In this document: piece by piece, positions 1 to 64,000 of the stretch | Position numbering within the stretch: the stretch's first letter is position 1 | Layout of the letters: every line of letters starts with the position of its first letter | Source: Myxococcota bacterium | GTDB taxonomy: Bacteria; Myxococcota_A; Bradymonadia; UBA7976; UBA1532 | Assembly: GCA_036337435.1 (NCBI GenBank) | Contig: JAYZEG010000030.1 | Location: forward strand, 38,424-102,423 | Length of the DNA stretch: 64,000 nt | Direction: 5' to 3' | The notes under the pieces: model-generated | The model's input: the letters and a program-made list of their open reading frames with translations, nothing else | What the model was told of the DNA's origin: nothing | Databases searched by the model: none | Translations under genes and position numbers: made by a program

Positions 1-439
1 CCATCATCAGTGCTTTTGTATCGAGCGCGTTATAGCCAAACGGGTTGTCTAGACCTGCCCAAGCAAAATACCAAGCCGTGAACATCCAGTCGAATGGCGC
101 ATTATGTCCAACGAAGAGGGGCCGATAGCCATCAGGTGTATTTGTTTTGACCCAATCTGTAATCTTCTCCATCACCAGTCGGGCGGGGAGCCCATGGGTT
201 CGAAGATGGTCTTCCGTCAGACCATGAATTGACATTGCATGGGGGTCAAACCCATCGCAAATGGGCTGAAGCTCGAAGTAGAATTCACCACCCCGTCGAT
301 GGACACCATGATCGTACTGAACCGCGACACCCCCAATAGACACCATATTGAACAGGCCTGGAACCCGACCACTGGCTTCGAGATCGACGCAGAAGTAGAC
401 GGTTTTTGGGTCGATTATGGCACGCTGTTGATTCTTCAT
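1..439 (-). CDS. DEDD-family 3'-5' exonuclease (DnaQ/RNase T-like), runs off the left edge
   Basis: Absent from the ORF track; translated by hand from ATG at 439: MKNQQRAIIDPKTVYFCVDLEASG...FVGHNAPFDWMF...NPFGYNALDTK. ExoI D-x-E and ExoII HNxxFD motifs present. ATGA overlap with the upstream gene's stop. Confidence 0.85.
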   Translation of the reverse strand, partial: MKNQQRAIIDPKTVYFCVDLEASGRVPGLFNMVSIGGVAVQYDHGVHRRGGEFYFELQPICDGFDPHAMSIHGLTEDHLRTHGLPARLVMEKITDWVKTNTPDGYRPLFVGHNAPFDWMFTAWYFAWAGLDNPFGYNALDTKALMM

Positions 440-1056
440 TTTTGACTCAGTGCTTTCTGTAAACTTGTGCGAAAGGCCGACACGGAATTGGGCGTATAGA
501 AATACGGGTACCGGTCGATTGGACTCGTTATGTCGCTGAGCAATACACCGGCCGACGAGAAGAAAAAGATTCGAGGAACATATCGACCGTACTGGACGTA
601 TTCGTTCAACCAATCAGGACGCTCATCCTGGTCTTGGCGTACCATCACGACGTCGTTGGCTAGACGTTCGACAACTTTGTCCTGAAAAAGTGGACCCAAT
701 TTACGACATTTTGGACACCAATCAGTGAAGACGACTAGGCACAACGGCTTTCCTGTTTTGGCGGATTCCTTGCGACCGTCCGCCCATGAGTGCCATTTAA
801 GATTACTCTTCCATTTGGCATCTTTAACCGATGTTGCAGTGCCAGTAAATGCCGGTCGATTTGTGTTTTTCGCCGAACTCAGTTTTGCGGATGCCTGCTC
901 TTGGAGCTGCTTGGACCGAGTCGCCTGTTTTGCCTGGTTGTTATCCGATTGGTTTGGCTGTACCTGACATCCAAAGGCGAGGAGTAAAATCAGCAAAGCC
1001 GCTGAGACACCCGTGACTGACACGTCTTGTTCATTTGGTATTCTTGTCATCTTCAC
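436..1056 (-). CDS. Thioredoxin-fold lipoprotein
   Basis: WCPKC CxxC motif, cis-Pro loop YVPR, hydrophobic N-terminus with lipobox-like LAFGC; exact start uncertain. Confidence 0.8.
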   Translation of the reverse strand: MKMTRIPNEQDVSVTGVSAALLILLLAFGCQVQPNQSDNNQAKQATRSKQLQEQASAKLSSAKNTNRPAFTGTATSVKDAKWKSNLKWHSWADGRKESAKTGKPLCLVVFTDWCPKCRKLGPLFQDKVVERLANDVVMVRQDQDERPDWLNEYVQYGRYVPRIFFFSSAGVLLSDITSPIDRYPYFYTPNSVSAFRTSLQKALSQK

Positions 1057-2152
1057 CGTCCGTCATAAAGTCAGCTATGGCCGATAGGCCGTCGAGGGTC
1101 GACGCATCGGGACCCAAGTGCGGCAATGTATAAACCCAGCCGTGGCCAGAAAGAGCAGCCAAGTCAGCCTTCAATTTCACGTGGCCCTCCATCAGATGGC
1201 GTTCGCGCAACGAGAACTGCCGCAATTTTGAAATCGCAACCGAGAGAACAGGATCAGGACGTTCAATCCGATCGGTGTCAGGCATTTTCCAGTTCCGACA
1301 ATGGGTGAGACTCCGATTCAAAATAACACCAGCAACATGGAGCTGTAACTCTTCTGTCGCACGTCTTGAAAAGAACTGGGTTTCCTCAAGGGCTGCACTT
1401 GTGGGGGCTGTGACCAATAAAAACGACACATCCTGGCCACCGAAGAAACGACGCATCTCGGATTGGTTATGATTGAGCTGCGAAAGCAGGCCGCCGAAGA
1501 GCTGAAAAAACTGCTGTAACTCTCGACGGGTCTCAGGCCCAAAGCTTACATCCATGACCTTTTCGAGTAATTTCGTCGTCATCCGACGAATGGCACTGCC
1601 TTCACCCGGTACGAAGAGATTAAAAATACGTCTGTCGAGAAAAGCACTCGCCCGCTCGGGCGCATCGAGGAAACGCAATGCATCTCGTGACGGAGGTGTA
1701 TCGAGGATGATGAGGTCATAGCGCTCGTCATGAATGAATTCATATAACGCCTGAACGGCTGTGTATTCTTGCATGCCAGCGACCATAGCTGTCACGTTTT
1801 GGTAAATCGGATTGTTCATGAGAGTGCTGGCATCGCGATTCGATCCGGAGAATCGCTCAACAACTCGGTCGGCAATGAGCTGTGGGTCAAGCATCCACGC
1901 TGCTAGGCTACCAGTCGAACTTTGATCGATGAGCCCAGTGGTATCGACCGGGATGGGTCGCTCTGGGTTTCTATCGACACCGAGTGCTTCAGCGAGTCTT
2001 TTGCTTGGATCGATAGTCACAACCAAAACATTTTTAACTTGTCTGGCTGCGGCCAAACCAAGGGCAGCCGAGGTTGTGGTTTTTCCCACACCGCCAGCCC
2101 CGCAGCAGACGATTACCTTGCGTGTCAGAATCAGGTCTTGAATCGGGTTCAT
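1031..2152 (-). CDS. ArsA/Get3-family ATPase (subunit with GAGGVGKTT)
   Basis: P-loop CGAGGVGKTT, switch I TIDP, DTPP motif. Confidence 0.9.
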   Translation of the reverse strand: MNPIQDLILTRKVIVCCGAGGVGKTTTSAALGLAAARQVKNVLVVTIDPSKRLAEALGVDRNPERPIPVDTTGLIDQSSTGSLAAWMLDPQLIADRVVERFSGSNRDASTLMNNPIYQNVTAMVAGMQEYTAVQALYEFIHDERYDLIILDTPPSRDALRFLDAPERASAFLDRRIFNLFVPGEGSAIRRMTTKLLEKVMDVSFGPETRRELQQFFQLFGGLLSQLNHNQSEMRRFFGGQDVSFLLVTAPTSAALEETQFFSRRATEELQLHVAGVILNRSLTHCRNWKMPDTDRIERPDPVLSVAISKLRQFSLRERHLMEGHVKLKADLAALSGHGWVYTLPHLGPDASTLDGLSAIADFMTDGEDDKNTK

Positions 2153-3063
2153 GACTCAGTGCCCATCAGCTCGCCAATATAAGCCGTTAAGGGATTGGTA
2201 ACGAGATCGGTATCAACGACTTCAGGCAGGTCTAAAACGGGCGAATCAAATCGATTTTTGAGCTCACTCAGCGCGACTTTCGCAGCTCTGATTCGAGCCA
2301 GGGTCAGTTGACCGAAAAAATGCTCCGCGTCGCAGTATGCATCCAAGGCAGCTCGCTCATCATCGGTGAACGGATCAGGCGGCATTCGATTGAGGATCAT
2401 CCCCCCCACAGTCACATCGGTTTCAGTTAATCCATCAACTAATTCGAGGGCCTCAGTGACGGGTAGTTTTTCCGGCAAGGTGACAATCCAGGCCTCGCAT
2501 AGCTCTGGATTATTGAGAATACTTTGACCTTCTTTTAAAGCTCGAGCGATGGGTCCTGCCGGAATCAATCGAAGAAGAATTGCAGGCAACCCTGTGAGTG
2601 CCAATGTGTGGCCTGTGGCTGGCATGTCGATGATGATCAACTCATACTGTCGAGTTCCGTCCGAACGGGTCTTTTGAAGCAGGGTCAACAAATGATAGAA
2701 GATGCCCATTTCATGGAGTGAGGGTGCCGCTGTCAAAAATTTGTGGACAGCTTTTGAGCGCAGAGCGGCTGCGATCAACGTCTTGCTCGGCAGAATCGTC
2801 CTCAAGAACAAAGAGTGGCCGGCCTTCGCGTTGAGACGGCCGATCGCGAGGAAGTCGTTTATGGGACAGGCTTCTTCGTTTAAATCCGGTCGACCGAACC
2901 GCGCACCTAATGCTGATTGAGACCCTTCCTCATAAGCGATTTCTAACACCAAAGTTCTCTTTTTCGCCTTGGACGATGCAAGCCCTATGGCGGCCGAGAC
3001 AGCGGTCCGACCAACGCCCCCTTTGCCGCTGATGAGCAATGTATGCCTGTTTAAAAAATACAC
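2149..3063 (-). CDS. ArsA/Get3-family ATPase (subunit with GKGGVGRT)
   Basis: GKGGVGRT deviant P-loop, DMPATGH, VTLPE; ATGA overlap with the downstream paralogue. Confidence 0.88.
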   Translation of the reverse strand: MYFLNRHTLLISGKGGVGRTAVSAAIGLASSKAKKRTLVLEIAYEEGSQSALGARFGRPDLNEEACPINDFLAIGRLNAKAGHSLFLRTILPSKTLIAAALRSKAVHKFLTAAPSLHEMGIFYHLLTLLQKTRSDGTRQYELIIIDMPATGHTLALTGLPAILLRLIPAGPIARALKEGQSILNNPELCEAWIVTLPEKLPVTEALELVDGLTETDVTVGGMILNRMPPDPFTDDERAALDAYCDAEHFFGQLTLARIRAAKVALSELKNRFDSPVLDLPEVVDTDLVTNPLTAYIGELMGTES

Positions 3064-3275
3064 GAACCATCCTCACGAGTACGGGATTTACTATAGCTGG
3101 CAGCTGACCCACAAGCCAGTGTAGGACGAGACTAAAAACAACCGATTTGTAGATTATTTTCGAAAATTAGTCAGTCTGACGCGACTTTTTACCGTAAATC
3201 TGGTTACCATTACCAGTAGACCGGACCGGGTCTAAGATTCATCTGAGTCCGTTAAAACAGTCGAGAGGAGACCTT

Positions 3276-4463
3276 ATGCAGCTGCCTAGATTCCTTGAGA
3301 GTAATCCCCTGGTGGAGCGGCTACCAACCGAGGTGAAGACCAGAGTCGAAGCTTGGATGGATAATGTAAATACGCTGCTGACCATCGAGAATGTGGGCGT
3401 TTTAAAGAGCATGGGGCCATCCGCAATGCGGGGTCTCTTTTTGCAGAGGGGTCGGCAACAAACGGCTGAGATGCGGTCTAATCATTCGGCCCATTTCAAT
3501 TTTTCCTATCCCTCCGACAACGGAGCGATGAAGGCGCTTTACGAGAAGGCCAAGCGTCTCCAATGGAACGGCAGCGTGGACCTGGACTGGTCAACACCTG
3601 TCGATCCTTTCAATCCGAATGTGCCGCTGATCGGAGAGGGGTTTGTAGACTGGAACATGCTCGCCGGATTCGGTATCCGCTTTAACGAACGGGAGCAGCT
3701 CGATTTCATGTGGCGGGTTACGTCCTGGATGTTGAGCCAGTTTTTGCATGGCGAACAGGGGGCATTAATGGCCTCTGCCCAAGTTACAGAGGCGACGCCC
3801 ATTTTTGACGGAAAGTACTACGGAGCCACCCAGGTCATGGATGAGGCTCGGCACGTTGAGGTCTTTAGTCGCTACCTCGACTCTAAATTGGAACATCGAT
3901 ACGACATCAACGACAACCTATTCACGATCATCGATGGACTGATGACCGATAGCCGCTGGGATATGAAATTTCTAGGAATGCAGATCCTCGTCGAAGGCCT
4001 CGCTCTCGGTGCCTTTGGAACCATGTATAAAATGACATCCGAGCCATTGCTCAAAGAATTGCTACGGTTAGTCATTCAAGATGAGGCACGTCATGTGCAC
4101 TTCGGGTTGTTGGCATTGAAGCCACTCTACAACGGTGGACTGAGTGAGAAAGAGCGCATCGAAAGGGAAGACTGGGCATTCGAGATCGTTCTTCTCATGC
4201 GAAATCGCTTCCTCGCGCATGAGTTATACGAAGAAGGCTTTGCCCACAGAATGAGCAGAAAAGAATGGAACTTCTTCATGGATGAAATGCCAGGAATGTC
4301 GATGTTTCGACGTGTGATGTTCAAGCGGCTCGTGCCCAATCTGCGCGCGATCGGACTGTTGACCCCGCGGATTTTGCATCGCTATGAGAAAGTCGGCCTA
4401 GGTGATTTCATCCACCTACCGGCGTCGAGTGAAATCAGCGACCACGATCTCAGCGCAGCCTAA
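3276..4463 (+). CDS. Ferritin-like diiron protein (AurF/N-oxygenase-like)
   Basis: GEQGAL, VEGLA and two DEARH motifs; GAGGAG SD upstream. Confidence 0.85.
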   Translation: MQLPRFLESNPLVERLPTEVKTRVEAWMDNVNTLLTIENVGVLKSMGPSAMRGLFLQRGRQQTAEMRSNHSAHFNFSYPSDNGAMKALYEKAKRLQWNGSVDLDWSTPVDPFNPNVPLIGEGFVDWNMLAGFGIRFNEREQLDFMWRVTSWMLSQFLHGEQGALMASAQVTEATPIFDGKYYGATQVMDEARHVEVFSRYLDSKLEHRYDINDNLFTIIDGLMTDSRWDMKFLGMQILVEGLALGAFGTMYKMTSEPLLKELLRLVIQDEARHVHFGLLALKPLYNGGLSEKERIEREDWAFEIVLLMRNRFLAHELYEEGFAHRMSRKEWNFFMDEMPGMSMFRRVMFKRLVPNLRAIGLLTPRILHRYEKVGLGDFIHLPASSEISDHDLSAA

Positions 4464-4981
4464 GGCGAAGTCTGGTCACCGTCTTGGGCCGATTTCTTCT
4501 GAACCACAATGACATCATCGTCGGGAGTATGCTGTTGGTACCCTGTGGATGGCTCATTTGAATTTTGGTCGAAGCCATCGAAGGGATACACGCCCGACTG
4601 ACCAAAGAGGTCGTTGGTCGGTCCATATTGAACCCGCTTCTGGACTTTGCGATAGACAAAATAAGCGATCAATGTCCGTGTGGGGGGAAATAGGCATAAG
4701 ATGCCGATCCCGTCGGTGATAAAACCTGGAATCAGCAATGCAAAGGCACCGAAGGACAAAAGGGCCGCTTCGAGGGCCGCCTGAGTGATACCAACTTTCT
4801 GTTTTTGTAGCCGCATCGGCAGCGAGGCTGTCTCAAATCGAGCATATCGTAAGCCGACGGCGGCCGTGAGAATGATTAAGCAAAAGGTTTCTAGGCCACC
4901 GATTGCTTCAGCGGTACGCAACATGAGGACCAGCTCACCTGCTGCCAATCCCAATCCCACGAGCAACACAAACCGGCACAT
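4460..4981 (-). CDS. fxsA: FxsA-family membrane protein
   Basis: LLIPGFITDxxG...PPTR motif; start moved to ATG 4981 to avoid overlap with argC. Confidence 0.85.
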   Translation of the reverse strand: MCRFVLLVGLGLAAGELVLMLRTAEAIGGLETFCLIILTAAVGLRYARFETASLPMRLQKQKVGITQAALEAALLSFGAFALLIPGFITDGIGILCLFPPTRTLIAYFVYRKVQKRVQYGPTNDLFGQSGVYPFDGFDQNSNEPSTGYQQHTPDDDVIVVQKKSAQDGDQTSP

Positions 4982-4988
4982 GGCCAAC

Positions 4989-6017
4989 CTATGGGAAAAT
5001 GGCTGTGGCAGATAAACCGAGGGCTTCATCGTACCCGGCCATCAGGTTAAAACACTGGAGGGCTTGGCCCGATGACCCTTTGCACAGGTTATCTATGGCG
5101 GATTGAACCACCAATAAATCATCGGACTGAAAAAGACCTATATGACAACGATTCGTACCTCGGACATGTCTTGGGTCCGGATGCTGTCCGTCTTGTAGCA
5201 CCGAAATAAAGGTTTCAGCTGCATAAGCTGACTCATAGACATGCCTTACATCGGCCAGAGCGATATCTGGTTTCAGGCGCAAATACAAAGTAGAGAGTAT
5301 GCCACGGATTGTCGGAACTAGATGAGGGATGAAGCGAACTGTCGGTCCTCCCAGATAGTGGCTCATTTCCGGCGCATGGCGATGCGTTAGGGTTTTGTAC
5401 GCATGGAGGCCATCGGCGGTTTCCGGAAAGTGAGTTACAGCCGATGGCGTTCGACCCGCACCACTGACACCCGATTTACAATCCGCAATCAGCTCGGAAT
5501 CGCGAACGAGCCCCATGTTAAAGGCTGGAAATGCCCCCAGAATCACACTGGTTGGATAACAGCCAGGACAGCCGATGAGCTGCGCTTGAGGAATCAGGTC
5601 GCGGTTGAGTTCTGGTAACCCATACACGGTTTTTCTCAGTGAGTCTGGGTGACTATGCGGAGTGTAAATCTCGGCGTAGAGCTCTGGGTCACTGAATCGA
5701 TGGTCTGCACTGAGATCGATGACGCGCACCCCCCGTTCCAACAATTGGGCTGTGGCATCTTGGGCCATACCGTGCGGCAAGCCGAGAAACGCAAACTCAC
5801 ATTCGGCCGCGATTAAATCCGCGTCGAACTTGACCATTTGGGGGAGGTCTAAGCCCGAGAATGCCGGCGTAATATCTGAGACATCGCGGCCGGCCTGACG
5901 GCCGGCGCAGAGGATTCGTAGGTCGACATGAGGATGTCCGAGAAGCAGGCGAAGTGCTTCGGTGCCAGTGTATCCACTGGCACCGACCAATGCCACAGTG
6001 CGTTTCGGCGCGTCCAA
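4989..6017 (-). CDS. argC: N-acetyl-gamma-glutamyl-phosphate reductase
   Basis: GASGYTG, PGCYPT catalytic Cys, SGVSGAGR, HRHAPE, DNLCKG. Confidence 0.97.
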   Translation of the reverse strand: MDAPKRTVALVGASGYTGTEALRLLLGHPHVDLRILCAGRQAGRDVSDITPAFSGLDLPQMVKFDADLIAAECEFAFLGLPHGMAQDATAQLLERGVRVIDLSADHRFSDPELYAEIYTPHSHPDSLRKTVYGLPELNRDLIPQAQLIGCPGCYPTSVILGAFPAFNMGLVRDSELIADCKSGVSGAGRTPSAVTHFPETADGLHAYKTLTHRHAPEMSHYLGGPTVRFIPHLVPTIRGILSTLYLRLKPDIALADVRHVYESAYAAETFISVLQDGQHPDPRHVRGTNRCHIGLFQSDDLLVVQSAIDNLCKGSSGQALQCFNLMAGYDEALGLSATAIFP

Positions 6018-6023
6018 ACCAGT

Positions 6024-6422
6024 TTAACGTTTCGAGAACTGGAATCGCTTACGGGCACCCGGCTGACCGTATTTCTTACGCTCAACTTCACGAGCATCAC
6101 GGGTCACGTAGCCGGCTCTCTTGAGCGCGCCCCTGAACTCGGCGTTGTACTCCATTAGCGCGCGAGTGATTCCATGTCGCATAGCACCAGCTTGGCCTGT
6201 GAGTCCGCCGCCCTTCACATTGACGAGGATGTCAAAACTGTCCATCGTTTCCGTCAATTCTAATGGCTGTGTGACATGCTGACGACGACTACCGCCTGGA
6301 AGGTACTCTTCAAATGCTCGTCCGTTCACGGTAATGGTGCCGGTTCCCGGTCGAAGGTAAACGCGTGCGACGGCTGATTTACGACGCCCAACGGCGTGCC
6401 ATTGTTGCTGATCTTGACTCAT
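6024..6422 (-). CDS. rpsI: 30S ribosomal protein S9
   Basis: [21 protein letters not shown]-terminal QFSKR. Confidence 0.99.
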
Positions 6423-6559
6423 GTCCGTTCTCCAACGGATGGTATGCGCCCAGCCTTTTGGCTGTTTTGAATCTGCCGAAGCAAACGGTTGTTCAAATAG
6501 CGCCTACACAGTGTGTTGCGAATTGAGGTCCCAAAAGCATCGAGACCAACCAAAATTAA

Positions 6560-7009
6560 TTAACTGATGACCGTGCCGAGATCGAGGATCTCAGCCTGCT
6601 GCGCAGTATGCGGATGCTCAGAGCCAACGTAGACTTTCAACTTCTTGAGTTGGGCTCGGCCGAGAGGCCCTCGCGCAAGCATCCCCTTGACGGCCTTGCG
6701 GATGATCTCTTCAGGATTTCGCTCCAGCATTTCCTTAGCGGTCGTCGACTTTAACCCTCCGACGAAACCGGTGTGGCGATAATATTTTTTATCAGCCCAT
6801 TTTTGACCGGTGAATACGACCTGTTCCGCGTTGATCGCGATGATGAAATCACCGTCATCGATATGGGGCGTATAGGTTGCTTTATGCTTGCCTCGCAGAA
6901 CGTGGGCAATGCGCGTTGCAGCACGGCCGACAGTTTGTCCAGCCAAGTCAACGACATACCACTTTCGGTCCGCTACGGCTTCAGCCGTGGTTGTGGATCG
7001 CGTATACAT
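6560..7009 (-). CDS. rplM: 50S ribosomal protein L13
   Basis: WYVVD, LRGKHK..YTPH.D.GD, HPHTAQ; upstream of rpsI as usual. Confidence 0.99.
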
Positions 7010-7256
7010 CTTCGTACCTCTTGAAAATCGGTCTAGACCACCTAGACTCGATAAAGTGAGCGCCGCTAATTACCTGACTGAGGGCCGCGGGTCAAGCAAA
7101 GCCGCCAGATCTGGACAAAAAAGTTCTTCATTTTCTAAAAAATACACTGAAAAGGGGCAAAGTTCTGCGGATCCAATGCGACGCTCTGTTGTCGAAAGCG
7201 CCTGGCGCTGGTATGGTCCGTCGCCAAACAACCCAAAAGATTGGAAAAGCCCGATT

Positions 7257-8351
7257 ATGGCTGCATTAGATCATTTAAAAAAGTGCATTGGACAGAGGAT
7301 TGTCGTTGGCTTTGAAGGAACCAAGGTGCCCAGTGAACTTCTTCGCCTAGACGAAGAATGGGGTATTGGTGGCTATTTGCTGCGCAAGGAAAACTACAGC
7401 GACTTCGAGCAGTTGATGAACCTCAATGAAGACCTATGGACCCGCGGTCAGGGTACGCCACCATTCATTGGAATCAGTCAAGAAGGTGGCCTTGTGCACG
7501 AAGTGCCGGAGCCATTTACAGTATTCCCAGAGATGGCCCATATGGGTCAGGTAAGCTCCGTATCGGTCGCGTACGAGGTGGGTGCCGTTATCGGTCGTGA
7601 GTTAACAGCGACGGGATTTAATCTCAATTTTGCCCCTATGCTGGACCTGAATGTAAACACAGACAATCCCACCATCGGTCGGCGCGCGATCTCACCGGAT
7701 CCCAACAAGGTATCGAACTTGGCACGGGCCGTGATCCGAGGGCTGCATGACAACTCGATTATCGCCTGCGGCAAATACTTTCCTGGTTTTGGGGACACCT
7801 ATTACGCGTCCGACAATACCCTGCCGGAATGTGATTCATCATTAGAGCAACTCAAAGAGCTAGACGTCATGCCGTATCGAGCTCTGATCCAAAATCCACC
7901 GCATCTCGATATGGTCATGTCTGGTCATGTCATGTATCCAAAAGTGGATCCTGAAAACCCTGCGACCTACAGCAGAACCATCCTTCACGATCTGCTGAGA
8001 TTAGAAATCGGATTTAAAGGGCTAGTCGTAACAGACGATCTCAGTGACCCACTGCTCAGGAAAACCATCGGACTGGAAACCGCGGTTGATCGATGCTTTG
8101 AATCGGGTGTTGACCTGATGATGGTCAGTGGAACATTGGACGACCAGGTTCAAGTGTTGGAACAAATTCTGCGCATCGTGGAAAAAGAAAACTACCCCCA
8201 TCACATGCTCGAAAGAAGCTTTCGTCGAGTTCGCGATATCAAGGCACGGCACTTTAGAGTACTCAGAACCATCGACCGTCAGCACGCCCGGGAACTGGTC
8301 GGCAATCGAGAACATTTTCGAATCGCCCGCCGGTTGCGAGATGGCAAATAG
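7257..8351 (+). CDS. GH3 beta-N-acetylhexosaminidase (NagZ)-like protein, catalytic motif degenerate
   Basis: QEGG, NFAPMLD, TDDL and GVDLMM are GH3 N-domain motifs; KHFPGHG-x4-DSH reads KYFPGFG-x4-ASD. Start taken as ATG 7257 because the track ORF from 6888 overlaps rplM. Confidence 0.8.
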   Translation: MAALDHLKKCIGQRIVVGFEGTKVPSELLRLDEEWGIGGYLLRKENYSDFEQLMNLNEDLWTRGQGTPPFIGISQEGGLVHEVPEPFTVFPEMAHMGQVSSVSVAYEVGAVIGRELTATGFNLNFAPMLDLNVNTDNPTIGRRAISPDPNKVSNLARAVIRGLHDNSIIACGKYFPGFGDTYYASDNTLPECDSSLEQLKELDVMPYRALIQNPPHLDMVMSGHVMYPKVDPENPATYSRTILHDLLRLEIGFKGLVVTDDLSDPLLRKTIGLETAVDRCFESGVDLMMVSGTLDDQVQVLEQILRIVEKENYPHHMLERSFRRVRDIKARHFRVLRTIDRQHARELVGNREHFRIARRLRDGK

Positions 8352-8352
8352 G

Positions 8353-9012
8353 TCACGTTTTAAACCGCTTAATCAAGGTGCCGACATGGCCAAGCCACTG
8401 GGTCATGCGATCGGCGGTCGCTGCTGTAGGATAACCGATGAGCAAGCGAAGAATACTTTGGGCTGTTTCCGTCATTTTGATCAGGCTGCGAGCGCGACGT
8501 AAATTGTAGGTTTGCCCGACCGACTCACCGCCGAGTCGTTCTGCATCGACGACAAAACCTTCGAGAGCCTGACGAACGGTCTCCAGAAGCATCCACTCTC
8601 GACTCCGCAGAACGGAGGCAACCGTCGGCCAGAAATCCGTGAGGGCGACATACGGAGAATTGCGGCTGGAATCAATCGAACGCACCAAACCTCGTTCAAC
8701 AAGTTCAGCGATGACACCACTGACCAAGGATCGACTGACGCCCAAATATTGAGCGATTTGGACCTGAGCTAATGGATCCGTACTGAGAGCCAAAAGAGCC
8801 CAGACCCGGCCATGGATTCCCTTAAAGCCCCAGTATTCGATGAAGTCGCCGATACTGTCACAGACTTCCAAGACGCGCCGGTTGATGATGACGGCAGCCC
8901 CGTCTGGCGTCTGATCTGACCCTTGCTTTGTCACTGTTGCCTTCGCTTGTTCGAGGATCACGTCGCGTGACCAAAAAACGCCAAATGTCACCCGTATTGA
9001 TGTTTTTGACAA
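8353..9012 (-). CDS. GbsR/MarR-family transcriptional regulator
   Basis: WGFKGIHGRVWALL followed by HTH LAQVQIAQYLGVSRSLVSGVIAELVERGLV; true start probably downstream of 9012. Confidence 0.8.
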   Translation of the reverse strand: MSKTSIRVTFGVFWSRDVILEQAKATVTKQGSDQTPDGAAVIINRRVLEVCDSIGDFIEYWGFKGIHGRVWALLALSTDPLAQVQIAQYLGVSRSLVSGVIAELVERGLVRSIDSSRNSPYVALTDFWPTVASVLRSREWMLLETVRQALEGFVVDAERLGGESVGQTYNLRRARSLIKMTETAQSILRLLIGYPTAATADRMTQWLGHVGTLIKRFKT

Positions 9013-9035
9013 TTCCGGGTAGTGTGAAGCATATA

Positions 9036-9057
9036 TTGTTCACAATATTGTGAACAA
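9036..9057. promoter_or_regulatory. Perfect 22-bp palindrome, probable operator between the regulator and the men operon
   Basis: TTGTTCACAAT|ATTGTGAACAA in the divergent intergenic region. Confidence 0.7.
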
Positions 9058-9113
9058 GTAAAATTGTGTAGCCCTTTTACCTGATAATCGCGCTCCAGCA
9101 TCAGAGTGAGTCT

Positions 9114-10514
9114 ATGAGCAGCCAGACATCAGCTTATTCCGGTAACGGACGGCAAGCTTTTGATGAGAGCATCTGGGCGGACGTGCGCGTGACCGCTTCG
9201 AAGACCGCTAAAAAAGTCCAATTCATCGGGGGTTTTAAGCACTCCGACGCCATCTTCAGGTGGTGCGATCAAGAGGCTGGACTCAAGGTCTTGGGCTTTG
9301 GATGTTTCGCGATTTCAACATCGGCAGATGCGTTCCAGCAGCCCTTGGAGTTTGTCATCGGTGGCGTGCATGTAGATGCCGACGATTTGTTTACATACAT
9401 CAAAACAAAACTAGACGAGTCTCTATGGGCGATGCCCATCGGGTTCTTTGCACTGCGTTTTGATTCAGAGCGAGACAGTCAATCGAGCCTGTGGTGTGAG
9501 TGGCCGGCTGCAATCGTTCAAATTCCCGAACAGATCATTGTCGAAAAAGAGGGCCGAGAGACAGTCGATATCAGATTTGAATTAGTCAGCCAGTCACATC
9601 CACTTGCCAATGGAAACAACAAATCCGTGACAACACGCAGCGAGCGACAGTTCGAATGCACTCGCTGGAGTTCGAACCAAAAGTGGGACGAAGCCGAGGA
9701 CAGCACTCATTTTCAGGACAGGGTGTTCGCCGTTGAGGCGGCCTGTCGCAATGAACTCGTTGATAAAATTGTTTTGGCTCGTAGTGCCAGTGTGCGCTGC
9801 GAACCACAGCAGAGCTTTTGTCCTCAGAAAACGTACGACGCCCTCGTTGATAAACATCCGAAAACGACCGTCTTTTCCATCCGACGAGGCAGTCAGCATT
9901 TCATGGGAGCAACGCCCGAGACGCTCGTGAGGGTCACGGGGTATGAAGTTACGACCCATGCGTTGGCTGGCACCGCGACCCATGATCCAGAGGCCATGCT
10001 GGTCGATGACAAAATACGAAGAGAACACGCCTACGTTGTCGGCGAGATTCAGTCGGGGCTCGAACCCCTGTGTGATGCATTGCAGATCGAACCGGCACCG
10101 AGCATTCGACCGGCCAATCATTTGTTTCATCTTCAAACCAAGTTGGTCGGCGTCCCCAAGGCTGGGTATTCGATTTTCGACTTTGTTCGCGCGCTCCATC
10201 CGACGCCCGCGCTCTGCGGGTTGCCGAGACAAGATTCAATGTCGTGGTTACGGAAAACCGAACCTCTGGACCGTGGTTTTTTTGGCGGGCCCGTGGGTCT
10301 TTTCGATGCATCGGGCCAAAATGGGACCTGCGCTGTTGCAATTCGCTCGGGGTTGCTCGGCCTAAACCAAGCCGTTGGGTTCGCAGGCGCAGGCATCGTG
10401 AGCGGCTCGAATCCAGTGGAAGAGTGGACAGAAACGGAAGCGAAATTAGACGCGTTCAGGTCGGCTCTTCGCACGATGAAGCGGCCGGATTCAGAGGACG
10501 CGGTGCGACAATGA
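9114..10514 (+). CDS. menF: Isochorismate synthase
   Basis: KIVLAR, GATPE, ALAGT, LHPTPA, AGAGIV, ETEAK; heads the men cluster. Confidence 0.9.
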   Translation: MSSQTSAYSGNGRQAFDESIWADVRVTASKTAKKVQFIGGFKHSDAIFRWCDQEAGLKVLGFGCFAISTSADAFQQPLEFVIGGVHVDADDLFTYIKTKLDESLWAMPIGFFALRFDSERDSQSSLWCEWPAAIVQIPEQIIVEKEGRETVDIRFELVSQSHPLANGNNKSVTTRSERQFECTRWSSNQKWDEAEDSTHFQDRVFAVEAACRNELVDKIVLARSASVRCEPQQSFCPQKTYDALVDKHPKTTVFSIRRGSQHFMGATPETLVRVTGYEVTTHALAGTATHDPEAMLVDDKIRREHAYVVGEIQSGLEPLCDALQIEPAPSIRPANHLFHLQTKLVGVPKAGYSIFDFVRALHPTPALCGLPRQDSMSWLRKTEPLDRGFFGGPVGLFDASGQNGTCAVAIRSGLLGLNQAVGFAGAGIVSGSNPVEEWTETEAKLDAFRSALRTMKRPDSEDAVRQ

Positions 10515-12259
10515 ATACGGCAGCCCTGCGTCCGATGAACCAAGCCTGGGCCAACGCATGGATCAGTGCAGCAATCATCGCTGAAATCGTCGAACAAGGC
10601 GTTAAACTCGCCGTTTTATCGCCAGGGTCACGCAACACACCCTTGGCCCTGGCACTGGCTGATTGCCCACAGGTTGAAGTTAAAGTGGTTCTCGATGAGA
10701 GGAGTGCCGGATTTTTTGCGCTGGGCGTCGCAAGAGCCAGCCAGCGACCCGTTGTCCTCGCCTGTACGTCGGGGAGCGCATTAGCCAATTATTATCCAGC
10801 GGTTGTCGAGGCTTTTCACAGTGAAATACCGCTTGTCTTGCTGACGGCCGATCGACCGAGTGAATTACAAGGTCGCGGTGCGCCGCAGACGATGAAACAG
10901 CCTGGTTTTTTTGGTTCATTCGCCAAAGTTTGTATGGCGATTGATGCGCCCGAGCCAGAGGCTCCGGTCAACCTGGATAGGTTAAGTGATCTTGGGTTTG
11001 CGATTCGCACGGCCAGAACAGCGCCGCAAGGACCCGTCCATGTGAATTGTGGTTTCCGGAAGCCATTGTGGGATCCGCAGACCGAACGGCAGGTCATCAA
11101 GGTTCCAAAAAGGGACTATGAGCAAATCATTCGGGATACGACCGAGCAGATGACGGATGCTTTTGTTGACCTCGTGGCGCGTTCAACCAAGGGCGTATTT
11201 GTTTGCGGTCCAGACGCTTTTAAGTCGTCGGGTGACGCGTCCAAATTATACGAGTTGGCGGACGGATTAGGGTGGCCGGTTCTTGCTGAAGCGTCGTCCG
11301 GAGCACGATATGGCCACTCACATTCGTCATTGTTCACACACTATGACGCGGCATTCAGAACGCCTCATGCGATACCCGAACCCGACTGCATTGTCAGATT
11401 TGGTCGGGCTTGTACATCGCAGTGGCTCGCCAATTGGATCAGGGACTGTGAACATGCGGCTTGGATTGTCATTCATGATGGGCAAACATGCGTTGATCCA
11501 GAGCGACACCACGACCATTACTTCGAGGTGTCGCCGGCCATATTGGTGGACAAAGTTGTGGCGAGACGTTTTCGTACGGCAGCAGACCCCGATTGGTTAA
11601 GCCAATGGACCCAACTTGAGACAACGTGTCAATCGGCTTTGGACCGAGACGATTTAGACTTATTCTGGGAAGGCTCTGTCGCCTCGATCTGCGTAGAACA
11701 CCAACCAAATGGGTCTGCGATTCATGTTGCCAATAGTATGCCGATTCGTGACCTGGACGCCTTTGGCGGTCGCACTGAGTCTGAGCTGACAATATTTGTG
11801 AATCGAGGCCTGAACGGAATCGATGGCACCATTGCCACCGCAGTGGGTGAACAAGTTGGGCTGGCTGATGCGCGCCTGCTTCTACTCGTCGGAGATTTAG
11901 CGTTCCGACACGATGCCAATAGTCTTGCCTTGTGCCGTGATACCAAGCTCACGATCGTGGTCAATGATAATGGCGGCGGCCAAATTTTTCGATTTCTTCC
12001 AATCAGCGAACATAAACGGGTGTTCGAAGAGCTTTTCCTGACCCCGTCGAAAATCGAAGTGGAGGCTCTTTGTCGCGGCTACGGTCTGCGCTGCACGATC
12101 GTCGAGACAAACGATGAACTCAAAACTGCATTGGCGAACGAACAAGATAAAAGCGACTCGGGCGTCATCATCGCGCGCATTGACCCCGAATTAAATTACA
12201 AGCAGCACCACGCGATGTGGCAGCGCGTCCGAGACCAATTGGCCGAGTCAAGCCCATGA
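10511..12259 (+). CDS. menD: SEPHCHC synthase (ThDP-dependent)
   Basis: SPGSRNTPL, DERSAGFFALG, CTSGSA, NSMPIRD, NRGLNGIDG, GDLAF...NDNGGG; ATG 10511 overlaps the menF TGA. Confidence 0.96.
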   Translation: MNTAALRPMNQAWANAWISAAIIAEIVEQGVKLAVLSPGSRNTPLALALADCPQVEVKVVLDERSAGFFALGVARASQRPVVLACTSGSALANYYPAVVEAFHSEIPLVLLTADRPSELQGRGAPQTMKQPGFFGSFAKVCMAIDAPEPEAPVNLDRLSDLGFAIRTARTAPQGPVHVNCGFRKPLWDPQTERQVIKVPKRDYEQIIRDTTEQMTDAFVDLVARSTKGVFVCGPDAFKSSGDASKLYELADGLGWPVLAEASSGARYGHSHSSLFTHYDAAFRTPHAIPEPDCIVRFGRACTSQWLANWIRDCEHAAWIVIHDGQTCVDPERHHDHYFEVSPAILVDKVVARRFRTAADPDWLSQWTQLETTCQSALDRDDLDLFWEGSVASICVEHQPNGSAIHVANSMPIRDLDAFGGRTESELTIFVNRGLNGIDGTIATAVGEQVGLADARLLLLVGDLAFRHDANSLALCRDTKLTIVVNDNGGGQIFRFLPISEHKRVFEELFLTPSKIEVEALCRGYGLRCTIVETNDELKTALANEQDKSDSGVIIARIDPELNYKQHHAMWQRVRDQLAESSP

Positions 12260-13155
12260 CTGCAAATCAAGGACATACCCTGACCAAGGCCCAGATCTGG
12301 GTGTCAGCGATTAGACCCGCAACATTATGGGCCGGTGCCGTGCCTGTTTTCGTTGGGGCAGCCTTAGCCGCGGCGGCTGGATACGGGCCTGGTACGAGTT
12401 CGATTTTGGCATTGGTCGGTGCGCTCTTAATCCAGGTCGGCACAAACCTGGTCAACGACTATGCGGATTTTAAAACCGGTGCAGATGGTCCAGACCGACT
12501 CGGTCCCAAGAGGGCAACCTCTGAAGGTTGGCTCAAACCAAGACAGGTTCTCGCTGCCGCACTCATCACACTGCTATGCGCTGGGGCCGTTGGTGTCTAT
12601 CTCAGTACAATCGGCGGGGCTCCAATCCTTGTTCTTGGGATCGTCAGCATCGTCTGTGCTGTCGCGTATACGGCAGGCCCTGTGCCACTGGCGTATGTGG
12701 GTTTGGGCGATGTCTTCGTGCTCGCTTTCTTTGGAGTCGCTGCCGTCGCGGGAACGTTTTACTTGGAGACAGGCTTTCTGGATGTTGGGTCGGTCATCGC
12801 AGGTCTCATCATCGGGGCTTTAGCCACGATGATTCTCGTCGTCAACAACCTTCGAGATCGTGTTGGCGACAAACGGGTCGGAAAGCGAACTCTGGCGGTC
12901 CGGTTTGGCCCTCGGTTTACTCGGATTCAGTATCTGGCTCTTTGTATCGCCGCGTACGCGCTGACCGTATATGGCGTTTATACAGAGCTGTTCAGCCAAT
13001 GGACGTATTTGGTCGGTATGACCATCCCATTGGCTGTCTCAGAGTGCCGTGCTGTGTTGAAAAAAGATGGGCAGGACTTGAACCCCCATCTGGGTGGTGC
13101 TGCCAAATTAGAATTGGCGTTCGGTTTGTTGTTCTGCGTTGGAGTCGTCATATGA
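12256..13155 (+). CDS. menA: 1,4-dihydroxy-2-naphthoate polyprenyltransferase
   Basis: NDYADF..GAD, NNLRD...D...GKRTLAVR, multiple TM helices; ATGA overlap. Confidence 0.96.
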   Translation: MTANQGHTLTKAQIWVSAIRPATLWAGAVPVFVGAALAAAAGYGPGTSSILALVGALLIQVGTNLVNDYADFKTGADGPDRLGPKRATSEGWLKPRQVLAAALITLLCAGAVGVYLSTIGGAPILVLGIVSIVCAVAYTAGPVPLAYVGLGDVFVLAFFGVAAVAGTFYLETGFLDVGSVIAGLIIGALATMILVVNNLRDRVGDKRVGKRTLAVRFGPRFTRIQYLALCIAAYALTVYGVYTELFSQWTYLVGMTIPLAVSECRAVLKKDGQDLNPHLGGAAKLELAFGLLFCVGVVI

Positions 13156-14162
13156 CGTTATCTGTCGACAGCATTCGCTTCAAACCATACGACGTCGACT
13201 TGGACCGGGCAGTTCGGAAGACTGTTTTTGGCGATAAGCCTCGCCGGTGTTGGCACGTTTGCACTCGGACCATCGAAGGACAGACCGGTTGGGGTGATAT
13301 TGCTCCTTGGCCTGGATTTAGCGAGTCTGCAACCGAAATAGACCGTCGCATCCATCAACTTGAAACGTCTATCTCTCCGGTTCAATTCGAACAGATTGCG
13401 GACATGGAAATCTGGCTGGACGGGCTGGACTTGGAGCCTGTCATTCGCTTCGGACTCGAACTGTCATTTTTGGATCTGTTTGCTCAACAACGAGGCGTTC
13501 CGATTGCAGCACTTCTCGATCCAAACTATGCCACCGAACTGTCGATTCATGCGTTGGTGGACAGTGCTGAGACAGCCGTCAGCTCTGTTGAAGCGGGAGC
13601 GGACGCCATTAAAGTTAAACTCAGTGACACTTGGCGCAAAGACGTCGAACGCATTCGAGACATCCGACAGGCGGTTCCGCTGGCGAAAATTCGGATCGAT
13701 GCCAACGGGGCGTGGCCGGAGCGGCTCGCGAAAAAACGAGTCAGAGAGCTCAGCGAACTGGGTGTAGACATCATCGAACAACCTGTGTCAGGAGAAGATA
13801 TTGACGGTTTAAAAGCGGTTGCATCAACCTGCGAGATGACCCTCTCGGCTGATGAATCGGTTTGCGTCGATGCTGAGGCTGTCCTTGCCATTGACGCGCT
13901 CAATGAAATCGTTTTGAAACCCATGTATTTGGGTGGACTCGTGCCCTCGTACGAACTGGCCCAGAAAGCCTATCGGCGTGGGTTGAAGGTCTGCGTCACT
14001 CACGCTCTGGAATCCAAAATCGGTCGAACTGGCGCAGCTCACCTAGCCGCCGCATCCGACGCGCTCAAGCCGGCAACCCATGGCATCTCCGGAGCCTGGA
14101 ATCGGTCAGCAATGGAGATCATGGTGCCAAGAACCCCAGGCCTTGGAGTCTCCGTCCAATGA
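13152..14162 (+). CDS. menC: o-succinylbenzoate synthase (enolase superfamily)
   Basis: KVK, DANG, EQP, DES and LKP motifs; ATGA overlap with menA. Confidence 0.88.
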   Translation: MTLSVDSIRFKPYDVDLDRAVRKTVFGDKPRRCWHVCTRTIEGQTGWGDIAPWPGFSESATEIDRRIHQLETSISPVQFEQIADMEIWLDGLDLEPVIRFGLELSFLDLFAQQRGVPIAALLDPNYATELSIHALVDSAETAVSSVEAGADAIKVKLSDTWRKDVERIRDIRQAVPLAKIRIDANGAWPERLAKKRVRELSELGVDIIEQPVSGEDIDGLKAVASTCEMTLSADESVCVDAEAVLAIDALNEIVLKPMYLGGLVPSYELAQKAYRRGLKVCVTHALESKIGRTGAAHLAAASDALKPATHGISGAWNRSAMEIMVPRTPGLGVSVQ

Positions 14163-15949
14163 CCACTTGGCTACCACACCCCCTCTACCAAGCCGCCCAA
14201 GCGCATCCAAATCGCATTGCGATTCGCGAAGGGATAGCCGCACTCACATATGGACAACTCCTGTCCCGAGTGGCCGCGCGCGGCGATGTCCTGCGAGCGA
14301 GTGGTGTTGACGGCGGGGCCGTGGTTGGTTTGAGAGGCCAACAAAACCTGGATTGGTTGATTAACTTTCACGCCATAGGATGGTGCAATGCCGCGGTTTT
14401 TCCGATAGGCGAGGACCTGCATTTGACCGATGGGGAGTTACGCGAACTCAATGTCACTCAGGTGATCGAGAGTCGGAAACAGGCAACAACCGACAATGTT
14501 GAGGGGACATCTGAGCCAGTCTTCGCGCCGCGGTGGCATCTAGATGAACTCAGGCTGCTGATCGCAACGACTGGAAGCACAGGGCGTCCAAAAGTTATAC
14601 CGCTCACGACTGGACAGCTCTTTTTCAGTGCGATGGGATCAGCCATTCGCCTTGGGCATCAACTCGACGATAACTGGCTGATGTGTCTACCGGCCCACCA
14701 TATCGGTGGAGCGTCGATTCTGCTGAGAGCAGCCTGGTACGGGATCAGCGCGGAGATTTGTCTCCCATTCGAAGTACACCGGGTCGCCGAGCGTCTCCGC
14801 TCGGGCGAGGTAACAATGGTGTCATTGGTGCCCACCATGCTGAGTCGCTTGGTACGACTTCATGACGGGACAAGCCTCCCGTCCAGACTTCGTTGCGTGC
14901 TCGTCGGCGGGGCCCATTGTTCGACCTCATTGCAGGACGCAGCGCTCAAAGCCGGTCTCCCTGTGCTTTTGACTTGGGGTATGACTGAATGCGCCTCGCA
15001 GGCAGCAACACAGTCACCCGGCCAAAATCCAGTCACTCACGATTGTGGGTCTCCGATGCCATTCACAGTTGTCTCGACCGAAGATAAGCGACTTAGGATT
15101 GACGGACCGACCTGTCCCGGCGGCCTACTAACCCGCGACCTTGGAGACATCGAGAACGGCCGAGTTCGTGTGGATGGCAGATGCGATACAGTTTTGATTA
15201 GTGGAGGAAAAAAAATCCAACCACAATCAGTTGAGTGCATCTTCCAACAGCACGAAAGCATCAATTCCTGTGTGATTATCGGACTGAACGATGAGCAGTG
15301 GGGCCAAACCGTCTGCCTGTGCGTAGAACTCAACGCAGACTACGATTTCTCGACCGAGCTGGAACACCTGGTGCGACTGGGACGCTCGAAACTGAAAAAG
15401 CATGAGATTCCGAAAGTGTGGGTTCAGGTACCCAAAATGCCGACCAATTCGGTTGGCAAAGTGGATCGAACTCAGCTTCGAGCCAACTTAGGGCTTGACC
15501 ATGCCGATCCCGACGAGCTGGTCGATGAACTGAGGTGGACATTCAGTCGGCTTGAAAGCTGGGAAGGCAACGAAAGCGTGTTTCTGGCGGACGACACAAC
15601 GCACTTTTCCGTCAAGAAGTCCGGAAATGGAACACTTGAATGTAATGGATCTTTGAGTCAGGCGCTCAATCTCCATGGTGGCAACCAAACGCTCGCCTCT
15701 GCGCATGGGTTGGTTAAACGCCGAATCGGCAAAGACGAGGGGCAAACCAACTCCAGCGGAGTCGAAAACATGGTCGAAGTCGCCAAAGGCAGCAGTGAGC
15801 ATTTCTTCGAAACACACGTGGGCATACTCGAAGGCGCGACCATAGAAAACGATCCCGGCGCGGTCGACCTCGTGGAATCGGGGCGTGAATTCGTGTTTGA
15901 AGGACATAAGCAAATACCCAACGGTCATGAGGCTGATCAGAATGACTAA
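14159..15949 (+). CDS. menE: o-succinylbenzoate-CoA ligase with a ~153-aa C-terminal extension
   Basis: TTGSTGRPK, WGMTE, TRDLG, ISGG, GKVDR. Recognisable MenE ends near 15490 but the frame has no stop until 15947-15949. Confidence 0.9.
   Translation: MTTWLPHPLYQAAQAHPNRIAIREGIAALTYGQLLSRVAARGDVLRASGVDGGAVVGLRGQQNLDWLINFHAIGWCNAAVFPIGEDLHLTDGELRELNVTQVIESRKQATTDNVEGTSEPVFAPRWHLDELRLLIATTGSTGRPKVIPLTTGQLFFSAMGSAIRLGHQLDDNWLMCLPAHHIGGASILLRAAWYGISAEICLPFEVHRVAERLRSGEVTMVSLVPTMLSRLVRLHDGTSLPSRLRCVLVGGAHCSTSLQDAALKAGLPVLLTWGMTECASQAATQSPGQNPVTHDCGSPMPFTVVSTEDKRLRIDGPTCPGGLLTRDLGDIENGRVRVDGRCDTVLISGGKKIQPQSVECIFQQHESINSCVIIGLNDEQWGQTVCLCVELNADYDFSTELEHLVRLGRSKLKKHEIPKVWVQVPKMPTNSVGKVDRTQLRANLGLDHADPDELVDELRWTFSRLESWEGNESVFLADDTTHFSVKKSGNGTLECNGSLSQALNLHGGNQTLASAHGLVKRRIGKDEGQTNSSGVENMVEVAKGSSEHFFETHVGILEGATIENDPGAVDLVESGREFVFEGHKQIPNGHEADQND
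15488..15907 (-). CDS. Hot-dog fold acyl-CoA thioesterase (4HBT class), probable DHNA-CoA hydrolase
   Basis: MSFKHEFTPRFHEVDRAGIVFY...CFEEML...LPLVFADSAFNQPMRRGE, 139 aa; nested antisense within menE. Confidence 0.88.
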   Translation of the reverse strand: MSFKHEFTPRFHEVDRAGIVFYGRAFEYAHVCFEEMLTAAFGDFDHVFDSAGVGLPLVFADSAFNQPMRRGERLVATMEIERLTQRSITFKCSISGLLDGKVRCVVRQKHAFVAFPAFKPTECPPQFIDQLVGIGMVKP

Positions 15950-17033
15950 GCAAAGTACATTTCGGGTGAAGTTGGCTGAACAACCAGCCAAAACAGATCC
16001 GGTGCTTACGACACTGGCATCAACAACACAACGAAATCAAGCCGATGAGGTGTCCAAGCGACTCATCGAACTGAGGGATTGGCTGGCCGATGACCTCTAC
16101 GAACTTGAGAAAGATATGGGGACCGTGGTGGCAGACCCCGGCAAAGATCTTGCTTGGAAGGCGGTGCAGTATCTACTGCACAAGGCAGGAAAGCGAGTTC
16201 GCCCTATCTGCACCCTGTTGGCAGCACGGATGGGTGATAGACCGTTCGATGAGGATGTCAAACAGGTGGCCATCGCCGCCGAGTTAGTACACTCTGCAAC
16301 GCTCCTGCATGACGATGTTATTGACCAAGGCGAAGAGCGTCGCGGCCATCCGACGGCCCGGATGGTTTATGGCAATTCAGCGAGCGTCTTGGGTGGTGAC
16401 CATTTACTGGTAGACGCATTGAGACGTGTAAATACAGCCGACTCAAGGTTGGTCTCGTCGCTGCTCGATGTGATCTCGCAGATGGTCCATGCAGAAGCAC
16501 TTCAATTGGATATGAGAAACTGTTTCAAGCCGGATCGGGAGTTGTATCAAGAAGTCGTTCATGGCAAGACTGCGGCTCTGTTCCAATGGGCTTTGGAAGC
16601 CGGTGCTCTTTTGGGTCATTTAAACGAGCAACAAATCAGCTTGTTGAGCGACGTTGGAGTCAATCTTGGGATGACATTTCAGTTGGTAGACGACAAGCTC
16701 GACTTGTGCGGAGATCCAACAGAGACCGGCAAAGATACCTGTCTCGATTTGAGAGAAGGAAAGTTGACCTGGCCAATGATTCTCGCAGCGGAACGATCGC
16801 CACAATTACTGCTTCAATTGAGGCAATATGCCAGCGCGACGACAGACCCTTCGCGAGCGGATGCAAAACGTCTCGTGGAGGCGATTGCCGCGACCGGTGC
16901 CATCGAGGCGACCCATGCGCGTGCCGCAGCCTTTGCCGACAAAGCACTAGACTCACTGAGGAAACTGCCTGACGGTCCATCTCGCTCTGCGCTAAAGGCT
17001 GTGATTCATACAGCCCTTGAACGGTCGAGGTAA
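15942..17033 (+). CDS. Trans-polyprenyl diphosphate synthase (IspB/HepT type)
   Basis: GKRVRP, LLHDDVID...RRG, GKTA, FQLVDD; probable ATG 15942 overlaps the menE TAA (ATGACTAA). Confidence 0.93.
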   Translation: MTKQSTFRVKLAEQPAKTDPVLTTLASTTQRNQADEVSKRLIELRDWLADDLYELEKDMGTVVADPGKDLAWKAVQYLLHKAGKRVRPICTLLAARMGDRPFDEDVKQVAIAAELVHSATLLHDDVIDQGEERRGHPTARMVYGNSASVLGGDHLLVDALRRVNTADSRLVSSLLDVISQMVHAEALQLDMRNCFKPDRELYQEVVHGKTAALFQWALEAGALLGHLNEQQISLLSDVGVNLGMTFQLVDDKLDLCGDPTETGKDTCLDLREGKLTWPMILAAERSPQLLLQLRQYASATTDPSRADAKRLVEAIAATGAIEATHARAAAFADKALDSLRKLPDGPSRSALKAVIHTALERSR

Positions 17034-17038
17034 AGCCC

Positions 17039-18025
17039 ATGCTGATCAACTTAAAACCGACAGCCGATACGAATTCGGTAAAGCAAACGCTGACGGGCTT
17101 TGGTCTTTGGCTCGAGACACTTCTCGACCAAGACGGTGCCGCCACTGGCTTCATCGTGAAGGGCTATTCAACCCCTGTCGACCCACAAAAAATCGCATCT
17201 TTGGATGGGGTCAGCGGGGTCTTCAAAACCGAAAGTAGTCACCCAAAGGTCGATGCGAGGTGCCACCAGGTGATCGACTTGGGTGAGCTTCAATTTAGAA
17301 CGACGACACCGACACTGATCGCAGGGCCATGCAGCGTAGACTCAGAAGAACGAATTGAAAGCATCGCAAGCCAGGTTGCACAAGCAGGCGGAAAAGTGTT
17401 GAGGGGTGGGGCTTACAAACCACGAACATCTCCTTATTCCTTTGCTGGATTTGGCAAACCCGCGTTGCAATGGATGAGGCGCGCCGCCGATCGACACGGA
17501 CTGCGTATCGTGACCGAAGTCATGTCGGAACACGATGTGAATACCGTTGCCGACATGACTGATATTGTTCAGGTTGGATCGCGCAACATGCAAAACTTTG
17601 CGCTGTTGAGACAGGTAGGCGAAGCGAGAAAATGCGTCCTCTTGAAACGGGGTCGTTCGGCAACGGTCTCAGAATGGTTGATGGCTGCCGAGTACCTGTA
17701 TGCCAGTGGTGCCGACAGTGTCCTTTTTTGTGAACGGGGCATTCGTGGATTCGATGGCGAAACGAGAAACCTCATCGACTTAGGTGCTGTCGCTCTCCTG
17801 AGCCATCACTATGGGCTTCCAGTTATCGTCGATCCATCTCATGCGGCAGGGCGACGGGATCTGATTGTTCCATTGTCGAAGGCGTCGATCGCGGCTGGTG
17901 CTGTTGGCGTCATGGTCGAGGTTCATCCAGCACCCAGCACCGCCCTATCCGATGGGCCTCAAGCGTTGAGCTACGAAACCTTGAGACAACTCTCAAAATC
18001 TCTGGAACTGGAGTGCATTCAATGA
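17039..18025 (+). CDS. aroF: DAHP synthase type I-beta with N-terminal regulatory domain
   Basis: IAGPCSV, GGAYKPRTSPY, GSRNMQNF, CERGIR, DPSH, SDGPQ. Confidence 0.95.
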   Translation: MLINLKPTADTNSVKQTLTGFGLWLETLLDQDGAATGFIVKGYSTPVDPQKIASLDGVSGVFKTESSHPKVDARCHQVIDLGELQFRTTTPTLIAGPCSVDSEERIESIASQVAQAGGKVLRGGAYKPRTSPYSFAGFGKPALQWMRRAADRHGLRIVTEVMSEHDVNTVADMTDIVQVGSRNMQNFALLRQVGEARKCVLLKRGRSATVSEWLMAAEYLYASGADSVLFCERGIRGFDGETRNLIDLGAVALLSHHYGLPVIVDPSHAAGRRDLIVPLSKASIAAGAVGVMVEVHPAPSTALSDGPQALSYETLRQLSKSLELECIQ

Positions 18026-18726
18026 CAACACAAATGGCGCGAGCTGATGGAAGCGGAGCGATGTTTGATCAGATCGCGAAGCGGTATGACTTGCTCAATC
18101 GGCTGATGAGTTTCGGGATGGACCGTGGCTGGAGAAAGCAGCTGATTGAATCGATGCCAAACGATGGCGAGTTGCTCGATGTCGCCACAGGAACCGCCGA
18201 TGTTGGCCTCGCGCTGGCGAGGGTGCATCCACAAACTCAGGTGATCGGACTCGACCCAAGCCAAGGTATGCTCGACGTCGGGCATTCCAAGATCAAAGCA
18301 CGTAAGTTGGATGATAGAGTGACATTGGTGCTCGGCGATGCCCAAAGTATGGACTTTGAGTCGAATCGATTCAACGGGTGCACCATCGCCTTTGGAATTC
18401 GCAACGTACCCGACCGTTTAAAGGGGCTACAGGAGATGGCTCGGGTCGTCAAACCCGGTGGCGTCGTCTCCATCCTTGAGCTCTCTGAGCCGAAAGGTGG
18501 CCTAATGGCGTTCTTAGCGCGCCTTCATGTACATCATATCGTTCCGATAATGGGCTGGATTCTGTCGGGCAAGAAAGAATACCGCTACTTACAAAAATCG
18601 ATTGCGGCGTTTCCGCCTGCAGATGAGTTTGCGAAGATGATGACCGCGTCAGGCCTGACCGATGTAAAAGTGATTCGGCTGACCTTTGGGGTGGCACATT
18701 TATACATCGGTCGAGTGGCGGGCTGA
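18022..18726 (+). CDS. ubiE: Demethylmenaquinone methyltransferase UbiE/MenG
   Basis: FDQIAKRYDLLN..MSFG, LDVATGTAD, FGIRNV, YRYLQKSI; ATGA overlap with aroF. Confidence 0.95.
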   Translation: MTTQMARADGSGAMFDQIAKRYDLLNRLMSFGMDRGWRKQLIESMPNDGELLDVATGTADVGLALARVHPQTQVIGLDPSQGMLDVGHSKIKARKLDDRVTLVLGDAQSMDFESNRFNGCTIAFGIRNVPDRLKGLQEMARVVKPGGVVSILELSEPKGGLMAFLARLHVHHIVPIMGWILSGKKEYRYLQKSIAAFPPADEFAKMMTASGLTDVKVIRLTFGVAHLYIGRVAG

Positions 18727-18746
18727 CCCCACACTGCACCCAATGC

Positions 18747-20768
18747 GTGCGCTTTAATCGGACCAGCACAGTGACGCTACATCGAAACTATACGATTGCG
18801 GCTTTTGTCGTTGGCCTCGGTTCACTTCTTTCATGGTCTATACAGCCCCTGGCGGCCAGAGCTCTCCTTCCAATTTTTGGCGGTTCAAATGCGGTTTGGA
18901 CCAGCAGCCTTATCTTTTTTCAATTGGCCTTACTCATAGGGTATCTCTTGAGCCACTGGGTTGCGAGCCGTTCAAAATCAGCCTTCATCTGTTATCTGGT
19001 GCTTATGGCAACAGCCACTGTGCAGCTGCCTGTTGATTTTTTTGACGTATCAGTCGGCAACCACCCTGTTGGAGATGTGTGGCTTTCCCTCTGTGTCTGC
19101 ATCGGTCTGCCAAGCTTAATTCTTTACGCGTGCTCACCCTTGGTTCAATGGGTTCTCGGCGACTCAAAGGGTCAGACAACATTTACTCTATTTGCTTGGT
19201 CAAACGGTGGGTCACTTCTTGGTCTGCTGAGCTACCCATTTTTGATAGAACCGAATCTGACCGTTTCGACTCAGTTCGTCTTGTGGAGCGTCCTTTTCGG
19301 GATATTCTGTCTCGCATTGGCAACGATTGTCATTTCACATCGTCTCTCGGGTAATGAATCAAAAACTGAACGGCATCAACTCAAAATTCGCTGGCTGTGG
19401 TTCTGTCCGTCCGCGCTGGGAGTCGCACTTTTAGTCAGTATCAGTGAAGCCATCAGCGTTGATCTTACGGTCACACCAATCCTCTGGATCCTACCCCTGG
19501 CTGTGTATTTGGTAACCTTTATAGTCACCTTCGGCTTTCCTCGCTTGTGGATGGGTCAGAGAGTCTGGTTTCTCGGCGTATTGGTCCTTACCCTATTTAT
19601 TTATCTCCGACTTGAATCCTGGTCTGTGCACTGGTCGATGCAACTGGCAGGTTGGTGCACTATATTGGGCGTGGGTTGTTTGTGCTTACACGCGGAACTG
19701 GTGAAACGCCAGCCTGCAACCCAGCAACTGACCAATTACTATGTATCCATTGCAGCGGGGGGGGTCATCGGCGGCCTCATAGTCGGCTCTATCTTACCGG
19801 CGTTCATCAATCTCCGTCTTGAAGTCGACTTCACGATTATGGCAACGGTGGGCTATCTTTGGCATGCGTCCAGAAAACGATCAGAAGGCCAAATGTCTTT
19901 CGCCAGCCTATATCCAAGCACGGTCATCGGGCTGACGTCGCTGGTCTGTTTGGGGTCAGTTCTCACCTATCGAGTCTTAAAAGAACTCAGTGGAGAGACA
20001 CACGTCTATAGAAACGCGTATGGCACGCTCAAAATAAAAAGGTATCCAGTGCCCCGCAAGAAGGGTGGATTGATTCATCTTCTCGATGGAAGAATCAGTC
20101 ATGGCTTTCAATATTTAGGGGATACACATCGTCGAGAACCGACAGCTTACTTTACCGAGGAGTCAGGGATCGGTCGAATCCTTAATCAGCGGACAAAAGC
20201 TCGAAAAGTTGGGGTTTTAGGCCTGGGTGTTGGCACCTTATCAGCCTATTCTCGTCCTGGCGACAGCTATACTTTCTTTGAACTCAATCCGCTCGTTGTC
20301 GACATTGCGAAAACCCATTTCAGCTATTTGAAGGAGGCGAGGGGTATCGTGAAAATCGTCGTCGGCGACGGACGAAAAAGTCTCGAAAGAATGTCCAAAG
20401 GGGCGTTTGATCTCCTGATTATTGATGCGTTTACCGGCGATGCAATTCCCGCTCATCTGCTGACCGAGGAAGCATTTTCAATTTATGCGCACCGACTGCG
20501 TAGCGACGGCCTGCTTGCCATCAACGTGTCAAACCGTCATGCAAACTTGAGACGAGTTGTAGAAAGCCACTGCCATAAGCACAACTTGCCCTTCTCTTGG
20601 ATTCGACATCGAGCACGTTCACCCTTAGGGGTTTATGTCAGCGAATGGGCTTTTGTGGCCAAAGACCTCAATGGCCTCCAACAACACAAATTGCCCGCTC
20701 TCGAAACGACTGAATCGAACGTGACCTGGCGAGATGATTTCGCCCCCGTACTTCCAATTTTGAAGTGA
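18747..20768 (+). CDS. Membrane protein fused to a spermidine-synthase-like SAM-binding domain
   Basis: Many TM helices, then GLGVGTL, ELNP, GDGR, DAFTGDAIPAHLLT. Confidence 0.85.
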   Translation: MRFNRTSTVTLHRNYTIAAFVVGLGSLLSWSIQPLAARALLPIFGGSNAVWTSSLIFFQLALLIGYLLSHWVASRSKSAFICYLVLMATATVQLPVDFFDVSVGNHPVGDVWLSLCVCIGLPSLILYACSPLVQWVLGDSKGQTTFTLFAWSNGGSLLGLLSYPFLIEPNLTVSTQFVLWSVLFGIFCLALATIVISHRLSGNESKTERHQLKIRWLWFCPSALGVALLVSISEAISVDLTVTPILWILPLAVYLVTFIVTFGFPRLWMGQRVWFLGVLVLTLFIYLRLESWSVHWSMQLAGWCTILGVGCLCLHAELVKRQPATQQLTNYYVSIAAGGVIGGLIVGSILPAFINLRLEVDFTIMATVGYLWHASRKRSEGQMSFASLYPSTVIGLTSLVCLGSVLTYRVLKELSGETHVYRNAYGTLKIKRYPVPRKKGGLIHLLDGRISHGFQYLGDTHRREPTAYFTEESGIGRILNQRTKARKVGVLGLGVGTLSAYSRPGDSYTFFELNPLVVDIAKTHFSYLKEARGIVKIVVGDGRKSLERMSKGAFDLLIIDAFTGDAIPAHLLTEEAFSIYAHRLRSDGLLAINVSNRHANLRRVVESHCHKHNLPFSWIRHRARSPLGVYVSEWAFVAKDLNGLQQHKLPALETTESNVTWRDDFAPVLPILK

Positions 20769-20789
20769 GACTTGAAGGATGGAGCCCAC

Positions 20790-20832
20790 AAAAAAGTAAA
20801 CCGCCAAGGTGGACCGGCCACCTTGGCGGTTT
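20790..20832 (-). terminator. Rho-independent terminator downstream of flagellin, possibly bidirectional
   Basis: Perfect 15-bp stem AAACCGCCAAGGTGG / CCACCTTGGCGGTTT with a 5-nt loop, followed by a T-run on the minus strand; lies between convergent genes. Confidence 0.85.
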
Positions 20833-20943
20833 GTAAGGGCTGACACCGATTTCTTTGGCCTTTGAAATCGATGTCAAATTTGGCAACACTGACGACCCAA
20901 GGGCCGGATTTCAGATCATCATGCTGCCTTTTAAGGAAGCTGT

Positions 20944-22389
20944 TTAACCTCCGATAAGTGACAGTGCAATGTTCGGTTGCTGGTTGGCCTGCGACAAGAC
21001 GGAAACGCCTGCCTGCTGGACAATCTTCAACTTCGAGAACTCTGCTGACTCTTTAGCAAAATCCGCATCTTGGATTCTGCTTCGAGATGCCGTCAGGTTC
21101 TCCGTGCTCACCTCAAGGTTACGCACAGTCGAAGCCAACCTATTTTGTACCGCACCCAATGAAGCGCGACTTGCAGAGACTTGACCAATTGCTTTGTCAA
21201 GAATGGAGAGGGCCCGGTTGGCACCTTCTCTATCCGTGACATCCAGCGTCTGCACCGTATTGGCATCGTTCACACCGAAGAGAGTCGCTCCTGCACCACC
21301 GACGTCACCAAGCTTTGTTATAGCGGCGCCGCCGAGGTCGAATTGTTGCTCAGACTCCAATGTGAGCCGACCACCAGTCACTGTGGTTCCAGCCCCAGCA
21401 GTAATGCCCAATCGAGTGGCATTACCCAAGACCGTGATTTCGACATTTCTGCCGTCATCAGCAGTCAGGACAAGACGGTGATTGTCATCCAGAGACGCAA
21501 CAACGCCCGTTTCGTCAGTGATCGAGTTAATCTGGTTGACCAGTTTGTCATTGGCATCATTGTCTTCAACCCGAAACCCGGTGAGCGTTACACCGTTAAT
21601 GGTCACGTTATTGGTCGAATCCAAGGTTACCGCCTGGATATCACCAGTTGACTCAACAATCGTCGAATCGACCAAGGCTGTAACACCGGTAAATTCGCTA
21701 GAATCATTGATTGCTGCTGCTTTAGCAATCGCCGACGAGTCGTTCAATGTTGTCGAAAGCGAATCATCTGCGGCAACAGTAGACCGGATCGTGACACCAC
21801 GAATGGTGACGTCTCCATCACTGAGATTCTGTCCAGCAGCCACCGCAATGTCAGCCGAACTAGAATATCGAGCCTGTCGCCCAAGACTATTTGCTCTCGC
21901 ATCCTTTACACTGATGGTTAGATTTTCATGGGCGTTCGCTCCGATGTGGAACTTCGCACCCGTGAATGAACCATCAAGGATGTTCTGGTTGTTAAATGTC
22001 GTCCTCTCTGCGATTCGGTTCAGTTCGGAGATCAACGCATCAACCTCTTCCTGAATCGAACCTCTGTCAGCTTCTGTATTTGTATCATTCGCCGATTGAA
22101 CGGACAGCTCTCTCATCCGCTGCAAGATCGAAGTTGTCTCTTGCAAAGCCCCTTCAGCGGTCTGAGCCAACGACATACCGTCATTGGTATTGCGAATCGC
22201 TTGAGTAAGACCACGTACTTGCGTAGTCATTCTCTCACTAATCGCCAGACCAGCTGCATCGTCCTTGGCACTGTTAATACGCATGCCGCTAGACAGGCGT
22301 TGAAACGATGTACCAAGAGACCGAGTGGACCGGTTTAAGTTACGCATAGCGTTCTGTGACGAAGAATTCGAATTAACGAAAAGACCCAT
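20944..22389 (-). CDS. fliC: Flagellin
   Basis: RLSSGMRINSAKDDAAGLAI, LQRMRELSVQSAN, GAVQNRL, SRIQDADFA, LSQANQ. Confidence 0.97.
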   Translation of the reverse strand: MGLFVNSNSSSQNAMRNLNRSTRSLGTSFQRLSSGMRINSAKDDAAGLAISERMTTQVRGLTQAIRNTNDGMSLAQTAEGALQETTSILQRMRELSVQSANDTNTEADRGSIQEEVDALISELNRIAERTTFNNQNILDGSFTGAKFHIGANAHENLTISVKDARANSLGRQARYSSSADIAVAAGQNLSDGDVTIRGVTIRSTVAADDSLSTTLNDSSAIAKAAAINDSSEFTGVTALVDSTIVESTGDIQAVTLDSTNNVTINGVTLTGFRVEDNDANDKLVNQINSITDETGVVASLDDNHRLVLTADDGRNVEITVLGNATRLGITAGAGTTVTGGRLTLESEQQFDLGGAAITKLGDVGGAGATLFGVNDANTVQTLDVTDREGANRALSILDKAIGQVSASRASLGAVQNRLASTVRNLEVSTENLTASRSRIQDADFAKESAEFSKLKIVQQAGVSVLSQANQQPNIALSLIGG

Positions 22390-22806
22390 AATATTCGCTC
22401 CATGAATCTAAAGGCGAGTTAGCGACCTTGCCGACTCCAAACAGGGACCCTCTTCCCTGCTCAATCTCTGTGCGCAGACCCATCTGTGCGCTCATTTAGA
22501 GATGCCATGTTGTTTGGGTTGTGAAGGATGGCCAAACCGTCCTCCACGAGTTTTAAATTTCGTTTGTTTTTTTGAGCAGCGCAGACGGATCTCAAAAGAC
22601 CAGTACCCCTACCGTCTAATGAATGTCTGCTAGGCAACCTCCTTTCATTTGGCGAGAACGTGCCCCTGCTCGCGTGTCCGTCGATAAAACCCAGTCAACA
22701 ACCCACGATTGCGGGCTCCGGCCCGAATTGTGGCGCATGGTCGTGGAGTTAGGCTTGTCTAATAGTTTCATCGAGCCACGTTCGTTATTAAGTTTATCCA
22801 CTTACG

Positions 22807-22833
22807 ACATCGTAATTTTCCATAAAACCTTAA
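22807..22833 (-). promoter_or_regulatory. Possible sigma-28-like promoter for fliC
   Basis: Minus strand TTAA-N15-TACGATGT versus consensus TAAA-N15-GCCGATAA; imperfect and ~420 nt upstream of the start. Confidence 0.2.
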
Positions 22834-23078
22834 GATATTTATTTTGATACAAGCATCACGATTAACAAAAATAACCCATTAAAATCATATATTTACAGTA
22901 TTCGTAAACGGATTATCATTGCGTATTTTTCAAAAATTAGCCGGATATCATGTTCCATAAGGTCGAATGAGAAGCAGGTCTCATGGAGTTATTTTTCCAA
23001 AGACCTCAGCAGAATTTTTTGGAGGGTTGCCATAGGCCTACTCAACAGACAACGGGGGTCGGATCGGCTCAAGCCTGC

Positions 23079-24563
23079 TCACTGCTGTCGCCCCTTGAGC
23101 ATCTCATCGAGCAATTGGCTCAAATTAGACTGATTCAAAGTCTTCAGTCTATCGGACCACAACCTGAGGGTTTCAGGTGTCACGCCCGGTTCGAGGACAG
23201 ACGTGCGAAAAGCACGACCCAGGTCCCCAGGTAAGCTCTGAGATTCGATGCGGACCAAATTCCGAAACAAAATCTGGCCCCCGGGTTTCAGCTTCCAAGC
23301 GAGTCGATAGGCTTTATGGGCATCACCTATCCTTTGTTTATCTGCCAAAGCTGTACCCAACTCCACAAGGGCATGAGCTTGAATGGGCGGCATGTCAACC
23401 TCCGCTGACCAGAGCGTAATCTCATCTTGCCACTCTTGACTCCGCACCTTCGATAGGGCTCCAAGAGCCAATAGGACAAGGAAGACCGCGACGACAACCC
23501 ATGACGTATATGGACTGTCTGCCCGATAGAGCGCGTCAACGACGGCGGCGATCGAAGCCGCAATTCCGAGTATGGGCAAGTACAGATATCTGTCTGCCGC
23601 CAAAGTGCCAAAGGGAATAAAATGCAACACGGGCCCGATGAAGACGAAAAACCACAGAAAACCAATCACCACAATAGAACGAGGCCTTCGTAGACAAGTC
23701 CAAAAGCCGAGTGCAACGACCAAGCTGCAAGTGACCCATGTCTCCAAACCCCAGGTGTGCACGTCCAAATACGTGTAAAGGCACCGAGGCCCCTCGACCA
23801 AAAACAGCTGCTTCACATAAAAGGCAATCAAGTTAAATGCCAGTGCGAGATTGAGCGGCGTTCCCGATTCAGGACCGCCCTGAATCGGGCTCCAACTAAA
23901 TCTAAACACGAGCAAAACGACGGTCAATGCGGTCAAAAACCAGAGGATTGTTTTTGAACGGCCGGTTCCCATCAGCCATAGAAACGGCAGGACGACCACA
24001 GCTGTTTCTTTCGAGAAGAAACCGAAGGTGAGGCTCAGGCCAGCGTATAAACACCAGCTTATCGACGGGTCCGAGCGACATTTTTGGACGCACAAACATG
24101 TGGACAGCACAAAAATTGACGCCAATAGTTCGGGACGACAGGATACGAAAGACAATGCCTCCACCTGCATTGGATGGCAGGTATAAATAGCCAGGGCGAT
24201 GAAAATCGATAGGTTCGACAAGTTCCACTGTCGGAGAAGCATGGCCGCGAGGGCCAAAACCAAGAGATGTAAACCCAATTGGATGGCGTGAAAGGCTGCG
24301 GGGGCATAACCAAAAGCTGCGACTGTAAGGTAATTGAGCAGCGTAGGGACAGGTCGGAGGTACCCGCTCTGAGTGGAATGACCTTGTCCAAAGAAGTCGC
24401 CCCAAGCGAGCGTCCAAGCACGAGAAAAGTTCGATAGATTCTGGTTTCGCTCGATTAGGAAGACATCATCCCAAACGAATTGAGCCTGAATTGTATGGCC
24501 ATAAATGACAGCGACAATGACGGCTAACATCGCGATGATGTATCCCGTCTTGAGTTTTTCCAT
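23079..24563 (-). CDS. TMTC-like GT-C fold membrane glycosyltransferase with a short TPR tail
   Basis: FVWDD luminal motif, YLRP, HPMQVE, SKE, ADRYLYLP, C-terminal TPR-like helices. Confidence 0.8.
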   Translation of the reverse strand: MEKLKTGYIIAMLAVIVAVIYGHTIQAQFVWDDVFLIERNQNLSNFSRAWTLAWGDFFGQGHSTQSGYLRPVPTLLNYLTVAAFGYAPAAFHAIQLGLHLLVLALAAMLLRQWNLSNLSIFIALAIYTCHPMQVEALSFVSCRPELLASIFVLSTCLCVQKCRSDPSISWCLYAGLSLTFGFFSKETAVVVLPFLWLMGTGRSKTILWFLTALTVVLLVFRFSWSPIQGGPESGTPLNLALAFNLIAFYVKQLFLVEGPRCLYTYLDVHTWGLETWVTCSLVVALGFWTCLRRPRSIVVIGFLWFFVFIGPVLHFIPFGTLAADRYLYLPILGIAASIAAVVDALYRADSPYTSWVVVAVFLVLLALGALSKVRSQEWQDEITLWSAEVDMPPIQAHALVELGTALADKQRIGDAHKAYRLAWKLKPGGQILFRNLVRIESQSLPGDLGRAFRTSVLEPGVTPETLRLWSDRLKTLNQSNLSQLLDEMLKGRQQ

Positions 24564-24644
24564 CGCTCTCAATTAAGTCTCCCTCAGTATGGCATCCGAC
24601 CAAGAGTCAAAGAATTCAGTCAACACGAGGCAGGTCCATCAAAA

Positions 24645-25508
24645 TCAGGTCATTCTGGCCATCAATGGATCATGTCGAATCAGTGATTCACTTAATTGCC
24701 AGAGCTGCTCGGCCTGTTTCGAGTCCAGAGCTTTGCCTGATGGTTTGACGACTTTTCGGTTCCGAAAGTACTGACCAGAAATCTGAGCTACATCGGGATT
24801 TGTTGCAAGATGTATCGACGTGCGGGCACCTCGTTGTGGTGAAACAAGGAACGCCCCAGCCATTCGTGTCAGAAGGGCAAAAGCATCTTTTTGACTGACA
24901 GCAAACCCAGACCGAACCATACCGGGATGCAAACAATTGACAGTCACTTGATCGTCAACCAGCCGACTGGCTAGGTGGCGCGTGAATTGAATATTCATGA
25001 GTTTGCTCGCGCAATATGCCCCCATAGGAGAATAACGCCGACGCTCGTAGTTAACATCGTCTAAATCAATGGAACCAAGTCTGTGGCCAAACGAGGATAC
25101 GTTCACAATTCGACCACTGCGAGCCGCTTTTAAGCAGCTCAACAACCCCCGACACATGAGAAAATAAGCCATATGATTGACGGCGAAGGTCTGCTCAAGA
25201 CCGTCTCTCGTTTCGCGTTTTTCGGCCAGGTACACACCGGCGTTATTGACCAAGACGTCGATCTGTTCATAGGCATTTCGCAATTGCCCGCACAGAGTCT
25301 GAATCTCTTCTTGGCTACTGAGATCGCAGCGGAAAAGCGAAATCGCGGCGTCTGGCTTGACGGTCTTGATTCGGTCGATCGCCTCGAGCCCTTTCGGTTT
25401 GCTCCTGCAAACTAAGACCAATTCAGCACCCATTTCCGCCAGAGCGCATGCCGTGGACCAACCAATGCCCGAATTGGCACCGGTAACCACCACTCTTTTT
25501 CCGGACAT
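24645..25508 (-). CDS. Short-chain dehydrogenase/reductase (retinol dehydrogenase-like)
   Basis: TGANSGIG, NNAG, YCASK, HPGMV. Confidence 0.92.
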   Translation of the reverse strand: MSGKRVVVTGANSGIGWSTACALAEMGAELVLVCRSKPKGLEAIDRIKTVKPDAAISLFRCDLSSQEEIQTLCGQLRNAYEQIDVLVNNAGVYLAEKRETRDGLEQTFAVNHMAYFLMCRGLLSCLKAARSGRIVNVSSFGHRLGSIDLDDVNYERRRYSPMGAYCASKLMNIQFTRHLASRLVDDQVTVNCLHPGMVRSGFAVSQKDAFALLTRMAGAFLVSPQRGARTSIHLATNPDVAQISGQYFRNRKVVKPSGKALDSKQAEQLWQLSESLIRHDPLMARMT

Positions 25509-25616
25509 CGACCCGCTCACGCCTGCCTTTCCCCCTGACTCATATTCAGCCCATACAATTTAACAGACCAGCACGACCATGTGCAGGCGATTACCGCCTA
25601 TGTGCTTCCGTTGAGT

Positions 25617-27071
25617 TTACGACAAAGAGTTAATCTCGAGCCGATGCAACCGCCGAAAGGCCGTCCGAGCTGCATAAAAGCCACACATACCGTGAACTCC
25701 CCCGCCTGGCGGTGTCGACGACGAACAAATAAAGATTCGTGGGTTCGGGGTCGTATACGGATTAAGTCTCAAAACCGGTCTCGAGAAGAGTTGACGCCAA
25801 TCGGCAATGCCGCCCGCAATCGCACCACCGATATAATTTGGGTTGTGACGTGTCAGGGCTTGAGTGTTCATCACGTGGCGTTCAATGATGATGTCACGAA
25901 AACCTGGCGCGAAACGTTCTACTTGAGACTCGATGGCCTGCGTTTGGTCTTGAATAGATCCAGCTGGAACATGGCAATAGGCATATCCCGTGTGATGACC
26001 AGACGGCGCGCGGGTGTCATCGAATAGGCTCTGCTGACATAGAAGGACGAACGGCTTTTCAGGATGTTGTCCGAGCCACATCGCCTTCTCCGCAGCCGCA
26101 ATGTCATGCATGCTGCCCCCAATATGAACCGTTGCAGCCTGCGCTGTCATTGGATCCCGCCAAGGAATGGGCTCTCGCAGTGCCCAGTCGATTTTAAATA
26201 CACCAGGCCCGTATCGATACCGACTGAGACGTCTACAGTATCTTTCGGGGAGATGCGGTCGGTTTATATCCACCAATTGCTGCGGTGACGTATCAAATAG
26301 ATAAACTCGGGAGCGGGGCAAATCACTGGGATTTTGGACGTGATGATTGGTTATAATTTGCCCACCAAGGGACTCGAAGTATCGGCTGAGGGCAACGGTT
26401 AGACCCTCGGTTCCACCGCGAACGATGGGCCAGTTCGTCAAATGACCTGAAATAGAAAAAATAAGACCAAGAGCCGCCGTCAGTGGTCGATCAAGGTCCA
26501 TTATGGAATGCGCTGCACACCCTGCGAACAAAGCCTTCGCCTGAGGTCCTTTAAACCTGCTATTGGCAAACCCCGTCGCCGAGCGAATTGCAGACAGGCC
26601 AAAGCGCAGCATTTGCAGGGGCGCCTTCGGCCATTTCAAAGGGGCTAAGAGGTCTTCAAAGAGGACATCAGGATTCTTGAGGAACGGTTCGACGAGCCTT
26701 CGATAAGCATGGCTGTCAGCCCCCATTTGTCCAGCAGTCCGTTGTAGGTCTGACCACATAATGACGGACTTTTCATCATCGAGTGGATGAGAAAAAGCGG
26801 CAGGTGGCTCAATCCATTCAAGCCCAAAGTCAGCCAATGGTAATCTTTTCATGAAGGGAGACAGAATGGCCATCGGATGGGCAGCTGAGCAAATGTCATG
26901 ACGAAAGCCAGGGCGTGTTAACTCACGCGTTCGCATGCCGCCACCGACACTGGGTTTACCTTCGATGAGGCACACGCGACACCCTTGCTGAGCTAAGTAG
27001 ATGGCCGCAGAAAACCCGTTCGGTCCTGAGCCAACGACGACGGCGTCGTATTCGCCTTTTTCATCAAGCAT
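25617..27071 (-). CDS. FAD-dependent oxidoreductase, phytoene dehydrogenase-like
   Basis: VVGSGPNG, GGGMRT, CSSSTPPGGGVHGMCG. Confidence 0.88.
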   Translation of the reverse strand: MLDEKGEYDAVVVGSGPNGFSAAIYLAQQGCRVCLIEGKPSVGGGMRTRELTRPGFRHDICSAAHPMAILSPFMKRLPLADFGLEWIEPPAAFSHPLDDEKSVIMWSDLQRTAGQMGADSHAYRRLVEPFLKNPDVLFEDLLAPLKWPKAPLQMLRFGLSAIRSATGFANSRFKGPQAKALFAGCAAHSIMDLDRPLTAALGLIFSISGHLTNWPIVRGGTEGLTVALSRYFESLGGQIITNHHVQNPSDLPRSRVYLFDTSPQQLVDINRPHLPERYCRRLSRYRYGPGVFKIDWALREPIPWRDPMTAQAATVHIGGSMHDIAAAEKAMWLGQHPEKPFVLLCQQSLFDDTRAPSGHHTGYAYCHVPAGSIQDQTQAIESQVERFAPGFRDIIIERHVMNTQALTRHNPNYIGGAIAGGIADWRQLFSRPVLRLNPYTTPNPRIFICSSSTPPGGGVHGMCGFYAARTAFRRLHRLEINSLS

Positions 27072-27239
27072 TTCCCCGGATCCTCATCTTTACATGCCGT
27101 GGGTGTGTCAGAATCCAATGACCTGGACTAAGGGTGTCTAAATTTTCAACCGAGTCAATGATTCATATTTAAAATCGGTCATGTTAGAGACAGGCTTGAT
27201 GAGGCGGCGGATCGGCCGCTGTAACTGGACAGGTCAACT

Positions 27240-29129
27240 ATGACAGACATCCTTACCTTGAGCGCGGCCTTGTTCGGACTGATGCTGGGTCCCGTGATTG
27301 GAAACATCGGTCGAGAAAAAAAGGGGTGGATCCTCGCGCTCGACGGCTACATGCTCGTTTCACTCGGCGGCTTAGGCCTGGTTTTTCTCTTGCCGTCAAC
27401 CGTTCAAAGGGCTGGTTTCTGGGCCATCGTATTGGCACTTCTCGGGTTACTTTTGCCGAGTATACTTGAACGTCGAATGAAAGGAACACAAGGGGCAACC
27501 TTCTGGATTGTGTTCACGGGTCTCTTGCTTCATAACGCGCTCGATGGGGCGGCCTTAAGTGCGCCTGTGCCTGGCCATATCCACGGACTGGATTTTGCCA
27601 TCGTACTGCATCGGTTGCCCGTTGGATTGCTGGTCTACGTCAGTCTTCGCAACCGACTTGGCAATGGATATGCACTTGCCATGGTCGGCTTACTTGCCAT
27701 TGCAACCATACTCGGATTCACGCTGGGAGAATCCATGAGTTCTCAGGCACCGCCCCTGGAACTGGCACTCTTTGAAGCATTTGTTGTGGGGGCATTGATG
27801 CATGTAGTCACCCACAGAGAGGAACTGGCCGGCTGTTCCCACGACCACCATCATGAACACGACCACCATCATGACCACGATCACCATCATGCTCACGACC
27901 ATCACCATGGGCATGACCACCATGACGATCACGACCATCACCATGGGCATGATCACCATCACGATCACGACCATCACGGACACGTCCATGCTCAAGGCCA
28001 CGCCACCGATGGTAATCTGATAGAGCCTCATAGTCATCTTGACGACAAGGCTGTTTGGGGGGTTCTCGGCGCCGTGTTGGGTTTGCTCACGCTGACTTTA
28101 ATCGAGGAAGTGCCAGCGGTGTCGAAGGCGGCAGGCTACGTCTTCATCAATCTCACCCTCGAAGCGGCACCCGCCCTTGTGCTGGCCTATTGTTTTGCCG
28201 GCTTATTGAATGCACTCATCGTTCAGAAAGCACTCGTCTGGCTCAAGCGAGGTGGAGCACCAAAACAGGCTGTGAAAGGACTCGCATTCGGCTTGCCCCT
28301 GCCCATATGCTCATGTGGTGTACTGCCGCTTTATGAAACACTGGTGTCTAGAGGTGTGCCTGCGACAGCTGCCATCGCATTCTTGGTCGCCACACCGGAA
28401 CTTGGCATCGACGCTATGCTCATCTCGCTGCCACTCTTGGGCGTCAAATTGTCCGTGGCGAGATTGCTCGCTGCAGTCTGCGTTGCTCTTCTGATCGCGC
28501 TTGTCTTGGGCCAAAAGGTGCCTAACCTTCGCAACGATGTTGAACACCAAACAACAGAGCGTATTCCCTTGGCTAAGCGATTGCACGATGGGTTGAAATA
28601 TGGGTTTGGTCCGCTCGTCGACCACACCATTCCGTGGATGATTGTCGGAATTGCTATCGCAGCCTACGCCGAGCCGCTCATGGACCCGAAGGCGATCTCA
28701 GGCCTATCCCCATTTTGGCAAGTGCCTCTCTTCGCGCTCATGGGCATACCCATGTACGTTTGTGCCTCTGCAGCTACGCCACTCGCGGCCATTGCAATTA
28801 TGAATCAAGTATCCCCCGGTGCCGCTCTGGCTTTTCTACTTACTGGCCCTGCGACCAACGCAACAACATTTGGCGTGCTGGCATCTCTACACGGCCGGAT
28901 GATCGCGTTTTGGTTTGGCATTGGTGTCGCCGCCAGTTCGATTTGCTTGGGCTGGTTGACCAATGCTGCCCTCGGTCAGACAATGGCGACATACAACCCC
29001 GATCATGCGCATACCATGGTTGAATGGTTGAGTTTGAGCATCTTAATTCTCTTGGTTGGCAAGTCGTTATTTCGACAAGGTCCGCGCGGCATGGTCAATC
29101 ATGTGGCACATCCGATTGATATGCACTAA
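27240..29129 (+). CDS. Metal permease: ZIP-like N-domain, His-rich linker, DUF318/ArsP-type permease
   Basis: LHNALDG and LHRLPVG (ZIP-like TM4/5), His tract, PLPICSCGVLP and PMYVCASAATP. Confidence 0.8.
   Translation: MTDILTLSAALFGLMLGPVIGNIGREKKGWILALDGYMLVSLGGLGLVFLLPSTVQRAGFWAIVLALLGLLLPSILERRMKGTQGATFWIVFTGLLLHNALDGAALSAPVPGHIHGLDFAIVLHRLPVGLLVYVSLRNRLGNGYALAMVGLLAIATILGFTLGESMSSQAPPLELALFEAFVVGALMHVVTHREELAGCSHDHHHEHDHHHDHDHHHAHDHHHGHDHHDDHDHHHGHDHHHDHDHHGHVHAQGHATDGNLIEPHSHLDDKAVWGVLGAVLGLLTLTLIEEVPAVSKAAGYVFINLTLEAAPALVLAYCFAGLLNALIVQKALVWLKRGGAPKQAVKGLAFGLPLPICSCGVLPLYETLVSRGVPATAAIAFLVATPELGIDAMLISLPLLGVKLSVARLLAAVCVALLIALVLGQKVPNLRNDVEHQTTERIPLAKRLHDGLKYGFGPLVDHTIPWMIVGIAIAAYAEPLMDPKAISGLSPFWQVPLFALMGIPMYVCASAATPLAAIAIMNQVSPGAALAFLLTGPATNATTFGVLASLHGRMIAFWFGIGVAASSICLGWLTNAALGQTMATYNPDHAHTMVEWLSLSILILLVGKSLFRQGPRGMVNHVAHPIDMH
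27840..27990 (+). repeat. In-frame His/Asp repeat (HDHHHx units, ~18 bp period)
   Basis: HDHHHEHDHHHDHDHHHAHDHHHGHDHHDDHDHHHGHDHHHDHDHHGH. Confidence 0.95.
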
Positions 29130-29176
29130 ACCTTAACAAGCGGGTCTGCCCGCAAAATACCGGAGGTTCAATTGCA

Positions 29177-29674
29177 ATGCTGTTAATCTGCACAGCCAGT
29201 CACGGAAAAAACAAAGACCTTGCAGACACAATACGTTCACATGCAAGTGCAGCAGGGGTTGACTGTGCCCTGTGTGATCTCACAGAGTATTCAATTCCAC
29301 TGTACACATCTCGATCGGATGATACCGATGCAGACGTCGACGCATTAGAGGCTCTATTTAAAAGCGCAAAAGCATTCTTTGTCCTCGCTCCCGAATACAA
29401 TGGATCAATTCCACCGAGCCTAACAAACGCAATTGCCTGGCTATCGACACGCAGCAGCGACTTTCGAGCTCTCTTCAATGGAAAACCATTGGCCATTGGC
29501 ACCCACAGTGGAGGACAAGGTCAAAAGGTCCTGATCGCCATGCGAATTCAATTTGCTCATCTCGGCTGCCACGTCATGGGCCGAGAATTGCTCACGAGCA
29601 GTAGCCGGCCCGTCAACCCTGCGTCCATCGACGCTATTTTGTCTGAAATCAGGACGCTTGGACGCCTTGAGTGA
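29177..29674 (+). CDS. NADPH-dependent FMN reductase
   Basis: PEYNGSIP..L.NAI.W, GKP, SGG; GGAGG SD. Confidence 0.9.
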   Translation: MLLICTASHGKNKDLADTIRSHASAAGVDCALCDLTEYSIPLYTSRSDDTDADVDALEALFKSAKAFFVLAPEYNGSIPPSLTNAIAWLSTRSSDFRALFNGKPLAIGTHSGGQGQKVLIAMRIQFAHLGCHVMGRELLTSSSRPVNPASIDAILSEIRTLGRLE

Positions 29675-29740
29675 GTCTGGATTGAGGCCGCTCGCCGCAG
29701 CGGTTGCATTCCGGAACTGACCCGTAGGCCTCAATACAGT

Positions 29741-29787
29741 TGTCACAGTGTAACAGTGTAACAGTTTGTTACATTTTTTGTGTAACA
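29741..29787. promoter_or_regulatory. Array of five TGTHACA heptamers upstream of the protease
   Basis: TGTCACA 29741, TGTAACA 29749, TGTAACA 29757, TGTTACA 29767, TGTAACA 29781. Confidence 0.55.
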
Positions 29788-29899
29788 ACACGGTTCTCAG
29801 ATCATCTAACCCACCGAAATTACACGTCTCCATAGTTGGCACAGACATTGCTGAGTAGATGAGTATCGCTTACGCGCGAGTCAAACGCCATCGGGGGAA

Positions 29900-31894
29900 A
29901 TGATGAGCAACGGTCAGAAAGAACAAACAAAACGCCGCCAACTCCACTGGGTTTTATGCCTTGCCATCCTGGCGGGTTGTGGAGAGATGGAGGCGCAAGA
30001 GGTCATCACTGAGACGGAGCCGATGACAGGTGTGCTGACTCAGCCTGTTCGTTACGGAAACTTGGACGGTGACGGACACCCCGGCGTGCTACGACTGTAC
30101 ATTCGAGTGGGCAACAGTGGTTTCTTGTGCTCAGGCACCGTGATTGAGCAACGGACGATCTTGACCGCAGCACACTGCATCGAGAATGCGGCCAGCGCAG
30201 CTGATGTCTACGTTGTCGTCGACGGAGTGTACCGCGCCGCGAGTGCGATGCACATCCACGAAGACTACTCCGCAAACGCCGCTCACATCCGACGCCTCGG
30301 CAATAATTTCTATCGCTACAGCGGACCAGACATCGCCATTTTAACATTCGCAGACGCCTTAAACGCGCCAGTCGTATCCATCGAAATGGGTGAACCAACC
30401 CAAGGCGACTTGCTGACCATCGTCGGTTTTGGCGCAAATGAGAACGAAGAGACGGGCGTACGACGTGTTGGTCAAGTCGAGTATCAGGCAACAACAGAGA
30501 CGTATTTGGAAAACCAGCAAACCGTTGACAGCGCGGCTGGCTCTTTGGTCGTTAACCCAGGGCCTAACAACGAGCTGGTTTGCGGTGGTGATAGTGGTGG
30601 CGCACTGTTGATGGGCGAGACGCTTATCGGGGTGACATCGGGCGGTGTTGTGGCCGTTGGAGACGACAATCCGTGTGTGCGTTCCCGCAGCGCCAATTTT
30701 ATCTCTCCCGCGGCCTATATCGACTGGATTCGAGCCATCGTGGACCTTCCCGAAGCCGCCCAACCAGAAATCGCCCCAGAGTTACTGTGCAGTGCCTACT
30801 TGCTCGACACCGACCGACGTTTCGGCAATCGCAGCAGCTACACGACCAACTGGGGTGGCTTGAACGAGAAATGGTTCCGCAGTGGCGACTCCGTATGGCA
30901 TTACATCCTCCCACAGGGTGCGGTCTACGAATGGAACGTTGGCACCAATCCTCCGACCGGCACCCTGGTCGGCACCTTCTCCCCCGACTTTCATGCAAAC
31001 CCAGACCTCTTGACCGCCGCTGTTGACCCAGGTGCCGATTGCCAGGCACCGACCGTGGACAGCGATACATTGGTTCAAACGGCGTATAACCTTGACCAAC
31101 AGTACGGATTCACCTTCGCTGGAACATATGCAACCAACTGGGCGGGCATGGGTGAGAAATGGTTTCAAAATAACAGTCGTCGTTGGTTTTACATCACACC
31201 TGTTGGCGAAGTTTTCCGCTGGGAAAACAACACACGTCCAGTCGTGGGGACATTGCTTGGTACGCTTTCTGCTGACTACCACGCCAATCCTGCGCTCGTA
31301 CACGATGCCATCAACCCAGACGCCGACGAAGCAGACAATGACAACTGTGTTGATACGTCTGTCGAGGCCAAGGCTTTCGATCTAGACCAAGAACAAGGCT
31401 TCGTCTTCACCGGCTCCTTTGCTGAGAACTGGGGTGGTCTGGGTGAGAAGTGGTTCCAAAACGCCAACGGGCGATGGCACTACATCACACCAACTGGTGG
31501 GGTATATAAGTGGACTCAGAATACACGCCCAGCACAGGGCACGCTCGTAGGGAGCCTTGATGAGACTTTTCACGCAGACCCAATGCTCTTAATTGATGCG
31601 GAAGCGCCTGCGAACACTCAATGTGGTGGTGAGGACGTAGACTTGGCGGCCCAAGCTGCACAACTGGACGCCACCTACGGATTCACCAGCAATGGCAACT
31701 ACAATGAGAACTGGGGTGGCCAAAATGAAAAATGGATGAGCAACGTGAGCAACAACTGGTTCTACATCCTACCGAACGGGGACGTCTACCGATGGACGGT
31801 TGGTTCGCGCCCCATCGCAGGCACGCTCATCGGCCAATTAGACGCCTCTTTTTGGGCGAACCCCGCCTCGCTCCATGATGCGGCCGCTGAGTAG
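29900..31894 (+). CDS. S1 (chymotrypsin-clan) serine protease lipoprotein with four C-terminal Trp-rich repeats
   Basis: Lipobox LAGC; triad motifs TAAHC, DIA, GDSGG; four NWxG..EKW repeats. Confidence 0.9.
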   Translation: MMSNGQKEQTKRRQLHWVLCLAILAGCGEMEAQEVITETEPMTGVLTQPVRYGNLDGDGHPGVLRLYIRVGNSGFLCSGTVIEQRTILTAAHCIENAASAADVYVVVDGVYRAASAMHIHEDYSANAAHIRRLGNNFYRYSGPDIAILTFADALNAPVVSIEMGEPTQGDLLTIVGFGANENEETGVRRVGQVEYQATTETYLENQQTVDSAAGSLVVNPGPNNELVCGGDSGGALLMGETLIGVTSGGVVAVGDDNPCVRSRSANFISPAAYIDWIRAIVDLPEAAQPEIAPELLCSAYLLDTDRRFGNRSSYTTNWGGLNEKWFRSGDSVWHYILPQGAVYEWNVGTNPPTGTLVGTFSPDFHANPDLLTAAVDPGADCQAPTVDSDTLVQTAYNLDQQYGFTFAGTYATNWAGMGEKWFQNNSRRWFYITPVGEVFRWENNTRPVVGTLLGTLSADYHANPALVHDAINPDADEADNDNCVDTSVEAKAFDLDQEQGFVFTGSFAENWGGLGEKWFQNANGRWHYITPTGGVYKWTQNTRPAQGTLVGSLDETFHADPMLLIDAEAPANTQCGGEDVDLAAQAAQLDATYGFTSNGNYNENWGGQNEKWMSNVSNNWFYILPNGDVYRWTVGSRPIAGTLIGQLDASFWANPASLHDAAAE

Positions 31895-31932
31895 ACGGAA
31901 CCTGTTCCTTTCATCGAAGCGAAGCGGCCAGG

Positions 31933-32619
31933 TTACCGTTGATATTTCACAGAACAGCCCCACGCCTTGGTCGAGGGCACCGCAACGGGCTTTTTGTCAG
32001 CGACCGACTTGAGGGCATCTGAGAGGTAATCATCGAAGCGGTCGACCTTGTATCCTGCCCCGCGCGTGCTATCGAGAGCACCCGCATAAACAAGCACACC
32101 TTGGGCATCGATGACGAACATGTGAGGCGTTTTCTTCGCATCAAACAGTCGGCCAACATGACCGGATTCATCCATAAGAATCGGATACTTAATGGAGAAC
32201 TCGGCGCGGGCTTTTTGATTTCTCTCTTGCCCATGTCCTTGACGACCGGGTGCCCCTGAATTGATGGCTAACCAAACCCCGCCAGACGCTGCATGAGCTT
32301 TGGCTTTTTGTGCAAGTTTCCCCTCGTTGTGAGCAACCTTTACAAATGGACAATCAGGATTAAACCACTCGAGTACAATTGTCTTTCCTCTATACTGGCT
32401 GAGTTTGTGTACCTGACCATCAACATCTTTCAACTCAAAATCTGGAACCGGCTTACCGAGCTCAGCGATAATGGCTGGACTCGTCGTTGGGGTCGATGTC
32501 TGGGCCGTGGCCAGCAGACCTCCGAGAGCCAATGAGAGTACACCAGACATGACAAAGACCCATTTAGCTTTGTTTTTTGTTGTTCGATTTACATTTGAAT
32601 GAGTTCGAAAGCTGTCCAT
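31933..32619 (-). CDS. Exported redoxin (AhpC/TSA, thioredoxin-like)
   Basis: PDFELKD, WFNPDCPFV, TPHMFV, GCSVKY; GGAG SD before ATG 32619. Confidence 0.88.
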   Translation of the reverse strand: MDSFRTHSNVNRTTKNKAKWVFVMSGVLSLALGGLLATAQTSTPTTSPAIIAELGKPVPDFELKDVDGQVHKLSQYRGKTIVLEWFNPDCPFVKVAHNEGKLAQKAKAHAASGGVWLAINSGAPGRQGHGQERNQKARAEFSIKYPILMDESGHVGRLFDAKKTPHMFVIDAQGVLVYAGALDSTRGAGYKVDRFDDYLSDALKSVADKKPVAVPSTKAWGCSVKYQR

Positions 32620-32721
32620 TTTAAAATCTCCGCATAAAAGCACAAAACTGCGGACGCATTGTTGGCCGAGAGGCCACGCTTTGTCTACCATGGAAATTGA
32701 GAAATCAGTTTGGCTAGGTGT

Positions 32722-34200
32722 TCACGGTCGCTGCTGCCGCGTAGAATTGACCTTGTCCTGTAATAGAGCGTAGGCATTTTTAGGTTCAGAGTTTGCCTGT
32801 GCAAAAATCGAGAGGCTTGAAAACTGACTGATTTGGCTTCTAGCCAACCCAAGGACATCGTTCGCAGCAGAAAAATCGACGATGGTATTTCTCGACAATT
32901 CAAGGGTTTGCCCAAACCTGGGTTTTGATTCGGCTGCCATCTGCAGCCGCTCTAAAACATCGCTCAATTGATCGCGATTAATGTCAATCTCTTCCAAAGC
33001 AAAATTGATACTATCCACAGCTTGCCTTGATGTGAATGACGATGACAGGTCCATTTGGCTCAAAGCTGTCTTGGGGTTGGATAACACGGACTCCGGTCCG
33101 ATGACGGGCCCTAGGCCGACGGCGTCATCCATACCAACGTCTTTATATTCAAGCTCAAAAGATTGTCGGGCGAAAAGCTTGACGCGCCCGCCAAAAACTT
33201 GCTGGGCGGCCCGACCGGCATTCAGACCTGTTGCTTCTGCAGCTTTGATGGTCGCCGTTTCTACATAAATATTCCGGCCATCATCTGCAGTCAGTTGTAA
33301 ACGTCCATCGATTAAGTCGGCTCGCACGCCGGTTCTCGATGTTGCTGAGTTGATCGTGCTTCGAAGGCGACCATCGTAATCGTCACGACGCACTTCAAAT
33401 CCCTGGAAGGTCTCCCCGTTTATCCGAATGGGATTGAGTGCATCGAGTTGCCCACCACCGGGGCTGCCACCATCGACCCGAGTCGATTGAGCATAAGCGG
33501 TCACCCCCGTCTGATCAGATACTTCGTTGAAGACCCGTACTTTGGCTAATGCAGATGCACTGTTGTTTATGACCGACACCGTGTCATCTGCACTCGTCGT
33601 TGCCCGTAAGCCGACGTCATTGACCTCGATTGAGTCTGCCGTAATTGGCCGCGTTGCGTCGACGGAGTTTCCAATTTGGCTAATATGCAAACCCAAGCTA
33701 TCGCGCCTTAACTTCAAAAAATTAACCGTCATGTCCTCAGCCCCATATTGCCGAGATCGTAAGCGCAGCGAAAGCAGTTGCCCATTGAGTGGAGCGAGAG
33801 AACCAAAACGTGTATTTCGTCCGATGGCATCGAATTCATCAAGCCGTTCTTGAGACTCAACGCCAAGGACCGTGCGGCGGTGTTGGGACAGATTAGACCG
33901 CATACCCTCTTGAGCTAAACGTCTGAGGTCGAGGAGAATTTGCGCTGCATCCATCAAACCCGAATCAGCCGTTTGAACGAGGGATATGCCATCGGTCAGG
34001 TCTCGAACGACTTGACCGACCACTTTTGAATCCGAGTTAAGCCCTATAGAGATGAAGTAATCATCGGAAATGTTTGTTGTCTGGTCGGTTTTTGAATCCA
34101 TCGGCGCGAGATGCGCAGGTGATTGGACGTATGGCCGAATAGACAATCGGCGATTGCTCAAAAGCGAACGCGTCTGATGATTGACCCAGATACTCGACAT
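32722..34200 (-). CDS. Divergent flagellin-like protein
   Basis: DGISLVQTADSGL..LRRLA, LTADDGRN and AQAN align with the fliC at 20944; the D0/D1 termini are degenerate. Confidence 0.8.
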   Translation of the reverse strand: MSSIWVNHQTRSLLSNRRLSIRPYVQSPAHLAPMDSKTDQTTNISDDYFISIGLNSDSKVVGQVVRDLTDGISLVQTADSGLMDAAQILLDLRRLAQEGMRSNLSQHRRTVLGVESQERLDEFDAIGRNTRFGSLAPLNGQLLSLRLRSRQYGAEDMTVNFLKLRRDSLGLHISQIGNSVDATRPITADSIEVNDVGLRATTSADDTVSVINNSASALAKVRVFNEVSDQTGVTAYAQSTRVDGGSPGGGQLDALNPIRINGETFQGFEVRRDDYDGRLRSTINSATSRTGVRADLIDGRLQLTADDGRNIYVETATIKAAEATGLNAGRAAQQVFGGRVKLFARQSFELEYKDVGMDDAVGLGPVIGPESVLSNPKTALSQMDLSSSFTSRQAVDSINFALEEIDINRDQLSDVLERLQMAAESKPRFGQTLELSRNTIVDFSAANDVLGLARSQISQFSSLSIFAQANSEPKNAYALLQDKVNSTRQQRP

Positions 34201-34431
34201 CTAATCCTCAATCATTAAAGCCGCCAGTTGAAACAAAACAAGGGCCGTGGATGGATGGCCCAATCCAGGCCATCGTTTCACAATGCAGCCCACACGCTGA
34301 CGTTTCAGATCCGCAGGATAACATATTCCATAAGACAGATCCCGCTGGCCGCCTGTATTTTTCTTATGATGCGAGTCCTCAACCGCTTGATTTTAATGAG
34401 TAAACTTTAATTTGGAAGCCGGGAAACAGCT

Positions 34432-34785
34432 TCAGAATAGATCTGGGTTCGATCGAACCCAGAGTTGGCCATCGCGAATCTGCGATTCAATCCCTTGTAG
34501 CTGAATACCCGGCTGACCGCTGTCCGTCCCATTGGGCAGATTAAAGATCCAATTGTGCCATGTGCAGACCAACTGATTATCATCATTGAGACAACCCCGT
34601 TCGGTTAAAGCGACGCCTTGATGTGGGCAACGGTCGACGATCACATCGCAACCGGCTTCGGTCCTCACCACGGCTACGTCAACGCGATTGCCATAATCTC
34701 CGTCCATTTTAGCGGCGGTTACGGAACCCATGCCAAAGTCATCTAACGGACCCAGGGATTGCCATTCGCTCTCGCCAAAGCTCAT
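34432..34785 (-). CDS. Rieske [2Fe-2S] ferredoxin
   Basis: CPH...CTWH ligand motifs. Confidence 0.9.
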   Translation of the reverse strand: MSFGESEWQSLGPLDDFGMGSVTAAKMDGDYGNRVDVAVVRTEAGCDVIVDRCPHQGVALTERGCLNDDNQLVCTWHNWIFNLPNGTDSGQPGIQLQGIESQIRDGQLWVRSNPDLF

Positions 34786-34903
34786 TGTCTGACTCCATAA
34801 TCCAGCTTTGAGTTCGATGGAAAGTAGTGTACATCGCAGGTCTCTTAAAATCAGCATTCTGGAAAATTAAAGTCTGAATCAAGCAGAATTGGGAGCGATG
34901 TGA

Positions 34904-36211
34904 ATGGTCAGCCACGCAAATCGGATTCGATATATCAATGGGTATGACGTACCTGGATTACACGTTATCGAACAGGAAATTGACGTCCCGTTAAACCATA
35001 GAGACCCCAGCCAAGGGACGATTTCAATCTTTGCCCGAACTCTTAAAGCGATTCGGGCAAAAGATGAACAAAGACCGTTTCTTTTGTATCTACAGGGTGG
35101 CCCAGGTTTTGAGTGCCAAAGGCCAACTCGACGAGGTGGTTGGATAGACCGAGCTCTCGATGAATTTCATGTAATCTTGGTCGACCAGCGCGGCACTGGA
35201 CGAAGTTCTCCTATCTGCCATAGAACACTATTGGTCCAGGGTAACCCGGCCAAACAAGCGGACTACTTGGCGCACTTTAGAGCTGATTCCATCGTAGCCG
35301 ATTGTGAAATTATCCGAAAAGCCATCGTCGGCGAGAATACCAAGTGGACGATTTTAGGACAGAGTTTCGGCGGTTTCTGTGCGTTGACCTATCTCTCTTA
35401 CGCCCCAGAAGGACTCGAGAGTGCACTTTTTACAGGTGGTCTGCCTCCGCTTGATGGCAACCCAGATCGGGTCTACCAAGCGACTTATGAACGTCTTCTG
35501 GAACGGGACCGTCGCTATTTCGATCGTTATCCCGCTGATCGAAACGTCATCGAAAAAATCATCAAGATCGTTGAAACCAGCCCGATTTACCTGCCGAGCG
35601 GGACCAGGTTAAGCCGCCAGCTCTTGCAACATCTAGGCATAGGACTGGGCCGACATGATGGCTCAGAGACATTGCATTATCTTCTCAACCAAGCGTTGAT
35701 AACAGGCCCAAATGGCCCCGAACTCTCCTATCGGTTCCTTTGGTCGGTCGATTCGCAGGTGTCATTCAATACAAACCCTATCTATGGGATTTTGCATGAA
35801 GCGATATACTGCCAAAGGGACGCATCGCGTTGGTCAGCTGAACGAATTAAATCAAAACTGCCTGCCTACCAAGGACGCGAATTCGTTTTCACCGGTGAGA
35901 TGGTCTACCCGTGGATGTTCGAAGACATCAGCCATCTAAGACCCCTGGCCGAAGTGGCCCACAAACTCGCTGAAAAGAGCGATTGGCCCCCCCTATATGA
36001 CCCCGTCGCGTTGGCAAATAATACAGTGCCTTGTGCAGCCCTTATCTATGATGAAGACATGTATGTTGAACGCGCGTTCTCAAGCCAAACAGCAAAAGCC
36101 GTGCGCGGCATGAGGGTCTGGGTCACCAACCAGTATGAGCATAATGGGCTCAGGCAAGCCGGCCCAGCCATCCTGGATCGTTTACTCGACCTGGCCCGCG
36201 GCGAGGAGTGA
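34904..36211 (+). CDS. pip: Proline iminopeptidase (S33 alpha/beta hydrolase)
   Basis: LQGGPG, DQRGTGRS, GQSFGG, DMYV, HNGLR. Confidence 0.88.
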   Translation: MVSHANRIRYINGYDVPGLHVIEQEIDVPLNHRDPSQGTISIFARTLKAIRAKDEQRPFLLYLQGGPGFECQRPTRRGGWIDRALDEFHVILVDQRGTGRSSPICHRTLLVQGNPAKQADYLAHFRADSIVADCEIIRKAIVGENTKWTILGQSFGGFCALTYLSYAPEGLESALFTGGLPPLDGNPDRVYQATYERLLERDRRYFDRYPADRNVIEKIIKIVETSPIYLPSGTRLSRQLLQHLGIGLGRHDGSETLHYLLNQALITGPNGPELSYRFLWSVDSQVSFNTNPIYGILHEAIYCQRDASRWSAERIKSKLPAYQGREFVFTGEMVYPWMFEDISHLRPLAEVAHKLAEKSDWPPLYDPVALANNTVPCAALIYDEDMYVERAFSSQTAKAVRGMRVWVTNQYEHNGLRQAGPAILDRLLDLARGEE

Positions 36212-36212
36212 T

Positions 36213-36479
36213 ATGACGCTTCGTAAGCTGAACACGCTTTTCATTTTGATCACAGCTGGACTGGTCATCGCCTCACTCTGGATTCATGTTTCGAGCATGG
36301 GATTGAACTCTTTATCGCGGCAAACATTTGTCCTGGTGTTCCCGTTTTTCTTAAGCGTGATGACCAAGAGAACCCAGAGGTACCCAAAAGTAGGCCTCAT
36401 CACCAGTTTTGTGGCTGTCCTGCTGGCACTCGCGGGTCTTCAGATGAGCCTGCAGAGCCAGCTCACGCCGGGTCAATAA
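36213..36479 (+). CDS. Small three-TM hypothetical membrane protein
   Basis: ATG immediately after the pip stop, preceded by GAGGAG; three hydrophobic segments. Confidence 0.65.
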   Translation: MTLRKLNTLFILITAGLVIASLWIHVSSMGLNSLSRQTFVLVFPFFLSVMTKRTQRYPKVGLITSFVAVLLALAGLQMSLQSQLTPGQ

Positions 36480-36495
36480 ACGCCGTCTCTTGCCA

Positions 36496-37095
36496 TCAAG
36501 CCGAAGGAACTGCCAGAATGCTCTGAAGTGCTGACCGAACCATTGCGACACCGATCGCCATCAACATAAGGGACATGAGCTTACCGATGGCTTTGGTCCC
36601 TGCATCACCCAAGATCGGGAGGATGCGATGAGCAAAATACAAGACCAAATAGGCCAAAATTAGGTTCGGTAAAAACGCGGCGGCGACAGTCAGCTTGTCA
36701 TGGGCTTCCGTCATGACAATCAAAGTGGTCATCGTCGCAGGACCAACCAAAAGTGGGACGCCGATGGGCACAGGCCCAACGTCTTCAGCCGCCTGTGCGA
36801 TACGCTGCCCACGAGACAGAACCAAGTCATGAAAGCCAAGGCCTAACAAAACAAGACCGCCGGCGACCCGAAGGTCCGAAATGGTCACGCCCATCAAGCG
36901 AAGCAAATCGGTTCCAACCAAGGTCATCAAGCAAGCAACTGCGCCTGCAAGGACAACTGCAGACCGAACAAGTTTAGGCCGTTCTAAGTCCGATATCCCT
37001 TCGGTGAGCGACATGTAAATCGGTGCTGTTGTGACGATGTTCATCGAGACAAATATCGCCAAACCAGCAACCCACACATTTTCAAGAACAAACAT
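36496..37095 (-). CDS. MarC-family membrane protein
   Basis: LRVAGG, VPIGVPLLVGPATMTT; start at ATG 37095. Confidence 0.88.
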   Translation of the reverse strand: MFVLENVWVAGLAIFVSMNIVTTAPIYMSLTEGISDLERPKLVRSAVVLAGAVACLMTLVGTDLLRLMGVTISDLRVAGGLVLLGLGFHDLVLSRGQRIAQAAEDVGPVPIGVPLLVGPATMTTLIVMTEAHDKLTVAAAFLPNLILAYLVLYFAHRILPILGDAGTKAIGKLMSLMLMAIGVAMVRSALQSILAVPSA

Positions 37096-37353
37096 TTTAA
37101 ACCCCCTCTCACCCCCAAACCTGACCCGACTTAAAGCGAGTCTGGAGCGACGGGAATTTAGCGGTCGCTGACCCGTGCTGCGTGACAGCTGTGAAACAAA
37201 ATACATCGGGGTTCTGGCCGGTCCGGCCTGGACGTCTTCATAGACCCCAGGAGGCTTTTTTTGCACAGCATTAGAATTATCAAAATGGCGCTGGCACATC
37301 GCGTCTGAGTGGGGTAGCGTCCGGCCAAACAAATCGAACCGATCCACTGTGAA

Positions 37354-38373
37354 ATGATTGGCCAATCCATCGCAAAATTTATGCCCTTTGGTGGGGTGTC
37401 GGTCAGGCCGGTGCAGGGATTCATTGGGCACTCGATGACCGTGCTGCCGTATGGCTTGGCAACGGCAACAACAGCACCTAGGTTTAATAGCGAAATATTC
37501 GAAAGCAGCTGTTTCGACGAGCAGAGAGGCACAATCCCAATCTATGGTCGCCTCGATCGCGTTTCAGGAAAAACAGACAGCTTAGTGATCATCCTCCATG
37601 GAATTACATCAACGCCCAGTGATAGCTACGTGAGGCAATTGGCCAATCAAGTGAATCAGTCGGGTATGGATAGCCTGCGAATTGCTCTGAGGGGCGCGAC
37701 TTGCAAGGGGCATGACCATTACCATGCAGGGCAAATTGACGACTTGGTCGCATTGACGACTGACCCACGACTCAGTGCCTATGAGAACCTGTTTGTCGTT
37801 GGCTATTCACTCGGTGGACAAATCGCCCTGAAATTTGGCATCGACGCAAATGAAACTCGTCTTCGTGGCATCGTTGCATTATGCGCGCCCATCTGTATGA
37901 GATCGGCGCAAGAGGCTTTAGATAAACCAGCGATGCTGGCCTATCGAGTCGCCATACTCAACGCGCTGAAATATAAATATCGTCGTTTGATGCGCAATGC
38001 TCTCCGGGTCGGTCAACCGATGGCCGCGACACGCGCCGAGCTAGAAAAAATCAAGACCTTCTATGACTGGGACCGGGCTGTTGTTTGTCCACGCTTTGGC
38101 TACTCGTCAGTACACGACTATTACGAAACTGTGTCCACGGGTCCCGAATTGAATCGACTTGAAATACCAAGTCTATTGGTTTTCGGAGCGCAAGACCCTG
38201 TCGTTCCCTTGGATGGCGTAGCCGATTACTTAAGGAAAGCCAACGCTCACAGCGAGGTCCATGTGCTCAGTCCAGGAGGACACCTGGGATTCTCACCGAG
38301 AGCCTCAATTGGACAGAGAACACGCCCTGGGCTTCACCATCAAATTACGAACTGGATTATCGAAAACCGATAG
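37354..38373 (+). CDS. YheT-like alpha/beta hydrolase
   Basis: LHG, GYSLGG, DPVVP, GGHLGF; start uncertain (37354 or 37381). Confidence 0.85.
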   Translation: MIGQSIAKFMPFGGVSVRPVQGFIGHSMTVLPYGLATATTAPRFNSEIFESSCFDEQRGTIPIYGRLDRVSGKTDSLVIILHGITSTPSDSYVRQLANQVNQSGMDSLRIALRGATCKGHDHYHAGQIDDLVALTTDPRLSAYENLFVVGYSLGGQIALKFGIDANETRLRGIVALCAPICMRSAQEALDKPAMLAYRVAILNALKYKYRRLMRNALRVGQPMAATRAELEKIKTFYDWDRAVVCPRFGYSSVHDYYETVSTGPELNRLEIPSLLVFGAQDPVVPLDGVADYLRKANAHSEVHVLSPGGHLGFSPRASIGQRTRPGLHHQITNWIIENR

Positions 38374-38409
38374 CGCACGCCATCATCAAATCGAGAAACT
38401 TCGGGTGAC

Positions 38410-39657
38410 TTAAAACGCCTCTTTGAATTGGAAATAGAACTCAAATTGCGCTCCGTAGGCAATGTCCAGTCTCAAATTCGCACGCTGTGATTGGTCCAAT
38501 GCATACCGGAATCCTGCTCCACCCGCCCCTCGATAGCCATCTAGGTGGAGCGTTGATAGCGAAGGGGCCACCCGGGCGAATTCAAAAAAGCCGACAGCCG
38601 CAAAGTGTTGAGTCAATTCGATACGATATTCAAGCTGGTTGCAATGCAACGCACGATCCCTCAATCGGCCAATGTACCAACCACGAAAAAGATCCGGGCC
38701 ACCCAACGAAGGTAAGCGTTGGAATGGAACTTCACCGGTTGCCCGCTGAATCACGCTTCTCAATGCGACAGTGTGGCCTTTTAAAAAAGTGCGATAGAGG
38801 CGCGCATCGAATCGATGGACGCTAAATCGGTAGTCGCTGCCCAAGAGGTCTGAATACCGAAAAGTATCGTATCGAATAAAGTGTCCGCTCCGAGGCCACA
38901 CAATCTGATCGCGATCGTCATACAGAAGAACCGGTGCTAAACCAGACCAAATGGACGTTCCCACGCCGCGCGTCGATAGAAACCCATAGTCCTCTGCAGC
39001 CGATTCAATACCAGGCGTTCGACTGAAGCGAAAATGGTGAGAAAGGCCAACGTATATTCGACCCAGCATTCGATATAAATAGTCGCTCTCAATCTGAAAA
39101 TAGGCGTCTTTTAATTTGATATAGTCGCGGGTGCCTCCTGCATTGTCCTCGATGGAGATCCCTTTATTGTTGGCATTTCCGATGCCATAGAATTGGTCCG
39201 GCCAATCGACATACCTGAACACTTGCTGAATAATGTGAGTGTCTCTCTTACTCCGCAGTTCATAGGCCGCCAGCAGAACACTCTGATTTTCCAACGTGTA
39301 AATGCCAAATAAACTGAGACTGCTTGGACGCTCATCAGACCCTGCTTCGACGTCCGAAAGGGTCAGTGTACCAAGGCCAATCATCACAGATGTTTCCGGA
39401 CTGTAGAGAACAAGTGGGACCATTTTTGTCCGTGCCCAAAAACGAGCCATAGCACTGTCTTCCCGTGGGATAGGCCGGATTGGTTCATCGGTCTTTGCTG
39501 TGCGAGCAGCATCAGCGTCCATTGGGGAGGCAGATGGAACCTGCGCATGAGCAGTGAGCACCCATAGGCCAGTCCATAGGAGGGCCATCATGGCCCTGGC
39601 CAAGACCCGAATGGTCAAAACAGACCTCAGATTCAATCGAGGTATCGACATGTTCAT
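38410..39657 (-). CDS. BamA/TamA (Omp85) surface-antigen beta-barrel protein
   Basis: YSPET, LGG..LFRG loop, GAGFRY, C-terminal EAF; signal peptide; start uncertain. Confidence 0.8.
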   Translation of the reverse strand: MNMSIPRLNLRSVLTIRVLARAMMALLWTGLWVLTAHAQVPSASPMDADAARTAKTDEPIRPIPREDSAMARFWARTKMVPLVLYSPETSVMIGLGTLTLSDVEAGSDERPSSLSLFGIYTLENQSVLLAAYELRSKRDTHIIQQVFRYVDWPDQFYGIGNANNKGISIEDNAGGTRDYIKLKDAYFQIESDYLYRMLGRIYVGLSHHFRFSRTPGIESAAEDYGFLSTRGVGTSIWSGLAPVLLYDDRDQIVWPRSGHFIRYDTFRYSDLLGSDYRFSVHRFDARLYRTFLKGHTVALRSVIQRATGEVPFQRLPSLGGPDLFRGWYIGRLRDRALHCNQLEYRIELTQHFAAVGFFEFARVAPSLSTLHLDGYRGAGGAGFRYALDQSQRANLRLDIAYGAQFEFYFQFKEAF

Positions 39658-39824
39658 AGCTAAAACGCTACAGGGAAACGCTCTTCTGGTATACAAATAC
39701 CATTTTGATTAGACACTTGGTCGACTTGAATTAGACCGGCGGTTTATGCCAAGTCTGTCACCGGACGAGCAATGATCCCCAAGGATCAGCTGGTGTCTTT
39801 AGACCGCTGTGAGATATTGCAGAT

Positions 39825-41141
39825 ATGGAACTCGACCCAAATAAACTGCACTTCATTCCACTCGGAGGCTGTGGCGAGATCGGAATGAACCTGAATGTTT
39901 ACGTGTATCAGAAGTCGGCTGTCATCGTCGATTGTGGCGTCATGTTTGCTGCTGAACAAAACGCCGCTGTTTTTCCTGAAATCGACGCATTATGGAGGAT
40001 CGCTGACCGAGTTTTGGCGATTCTGATTACCCACGCCCATCAGGACCACATCGGCGCCATCAAGGATTTGTGGCCAGAGTTAAAATGTCCCATTTACGGG
40101 AGCCGCTTTGCCATAGAGATGATCTATTCGAGTCTGTCGGAAACGACGTTTTCCAAGGATGTTCCCGTTCGAGTGCTCGATCACAGTGAGGCCTTTACAC
40201 TTGGGCCGTTTAAAGTCGAACGAATCCCGCTGACTCATAGCACGGTGGAAATGGGCGCCTTCGTCATTCGGGCGGGTGAGTCTACCGTACTTCACACAGG
40301 TGACTGGACCTTTGATTCGGACCCAATTGTGGGCCATACCTCCGACCTTGAGGCCTTAGACATCCTGAGCAGCCAAAATGTAGATGCGGTGGTCGGCGAC
40401 AGCACAAATGCCCTCGAGTCAGGTTGGACTGCAACGGAGGGGTCTTTGCGAGCGGAGTTACTCGAGCAAATTAAGGCCGCAACGGGCCGGGTTTTCGTGA
40501 CCATTTTTTCCTCCAACGTCGCCCGAATCCAGCTTTTGGCAGATTTGGCAAAAGAGACCGGTCGCACCTTGGTCGTCCTGGGGCGTTCCCTTCAGACGGT
40601 CGTTCGTGCAGCCCAAGCAGCTGGCTATCTGGCGACATTGCCCGAGCGCGTTGGTCCAAAGGAATACGGGTATTTGCCGCCTTCACAGGTTCTCGTCGTG
40701 TGTACGGGGAGCCAAGGCAGTCCCAACTCGATGCTTGGGGTCATGGCCAAGGACAAACGGACCGACGTTTATATGGAGTCGGGCGATACCGTGTTGTTTA
40801 GTGCGAGACGGGTTCCGGGCTGTGAGGAGGACATCGACACCGTTCAAGCCCTGTTGAGATCCAGGGGCATTGAGGTGGTCGATGAGCAGACTGCGCCCAT
40901 TCATGTCAGTGGACACCCCAAGCAAGATGAGCTGCGAACGATGTATGACCTCGTCAAGCCAAGATGCGTGATTCCAGTCCACGGCACCGCCAAACATTTG
41001 GACGCTCATATCGCGCTGGTGAGAAGCATGGGTCTGGCGGCAGAGCGCATCGAAAACGGCGATGTGGTCGAAATTGGTGAGACCTGCATTCGGATCGGTC
41101 AGGTGACCACTGGACAAAGACGCCGGCTTTTGGGCGGTTGA
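39825..41141 (+). CDS. rnj: Ribonuclease J-like (MBL/beta-CASP), lacking the C-terminal domain
   Basis: PLGGCGEIGMN, THAHQDHIG, HTGDW, DSTNA, HVSGH, PVHG. Confidence 0.88.
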   Translation: MELDPNKLHFIPLGGCGEIGMNLNVYVYQKSAVIVDCGVMFAAEQNAAVFPEIDALWRIADRVLAILITHAHQDHIGAIKDLWPELKCPIYGSRFAIEMIYSSLSETTFSKDVPVRVLDHSEAFTLGPFKVERIPLTHSTVEMGAFVIRAGESTVLHTGDWTFDSDPIVGHTSDLEALDILSSQNVDAVVGDSTNALESGWTATEGSLRAELLEQIKAATGRVFVTIFSSNVARIQLLADLAKETGRTLVVLGRSLQTVVRAAQAAGYLATLPERVGPKEYGYLPPSQVLVVCTGSQGSPNSMLGVMAKDKRTDVYMESGDTVLFSARRVPGCEEDIDTVQALLRSRGIEVVDEQTAPIHVSGHPKQDELRTMYDLVKPRCVIPVHGTAKHLDAHIALVRSMGLAAERIENGDVVEIGETCIRIGQVTTGQRRRLLGG

Positions 41142-41195
41142 AAGTCCACCGCAGCGGGCAAAATAAAACCCTTTAATAGGTCTGAAAGGCCAATT

Positions 41196-41603
41196 TCAGC
41201 AGATGGCTAGACGCCAACAGCAGGTACGGATAGACCAGGGTCTACCGACACAGTTCCCGCGTTTGCATTGAACACCGGATAAATATCGGTAATCGTTGCC
41301 CTCACCCGGACTGTACAGTCCCGTTTTGGATACACCGCTGTCGTCTTCGGGATAACGTCCTACGGACGTTAAATTTGCGGTATCAAGGCAGTCGTGTCCG
41401 AAGCCGAGCTGGTCTCGCATCTCGTCGGTGACGCAAAGGCCGTTCCCGGAGCAGGCTGTCCAGGGGATGCAAACTGATGCAGACGGAAATGGGCGGCTTT
41501 GATCACCGACACCACCCCCTGTGAGGACACCACGACCGGTCCAGTTGGAGACGGATAACAGTTCATATGGTCGTCCATAGCCACCTCGGTCCAGTTTTGT
41601 CAC
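41196..41603 (-). CDS. Possible Cys-rich hypothetical protein (135 aa)
   Basis: Open frame from GTG 41603 filling an otherwise empty 500-bp gap; no recognisable family. Confidence 0.3.
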   Translation of the reverse strand: MTKLDRGGYGRPYELLSVSNWTGRGVLTGGGVGDQSRPFPSASVCIPWTACSGNGLCVTDEMRDQLGFGHDCLDTANLTSVGRYPEDDSGVSKTGLYSPGEGNDYRYLSGVQCKRGNCVGRPWSIRTCCWRLAIC

Positions 41604-41638
41604 TCTCTTAGTAACAGCGAGCCGACTGGAGAGTTCAC

Positions 41639-42175
41639 ATGGAATGCATTGACAACGATTTGGCCCAAGCGAAAATCTATAGCTCCGATGGGCAAGAGAA
41701 ACGCTTCTCTGACCTCTACGACTCTGGCCGTGTCCTGATTGTTTTTGTGCGCCACTTTGGCTGTATCTTTTGTCGACAGCGATTGGGACATCTAAAAGCA
41801 CTCCTTTCCCGATTCGCTGAGGTCAACACTCAGGTTGCCGTCATCGGGAATGGGACAGAGTTAATGGCCCAAGCCTTTGCCGATGACCTGAACCTGGATG
41901 TCCCACTGTACACAGATCCGAAGCGCGAGACCTATCGACTGGCCGGGATGAAACGAAACTTCGGTCTAGGCCCGCGATCGATTCTAAATGCAGCTCGGTC
42001 TTGGAAAGATGGCTACCGTCAGGGTGCCATCGCGGGCGATGTGTGGCAGCAGGGTGGTGCGATGGTGGTCCAAACTGACGCCCAGGTCGTCTGGCATCAA
42101 CCGGACACTGAGGCTGGCGACGTCATCGACTTCGAAGCGATTGTGAATGCCATCAAGCTGGGGCAGAAATCATGA
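41639..42175 (+). CDS. Peroxiredoxin-like AhpC/TSA antioxidant protein (FAM213/SelU-like)
   Basis: FVRHFGCIFCR, YTDP, QQGG; GGAG SD. Confidence 0.88.
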   Translation: MECIDNDLAQAKIYSSDGQEKRFSDLYDSGRVLIVFVRHFGCIFCRQRLGHLKALLSRFAEVNTQVAVIGNGTELMAQAFADDLNLDVPLYTDPKRETYRLAGMKRNFGLGPRSILNAARSWKDGYRQGAIAGDVWQQGGAMVVQTDAQVVWHQPDTEAGDVIDFEAIVNAIKLGQKS

Positions 42176-43134
42176 GTTTTTGGTCGAAGGCACTCGATCG
42201 ATCAATCGTCTTTTCCTTCGATAAAACCGGCTATAAAAGACACGCGAAGGATTTTTTGGCGACGGAGACAGAGGGGTTACTCACCGACAAAACATTTTTG
42301 ATCACAGGCTGCAATTCGGGCATCGGCTTTGCCTGCGCCAGGCAGCTTCTGCAACGAGACGCCCGTGTCATCATGGTCTGTCGTTCGGAGGAACGTGGTC
42401 GGTCTGCTCGAACTCAATTGATTGCAGAGACCCATAATTCAAAAGTCGAACTCCGACTGGCTGACATGGCTGACCTAGACCAGATCAATTCAATGGCCAA
42501 CGGATTTTCGGAGCCCTTAGATGGCCTGATTCACAATGCAGGCAATCTGATCCATGAAAAAATAACGGCCTCCTGTGGTGTGGAATACATCACGGCCTTA
42601 CACGTGGTGGGGCCTTACCTTCTGTCCATGCGGCTCAAGGCAAATCTCACCGAATCGGGCTCGCAAAACGCAGCCAGAGTCGTCTTCGTCTCGTCTGGTG
42701 GGATGTATACCCAACGGCTGAATTGTGACCAACTTTTTGACCCCAGCGGACCCTATGATGGGGTCAGGCATTACGCACACACGAAACGGGGTCAGGTTGT
42801 CCTGGCCAAAGCCTTACACCAGCGGTGGTCTGATGCTGGACTCAGCGTTCATGCGATGCACCCCGGATGGGTCGATACGCCTGCCGTCCGACGCGCCATA
42901 CCCACCTTCGCAAAGCTCACAAGTCCCATTTTAAGGAATCCGGATCAGGGGGCAGATACGCTGTCGTGGCTTGCAGGCGGCCCAAGATTGAAGATTGACG
43001 AAGACTTTGGGTTTTGGTTCGACCGAATGCGAGCACCGCTCCACTTGAAAAAGAGCACTGCATCGCCCGAGGATGACGGCACTCTTTTACTGGACCGACT
43101 CAGCGACATGATCAACAGGGGGGCTGCTTGCTAA
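42172..43134 (+). CDS. Short-chain dehydrogenase/reductase (DHRS12-like)
   Basis: TGCNSGIG, HNAG, SSGGMY, YAHTK, MHPGWVDTP; ATGA overlap. Confidence 0.9.
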   Translation: MSFWSKALDRSIVFSFDKTGYKRHAKDFLATETEGLLTDKTFLITGCNSGIGFACARQLLQRDARVIMVCRSEERGRSARTQLIAETHNSKVELRLADMADLDQINSMANGFSEPLDGLIHNAGNLIHEKITASCGVEYITALHVVGPYLLSMRLKANLTESGSQNAARVVFVSSGGMYTQRLNCDQLFDPSGPYDGVRHYAHTKRGQVVLAKALHQRWSDAGLSVHAMHPGWVDTPAVRRAIPTFAKLTSPILRNPDQGADTLSWLAGGPRLKIDEDFGFWFDRMRAPLHLKKSTASPEDDGTLLLDRLSDMINRGAAC

Positions 43135-43907
43135 TGGCGTAGCCTTTTGATGCCGTCGACGAGAATTTGCACTTCGTTGGAATAGAGCTCACCCCGAGGA
43201 GAGGCGCCCGGGTTGATTCTGACGGCACCAACGCCCAGGCTGAGTAACAAGGGAAAGAGCGACATCCCGTCAACGAGCGTCGCCGCATGGCCGGTGGGGC
43301 TAAAACGGTCCAAGTGCTCCAGAGTCGTGAAAAGTGCTGCCACTGGACGGTCACCAAGGGTGTCTATGGAGCTGATTGCAGGCGGCTCCTCGGTCGCCAC
43401 GGTCGGCTCGTCAACAGCAACAAGAAAGGACCGTTTGACCAACATCATATACAGGCCTGTTCGTGCAGCCCATGACCGCTCCCGCGCCAAATTCTCCATC
43501 GCCTTGTGAATCTCAACAGCATCGAGTTCGGGGTGGTCCTCAAAACAGATTTTGGTCTCAAAACTCTCAGCATCAAAAAATGTCGATAGGGTGTCTATGG
43601 CCCATTGAACCCACGTGTCTAACTCGGCTGTATCGACCCCGATGTTACGGGAAAAATTATCCGATGCACGTGAGCGGCGAAATCCAATTTTTTCGCAATG
43701 TGCTGCAAATTCAACCGTCATCCGACTCCGATCAACCTGCCGTCCAGCGGACACCTCGACTCCGACTTCACCGAGGCCCGGCTGACCAAAAAAAACGGCG
43801 TAGCCGTCATTGCCAATGATGGCTACCCGTCGACGACGGGCATTCGATGCTACCAGCGCCTCGAGATGTTTCCGTACAGTCTCTTTGACCTCATTGTGCT
43901 TCTCCAT
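43131..43907 (-). CDS. Protein with a C-terminal SseB-like domain
   Basis: FLVAV...ALFTT...L...VRINPG pattern typical of SseB N-domains; N-terminal half unassigned. Confidence 0.55.
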   Translation of the reverse strand: MEKHNEVKETVRKHLEALVASNARRRRVAIIGNDGYAVFFGQPGLGEVGVEVSAGRQVDRSRMTVEFAAHCEKIGFRRSRASDNFSRNIGVDTAELDTWVQWAIDTLSTFFDAESFETKICFEDHPELDAVEIHKAMENLARERSWAARTGLYMMLVKRSFLVAVDEPTVATEEPPAISSIDTLGDRPVAALFTTLEHLDRFSPTGHAATLVDGMSLFPLLLSLGVGAVRINPGASPRGELYSNEVQILVDGIKRLRH

Positions 43908-44150
43908 GACGCGTGTCCTCCATCTGTGTTTAGTCAGCAGCTGCTGGCTCAGGCCCTGACAAACCCTCTGCATCGAGGTCTGCCCTTTCTACTCTGACAA
44001 CGCCAAAGTCGGCCACTGGGTGCGCTCCATGTGACTGCTTGCAATACAGAGCATGCCGTAAGCAATTTGGTGGCAGTGCAACGCGAGAATTGAAAACCAC
44101 ACGGCCAGCGGTACCGCTGGTTCGACCGTCATCCTATTTCTGGCATCACA

Positions 44151-46028
44151 TCAAGGCTCAGCAGAAAAATTGGACGATGCGATTCGCTGTTTTTGACGCA
44201 TGTCTATCTGGTCCAAGTTGTCGCGGGGAATCGCTGCAATCAGACGCTCAGTATAGGGCTCTTTTGGATTTTGATAGATGGCTTCGCTGGGACCAAACTC
44301 AACAAATTTGCCTTGGTTCATGACAGCCATCATGTCGCTCATGAATTTGACGACACTCAAATCATGGCTGATGAAGATATAGGTGAGTCCAAATTCAGCC
44401 TGAAGATCCTTCAACAAGTTCAAGACCTGCGCCTGTACAGACACGTCGAGGGCAGAGACTGACTCATCACAAATGATCAGGTCTGGCTTGAGAGACAAAG
44501 ACCGCGCGATACAGATCCGCTGCCGCTGCCCGCCTGAAAATTCATGCGGGTATCGATTGAGGTATTGGGCACCCGGCAGACCAACTTTATCGAGTAAATC
44601 GAGCACCATAGCTCGCCGTTGTTCGTAATCTTCACCAATGCCATGGACATCCATAGGCTCCATGATCGTCGTCTCGATGGTCTTCCTGGGATTGAGGGAG
44701 CCGTACGGGTCCTGGAAAATAATTTGGAATCGTTTTCTAAACTTTCTCAGCTCGGCTTGGGACATCGTCGTGATGTCCTGACCATCGAAGATGACCTGAC
44801 CGGCTGTCGGGTCGATCAAACGCATCACGGCGCGACCCGTCGTGGTCTTTCCACAACCAGACTCGCCAACAAACCCAAGGGTCTGTCCGCGGTAGACATC
44901 AAAACTCACTCCATCCACAGCTTTGACGTGGTCGACAATTTTACTAAAAAACCCTTTCCTAACTGGGAAATGCATCTTTAGGTCGCGAACACTCAAGAGT
45001 GGCTTTTCATCGAGTCCTGCAAAGGTCGTGTCATCGGCATAGTCGCTTCGATCGGTGGAGTAGCCCAACTCGCCCAAACGCTCGATTGGATACAGATGGC
45101 GACCGCGCCCGTCCAATTCCATTCCCTCAAGCCAACCCGGTTCGAGCACGCGTTCCTCAATACTGTAGTTACCCTCATCGTCATAAACCGTGTCCATATA
45201 ATCAGGTACGGTGGGCAGGCGTCTCAGCTTCGATTCTAACTTGGGCCGACATGCGAGAAGACCCTTCGTGTATGGATGCTCGGGCGACTCAAAGATTTGT
45301 TTGACACCGCCATACTCGACCAATTTACCGCGATACATCACGGCAACCTCATCAGCGATCTCGGCGATGACACCCAAATCATGCGTGATGAAGATCATCC
45401 CCATGCCCCGCTGGTCACGTAATCGTCTCAACAAATCAAGAATTTGAGCCTGAATCGTGACATCCAATGCGGTTGTTGGCTCATCGGCGATTAAGAGCTT
45501 TGGGTTACACGACAGAGCCATCGCGATCATTACGCGTTGTTTTTGACCCCCGGACATTTCATGTGGATACATGTCAACCCGTTGCTCTGGGTCTGGAATG
45601 CCCACTTCTCTAAACAGTTCAATGGTCCGCGCTCGAGCTGCTTTTTTGTCAACCTGCTGGTGAAGCATAATCGCTTCCATGACCTGGTTGCCCGTTGTGT
45701 AAACGGGGTTTAACGAGGTCATCGGTTCCTGGAAGATCATCGAGATCTCCGCCCCCCTGATGGAGCGAATTTTTGCCTCGCTCATGTCCCGTAAGTTTTC
45801 CCCGGCAAACAGGATCTTAGAGCCTTCTTCGAGGCGAGCTGTCTGCGGAGGTAATAGGCGCATGATAGACAGACTGGTCACGGATTTTCCACTACCCGAC
45901 TCACCGACAATTCCCAATGTCTGCCCGGCTTTGACTTGGACATTGAGGCCGTCGACCGCTTTAACAACGCCGATATCCGTATGGAAGTAGGTTCGGAGGT
46001 TTTCTAGCTTTAAAATGGTGTCACTCAT
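44151..46028 (-). CDS. Peptide/nickel ABC transporter, fused double ATPase (OppD/F-like)
   Basis: Two GESGxGK P-loops and two SGGQ signatures. Confidence 0.95.
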
Positions 46029-46039
46029 CGCTGTCTACC

Positions 46040-47323
46040 TCATTTCCGCATCTTGGGATCCAGGGCATCTCGTAACCCTTCCCCGACCAAATTAAGGAGC
46101 GTGACCGTAATGAAGATGGCGAGACCCGGAATCAAAATGAGATGCCATTCTTGAGTGAGGTAACCATCTCGTAGGGTCTGACCCCACGACGGTACATTGA
46201 TGTCTCCGAGGCCTAGAAATGAGAGTGAACTCTCAATCAAGATGGCCGCCGCGACACCAAAGGTCGCTGCCACCAAAACAGGACCCAGGGCGTTGGGTAA
46301 AATATGCTGGAAAATGATCCGACGCGTCGAGAAACCCAGTGCGATTGCGCTTGTGACAAAGTCCAGGTTTCTCAACCGATAAAATTCACCACGCACCAAT
46401 CGAGCAACACCCGTCCATCGCAATAACCCGATAACCAGCATGATGTGAAAAATAGACGGCTCTTCAATAAATGAAATCAGCACCAATAAAACAATTAACG
46501 TCGGCACAGCCATCACGATCTCGATGACACGCTGAATAATCAAGTCGATACGGCCGCGAAAATAACCCGCAAAGGCACCCAGAAAGATCCCGATGGTCAC
46601 ATAGATGCCAACGGCGATGACGCCCACCGACAAAGAGATCCGAATGCCGTACAGCATACGGACCATCACGTCACGGCCAACAGAATCGGTTCCCATGGTG
46701 TATGATCGACACTCACCCGCACTCTGATCTTGTTTTGAACAATCAGCTGTAAAGCCGGGCTTTTTGAGCTTGTCTTTCAAGATTTGCTTCGAATACCCGT
46801 ATTCGATGGGCGGAAAAACAGCACTGATGGTGCGGGATTCCTTTGTCGTGGCCTCGACATAATCTTCGTAGCTGTGGATGTTTTTACGACCCTGTGGATT
46901 CAATAAAATGAAGATAAAACACAGGGTAAAAAAACCGGCCAAGAGCTGCCCGAACCGCTTCATTTTCTGCCGGCGTACACGCTTGCTTAAACCGAAAGAT
47001 TGAATCCGCCGCACACCAACAATCCAGAGACAGAAAAGCGGAACACCCAAAACCAGCAAGAGATTAAAGAACTTGTCGACACCGTTCTCGAAATAATTGT
47101 CGTCAAATAGAGAGGTAAACCAAGGAAAATAGGTGGTCCCACCCTCCTGCCAATAAAACGCCCTTTCGGAGGCAATAATTGGTGCAAATATCGCGAGGAT
47201 AAACATCCCGGCTAAAAGCCAGAGAGACAAATAAGCTGTCTTATTCTTCTTGAATTGACTCCAGACAATGTCACTAAAGGTCGCATCTTCGTGTCCGGCT
47301 GACTGCTTTACAACATTCGACAT
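46040..47323 (-). CDS. Peptide ABC transporter permease (OppC/DppC-like)
   Basis: GTDSVGRD, HILPN, SFLGLG, GLRDALDP. Confidence 0.93.
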   Translation of the reverse strand: MSNVVKQSAGHEDATFSDIVWSQFKKNKTAYLSLWLLAGMFILAIFAPIIASERAFYWQEGGTTYFPWFTSLFDDNYFENGVDKFFNLLLVLGVPLFCLWIVGVRRIQSFGLSKRVRRQKMKRFGQLLAGFFTLCFIFILLNPQGRKNIHSYEDYVEATTKESRTISAVFPPIEYGYSKQILKDKLKKPGFTADCSKQDQSAGECRSYTMGTDSVGRDVMVRMLYGIRISLSVGVIAVGIYVTIGIFLGAFAGYFRGRIDLIIQRVIEIVMAVPTLIVLLVLISFIEEPSIFHIMLVIGLLRWTGVARLVRGEFYRLRNLDFVTSAIALGFSTRRIIFQHILPNALGPVLVAATFGVAAAILIESSLSFLGLGDINVPSWGQTLRDGYLTQEWHLILIPGLAIFITVTLLNLVGEGLRDALDPKMRK

Positions 47324-47332
47324 CTCGACCTC

Positions 47333-48772
47333 CTAATCAAACGTGATTCGTGGGTCGACAAGCGCATAGGATAAGTCTGCCAAGAGCATGCCGATGAGTG
47401 TCAATAAACTGGAGATCAGCAACACGGCCATGACCACATTGTAATCGTACTGCGTGACGCTCGTGAAGATGTAGCTGCCCATGCCGGGTATCTGGAAGAT
47501 GACTTCAATGATGACCGAGCCGCCGATCAGCGCTGGCAGCAATGTTGCCATCAGCGTCAAAATAGGAATCATCCCATTTCGAGCCGCATGCTTCACGATA
47601 ACGATTCCCTCGGGCAGACCTTTTGCTCGAGCCGTTCGGATATAATCGGCCCGAATCACATCGAGTAAGCCCGTCCGCGCATATCGGGACAGCGCAGCCA
47701 AGCCCCCATAACTCATGCAAACGATCGGCAAGGTCACATGCCACAAAACATCCTTAATCACTTCTAATGCTGTCATTTCATGAGCATCACTGGATTGAAA
47801 TCCCAGATTGGGAAAGATCGCCCAGTCGCCGACGGTGAGCGCATTGAGCAAAATCACAGCAACAAAGAAAGACGGCAGGCTGTAGAGCATGAACAGGATG
47901 AAGGTCACTAATTTGTCAGCGACCGTGTTCTGTCTGACAGCCGACCAGATGCCCAACGGCAATGAGATAAGATAGATAAGAAAAACCGAGCTGACGGCGA
48001 GTGTAATCGAATATTTAAGCTTGGAGAGAACCGTCTCCAACACGGGTTTTTTATCGATATGAGACTTACCAAAATCAAGCCTTAATAGGTTGCTCCAGTA
48101 CTTCGCAAAACGGGTGTCCGTGAAAAATATTGAGACCTTATCTGGAAACGAATAGGACCAGACTTTGGAGTGAGTAGACCACCATTGTCGCCAAAATTCG
48201 ACCACCTGAGCCTCGGTTTTTTCACCCGCCTTATCGACATAAAACCGCCAGGCTTTGATCTCTCGATTGCGCTTTGCAATGGCTTTATTTTCGAGCCTCT
48301 CAGCGTCGATATTATCGGTAAACTTGGTGATAATTCGCTCTTTTGCATTGACTGTGAGTCGCTGACTGGCCTTGGCCCTCATTTCCACGCGCTCATGATT
48401 AAGAAGACAATGGATCAGGCTCGGAACCGCATAACGTCCCCAATTCTCAATGCGGTCACGGGCCGCGATTTGATCTGCGAGACTCACGGATTTGTCCAGA
48501 TTTAAAATCTGTTCCAGTGTGGCTTCGACATCGTCATTGGACAGAGCGTAACGGGTGTTGAACAAAATGGGTTTGTCGAGATTAAATTGCTCTTTGAAAA
48601 TTCGATACGATTCCCGATTATCGCCCTTTTGGGCATCCTGGGAACCCTCGCCCGATAACTGATTTGCACCCGGATTACCGGCACCGAAGTTGAGGAGCAC
48701 AAAGACCAACATACTGATGGCAAAGAAGGTCGGCACCATGAGCGCGATTCGCTTTAAAGTATAGGTTAACAT
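47333..48772 (-). CDS. Peptide ABC transporter permease (OppB/DppB-like) with a large insertion
   Basis: LDKP, DFGKS, DYIRTARAKGL, DPRI. Confidence 0.93.
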   Translation of the reverse strand: MLTYTLKRIALMVPTFFAISMLVFVLLNFGAGNPGANQLSGEGSQDAQKGDNRESYRIFKEQFNLDKPILFNTRYALSNDDVEATLEQILNLDKSVSLADQIAARDRIENWGRYAVPSLIHCLLNHERVEMRAKASQRLTVNAKERIITKFTDNIDAERLENKAIAKRNREIKAWRFYVDKAGEKTEAQVVEFWRQWWSTHSKVWSYSFPDKVSIFFTDTRFAKYWSNLLRLDFGKSHIDKKPVLETVLSKLKYSITLAVSSVFLIYLISLPLGIWSAVRQNTVADKLVTFILFMLYSLPSFFVAVILLNALTVGDWAIFPNLGFQSSDAHEMTALEVIKDVLWHVTLPIVCMSYGGLAALSRYARTGLLDVIRADYIRTARAKGLPEGIVIVKHAARNGMIPILTLMATLLPALIGGSVIIEVIFQIPGMGSYIFTSVTQYDYNVVMAVLLISSLLTLIGMLLADLSYALVDPRITFD

Positions 48773-48781
48773 GGCACTCTC

Positions 48782-50800
48782 CTACTCCCCATTAAGATAC
48801 CAAGCACGGGGATTGAGATAGGGACGAACCTTGCCGACAGCCGTGGCGTTTTGTAGTTGGGGTGTCCAGAAATAAGGCACCTTGCTTTGGAACAAAAAGG
48901 TATAGGGTTGCTCTTCATAAATCAGCCGATGAAACGCTTTTGACAGGGCATATCGCTTATCCATGTCAAATTCGAATTCCATCGCCTCGATGATCTCATC
49001 GGCCTTCTTATTTCGAAATCCAACGTAATTACTGCTCTGAGGTTCATCAGCATGTCGAGAATGCCAAATCTGGTCGAAATCAACATTGGGGCTTGTGCCC
49101 CAGCCAAGCATAACCGCATCGAACTGCTTGGTTTGGAGTTCCTTTAAGAAATTCGCCCATTCCATGGCTTTCAGATTACATTTCACACCGATCTTTTTGA
49201 GAGACTCTTTTAAGATTTCCGCTGTCATTCGGTGCGTTGGCTTGGCGACAATGTTGAAGGTAAATTCGAAGGCCGTCTTGCGTCCATTGATGGTCTTATC
49301 GAGGATTCCATCATTGTCGGAGTCGGTCCAGCCTGCTTCATTGAGCAGTGCGGCCGCTTTCTTCAAATCGAATGGAATGGGTTTGAGGCTGTCATCGTAA
49401 TGGGGTAGGCCTGGTGTAATTGGACCCGTTGTTCTCTTACCAAGATTGAAGCGAATTTCAGATAAGATCTCATCGGTCTTGAGGGCATAGCTCATCGCCC
49501 ATCGAACTCGCTTATCGGAGAAAAACGCCTTATCGGCATTCCAGCCGATGTAACCATAGCCATAGGTCCAGAAGAAATCATGTTTGATGCTGCCGTCTTT
49601 AAAAGGGGACTTGGGATCTTCATCCCCCAACACTTGGCGGTACTGCTGTGAGCCAAGGGAGGTGACGTGGACGCCTTCATTCTTACTTTTTCCTACGGCA
49701 GACGCAGACTTGAGCAGCATCCGAGGATGCTGACTGTTGTCTTTTACGATCTTGATTTCGATGCGGTCGGCCGCATTGCCGCCGAGGGGATACCACGGGT
49801 CTCTCTCCAATTGGACGGCAACGCCCCGTTCAAATTTGACAAATCGATAAGGTCCATTGCCAACGCCGCGGGGATTATACCAATGTTCTTCGAATTTCGT
49901 GCCGATGACCTCATCGTCAAAGCGGGTGCCATCAGCATCATATGCATACAAAAACTCCGGTACGGTACTCAGCCATTTCGAAATCAGATCGTTTTTGTAC
50001 TTCTTATTTTTAAATTTGATCTGAAGGCTGAAATCACCCGTGGCCATGACACCGGAGATATCGAGGTCTGAAAAATAGCTACGCGCTGACGCCGCTTTAC
50101 CGACTTGTGGATTGAGCATCATCTTCATCCAGAAGATCACATCATGAGCTGTTACGCGACAACGCCCATTTACCCAGTGCCGATCAGCACTCAAGGCCAC
50201 ATTCTTGAGATGTGGCTGCGTCTTTTTCAACAGTGCAGCCGTTCTCGACCCAACGGCCTTACAGCTGGTCCCATCCACAAGCCATGGCCGTGTCTCATCC
50301 TCATCAAGTGCAGGCGTGTGCCAAAAAATATCGGGCCGGATTCGATAGCTATAGGTCAAATAGTCATCGCTGCGACCCAAATAGGTTGCCAAAGAGGGTG
50401 CATACTTGGTGACTTCTTCTTTGTGTCGAGTGACCAGCGGCGTCATATTCAATGCTTGTATATTACTGACGTCGACACTGTTTTCGATGAGATAATTAAA
50501 CCCTTTCGGATCACTTCCAATGAGAAGTTTGAGGGTTCCACCCACTTCGGGTTGATTGGGATACCAAGGCGTGAAGTCTGGCTCAAGGAGTCCGGCGAAT
50601 GCGCTCTGGCCCCACAGGCTTGGGTCAACTGGATTGCCGCTGGACTGAGTGCCGCGAACCTCTTCGACGCGTGATGCTTTCTGAGCCTTGAGTTGGTTGG
50701 CCTCGATTCGATTATTTTGCCAAACAAAGACAATCCCTATGACGACCAAAATAAGGAGGAGAACGGTCATGAAGAGACGTTGGTAAAATTCTTTGACCAT
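48782..50800 (-). CDS. Peptide ABC transporter substrate-binding protein (family 5)
   Basis: VTAHDV, GNGPY, RVRWAM, LLNEAGW; first gene of the ABC operon. Confidence 0.92.
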   Translation of the reverse strand: MVKEFYQRLFMTVLLLILVVIGIVFVWQNNRIEANQLKAQKASRVEEVRGTQSSGNPVDPSLWGQSAFAGLLEPDFTPWYPNQPEVGGTLKLLIGSDPKGFNYLIENSVDVSNIQALNMTPLVTRHKEEVTKYAPSLATYLGRSDDYLTYSYRIRPDIFWHTPALDEDETRPWLVDGTSCKAVGSRTAALLKKTQPHLKNVALSADRHWVNGRCRVTAHDVIFWMKMMLNPQVGKAASARSYFSDLDISGVMATGDFSLQIKFKNKKYKNDLISKWLSTVPEFLYAYDADGTRFDDEVIGTKFEEHWYNPRGVGNGPYRFVKFERGVAVQLERDPWYPLGGNAADRIEIKIVKDNSQHPRMLLKSASAVGKSKNEGVHVTSLGSQQYRQVLGDEDPKSPFKDGSIKHDFFWTYGYGYIGWNADKAFFSDKRVRWAMSYALKTDEILSEIRFNLGKRTTGPITPGLPHYDDSLKPIPFDLKKAAALLNEAGWTDSDNDGILDKTINGRKTAFEFTFNIVAKPTHRMTAEILKESLKKIGVKCNLKAMEWANFLKELQTKQFDAVMLGWGTSPNVDFDQIWHSRHADEPQSSNYVGFRNKKADEIIEAMEFEFDMDKRYALSKAFHRLIYEEQPYTFLFQSKVPYFWTPQLQNATAVGKVRPYLNPRAWYLNGE

Positions 50801-50949
50801 GGAGCTTTTTCTCCTGGAGCTAAAAAGGGGTCACCCGGTTTAATGCGACGGGAGAATAGTGAGTTTCGGGGTCAATAGACAAGGGACTTACGGAGAAAGC
50901 TGGTCTATGGGGCTTGCAGGCGAGTGAATTGAACCGCAGACAGAGCCGA

Positions 50950-53163
50950 TTAACGACCGCCCAAGAGCACCATTGCCGTCTCAGTTTTCTGAGCGATTTC
51001 AATACTGAGAGAGCCGATGGCTTTTCGATTCTGGGAGCCACGTTGCAAGCCGAGGATCAGCAAATCAACGGTGCCTGCCATGTCGATGATGGACTGCCGC
51101 GGGTCCGCACTGCGCTGAACGACTACAGAGTGATTGTCTCCGAGCTCACTTTTGGCTCGACGGCTGAGGTTCTGCTCAATGGACGTCTCGTCAGCCTCAC
51201 TCAACTCCATTGGAATCACCCTCAATAAGGTGATTTGTACGCCGCGATTCCGTCGCAGCGATGCCAGTAGCCTGGCTCTTAACTCATCATGATTTCCTTG
51301 CCCACCGACGGGCACCAAGACCCGCTGGACCTGCTCTAGCTTCCAATCTGATGGTGCTCGCAAAATGGACAGATCACATTTCACTCGATTCACCAATGCC
51401 TCGAGGTGGTCAACGGTGCTTTGGCCCTGGAGTTCAGTGAGGCCGAGCAAAAGCCGTTCGCAGGATTGGTCCTCGGCCACGCGGGCAATTTCTTCCCATG
51501 GATCGTCGGCAAACGTTGTCATGGCTCTCGGGGCATGGCCCACATTTTGGGCGGTCTCGAGACCATGTTGTAAGGGCAGCAGGCTTTCTTTGATCTCATC
51601 CGCTGCATCGACTGCATTGTTTCTCACAACGCTCAGCAACATGACGCGTCCGACAGTCGGCGGCGTAAGGACGGCCGCCAGCTGCATCAGGGCTTTTGCA
51701 TTCCGGGGATTTCTCACCGGTACGATCATGAGTGGTGACCGTCCACGCAAACGCAAGAGCTCGGTGTCACCTGCCTCGGCGGCCGCATCGAGGACTTGTG
51801 CGTGAAAAGCAAAGAGAGAACGGTACAAAACAAAGCCTAAACCGAGCCAAACCAACGTGATTGCACCGGCATTGGGTTCACGAATCGCTTGCCACACAGC
51901 CAACCCGAGGCAGGCAAGACCGCCGACCACTGGAATCACGGGAAAGAGGGGTGCGAGATAGACGTCAGCCGACAGCCGCCGACTCCGCTTCCGAGCCAAG
52001 TACGCTGTGTAATGAGTCATGGCAAAGGTGACCAGGAAGATGAGACTGGCCGCTGAGCCAGCCGCCGATAGGTCCGGCAACATAAATAGCAGCGCACCCA
52101 TGGCCAATGCGCTGGAATAAACAGCCATGGACGGCGTGCCGTAACGTTCGTGCTTGACGCCCATGATCCAAGGCAGCGTGCGGTCCGTGGCCATTGTCTG
52201 GGCGACCCGAGAGGCCGCGAGTAAGTTGGCATGCAGAGCGGACAGAGTTGCAAGGACCGCTGCGATTAAAACCAACCAAACGCCTGCAGGGCCCATATAG
52301 TGTCCGACAGCCGTCGCCATCAATGTGTCAGCCCCATCGGCGGCCAATTGACTGACATGCCCATGTTCACCTGTCCCAACGGTCGCCACCACCAAGAGGA
52401 GGGGCAGGTAAATGACCAAGGCCGCGCCCAAGGAGTAGAACATGGCACGAGGTGCATTTCTGGCGGGCTCTTTAATCTCAGATGCAACGGTCGCCACCAA
52501 ATCAAACCCCTGGAAAGCGATAAACGAGATCCCCATGGCCGAGAGGAGTCCGATGGTGCCATCTGAAAAGAAGGGTGAAAGCTTTTGAAAAGAGTCGAGA
52601 GGCTGGTTGGCCATCAAGACCCATAAACCCACCAGGGCAAGGAAACCAAGTACGACAACCTTGCCCCAAGCGGACCACTTCCCGCCGCCTGAACTATGGC
52701 GAATTAATGAGGCTGTGTAGACGATGAGGGCAACGACGGCGAGGCCGACGGCCCCCCCATGGGTCAGAAGCCATTGGGGCGTTGGGAAACCGATACTAGA
52801 AAAGGACATCTGGAGCAGACGCGCCCCATAAATCCCAAATCCCAAAGCGTAGAGAACGCCGGCGACGATATAGGCGAACCAGATAACCCAACCCAAACCG
52901 AAGGCCACTCGGACCGATAGAACCCGACGTCCAAAAGCATAGGCACCGCCAGAGCGGGGGTAAGCACTGACCATCTCAGCAAAACTCATGGCCGTCATAA
53001 AGGCCAAGAGGCCATTGAGTGCAAAAGCAAGAATGGCGCTGGGCCCAGTGGCTTGAAAGGTCGGACCAGCCAGGACGAGAATGCCACCACCGACGATCGC
53101 ACCGATGCCAATTCGGGTCGCACCCATCAGCCCAATGGTCCGTTTGATTTGGTCGGTGGTCAT
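50950..53163 (-). CDS. APC-family amino acid permease with C-terminal universal stress protein domains
   Basis: GAIVGGGIL, ~12 TM helices, FQGFD..SEIK; USP-like VPV and DLLILG segments. Confidence 0.88.
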   Translation of the reverse strand: MTTDQIKRTIGLMGATRIGIGAIVGGGILVLAGPTFQATGPSAILAFALNGLLAFMTAMSFAEMVSAYPRSGGAYAFGRRVLSVRVAFGLGWVIWFAYIVAGVLYALGFGIYGARLLQMSFSSIGFPTPQWLLTHGGAVGLAVVALIVYTASLIRHSSGGGKWSAWGKVVVLGFLALVGLWVLMANQPLDSFQKLSPFFSDGTIGLLSAMGISFIAFQGFDLVATVASEIKEPARNAPRAMFYSLGAALVIYLPLLLVVATVGTGEHGHVSQLAADGADTLMATAVGHYMGPAGVWLVLIAAVLATLSALHANLLAASRVAQTMATDRTLPWIMGVKHERYGTPSMAVYSSALAMGALLFMLPDLSAAGSAASLIFLVTFAMTHYTAYLARKRSRRLSADVYLAPLFPVIPVVGGLACLGLAVWQAIREPNAGAITLVWLGLGFVLYRSLFAFHAQVLDAAAEAGDTELLRLRGRSPLMIVPVRNPRNAKALMQLAAVLTPPTVGRVMLLSVVRNNAVDAADEIKESLLPLQHGLETAQNVGHAPRAMTTFADDPWEEIARVAEDQSCERLLLGLTELQGQSTVDHLEALVNRVKCDLSILRAPSDWKLEQVQRVLVPVGGQGNHDELRARLLASLRRNRGVQITLLRVIPMELSEADETSIEQNLSRRAKSELGDNHSVVVQRSADPRQSIIDMAGTVDLLILGLQRGSQNRKAIGSLSIEIAQKTETAMVLLGGR

Positions 53164-53510
53164 AGCGGTATTCCTGCAATCGGACTCCCCCTTTTGTGTC
53201 AGTTAAATCAAATCACGCAAATCTTGGCGTAAATAGATTTGAACGGCCGTCGGTCAATGGGTTGCTCGAGGGCTCCGAAGTCCTTCGAATTAGGTGATTT
53301 TACGTTCAAATGAAGAGAACCCTGTCGGTGAAAGCGAGCGCGATAATCAAACTCGTTATCTCATGGCGTCATGGACGCATGTCAAAGCCATCGACATTCC
53401 AGCGGACACACGGTAAATCCAGTCGGTCGGTTGGCATGATTGATCCAAGATGATTGCCGATAGACGTCGTCATCGATGCGCTACTTTTGGACTGTAAACG
53501 GCCACTGAAT

Positions 53511-54461
53511 ATGAACCTTGGTCTATTGATATCTCCACTGATGCGTGGAGCCTATTTCGCCGACTATATTTCCGTCTGCCAGACGGAAGCCTCCTGTGTG
53601 CTAGGATGCCAGACGCAACATGTTTCGTGGGGTAACCTTGACCTACTTGAATGCGAGATCAGTGTCGAGGACCTGCCCGCAATCGCCAGGCTCTCTTTTG
53701 TCCAGGGGGCGTTTGAAATCAGTGATGGATTGCTTCGACCCATCGGACTCGACCCGCAATTTAATCTGCCCGATGACTTCGTTTATGGAAGTAAGTATCG
53801 TGGCAAAACCAACGAAGCTTTAACCCAATTACTGGTCAATCTTGGACTACGTTATGCCAAGACCAGACCCGGCAAGGCAATGACAGTGCTCGACCCCATG
53901 TGCGGCCGAGGCACAACGCTGATAACCGCCATGCGCTACGGCTTGAACTCAAAAGGAATCGAGCAGGACAAAAACGTACTTGCCGAAGTCACCCAAAGTC
54001 TCAAGAAATGGACCAAAATTCATCGGGTTAAGCACAATTTAAATCAAGGCTTCGTTGGGCGGGCCAATAAGCAAGGTCAGGGCCGATTCCTTCGCTTTAG
54101 CCACCAGCAGACCCATTTTCAAATCATTATCGGCGACTCACGGGAGACCCAAAGCCTTGTGGGACAGGAACGATTTGACCTGATTGCAACAGACATTCCC
54201 TACGGCGTGCAGCATCATACGACGGCGGGCACCCGTAATCCACTGGCGGTGATTCGGACCTGCGCACCCGAATGGGCCAACGTTCTCCGACCTGGGGGCG
54301 CAATGGTCATCGCATACAATCGATTACAACCAAAAACAGAGCAACTCGTCAGGGCTTTCGACGGGTGTGGACTCACCGAGTTGCCACTTCAATTCACCCA
54401 CCGCATGAGCGAGGCCATCGTCCGCGATATTTTGGTGCTGACGAAGAACGAAGTGCCCTGA
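53511..54461 (+). CDS. SAM-dependent methyltransferase, TRM11-like
   Basis: LDPMCGRGTT, TDIPYG. Confidence 0.8.
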   Translation: MNLGLLISPLMRGAYFADYISVCQTEASCVLGCQTQHVSWGNLDLLECEISVEDLPAIARLSFVQGAFEISDGLLRPIGLDPQFNLPDDFVYGSKYRGKTNEALTQLLVNLGLRYAKTRPGKAMTVLDPMCGRGTTLITAMRYGLNSKGIEQDKNVLAEVTQSLKKWTKIHRVKHNLNQGFVGRANKQGQGRFLRFSHQQTHFQIIIGDSRETQSLVGQERFDLIATDIPYGVQHHTTAGTRNPLAVIRTCAPEWANVLRPGGAMVIAYNRLQPKTEQLVRAFDGCGLTELPLQFTHRMSEAIVRDILVLTKNEVP

Positions 54462-54703
54462 GCGTATGAACCACGGCCAGTCTGTTCATAGCATGATTGG
54501 CCCGGGTCGTCCCCGACGCCGAGACGAGCAGAATGAAATGGCCTCATGTGGTCGACTCGCCCCCCTTTTATCGGGTCAATCGGTTATCTTATTGCTTTGT
54601 TCAGGTCAGCAGACTAGGTATAACTACGGAGTGGCGTATCGTCGGCGTCCTTGGACCGACCGGCTGCTTGCTACGCTGCGATTTTGGGGGGAGAGAATTG
54701 ATC

Positions 54704-57700
54704 ATGAGTCGAATCGTCGGGGCGTCTAGGTGCGCTCAACACCTTGTGTTTGTTTTTATTCTGACCGTTGGAATGCCCAACGCCTTTGGACAGATCACGA
54801 CCTTCAGTGAGGATGTTCATGAAGCCATTGATCGTGGACTTGACTACGCTGCAGCCCAGAACTGGTTTGTTAACGGCTGTCCAGCCCAAGGTCATGGCGA
54901 CGCAACTGGATTGATTACATTGGCCCTTCTCGAAAAACGAGCCGATGCAAATCAAAACGCACTGAGCCAAGGCTATGCCAATGCAAATGCCATTGACCAA
55001 CAGCGCGCCGACCTCGCCATCGCCTTCCTGATCAATCGAGTCAACGCGTCCGGTGCCAATGCATTTCAAGCCTATCAAGATGGGGCCGATCTCATGGCGC
55101 TATCTCTGTATTGGCGAACCGGTGGACCCGACCAAGTCGGGTCACTCACAGCCATAAACAAAATTTATGATCGAATCGCCGGCAATCAACTGCCGAGCGG
55201 CTATTGGTGTTATTCGCCTGGCAGCCTTTGCGATGATTCCTCGACAACCCAGCTGGTCATGGCCGGCTTGGCGGGGGCTCGCGGCGTCTTTCTCGCAAAT
55301 GGCGATGCCGCACGAGCGGCGGGTCTCGACCAACTTACGCTGAACACTCGAAATGCGTATGCGGCCAACGGTGTGCCTGGAGGTGCTGGGCTCAATGATC
55401 CCGAAGAACGCGGTCATGGATATCGTGCTGGTATGGGCGCCAATGCAAACAGTCTTCAACAAACCGCGTCGGGCATATGGAGTCAATTGGCAGGCGGGGC
55501 CGACGTCAACGACCCAAGCGTGCAACAGTACATGCGCTGGATCTACAATCGATACCAGTATGGCGGATTTGCAAGCAATGGCGGGTGGTCCCGGTCCCAT
55601 TACTACTTTCTCTGGGCATTTGAGAAGGCCATGAGCTACATCGAACTCTCTCAAGTGCCGATCGCACCCGGAAATCTGGGGCCGGCCGATATGGGTCTGC
55701 TTGATCCTGCAGCCGCACCCGCGTTCGGAAATCGTGAAATTCATACCGACCCAGCCTCGGTTCCACGGGCGCCGTCCTTCGGACCAGAAGGCGCGGGTTA
55801 CTACGCCGATGCCAATGAACAACCGCGCTGGTACTTTGACTTGGCCCGAACGCTGCTTGAGCACCAGAGCGGTGCCGGCGATTTCACGCCACCAAATGGT
55901 GTCTGGAACACGTGTTCTGCACAAGCGTACGCAATCCTCGTGCTCGAAAGATCGACCGGTGGTGGTTGCATCGACACCGATGGCGATGGCATCTGCGATG
56001 CCGAAGATAACTGTGTTCTGAATGAAAATCCTGACCAACTCGACGCCGACGGCGATGGCATCGGTGACGTGTGTGACAACTGCCCCGACACCGCCAACCC
56101 AGACCAATTAGACGAAGACCAAAATGGCATCGGCGATGTCTGCGAGGCCTGCAATGATGCAGACAATGACGGTGTTTGCGATGAGGATGACAACTGCGTT
56201 TTTACCGCCAATGCCGACCAAGCTGACGCCGATGGCGATGGACTCGGTAATGCATGTGACAACTGTCCAGGTGTCGCCAACCCAGACCAGCTGGACAGCA
56301 ACGGTGATGGCATTGGTGATGCCTGCGAGTTTGACCACGGTGACAGCGACAACATCTGCTGCCAAGTCTGCGAAGTGATGATTATGACATCGCCAGACCA
56401 ATGCCAATTGGCGGGAGGCCTGGAGGTCGATGCCGATTACTGCTGCCCTCAAGTTTGCTGCGAACTTCGAAATGGGGGCGGCCGGCGCATCATTAAAGCG
56501 GAAGAGTGTTTGGTCGCCGGACTGATTATCGAAATGGACCAGTGCGGCGGTGCACCGGCCCCCGATGTCTGCTGCCAACAGCCAAACGGCAGCGTGGTGA
56601 CAGTCCCAGCCAATGCCTGCCAGCAAGCGGGTGGTCAGCCTATTCAGACCGACCGGTGCGAGAGCGTCTGCTGTCATGACCAAGAGAATGGTCAATTTAA
56701 CATTAGCTTAATCGACCAATGCGGGGGTGCCGCAGTCGACCCTGAACAATGTGAATCCATCTGCTGCTTAGGCGACAACGGCCAGCATTCGGTCACGTCA
56801 GCAGGCGCCTGTGGCGGCGTACAAGCACCGATGGATAAATGCGACCAAGTCTGTTGCGATATGGGTGGCGGCAACGCGATGCTGATGGACAGAGCAGCAT
56901 GTGAAGAGCGTACAGGCGTTGCACTTGATCCGGCCAATGAAGCCTGTTTCGAACGGGAAGTCTGCTGCGTTAATGGCGATACACTCAGCCACACAACGGC
57001 CAATGAATGTGTCGCCACAGGCGGGCAGGCTGTCGACGCTGAGATGTGTCAGGACGTCTGTTGCGAGGTCAATGGCCAAGGCCAGACCCTGACCCGGTAC
57101 ACCTGTGAAAATGGAGTCGGCGTGGTCGCCGATGAGGCACTCTGCAACGAAATTTGCTGTCTTGCCGATGGCAATGCCCAAGCTGTTAACGAGGCCCAAT
57201 GCCAAGAGTTGGGTGGCGACGCTGTTCCAGCCGAATGGTGCGAAGAGCCTGTATGCTGCCTCATGGCAAACGGCACTGCATCGAATATGGCACCTGCTCA
57301 ATGCGAGTCCCAAGGTGGATTGGTCGGCGAACCTGACGCCTGTGATGTCATCTGTTGTGAACTCAGCCCTGATGATTTCGAGAACATCTCGGCCATCGAA
57401 TGTGAGGCGCAGGGCGGTGCCGTCAGAGATGCAGCGATTTGTCTCCAAGTCTGCTGCGCACTGCCTAACGGCGACCGGCTCGAGATGAGCGGTGATATGT
57501 GTCGGGCAAACCGCGGTCAGGAGGCGCCGGGTGAGTGGTGTTCAAATGTTTGCTGTCTCACACCGAACGGCGACGCTCGTAACCTGTCGGAAGCACAGTG
57601 TACAGAACTTGGTGGTGAAGCAGCCGATGCACAAGCCTGTGAGAGCGTTTGCTGTGAGGTCGCTCCCGAGCGTTTTGATGAGGTCGCCCGCGCAACATGC

Positions 57701-58018
57701 CAAGGTGAAATCGCTGAACCAGACCTATGCGCCAATGAGGTGTGCTGCGCCATACCCGGTGCCGCACCCATTTTGACAACAGAAGCCACATGTACACGGC
57801 AAAACGGTGACCGGATTGGACGGGCTGCTTGCGAAGAGGTCATTCCAAAGAATGAAATGGACGCCGGGGTCATCCCGGGGAAGGCGAATGCCGACGGTGG
57901 CGTCGCCAATCAAGATGGCGGGTCATCGGCCGGCTGCTCACAGACCAACTCAACCGGCTCAGTGGGCTGGCTGATGTTGATTCTTGCCTGCTTCGGGCTT
58001 CGTCGGCGACGGCACTAA
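54704..58018 (+). CDS. Surface protein: alpha/alpha-toroid (prenyltransferase/squalene-cyclase repeat-like) domain, thrombospondin type 3 repeats, 15 CC repeats, MYXO-CTERM-like tail
   Basis: Signal peptide; QLPSGYW and [10 protein letters not shown]-like motifs; [20 protein letters not shown] repeats; C-terminus AGCSQ...[17 protein letters not shown]. Confidence 0.8.
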
Positions 58019-58043
58019 GCCCGGATAAAGGGAGGAGGGTCGC

Positions 58044-61000
58044 GTGAAAAGGCTTGCCTGTTTAGCAATTTTGTTGGCCGGTTTCGGCTGTGATGGTGGT
58101 GGAGATTCAGACGGGTCTAATCCGGATGGGACATCGTCGACTGACGCTGTCGTGTCAGACGGTGGCCAAGACGCAATGAATCCGGGCGAAGACACGGGGC
58201 CTGCCAATGACGGGGGGGCTCTCTCCGACCGCGGATTGGTGCCAACGGATTCGGGTATGAGTCCACCAGATCAGATGCTCGACCCGGATGCGAGTACCTT
58301 GGAGCAGTGCCGAGCCATTGGTCGATGTACGCCGGAGGGTGCCTGGTGTGAACCAGCGGGCTCACCGGAATGCTGGCGCGGCGAATCGCCTCAATGCTTT
58401 GAACCACTCCATCCACTGTCTCGGGCTAATTGCGACCAACCGGCTGAGCTCATGGCCGGCGCCTGCGTCTGTCCAGACGGGTTCGATGTGGCACCGGGGC
58501 AAGACTCATGTGCCTCTGTCAGTTCACAACGGGCTGTCCAACATGCCATCAGTCGTCCCGTCTGCTCTGGTGTGCAAACGTCTCGCTACGGCACCGATGG
58601 CGCCCACTATGAAGATACGGATGGAAACCCAGATAATGACCGTGTCATATCAGACCGATGGGGGCCTCAATCACCGGATGACCAAACCAGTGGACGCCTC
58701 AATCAAGCGGGTGTGTGGGCCTGCGATTGGCAAGTCCGAGACCAAGCTGGATTTGAACCCTTCAATGAATGGATTGGGTTTTCTCACTGCTTGAGTACCG
58801 ATACGCCTGGCGACTACCTCGTTGGAATTTCCGGCGATGAGCAAGCTCGACTGATGGTCAACGGTCAGCTGGTATTCGAGACGCCACAAGGCATCGATGC
58901 GTCCCGCACGTGGTATATCCGGCGTCTCTCGCTGCCCAGTGGCATTAATACCATCGAGTTCCACGGCCTCAATACGGACAGCATCGGTGCCATTGGTGGA
59001 GAAATCATCGGTCCGTTCGAGCCGGGTTCAATGGCCACTGAGGCCGCACAAAAGGCGGCCGACTATGAGAACAATATCCTGTTTAGCACACGGTCGATGG
59101 TGGGTACTCAATTCAGCCTCGGTGACATGACCGGGTGGTATTGCCGAAACGAAGGCGAAGTGCTCAACACCTGTCATGCTGAGCCGCGCTGTTCGACCAT
59201 CGAACGAACTGCCTGTGAGATGCCACCGCTGGTCTGCCCAATGGGCCAGCACGAAGTGGATGGAGCCTGCGTGGACAATGAATGTACGTGCGCATTTGGT
59301 GTGCCGCTTCTTGGAGCTGACTGCCCAGAAAACGGCGCGCCGGGGTGTCGGGCCTGCTTTGAGGGCTACGGACTAGAAGAGGGGGTGTGCGTTGAGAATG
59401 TCTGTACATGTGAAAACGGCGTTGCCGCAGTCAGTGCTGCCTGCGACCAGCATAATGCAGAGATTTGTCTGGTGTGCGATGACGGATATGAGATGCAGAA
59501 CCGACGCTGTGAGCCTTGGCAATGTGTCTGCGCGAATGGAACGGCTGCCGAGGGGGCCGCTTGTCCAGCCGAAGGCGATGAATTTTGTCTCGAATGTGAT
59601 GCGGGCTTTCATTTGGATGGGGCTGTTTGCCGAGAGAATGTCTGTCAATGTCGCAACGGGCAGGTCGATGCCGATGCATTCTGTGAATTTAATAATGGCG
59701 ATGCATGTCAGGCCTGCGATGACGGATTCTATCTAGAGGAGGGCCGTTGTAGACCCAATCTATGCCAATGCGAAAACGGCAATGGTGCCATCGGTGCGGC
59801 CTGTCCCGCCAATGGTGACGCACTGTGCACCGAATGCATGAATGGGTTTCAATTGGTCGACGGAGCCTGCCAGCCAAATCAATGCGTGTGTATTAACGGC
59901 GTGGGCGCACAAGGTCTCGATTGCCCGAATCCAGGCCGACTGCAATGCGAATCATGCGATGAGGGCTATCGACTAGAAGGGCGTATCTGCGTCCAATCCG
60001 ACTGCCGCTGTGCCAATGGACGCCCTGTGAGCCCGGACCTGTGCCCAGGCATCGGCGTCAACCTGTGCCGTGATTGTAATGATGGCTACACCTTAGTGGA
60101 CGGGCAATGTCAGGCGAACACCTGCGAGTGTGTGAATGGCGAACCTGCGGTCGGTGAACTCTGCCTCGTCGAGGGGGAGCCGGTGTGTATTAACTGCGAC
60201 CCAGGCTTTGTCCTCGAGGGCGATGACTGCGTGGCTCAGCAATGCGCCTGCGCCAACGGTGTTGCAAGCCAAGGCATTCAGTGTCCGCAGGCTGGCGCTG
60301 AGCATTGTCAGCGTTGTGACGAAGGCTACCGACTACGAGATAACCGATGCGAACTCATTCCAGTGCCTCGATGCGATGACGGCATCGTGAATGGCACCGA
60401 GACCGATGTGGACTGCGGTGGTGAGTGCGAGCCCTGCGGTGTGGGAGACGAATGTGATGGCCCAAACGATTGTGAAAGCGATCGATGTGACCATCAATGT
60501 GGTGACCCAGACCAATGCGAACTGACATGCCAGCCTGCCGCCGTCTGTGGGGACAGCGTCGTTGAAGATACGGAGACGTGCGATGACGGCAATGCCGTCA
60601 CCGAAGACTGCGCATACGGTGAAATAAACTGTACGGTTTGCGCCGCCGATTGCACCGAACAGCCCGGCGCGATTCGGCTCTGTGGCGACGGTATCGTCGA
60701 CCCTGAAGAACAATGTGACGACAACAACACCGTCACCGAAGACTGCGCATACGGCGAGGCAAACTGCACCGTCTGTGCCGCGGATTGCACCGAGCAACCC
60801 GGCGTCACCCATGTATGCGGCGAAGGAACAATCGACAGAGACAATGGCGAGACCTGTGATGACAACAACACCATTACCGAAGACTGCGCGTACGGTGAGG
60901 CAAACTGCACCGTCTGTGCCGCTGATTGCACCGAACAACCCGGCGTCACCCACGTCTGCGGCGATGGCGCAGTCGACAGAGGCGATGGCGAGACCTGTGA

Positions 61001-63146
61001 TGACAACAACACCATCACCGAAGACTGCGCGTACGGGCAGGCAAACTGCACCGTCTGTGCTGCGGATTGCACCGAGCAACCCGGCGCAACTCGCCTATGC
61101 GGCGATGGCACAGTCGACAGGCAAGATGGAGAGACCTGTGATGACAACAACACCGTCACAGAAGAGTGCGATTATGGAGAGCTCAACTGCACCATTTGTG
61201 CCGCTGACTGCACCGAACAGGCAGGAACACCCCAGTTTTGCGGCGATGGACGGGTCAATGGACCTGAACAATGTGACGATAACAACACCGAAACCGAAGA
61301 GTGCGACTACGGCCAATTCGCCTGTACGGTCTGTGCGGCTGATTGCACAGAACAACCAGGCCGCACCCGGCGGTGTGGCGACGGGGTTGTCGATGCGCAA
61401 GATGGCGAGACCTGTGACGACCAAAACCAGAACAGTAACGATGACTGTACAAATGAGTGCCAACTGCCAGCCTGCGATGACCAGATTCGAAACGGCCAAG
61501 AGAGCGATGTCGATTGCGGCGGCGCGTGCGAACCATGCCGTGACGATTTCATCTGTAATCAGAATGACGACTGTCAATCAAACCGCTGTGGCCCGCCATG
61601 CGGCGACATCCGCCAGTGTCCGACTGTCTGCCTACCTGCGCCAGTCTGTGGCAATGGCATAATCGAAGACGGCGAAGACTGCGATGACGGCAATGCGTTC
61701 ACGGAAGATTGCGCCTACGGCGACCAGAACTGCCAAGTATGCGATGCACGCTGCCAAACGGTCGATGGTCGAACCAGCTATTGCGGAGACGGTCGCGTGG
61801 ATGACGCCAATGGCGAGTCCTGTGACGACAATAACCAGAACAATGGCGATGAGTGCACCAATGCATGTACGCTGCCCGCCTGCGATGACCAAATCAGAAA
61901 CGGCCAAGAGAGCGATGTCGATTGCGGTGGCCCGTGCGAACCGTGCCGCGAAGGCGACCTGTGCAATGGACCCAATGACTGCGACACCAACCGTTGCGGC
62001 ATCGATGACGTGCAGCCAGGCGAGGTCATCGGTCCAGCAGACGCCGAATGCGATGCAGGCCAAGTCCAAGGCGGTGTAAACCAAGATGCCCAAGCCGCCA
62101 ATGGTGCTTTCGCCAATGATGAACGCCTTTTCGCAGTGGAATACAGGGTGCCTGATGGGGCCGACTTGGACATCGATGAAGTGGAATTCTACCTAGGACA
62201 GACCTTCGTTCAATCAGAAGTCTACCTGTTTACACACGATCCTAAGCTGGGCAGACCCGGTGAGCTAGTGGCGCGCGCGACATTTACGATACAACGCGAG
62301 GAAGACTGGCAGGGTGGCCGATTTGGCCGGGCAATTACACTGCAGGCGGGCTCCATTTACTGGCTTGGCCTTAAACTCATGGGGGGTCGTTCGTCCTTCG
62401 CTGTGGGCGGCGTCGGTGTCAACTACACGTCCAAGCTTGCGGATGGCGACCGATGGGACCGTGTATTTGAAGGCCCCATCATGGCCAGAGTTTCCCTCTG
62501 TGATGACGCGGTCGGTGCCGACTGCGATGCCGATGGCAACTGCCCTCAAGTCTGCCTGCCTCCGGCCGTTTGTGGAAACGGCATCATCGAGGGTGCTGAG
62601 ACCTGCGACGACGGCAATCTGAGAATTGAAAACTGCGATTATGGACAAGAGAGCTGCACTGTCTGTGACGACCAATGCCAGCAAATCAATGGGGCGACCA
62701 GCTTTTGTGGCGACGGCATTTTGGATGTCGCAAATGGGGAAGCATGCGATGACGGCGATGATAATGACGCCAATGGCTGCAATAACTCATGTGAAGAGCA
62801 AGTCGCTTGCCAAGGCTGTGAATGCGATGTCGACCGCTGTGTTGCAGGCGACGCACCAGCCGTCATCGACACCCTGAATTTCAATGGCATGACGTTTAGG
62901 CCCTTGGACCTAGATGAGTGCGTTCCAGGAGAAGGCAATTGCTGTCCCGGCAGTACGACCCAATCAAGCCTCGATGCGTTCTGTCGCTTGGCGGGCCATT
63001 GTCGGGCCATCGATTGGAGTGTTGAGGTATTACAAAGGGACAATTGCTACGGCTGGGGTGGGTGTACCCGCTGCACATGGTTTTCAAACTTCTGCTTTGG
63101 TGGGGCAACCGACCGACGGTATATCACCTCTGTGACCTGCCTCTAA
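58044..63146 (+). CDS. Giant Cys-rich lipoprotein with a PA14-like domain and myxobacterial Cys-rich (DUF4215-like) repeats
   Basis: Lipobox AGFGC, GGAGG SD; GDY.VGISGDEQARLMVNG (PA14-like); CGDG.V...E.CDDGN repeats; ETDVDCGG repeats. Confidence 0.82.
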   Translation: MKRLACLAILLAGFGCDGGGDSDGSNPDGTSSTDAVVSDGGQDAMNPGEDTGPANDGGALSDRGLVPTDSGMSPPDQMLDPDASTLEQCRAIGRCTPEGAWCEPAGSPECWRGESPQCFEPLHPLSRANCDQPAELMAGACVCPDGFDVAPGQDSCASVSSQRAVQHAISRPVCSGVQTSRYGTDGAHYEDTDGNPDNDRVISDRWGPQSPDDQTSGRLNQAGVWACDWQVRDQAGFEPFNEWIGFSHCLSTDTPGDYLVGISGDEQARLMVNGQLVFETPQGIDASRTWYIRRLSLPSGINTIEFHGLNTDSIGAIGGEIIGPFEPGSMATEAAQKAADYENNILFSTRSMVGTQFSLGDMTGWYCRNEGEVLNTCHAEPRCSTIERTACEMPPLVCPMGQHEVDGACVDNECTCAFGVPLLGADCPENGAPGCRACFEGYGLEEGVCVENVCTCENGVAAVSAACDQHNAEICLVCDDGYEMQNRRCEPWQCVCANGTAAEGAACPAEGDEFCLECDAGFHLDGAVCRENVCQCRNGQVDADAFCEFNNGDACQACDDGFYLEEGRCRPNLCQCENGNGAIGAACPANGDALCTECMNGFQLVDGACQPNQCVCINGVGAQGLDCPNPGRLQCESCDEGYRLEGRICVQSDCRCANGRPVSPDLCPGIGVNLCRDCNDGYTLVDGQCQANTCECVNGEPAVGELCLVEGEPVCINCDPGFVLEGDDCVAQQCACANGVASQGIQCPQAGAEHCQRCDEGYRLRDNRCELIPVPRCDDGIVNGTETDVDCGGECEPCGVGDECDGPNDCESDRCDHQCGDPDQCELTCQPAAVCGDSVVEDTETCDDGNAVTEDCAYGEINCTVCAADCTEQPGAIRLCGDGIVDPEEQCDDNNTVTEDCAYGEANCTVCAADCTEQPGVTHVCGEGTIDRDNGETCDDNNTITEDCAYGEANCTVCAADCTEQPGVTHVCGDGAVDRGDGETCDDNNTITEDCAYGQANCTVCAADCTEQPGATRLCGDGTVDRQDGETCDDNNTVTEECDYGELNCTICAADCTEQAGTPQFCGDGRVNGPEQCDDNNTETEECDYGQFACTVCAADCTEQPGRTRRCGDGVVDAQDGETCDDQNQNSNDDCTNECQLPACDDQIRNGQESDVDCGGACEPCRDDFICNQNDDCQSNRCGPPCGDIRQCPTVCLPAPVCGNGIIEDGEDCDDGNAFTEDCAYGDQNCQVCDARCQTVDGRTSYCGDGRVDDANGESCDDNNQNNGDECTNACTLPACDDQIRNGQESDVDCGGPCEPCREGDLCNGPNDCDTNRCGIDDVQPGEVIGPADAECDAGQVQGGVNQDAQAANGAFANDERLFAVEYRVPDGADLDIDEVEFYLGQTFVQSEVYLFTHDPKLGRPGELVARATFTIQREEDWQGGRFGRAITLQAGSIYWLGLKLMGGRSSFAVGGVGVNYTSKLADGDRWDRVFEGPIMARVSLCDDAVGADCDADGNCPQVCLPPAVCGNGIIEGAETCDDGNLRIENCDYGQESCTVCDDQCQQINGATSFCGDGILDVANGEACDDGDDNDANGCNNSCEEQVACQGCECDVDRCVAGDAPAVIDTLNFNGMTFRPLDLDECVPGEGNCCPGSTTQSSLDAFCRLAGHCRAIDWSVEVLQRDNCYGWGGCTRCTWFSNFCFGGATDRRYITSVTCL
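60546..61373 (+). repeat. Six tandem 135-141 bp in-frame repeats, highly similar at DNA level
   Basis: CDDNNTxTEDCAYGxxNCTVCAADCTEQPG units; for example gcaaactgcaccgtctgtgc recurs. Confidence 0.9.
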
Positions 63147-63372
63147 TAAACGTTTTATCCGTACCTCGTCCGACCCTGAAGACTATGCTCACGTTCCAAC
63201 TGATTGGTTAAAGGGACACGCTTTGTAGGCACCCGATGCTTGACCAGGGTGCAGCGATCATGTGTGATAGACGAGTTGAGTAGGTGCGCAACAGGCTCAG
63301 TCGTAAGAGAGTGCGCACTCAAACGCTTTGCCAAACCCATTGGACTCTGACTCCAGACAAGGAGACACGATC

Positions 63373-63933
63373 ATGAAATCGACGCTGCTGATATTGGCTT
63401 TTGGCTTGAGCCTATTGTTCTGGGGCTGTGATGACAGCAGTCCCGGCCCGACAGACCGAGCCGATCTCGGTGGGGGCGGTGTCGGTGGCACCGCTGGAAC
63501 GGGAGCAGACGATGTCGATGCAACAACTGGAACGGGCGCTGGCGGCATAGGCGGCAGTGCTGGGACAGGTGCTGGCGGTGTCGGTGGCACAGCTGGGACC
63601 GGTGCTGGCGGCATTGGTGGAACTGCTGGAATGGGCGCCGGTGGCGTTGGCGGAACCAGGCCTGAACCAGACGACGACCTCGACGGCGTGGCGAACCGAA
63701 TCGACAATTGTCCCAATCTGGCAAACGCGGACCAAGCGGATGCAGACGGCGACAACGCAGGCGATGCCTGCGACGCCCAGCCCAATGTCTTCAATTACAG
63801 ACTACAGGGCCAACTCTTGTTTTTGAGCGGCATGGGCGTAGACATGAATCACACCCTCAAAGGAGGAGCCAGCAGCGGCGCGCACCAGAGTACATCGGAG
63901 AACTATCAGCTCAAAGGGCAGCTCTCGCCCTAA
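63373..63933 (+). CDS. Lipoprotein with a Gly-rich 11-aa repeat linker and a thrombospondin type 3 repeat
   Basis: Lipobox FWGC, AGGAG SD; GGVGGTAGTGA repeats; [24 protein letters not shown]. Confidence 0.82.
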   Translation: MKSTLLILAFGLSLLFWGCDDSSPGPTDRADLGGGGVGGTAGTGADDVDATTGTGAGGIGGSAGTGAGGVGGTAGTGAGGIGGTAGMGAGGVGGTRPEPDDDLDGVANRIDNCPNLANADQADADGDNAGDACDAQPNVFNYRLQGQLLFLSGMGVDMNHTLKGGASSGAHQSTSENYQLKGQLSP

Positions 63934-63939
63934 TTAATC

Positions 63940-64000
63940 TCAGCGCTCCCCATCGCCCGCTGGTTCTCCCATGGGGCGGTTGTCATCGTCATCGTCTCTG
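63940..64000 (-). CDS. 3' end of a gene entering from the right edge
   Basis: Minus-strand frame ...RDDDDNRPMGEPAGDGER* ending just after the convergent lipoprotein stop. Confidence 0.4.
   Translation of the reverse strand, partial: RDDDDDNRPMGEPAGDGER

Follow-up and report, generated by a model that had tools for sequence, protein, structure and literature searches.

The stretch of DNA analyzed here, 64,000 nucleotides in its entirety and hereafter called the window, carries a cluster of plus-strand men genes in which a minus-strand thioesterase gene lies opposite the 3' portion of the menE reading frame (Table 1). The plus-strand open reading frame (ORF) at 14159-15949 encodes 596 amino acids and comprises a MenE core (about amino acids 1-444) followed by 153 codons that match no family and terminate at a TAA. 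This extension stands codon for codon opposite the whole thioesterase gene, which is complete from its own ATG. A single TTA provides a leucine codon of menE and, as its reverse complement, the thioesterase stop, which puts the two frames in exact register. Beyond the thioesterase ATG the menE frame reads on through a short spacer, in which GAGG (15929-15932) is found 9 nt 5' of the polyprenyl synthase ATG. Because that ATG begins at 15942, the menE stop overlaps the synthase gene by 8 nt. The initial annotation had described a thioesterase gene nested antisense within a menE extension that ends on the start of the next gene, and this anatomy is confirmed from the sequence.

Table 1. Features of the menE-thioesterase-polyprenyl synthase locus, in window coordinates
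Feature	Position	Strand	Basis
Upstream cluster genes, MenF/MenD/MenA-like (names from the initial annotation) and MenC	9114..14162	+	ORFs; MenC by PF13378, TIGR01927
MenE core (o-succinylbenzoate-CoA ligase), about aa 1-443	14159..15487	+	PF00501, PF13193, TIGR01923; start in ATGA overlap with menC
Bridge ORF: 153-codon extension in the menE frame plus TAA (15947-15949)	15488..15949	+	Stop-free frame, no family
Gene for a Slr0204-type hot-dog thioesterase, likely acting on DHNA-CoA (139 aa plus stop)	15488..15907	-	PF13279, 4k00, AlphaFold2 model
Shared codon: TTA (Leu444 of menE), reverse complement of TAA (thioesterase stop)	15488..15490	.	Sequence
34-nt spacer, thioesterase ATG (minus) to polyprenyl synthase ATG (plus)	15908..15941	.	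Sequence
ATGACTAA junction: synthase ATG at 15942, TGA in another frame (15943-15945), menE TAA (15947-15949)	15942..15949	+	Sequence
Long-chain polyprenyl diphosphate synthase	15942..17033	+	PF00348, E 1.5e-57
Downstream genes, aroF-like and ubiE/menG-like (names from the initial annotation)	17039..18726	+	ORFs

Genes of the cluster are chained by ATGA junctions (10511, 12256, 13152, 14159, and 18022), and the thioesterase gene, flanked on both sides by co-directional and functionally related genes of the opposite strand, gives the locus the layout of a noncontiguous operon. The gene for MenB is located elsewhere in the genome, which also encodes Rho (715 bits). Against NCBIfam, the polyprenyl synthase scores best with models for heptaprenyl and octaprenyl diphosphate synthases, in each case under the cut-off. 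An Rfam scan of both strands of 15300-16300 returned no matches at E values up to 1, and a scan of 15200-16400 for sigma-70 promoters and intrinsic terminators returned none of either, so that no thioesterase promoter was found in that interval; a conserved block is present there at 15996-16039.

Profile searches with the 596-aa product matched PF00501 (E 6e-38) and PF13193 (E 2e-7), and the best NCBIfam model was TIGR01923 (menE), at 234.6 bits where the cut-off is 330. All three matches finish at amino acids 434-444. Genomic context supports the MenE identity, with menC immediately upstream across an ATGA junction. The 152-aa remainder matches no Pfam or NCBIfam family and had no usable match in a search of a protein atlas; its AlphaFold2 model has a mean pLDDT of 38 and no secondary structure. 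The extension peptide is poorly conserved, as detailed below, and is predicted to be unstructured.

The minus-strand protein, by contrast with this tail, matches PF13279 (4HBT_2) at E 7e-7, with both PF13279 and PF03061 exceeding their cut-offs, and relatives were recovered as proteins at 78% (P0003), 63% (P0006), and 57% (P0007) identity, among others. A profile search against the PDB placed Slr0204 of Synechocystis (4k00) at the top (E 2e-18, residues 11-133 aligned), with an uncharacterized thioesterase, 3ck1, nearly as close (6.6e-17) and weaker matches to the Pseudomonas 4HBT (1bvq, 2.4e-5), the Staphylococcus aureus DHNA-CoA thioesterase (6fdg, 4.3e-5), and YbgC (1s5u, 1.7e-4). The AlphaFold2 model (pLDDT 88.9) gave 399 Foldseek matches in the PDB at E<=0.001, hot-dog thioesterases throughout among the matches listed, again with 4k00 first (TM 0.81-0.82). 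The 139-aa protein therefore has a hot-dog fold and is closer to Slr0204 than to other characterized hot-dog thioesterases, by profile and by structure alike, as its initial assignment to the cyanobacterial type had anticipated. An alignment of 10 thioesterase sequences contains 24 invariant columns, one of which is D15 (10/10); in 4k00 the aligned residue is the Asp within DTDGAG, an N-terminal residue that we take to be catalytic in Slr0204 and 4HBT.

Linkage of the gene to men genes extends the likeness to Slr0204: at 13 loci it is found within the men cluster, and in other phyla it converges on menC-menE. The two proteins differ in that they share only about 20% identity, the activity considered here is a predicted one, and the source genome holds two further 4HBT_2 genes. 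Taken together, family, fold, and context make the protein a likely candidate for the DHNA-CoA thioesterase step in menaquinone synthesis. Its coding sequence is under evident constraint: between the window and its relative G002, differences at thioesterase codon positions 1, 2, and 3 are 0.12, 0.04, and 0.33, and identity is 86% for the thioesterase versus 65% for the extension. Single-nucleotide polymorphisms in other sequencing runs follow the same pattern, with 4/4 synonymous in the thioesterase frame and 3/4 altering the extension. Purifying selection on amino acid sequence is thus seen in the thioesterase frame and not in the extension frame, where conservation is confined to the lack of stops, and the thioesterase is the constrained member of the overlapping pair.

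Assembly or binning could in principle produce such a locus by dropping a stop or making a chimeric join near 15490, and the source is a draft genome of 95 contigs with 87% completeness. Logan contigs from three other public runs nevertheless traverse 15470-15500, the interval flagged in the initial annotation, with neither a stop nor an indel: X1 (15190-15651), X4 (15457-15839), and the RNA-library run X15 (15365-15535). These rule out an assembly error at the junction, and separate assemblies show the same architecture at 12 further loci, leaving an artefact of any kind extremely improbable. The X15 contig crosses the junction between the menE core and the thioesterase stop but carries no strand information and might stem from DNA. 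Run X1 additionally contains a variant with a 4-nt GATC insertion, in which the menE stop shifts to the TGA of an ATGA and is still at the synthase start.

We compared 13 related loci with complete data (the window, L019-L027, L029, L031, and L086), which represent a family of marine Myxococcota; a metagenome scan contributed two loci, one of them (L085) identical in sequence to L019. At all 13, no stop interrupts the menE frame anywhere along the thioesterase gene, the register is 0, and the overlaps measure 447-510 nt, even as thioesterase identity falls to 37%. At each of them the first stop of the menE frame comes no farther than 8 nt from the start of the polyprenyl synthase gene, in an ATGA (5 loci), ATGACTAA (3), TAATG (1), or TGA + 1-5 nt + ATG (4) junction, whereas in the third frame the first stop is spread from -67 to +842 nt. 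In the comparison that the initial annotation had proposed, relatives thus keep an open extension with a fixed end point. Eight loci of the same family lack the thioesterase, and in these menE joins the synthase directly, through ATGA in seven and TGA + 4 nt + ATG in one. With 13/13 embedded and 8/8 thioesterase-less loci, translation from the MenE core to the synthase start is continuous in 21/21. In every one of them, the stop is near the start and a Shine-Dalgarno sequence is inside the upstream ORF; read by eye, GAGG or GGAGG stands 7-10 nt 5' of the synthase start at the same place in relatives. Spacer lengths in multiples of three were considered as a sign of selection and dropped, since any in-frame stop necessarily yields them.

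The thioesterase gene had initially been regarded as an insert into menE, which, if meant as a recent event, is probably incorrect. A MenE tree favors an ancestral embedded thioesterase followed by later loss or losses, and in approximately unbiased (AU) tests a single gain within the family was weakly disfavored (p 0.03) while a single loss was not rejected (p 0.15).

Each TTA, CTA, or TCA codon in the thioesterase gene would place a stop in the menE frame. The gene contains none, compared with 2.8% of codons genome-wide, a comparison that the initial annotation had suggested. The window itself is no test of openness, because it was picked for being open. One genome also proves little, and the weight must come from relatives, because the chance of an open frame here, with the thioesterase's Leu/Ser count taken as it is, comes to 0.069, and because 223/7294 (3.1%) of 139-codon segments of long ORFs in this genome are free of the three codons, a fraction that rises to 19% under the strictest matching (GC3 0.60-0.66, Leu+Ser <=16; n=116). 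Nine of the 13 loci are at 69-78% GC, with a flank-derived chance of an open frame of 0.27-1.0; since the frame is open there by default, these nine show inheritance, not selection.

The low-GC genus to which the window belongs (54-58% GC) offers few other replicates, namely G002 (close kin), G001, L086, and G003 (81 codons seen). Its five thioesterase genes have no stop-making codon among 75 (46 Leu, 29 Ser), with per-lineage chance values of 0.069, 0.024, 0.107, 0.176, and 0.341. Synonymous sites between these species are saturated, four-fold identity being 0.26-0.38 in the thioesterase versus 0.23-0.42 in the synthase. We put the combined chance of this avoidance at p roughly 0.002-0.02, a figure that is our own estimate and not the output of a tool. 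The two 4HBT_2 paralogues in the same genome carry 7 and 7 stop-making codons, and the non-overlapped orthologues L032, L043, and L044, whose GC3 (0.60-0.62) is the same, carry 3, 3, and 4. Thioesterase GC3 in the window is 0.63, somewhat above that of its flanks (0.54-0.57).

Could the extension be a neutral shadow ORF? We regard this as a serious rival, if on the unlikely side. It supposes that in a high-GC ancestor a menE stop ahead of the antisense thioesterase was lost or never present, that openness was unselected, and that the low-GC genus kept the frame by luck together with thioesterase codon bias, the tail being junk or trimmed. Since a GC-rich gene leaves its in-register antisense frame open by default, the frame would extend as far as the former menE stop at the synthase start. 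The high chance values in GC-rich loci and in composition-matched segments of this genome speak for it, as do the elevated GC3 of the thioesterase, a peptide lacking conservation or fold of its own, and the long antisense shadow ORFs known in GC-rich genomes, as related in the available excerpts of PMC3454372 and PMC8850804. It sits poorly, however, with 0/75 stop-making codons in five low-GC genes at synonymous saturation when paralogues and non-overlapped orthologues have several each, with a menE-frame stop at the synthase start in 13/13 loci against the scatter of the third frame, and with the direct menE-synthase junction in 8/8 thioesterase-less relatives.

True dual coding, with the 153-residue tail functional in MenE (for example, as a disordered arm binding the thioesterase, the synthase, or the membrane), would imply protein-level selection on both strands and appears improbable. 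The open frame in 13/13 loci is compatible with it, and between the window and G002 four-fold identity is higher in the thioesterase (39/58, 0.67) than in 16 neighboring ORFs pooled (1170/2421, 0.48; Fisher p 0.005). Two of those 16 ORFs, however, reach 0.70 and 0.82 without any overlap, and there is no excess relative to G001 (16/42 versus 618/1794, p 0.63). The 13-sequence alignment of extensions has no invariant column, identity to the window's extension drops to 17-31%, and the best-conserved stretch is the mirror of the thioesterase N terminus; add to this the low pLDDT, the tail-changing polymorphisms, and relatives that, having no thioesterase, manage without the tail. The extension evolves as a passive mirror of the thioesterase, and the dual coding initially proposed, if taken to mean that both proteins function, is not shown.

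Starting from what is established here, namely the anatomy, its conservation, the family and fold of the thioesterase, codon avoidance, and a foldless, unconserved tail, we infer co-transcription, translation of the tail, a selective reason for its openness, and antisense regulation. On balance we lean toward a noncontiguous men operon in which the bridge ORF stays open because it serves translational coupling and guards against polarity, and not because of its product. We give about even chances to the more specific proposition that selection acts on ORF openness for the act of translation and thereby sets which Leu and Ser codons the embedded thioesterase can use. An Slr0204-type thioesterase gene, real and selected, would occupy the minus strand between the menE and synthase genes; with no menE stop at the end of the catalytic core, ribosomes would continue for 153 codons and terminate on the synthase start codon. 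The resulting tail would be unstructured and functionless, its openness and the place of its stop being what is kept. Ribosomes would in this way be brought to the next start for termination-reinitiation coupling, and about 460 nt of operon mRNA would be spared from being untranslated and exposed to Rho, at a cost borne by the thioesterase, from which TTA, CTA, and TCA would be barred. The promoter for thioesterase mRNA would presumably lie within the synthase coding region or immediately before it, and the transcript, because of that position, would be fully complementary to operon mRNA, which may allow mutual interference of the kind described for the S. aureus menE noncontiguous operon.

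The chain of ATGA junctions, together with Rho in the genome, counts for coupling and protection from polarity, as does the X1 variant, whose stop remains at the synthase start despite a 4-nt insertion. Translational coupling had been suggested in the initial annotation and fits both the ATGA chain and the thioesterase-less relatives. It may be unneeded, because the synthase has a Shine-Dalgarno-like motif of its own. If the bridge is indeed selected to stay open, the operon would tolerate an internal antisense gene by reading through it, and the antisense gene would pay in codon choice; we did not find such a cost-benefit solution described in the literature searched. An opposite-strand gene would in this way be accommodated in an operon with translational coupling intact and Rho kept away. 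Stops in the bridge can be created by changes that are synonymous for the thioesterase, which provides a clean experimental handle. The locus also carries a warning for annotation: the gene caller recorded a 596-aa MenE and no thioesterase in this genome, so the DHNA-CoA thioesterase step would look missing, with the likely enzyme hidden antisense to the menE extension.

The closest known system is the S. aureus menE noncontiguous operon, menEC-01914/MW1733-ytkD-01912, for which the available excerpts of Iturbe et al. 2024 (PMC11034616) describe single long reads that span the antisense gene and a menaquinone level tuned via RNase III as well as transcriptional interference; the work of Saenz-Lahoya et al. 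2019 is cited there for the noncontiguous operon. In both cases an operon containing menE has one opposite-strand gene between co-directional genes. The same excerpts report no operon ORF open across the antisense gene and assign that gene no function, whereas its counterpart here is a candidate pathway enzyme. The two operons are also found in unrelated phyla with other neighboring genes, and in the present case a spanning transcript is a prediction.

Shadow ORFs offer a second comparison. Two in Pseudomonas aeruginosa, as presented in the excerpts of PMC8850804, likewise pair a long ORF with an older conserved gene on the opposite strand in a GC-rich lineage and raise the same question of whether selection keeps the frame. 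Those ORFs are novel and stand alone within a larger gene, whereas the novel frame in the present case continues a neighboring enzyme at its C terminus and spans the whole older gene from stop to start; translation itself, rather than the product, would be the benefit.

A third set of comparators comes from outgroups in other phyla (L032, Neomarinimicrobiota; L040, Polyangiaceae; L043/L044; and L071), in which menC-menE and the thioesterase gene are likewise arranged tail to tail with overlapping 3' ends. There, menE has an ordinary stop after a 4-31 nt overlap, which counts against a selected bridge, though no men gene follows the thioesterase at those loci; the next gene encodes a PEMT-like methyltransferase in L032 and an M3 peptidase in L043.

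ORF calls, domain searches, and the sequence itself bear out the arrangement described in the initial annotation, in which an antisense thioesterase gene lies within an open menE frame that stops on the start of the polyprenyl synthase gene (ATG at 15942, plus strand). The AMP-binding enzyme and its C-terminal domain occupy residues 1 to ~444 of the menE ORF (Pfam, NCBIfam), with TIGR01923 (menE) as the top NCBIfam model at 234.6 bits, below its cut-off of 330, and the final 152 residues match no family in either collection. We refer to the menE-frame codons beyond the MenE core (15488–15949, plus strand) as the extension, or bridge ORF. Since TTA 15488–15490 encodes a Leu of menE and reads as the thioesterase stop on the opposite strand, the two frames run codon against codon. 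Every equivalog cut-off among the NCBIfam menE models lies above the score of the window MenE (14159–15487), and this protein is diverging faster than its neighbors, with 75% identity to its counterpart in the related genome G002 versus 92% for the synthase.

Features of the menE–thioesterase–synthase region and contigs from other sequencing runs that cover the junction
Feature	Position	Strand	Basis or remark
menE ORF, 596 aa	14159–15949	+	ORF calling
Thioesterase gene, 139 aa	15488–15907	-	PF13279 and PF03061 over whole length
menE stop TAA	15947–15949	+	5 nt past first base of synthase ATG 15942, ATGACTAA
ATGA gene–gene overlaps	10511, 12256, 13152, 14159, 18022	+	sequence
GAGG, Shine-Dalgarno-like, inside bridge	15929–15932	+	sequence
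X1 contig over junction	15190–15651		
X4 contig over junction	15457–15839		
X15 contig (RNA library) over junction	15365–15535		

An assembly artifact at 15470–15500, a concern raised at the outset, was rejected: Logan contigs from three other public runs (X1, X4, and X15) cross this interval without a stop or indel, and a fourth run, X3, yielded no contig over it. Four substitutions fall within the overlap in other runs; all are synonymous in the thioesterase, and three alter the extension. One low-depth X1 contig carries a tandem 4-nt GATC insertion after 15934, which could reflect strain variation or an error. With this insertion, the menE frame ends at the TGA of ATGA (15943) instead of TAA 15947, still on the synthase start, and ATGACTAA thus supplies stops in two frames.

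Relatives of the thioesterase were gathered from three sources: a genome search, the GTDB species genomes (66 loci), and metagenomes, where one of the 2 loci found was a duplicate. They are named as marine Myxococcota MAGs ("Myxococcales," "Bradymonadia," "Nannocystaceae"). A menE-like gene lies beside the thioesterase at 21 of the 66 genome loci and converges on it at 20. The open menE frame spans the whole thioesterase gene in register 0 at 11 of these 20 (L019–L027, L029, and L031; overlap 447–510 nt), menE ends after a tail overlap of 4–31 nt at five (L032, L040, L043, L044, and L071), and the genes do not overlap at the remaining four. Together with the window and the metagenomic locus L086, full overlap is found at 13/13 embedded loci with complete data (L028, truncated at a contig end, is outside this set). 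At all 13, the first menE-frame stop lies no more than 8 nt from the synthase start; in the third frame of the same loci, the first stop is spread from −67 to +842 nt. Both the open extension and its stop position are retained across these 13 loci. Tail-to-tail menC–menE/thioesterase arrangements recur in other phyla, at L032 (Neomarinimicrobiota), L040 (Polyangiaceae), L043/L044, and L071.

Because the frames run codon against codon, an open extension needs nothing beyond a thioesterase gene devoid of TTA, CTA, and TCA, and could arise by chance. Nine of the 13 embedded loci have 69–78% GC, where these codons are nearly missing and the frame has a flank-derived chance of 0.27–1.0 of being open; such loci are evidence of inheritance only. 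The informative low-GC lineages are the window (54% GC), G002 (54%), G001 (57%), L086 (57%), and G003 (58%, only 81 codons seen). The window thioesterase contains none of the three codons, versus 2.79% of codons genome-wide, and 3.1% of 139-codon windows in its genome are free of them. The chance of openness there is 0.069 given the gene's own Leu and Ser count, and 19% of GC3- and Leu+Ser-matched windows are open (n = 116). Conditional chances for the five low-GC lineages are 0.069, 0.024, 0.107, 0.176, and 0.341. As four-fold sites are saturated between low-GC species, except in the window–G002 pair, codon choices outside that pair are near-independent. Omitting the window, which was chosen for its open frame, we estimate the combined chance at roughly 0.002–0.02, a figure of our own rather than the output of a tool. 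Natural controls point the same way: the two paralogous thioesterases of the window's genome carry seven TTA/CTA/TCA codons each and non-overlapped orthologues (GC3 0.60–0.62) carry 3, 3, and 4, with none in the five overlapped low-GC genes (GC3 0.55–0.69).

Dual coding, as initially proposed, is not supported in the sense of two functional proteins. No column is invariant in the alignment of 13 extensions, whose mean column identity of 41% compares with 60% for the thioesterase (10 sequences); their best-conserved stretch mirrors the thioesterase N terminus. AlphaFold2 gives the extension a mean pLDDT of 38 and no secondary structure, and a protein atlas search with it returned no match. We read the tail as lacking sequence-level function. 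Between the window and G002, four-fold identity is 39/58 in the thioesterase versus 1170/2421 in 16 pooled neighboring ORFs (p 0.005); the excess is gone in the comparison with G001. Two ordinary neighbor ORFs, probably strongly codon-biased genes, reach 0.82 (20944–22389, minus strand) and 0.70 (6560–7009, minus strand) against G002, the other neighbors lying at 0.35–0.54.

Judging from homology and structure prediction, the embedded gene probably encodes the menaquinone-pathway DHNA-CoA thioesterase. With a profile of ten orthologues, its best solved relative is PDB 4k00 (E 2e-18), which is Slr0204, the 1,4-dihydroxy-2-naphthoyl-CoA hydrolase of Synechocystis; 4k00 is also the top Foldseek match (TM 0.81) of its AlphaFold2 model (pLDDT 88.9), and its invariant Asp15 aligns with the Asp of the Slr0204 N-terminal motif. 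The conservation of convergent menC–menE linkage across phyla supports a men function for this family. MenB is encoded elsewhere in the window's genome, as are two further 4HBT_2 genes. Among database proteins are the 596-aa MenE forms from the window and from a G002-like sequence, as well as thioesterases from short contigs and G001 (the latter named acyl-CoA thioesterase by NCBI); the window's thioesterase is absent. The nested gene was apparently lost at gene calling, and pathway reconstructions would therefore miss this probable DHNA-CoA step.

Within the window's family (28 species genomes), 11 genomes have the thioesterase and 18 this MenE. At eight loci with MenE and no thioesterase (L104, L105, L109, L111, and L113–L116), a menE tail of 4–24 aa joins the synthase directly, through ATGA at seven and TGA, 4 nt, ATG at one. 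In G014 and G018, hot-dog matches elsewhere in the genome were weak only. In outgroup phyla, menC–menE converges on the thioesterase and unrelated genes follow. Embedded and thioesterase-less states are interspersed in the MenE tree, the window's own low-GC genus (embedded) splitting off first, and in AU tests the p value was 0.03 for a tree with all embedded loci in one clade and 0.15 for one with all thioesterase-less loci in one clade. The branching and these tests favor, but do not settle, embedding as the ancestral condition, followed by at least one in-frame loss.

We propose that the bridge ORF maintains translation through the men cluster, a chain of stop–start overlaps in which the thioesterase sits on the opposite strand. 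Were menE to end at its core, ribosomes would leave ~460 nt of operon mRNA ahead of the synthase untranslated, breaking the coupling and giving Rho (715 bits in the window's genome) an opportunity to act; an open mirror frame would let ribosomes reach the synthase start, with GAGG inside the bridge. The thioesterase mRNA would begin in the synthase coding region or a short way ahead of it and be fully complementary to the operon mRNA, which would create the conditions for interference of the type reported in S. aureus for its noncontiguous menE operon (PMC11034616). The arrangement combines known kinds, namely a noncontiguous operon, an antisense overlapping ORF, and translational coupling; in open-access literature on menE noncontiguous operons, overlapping antisense genes, and shadow ORFs, we found no report of an operon ORF that continues across an entire antisense gene.

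Ahead of the thioesterase ATG, ~90–135 nt upstream on the minus strand, a block in the synthase 5′ coding region (15996–16039) has almost the same nucleotide sequence in the window, G002, G001, and L086. The match extends to synonymous positions, which are elsewhere saturated between these species; G003 differs. The peptide encoded there shows only moderate conservation within the family, and the block has no sigma-70 or Rfam match. It may represent a thioesterase promoter, a 5′ UTR element, or an mRNA element.
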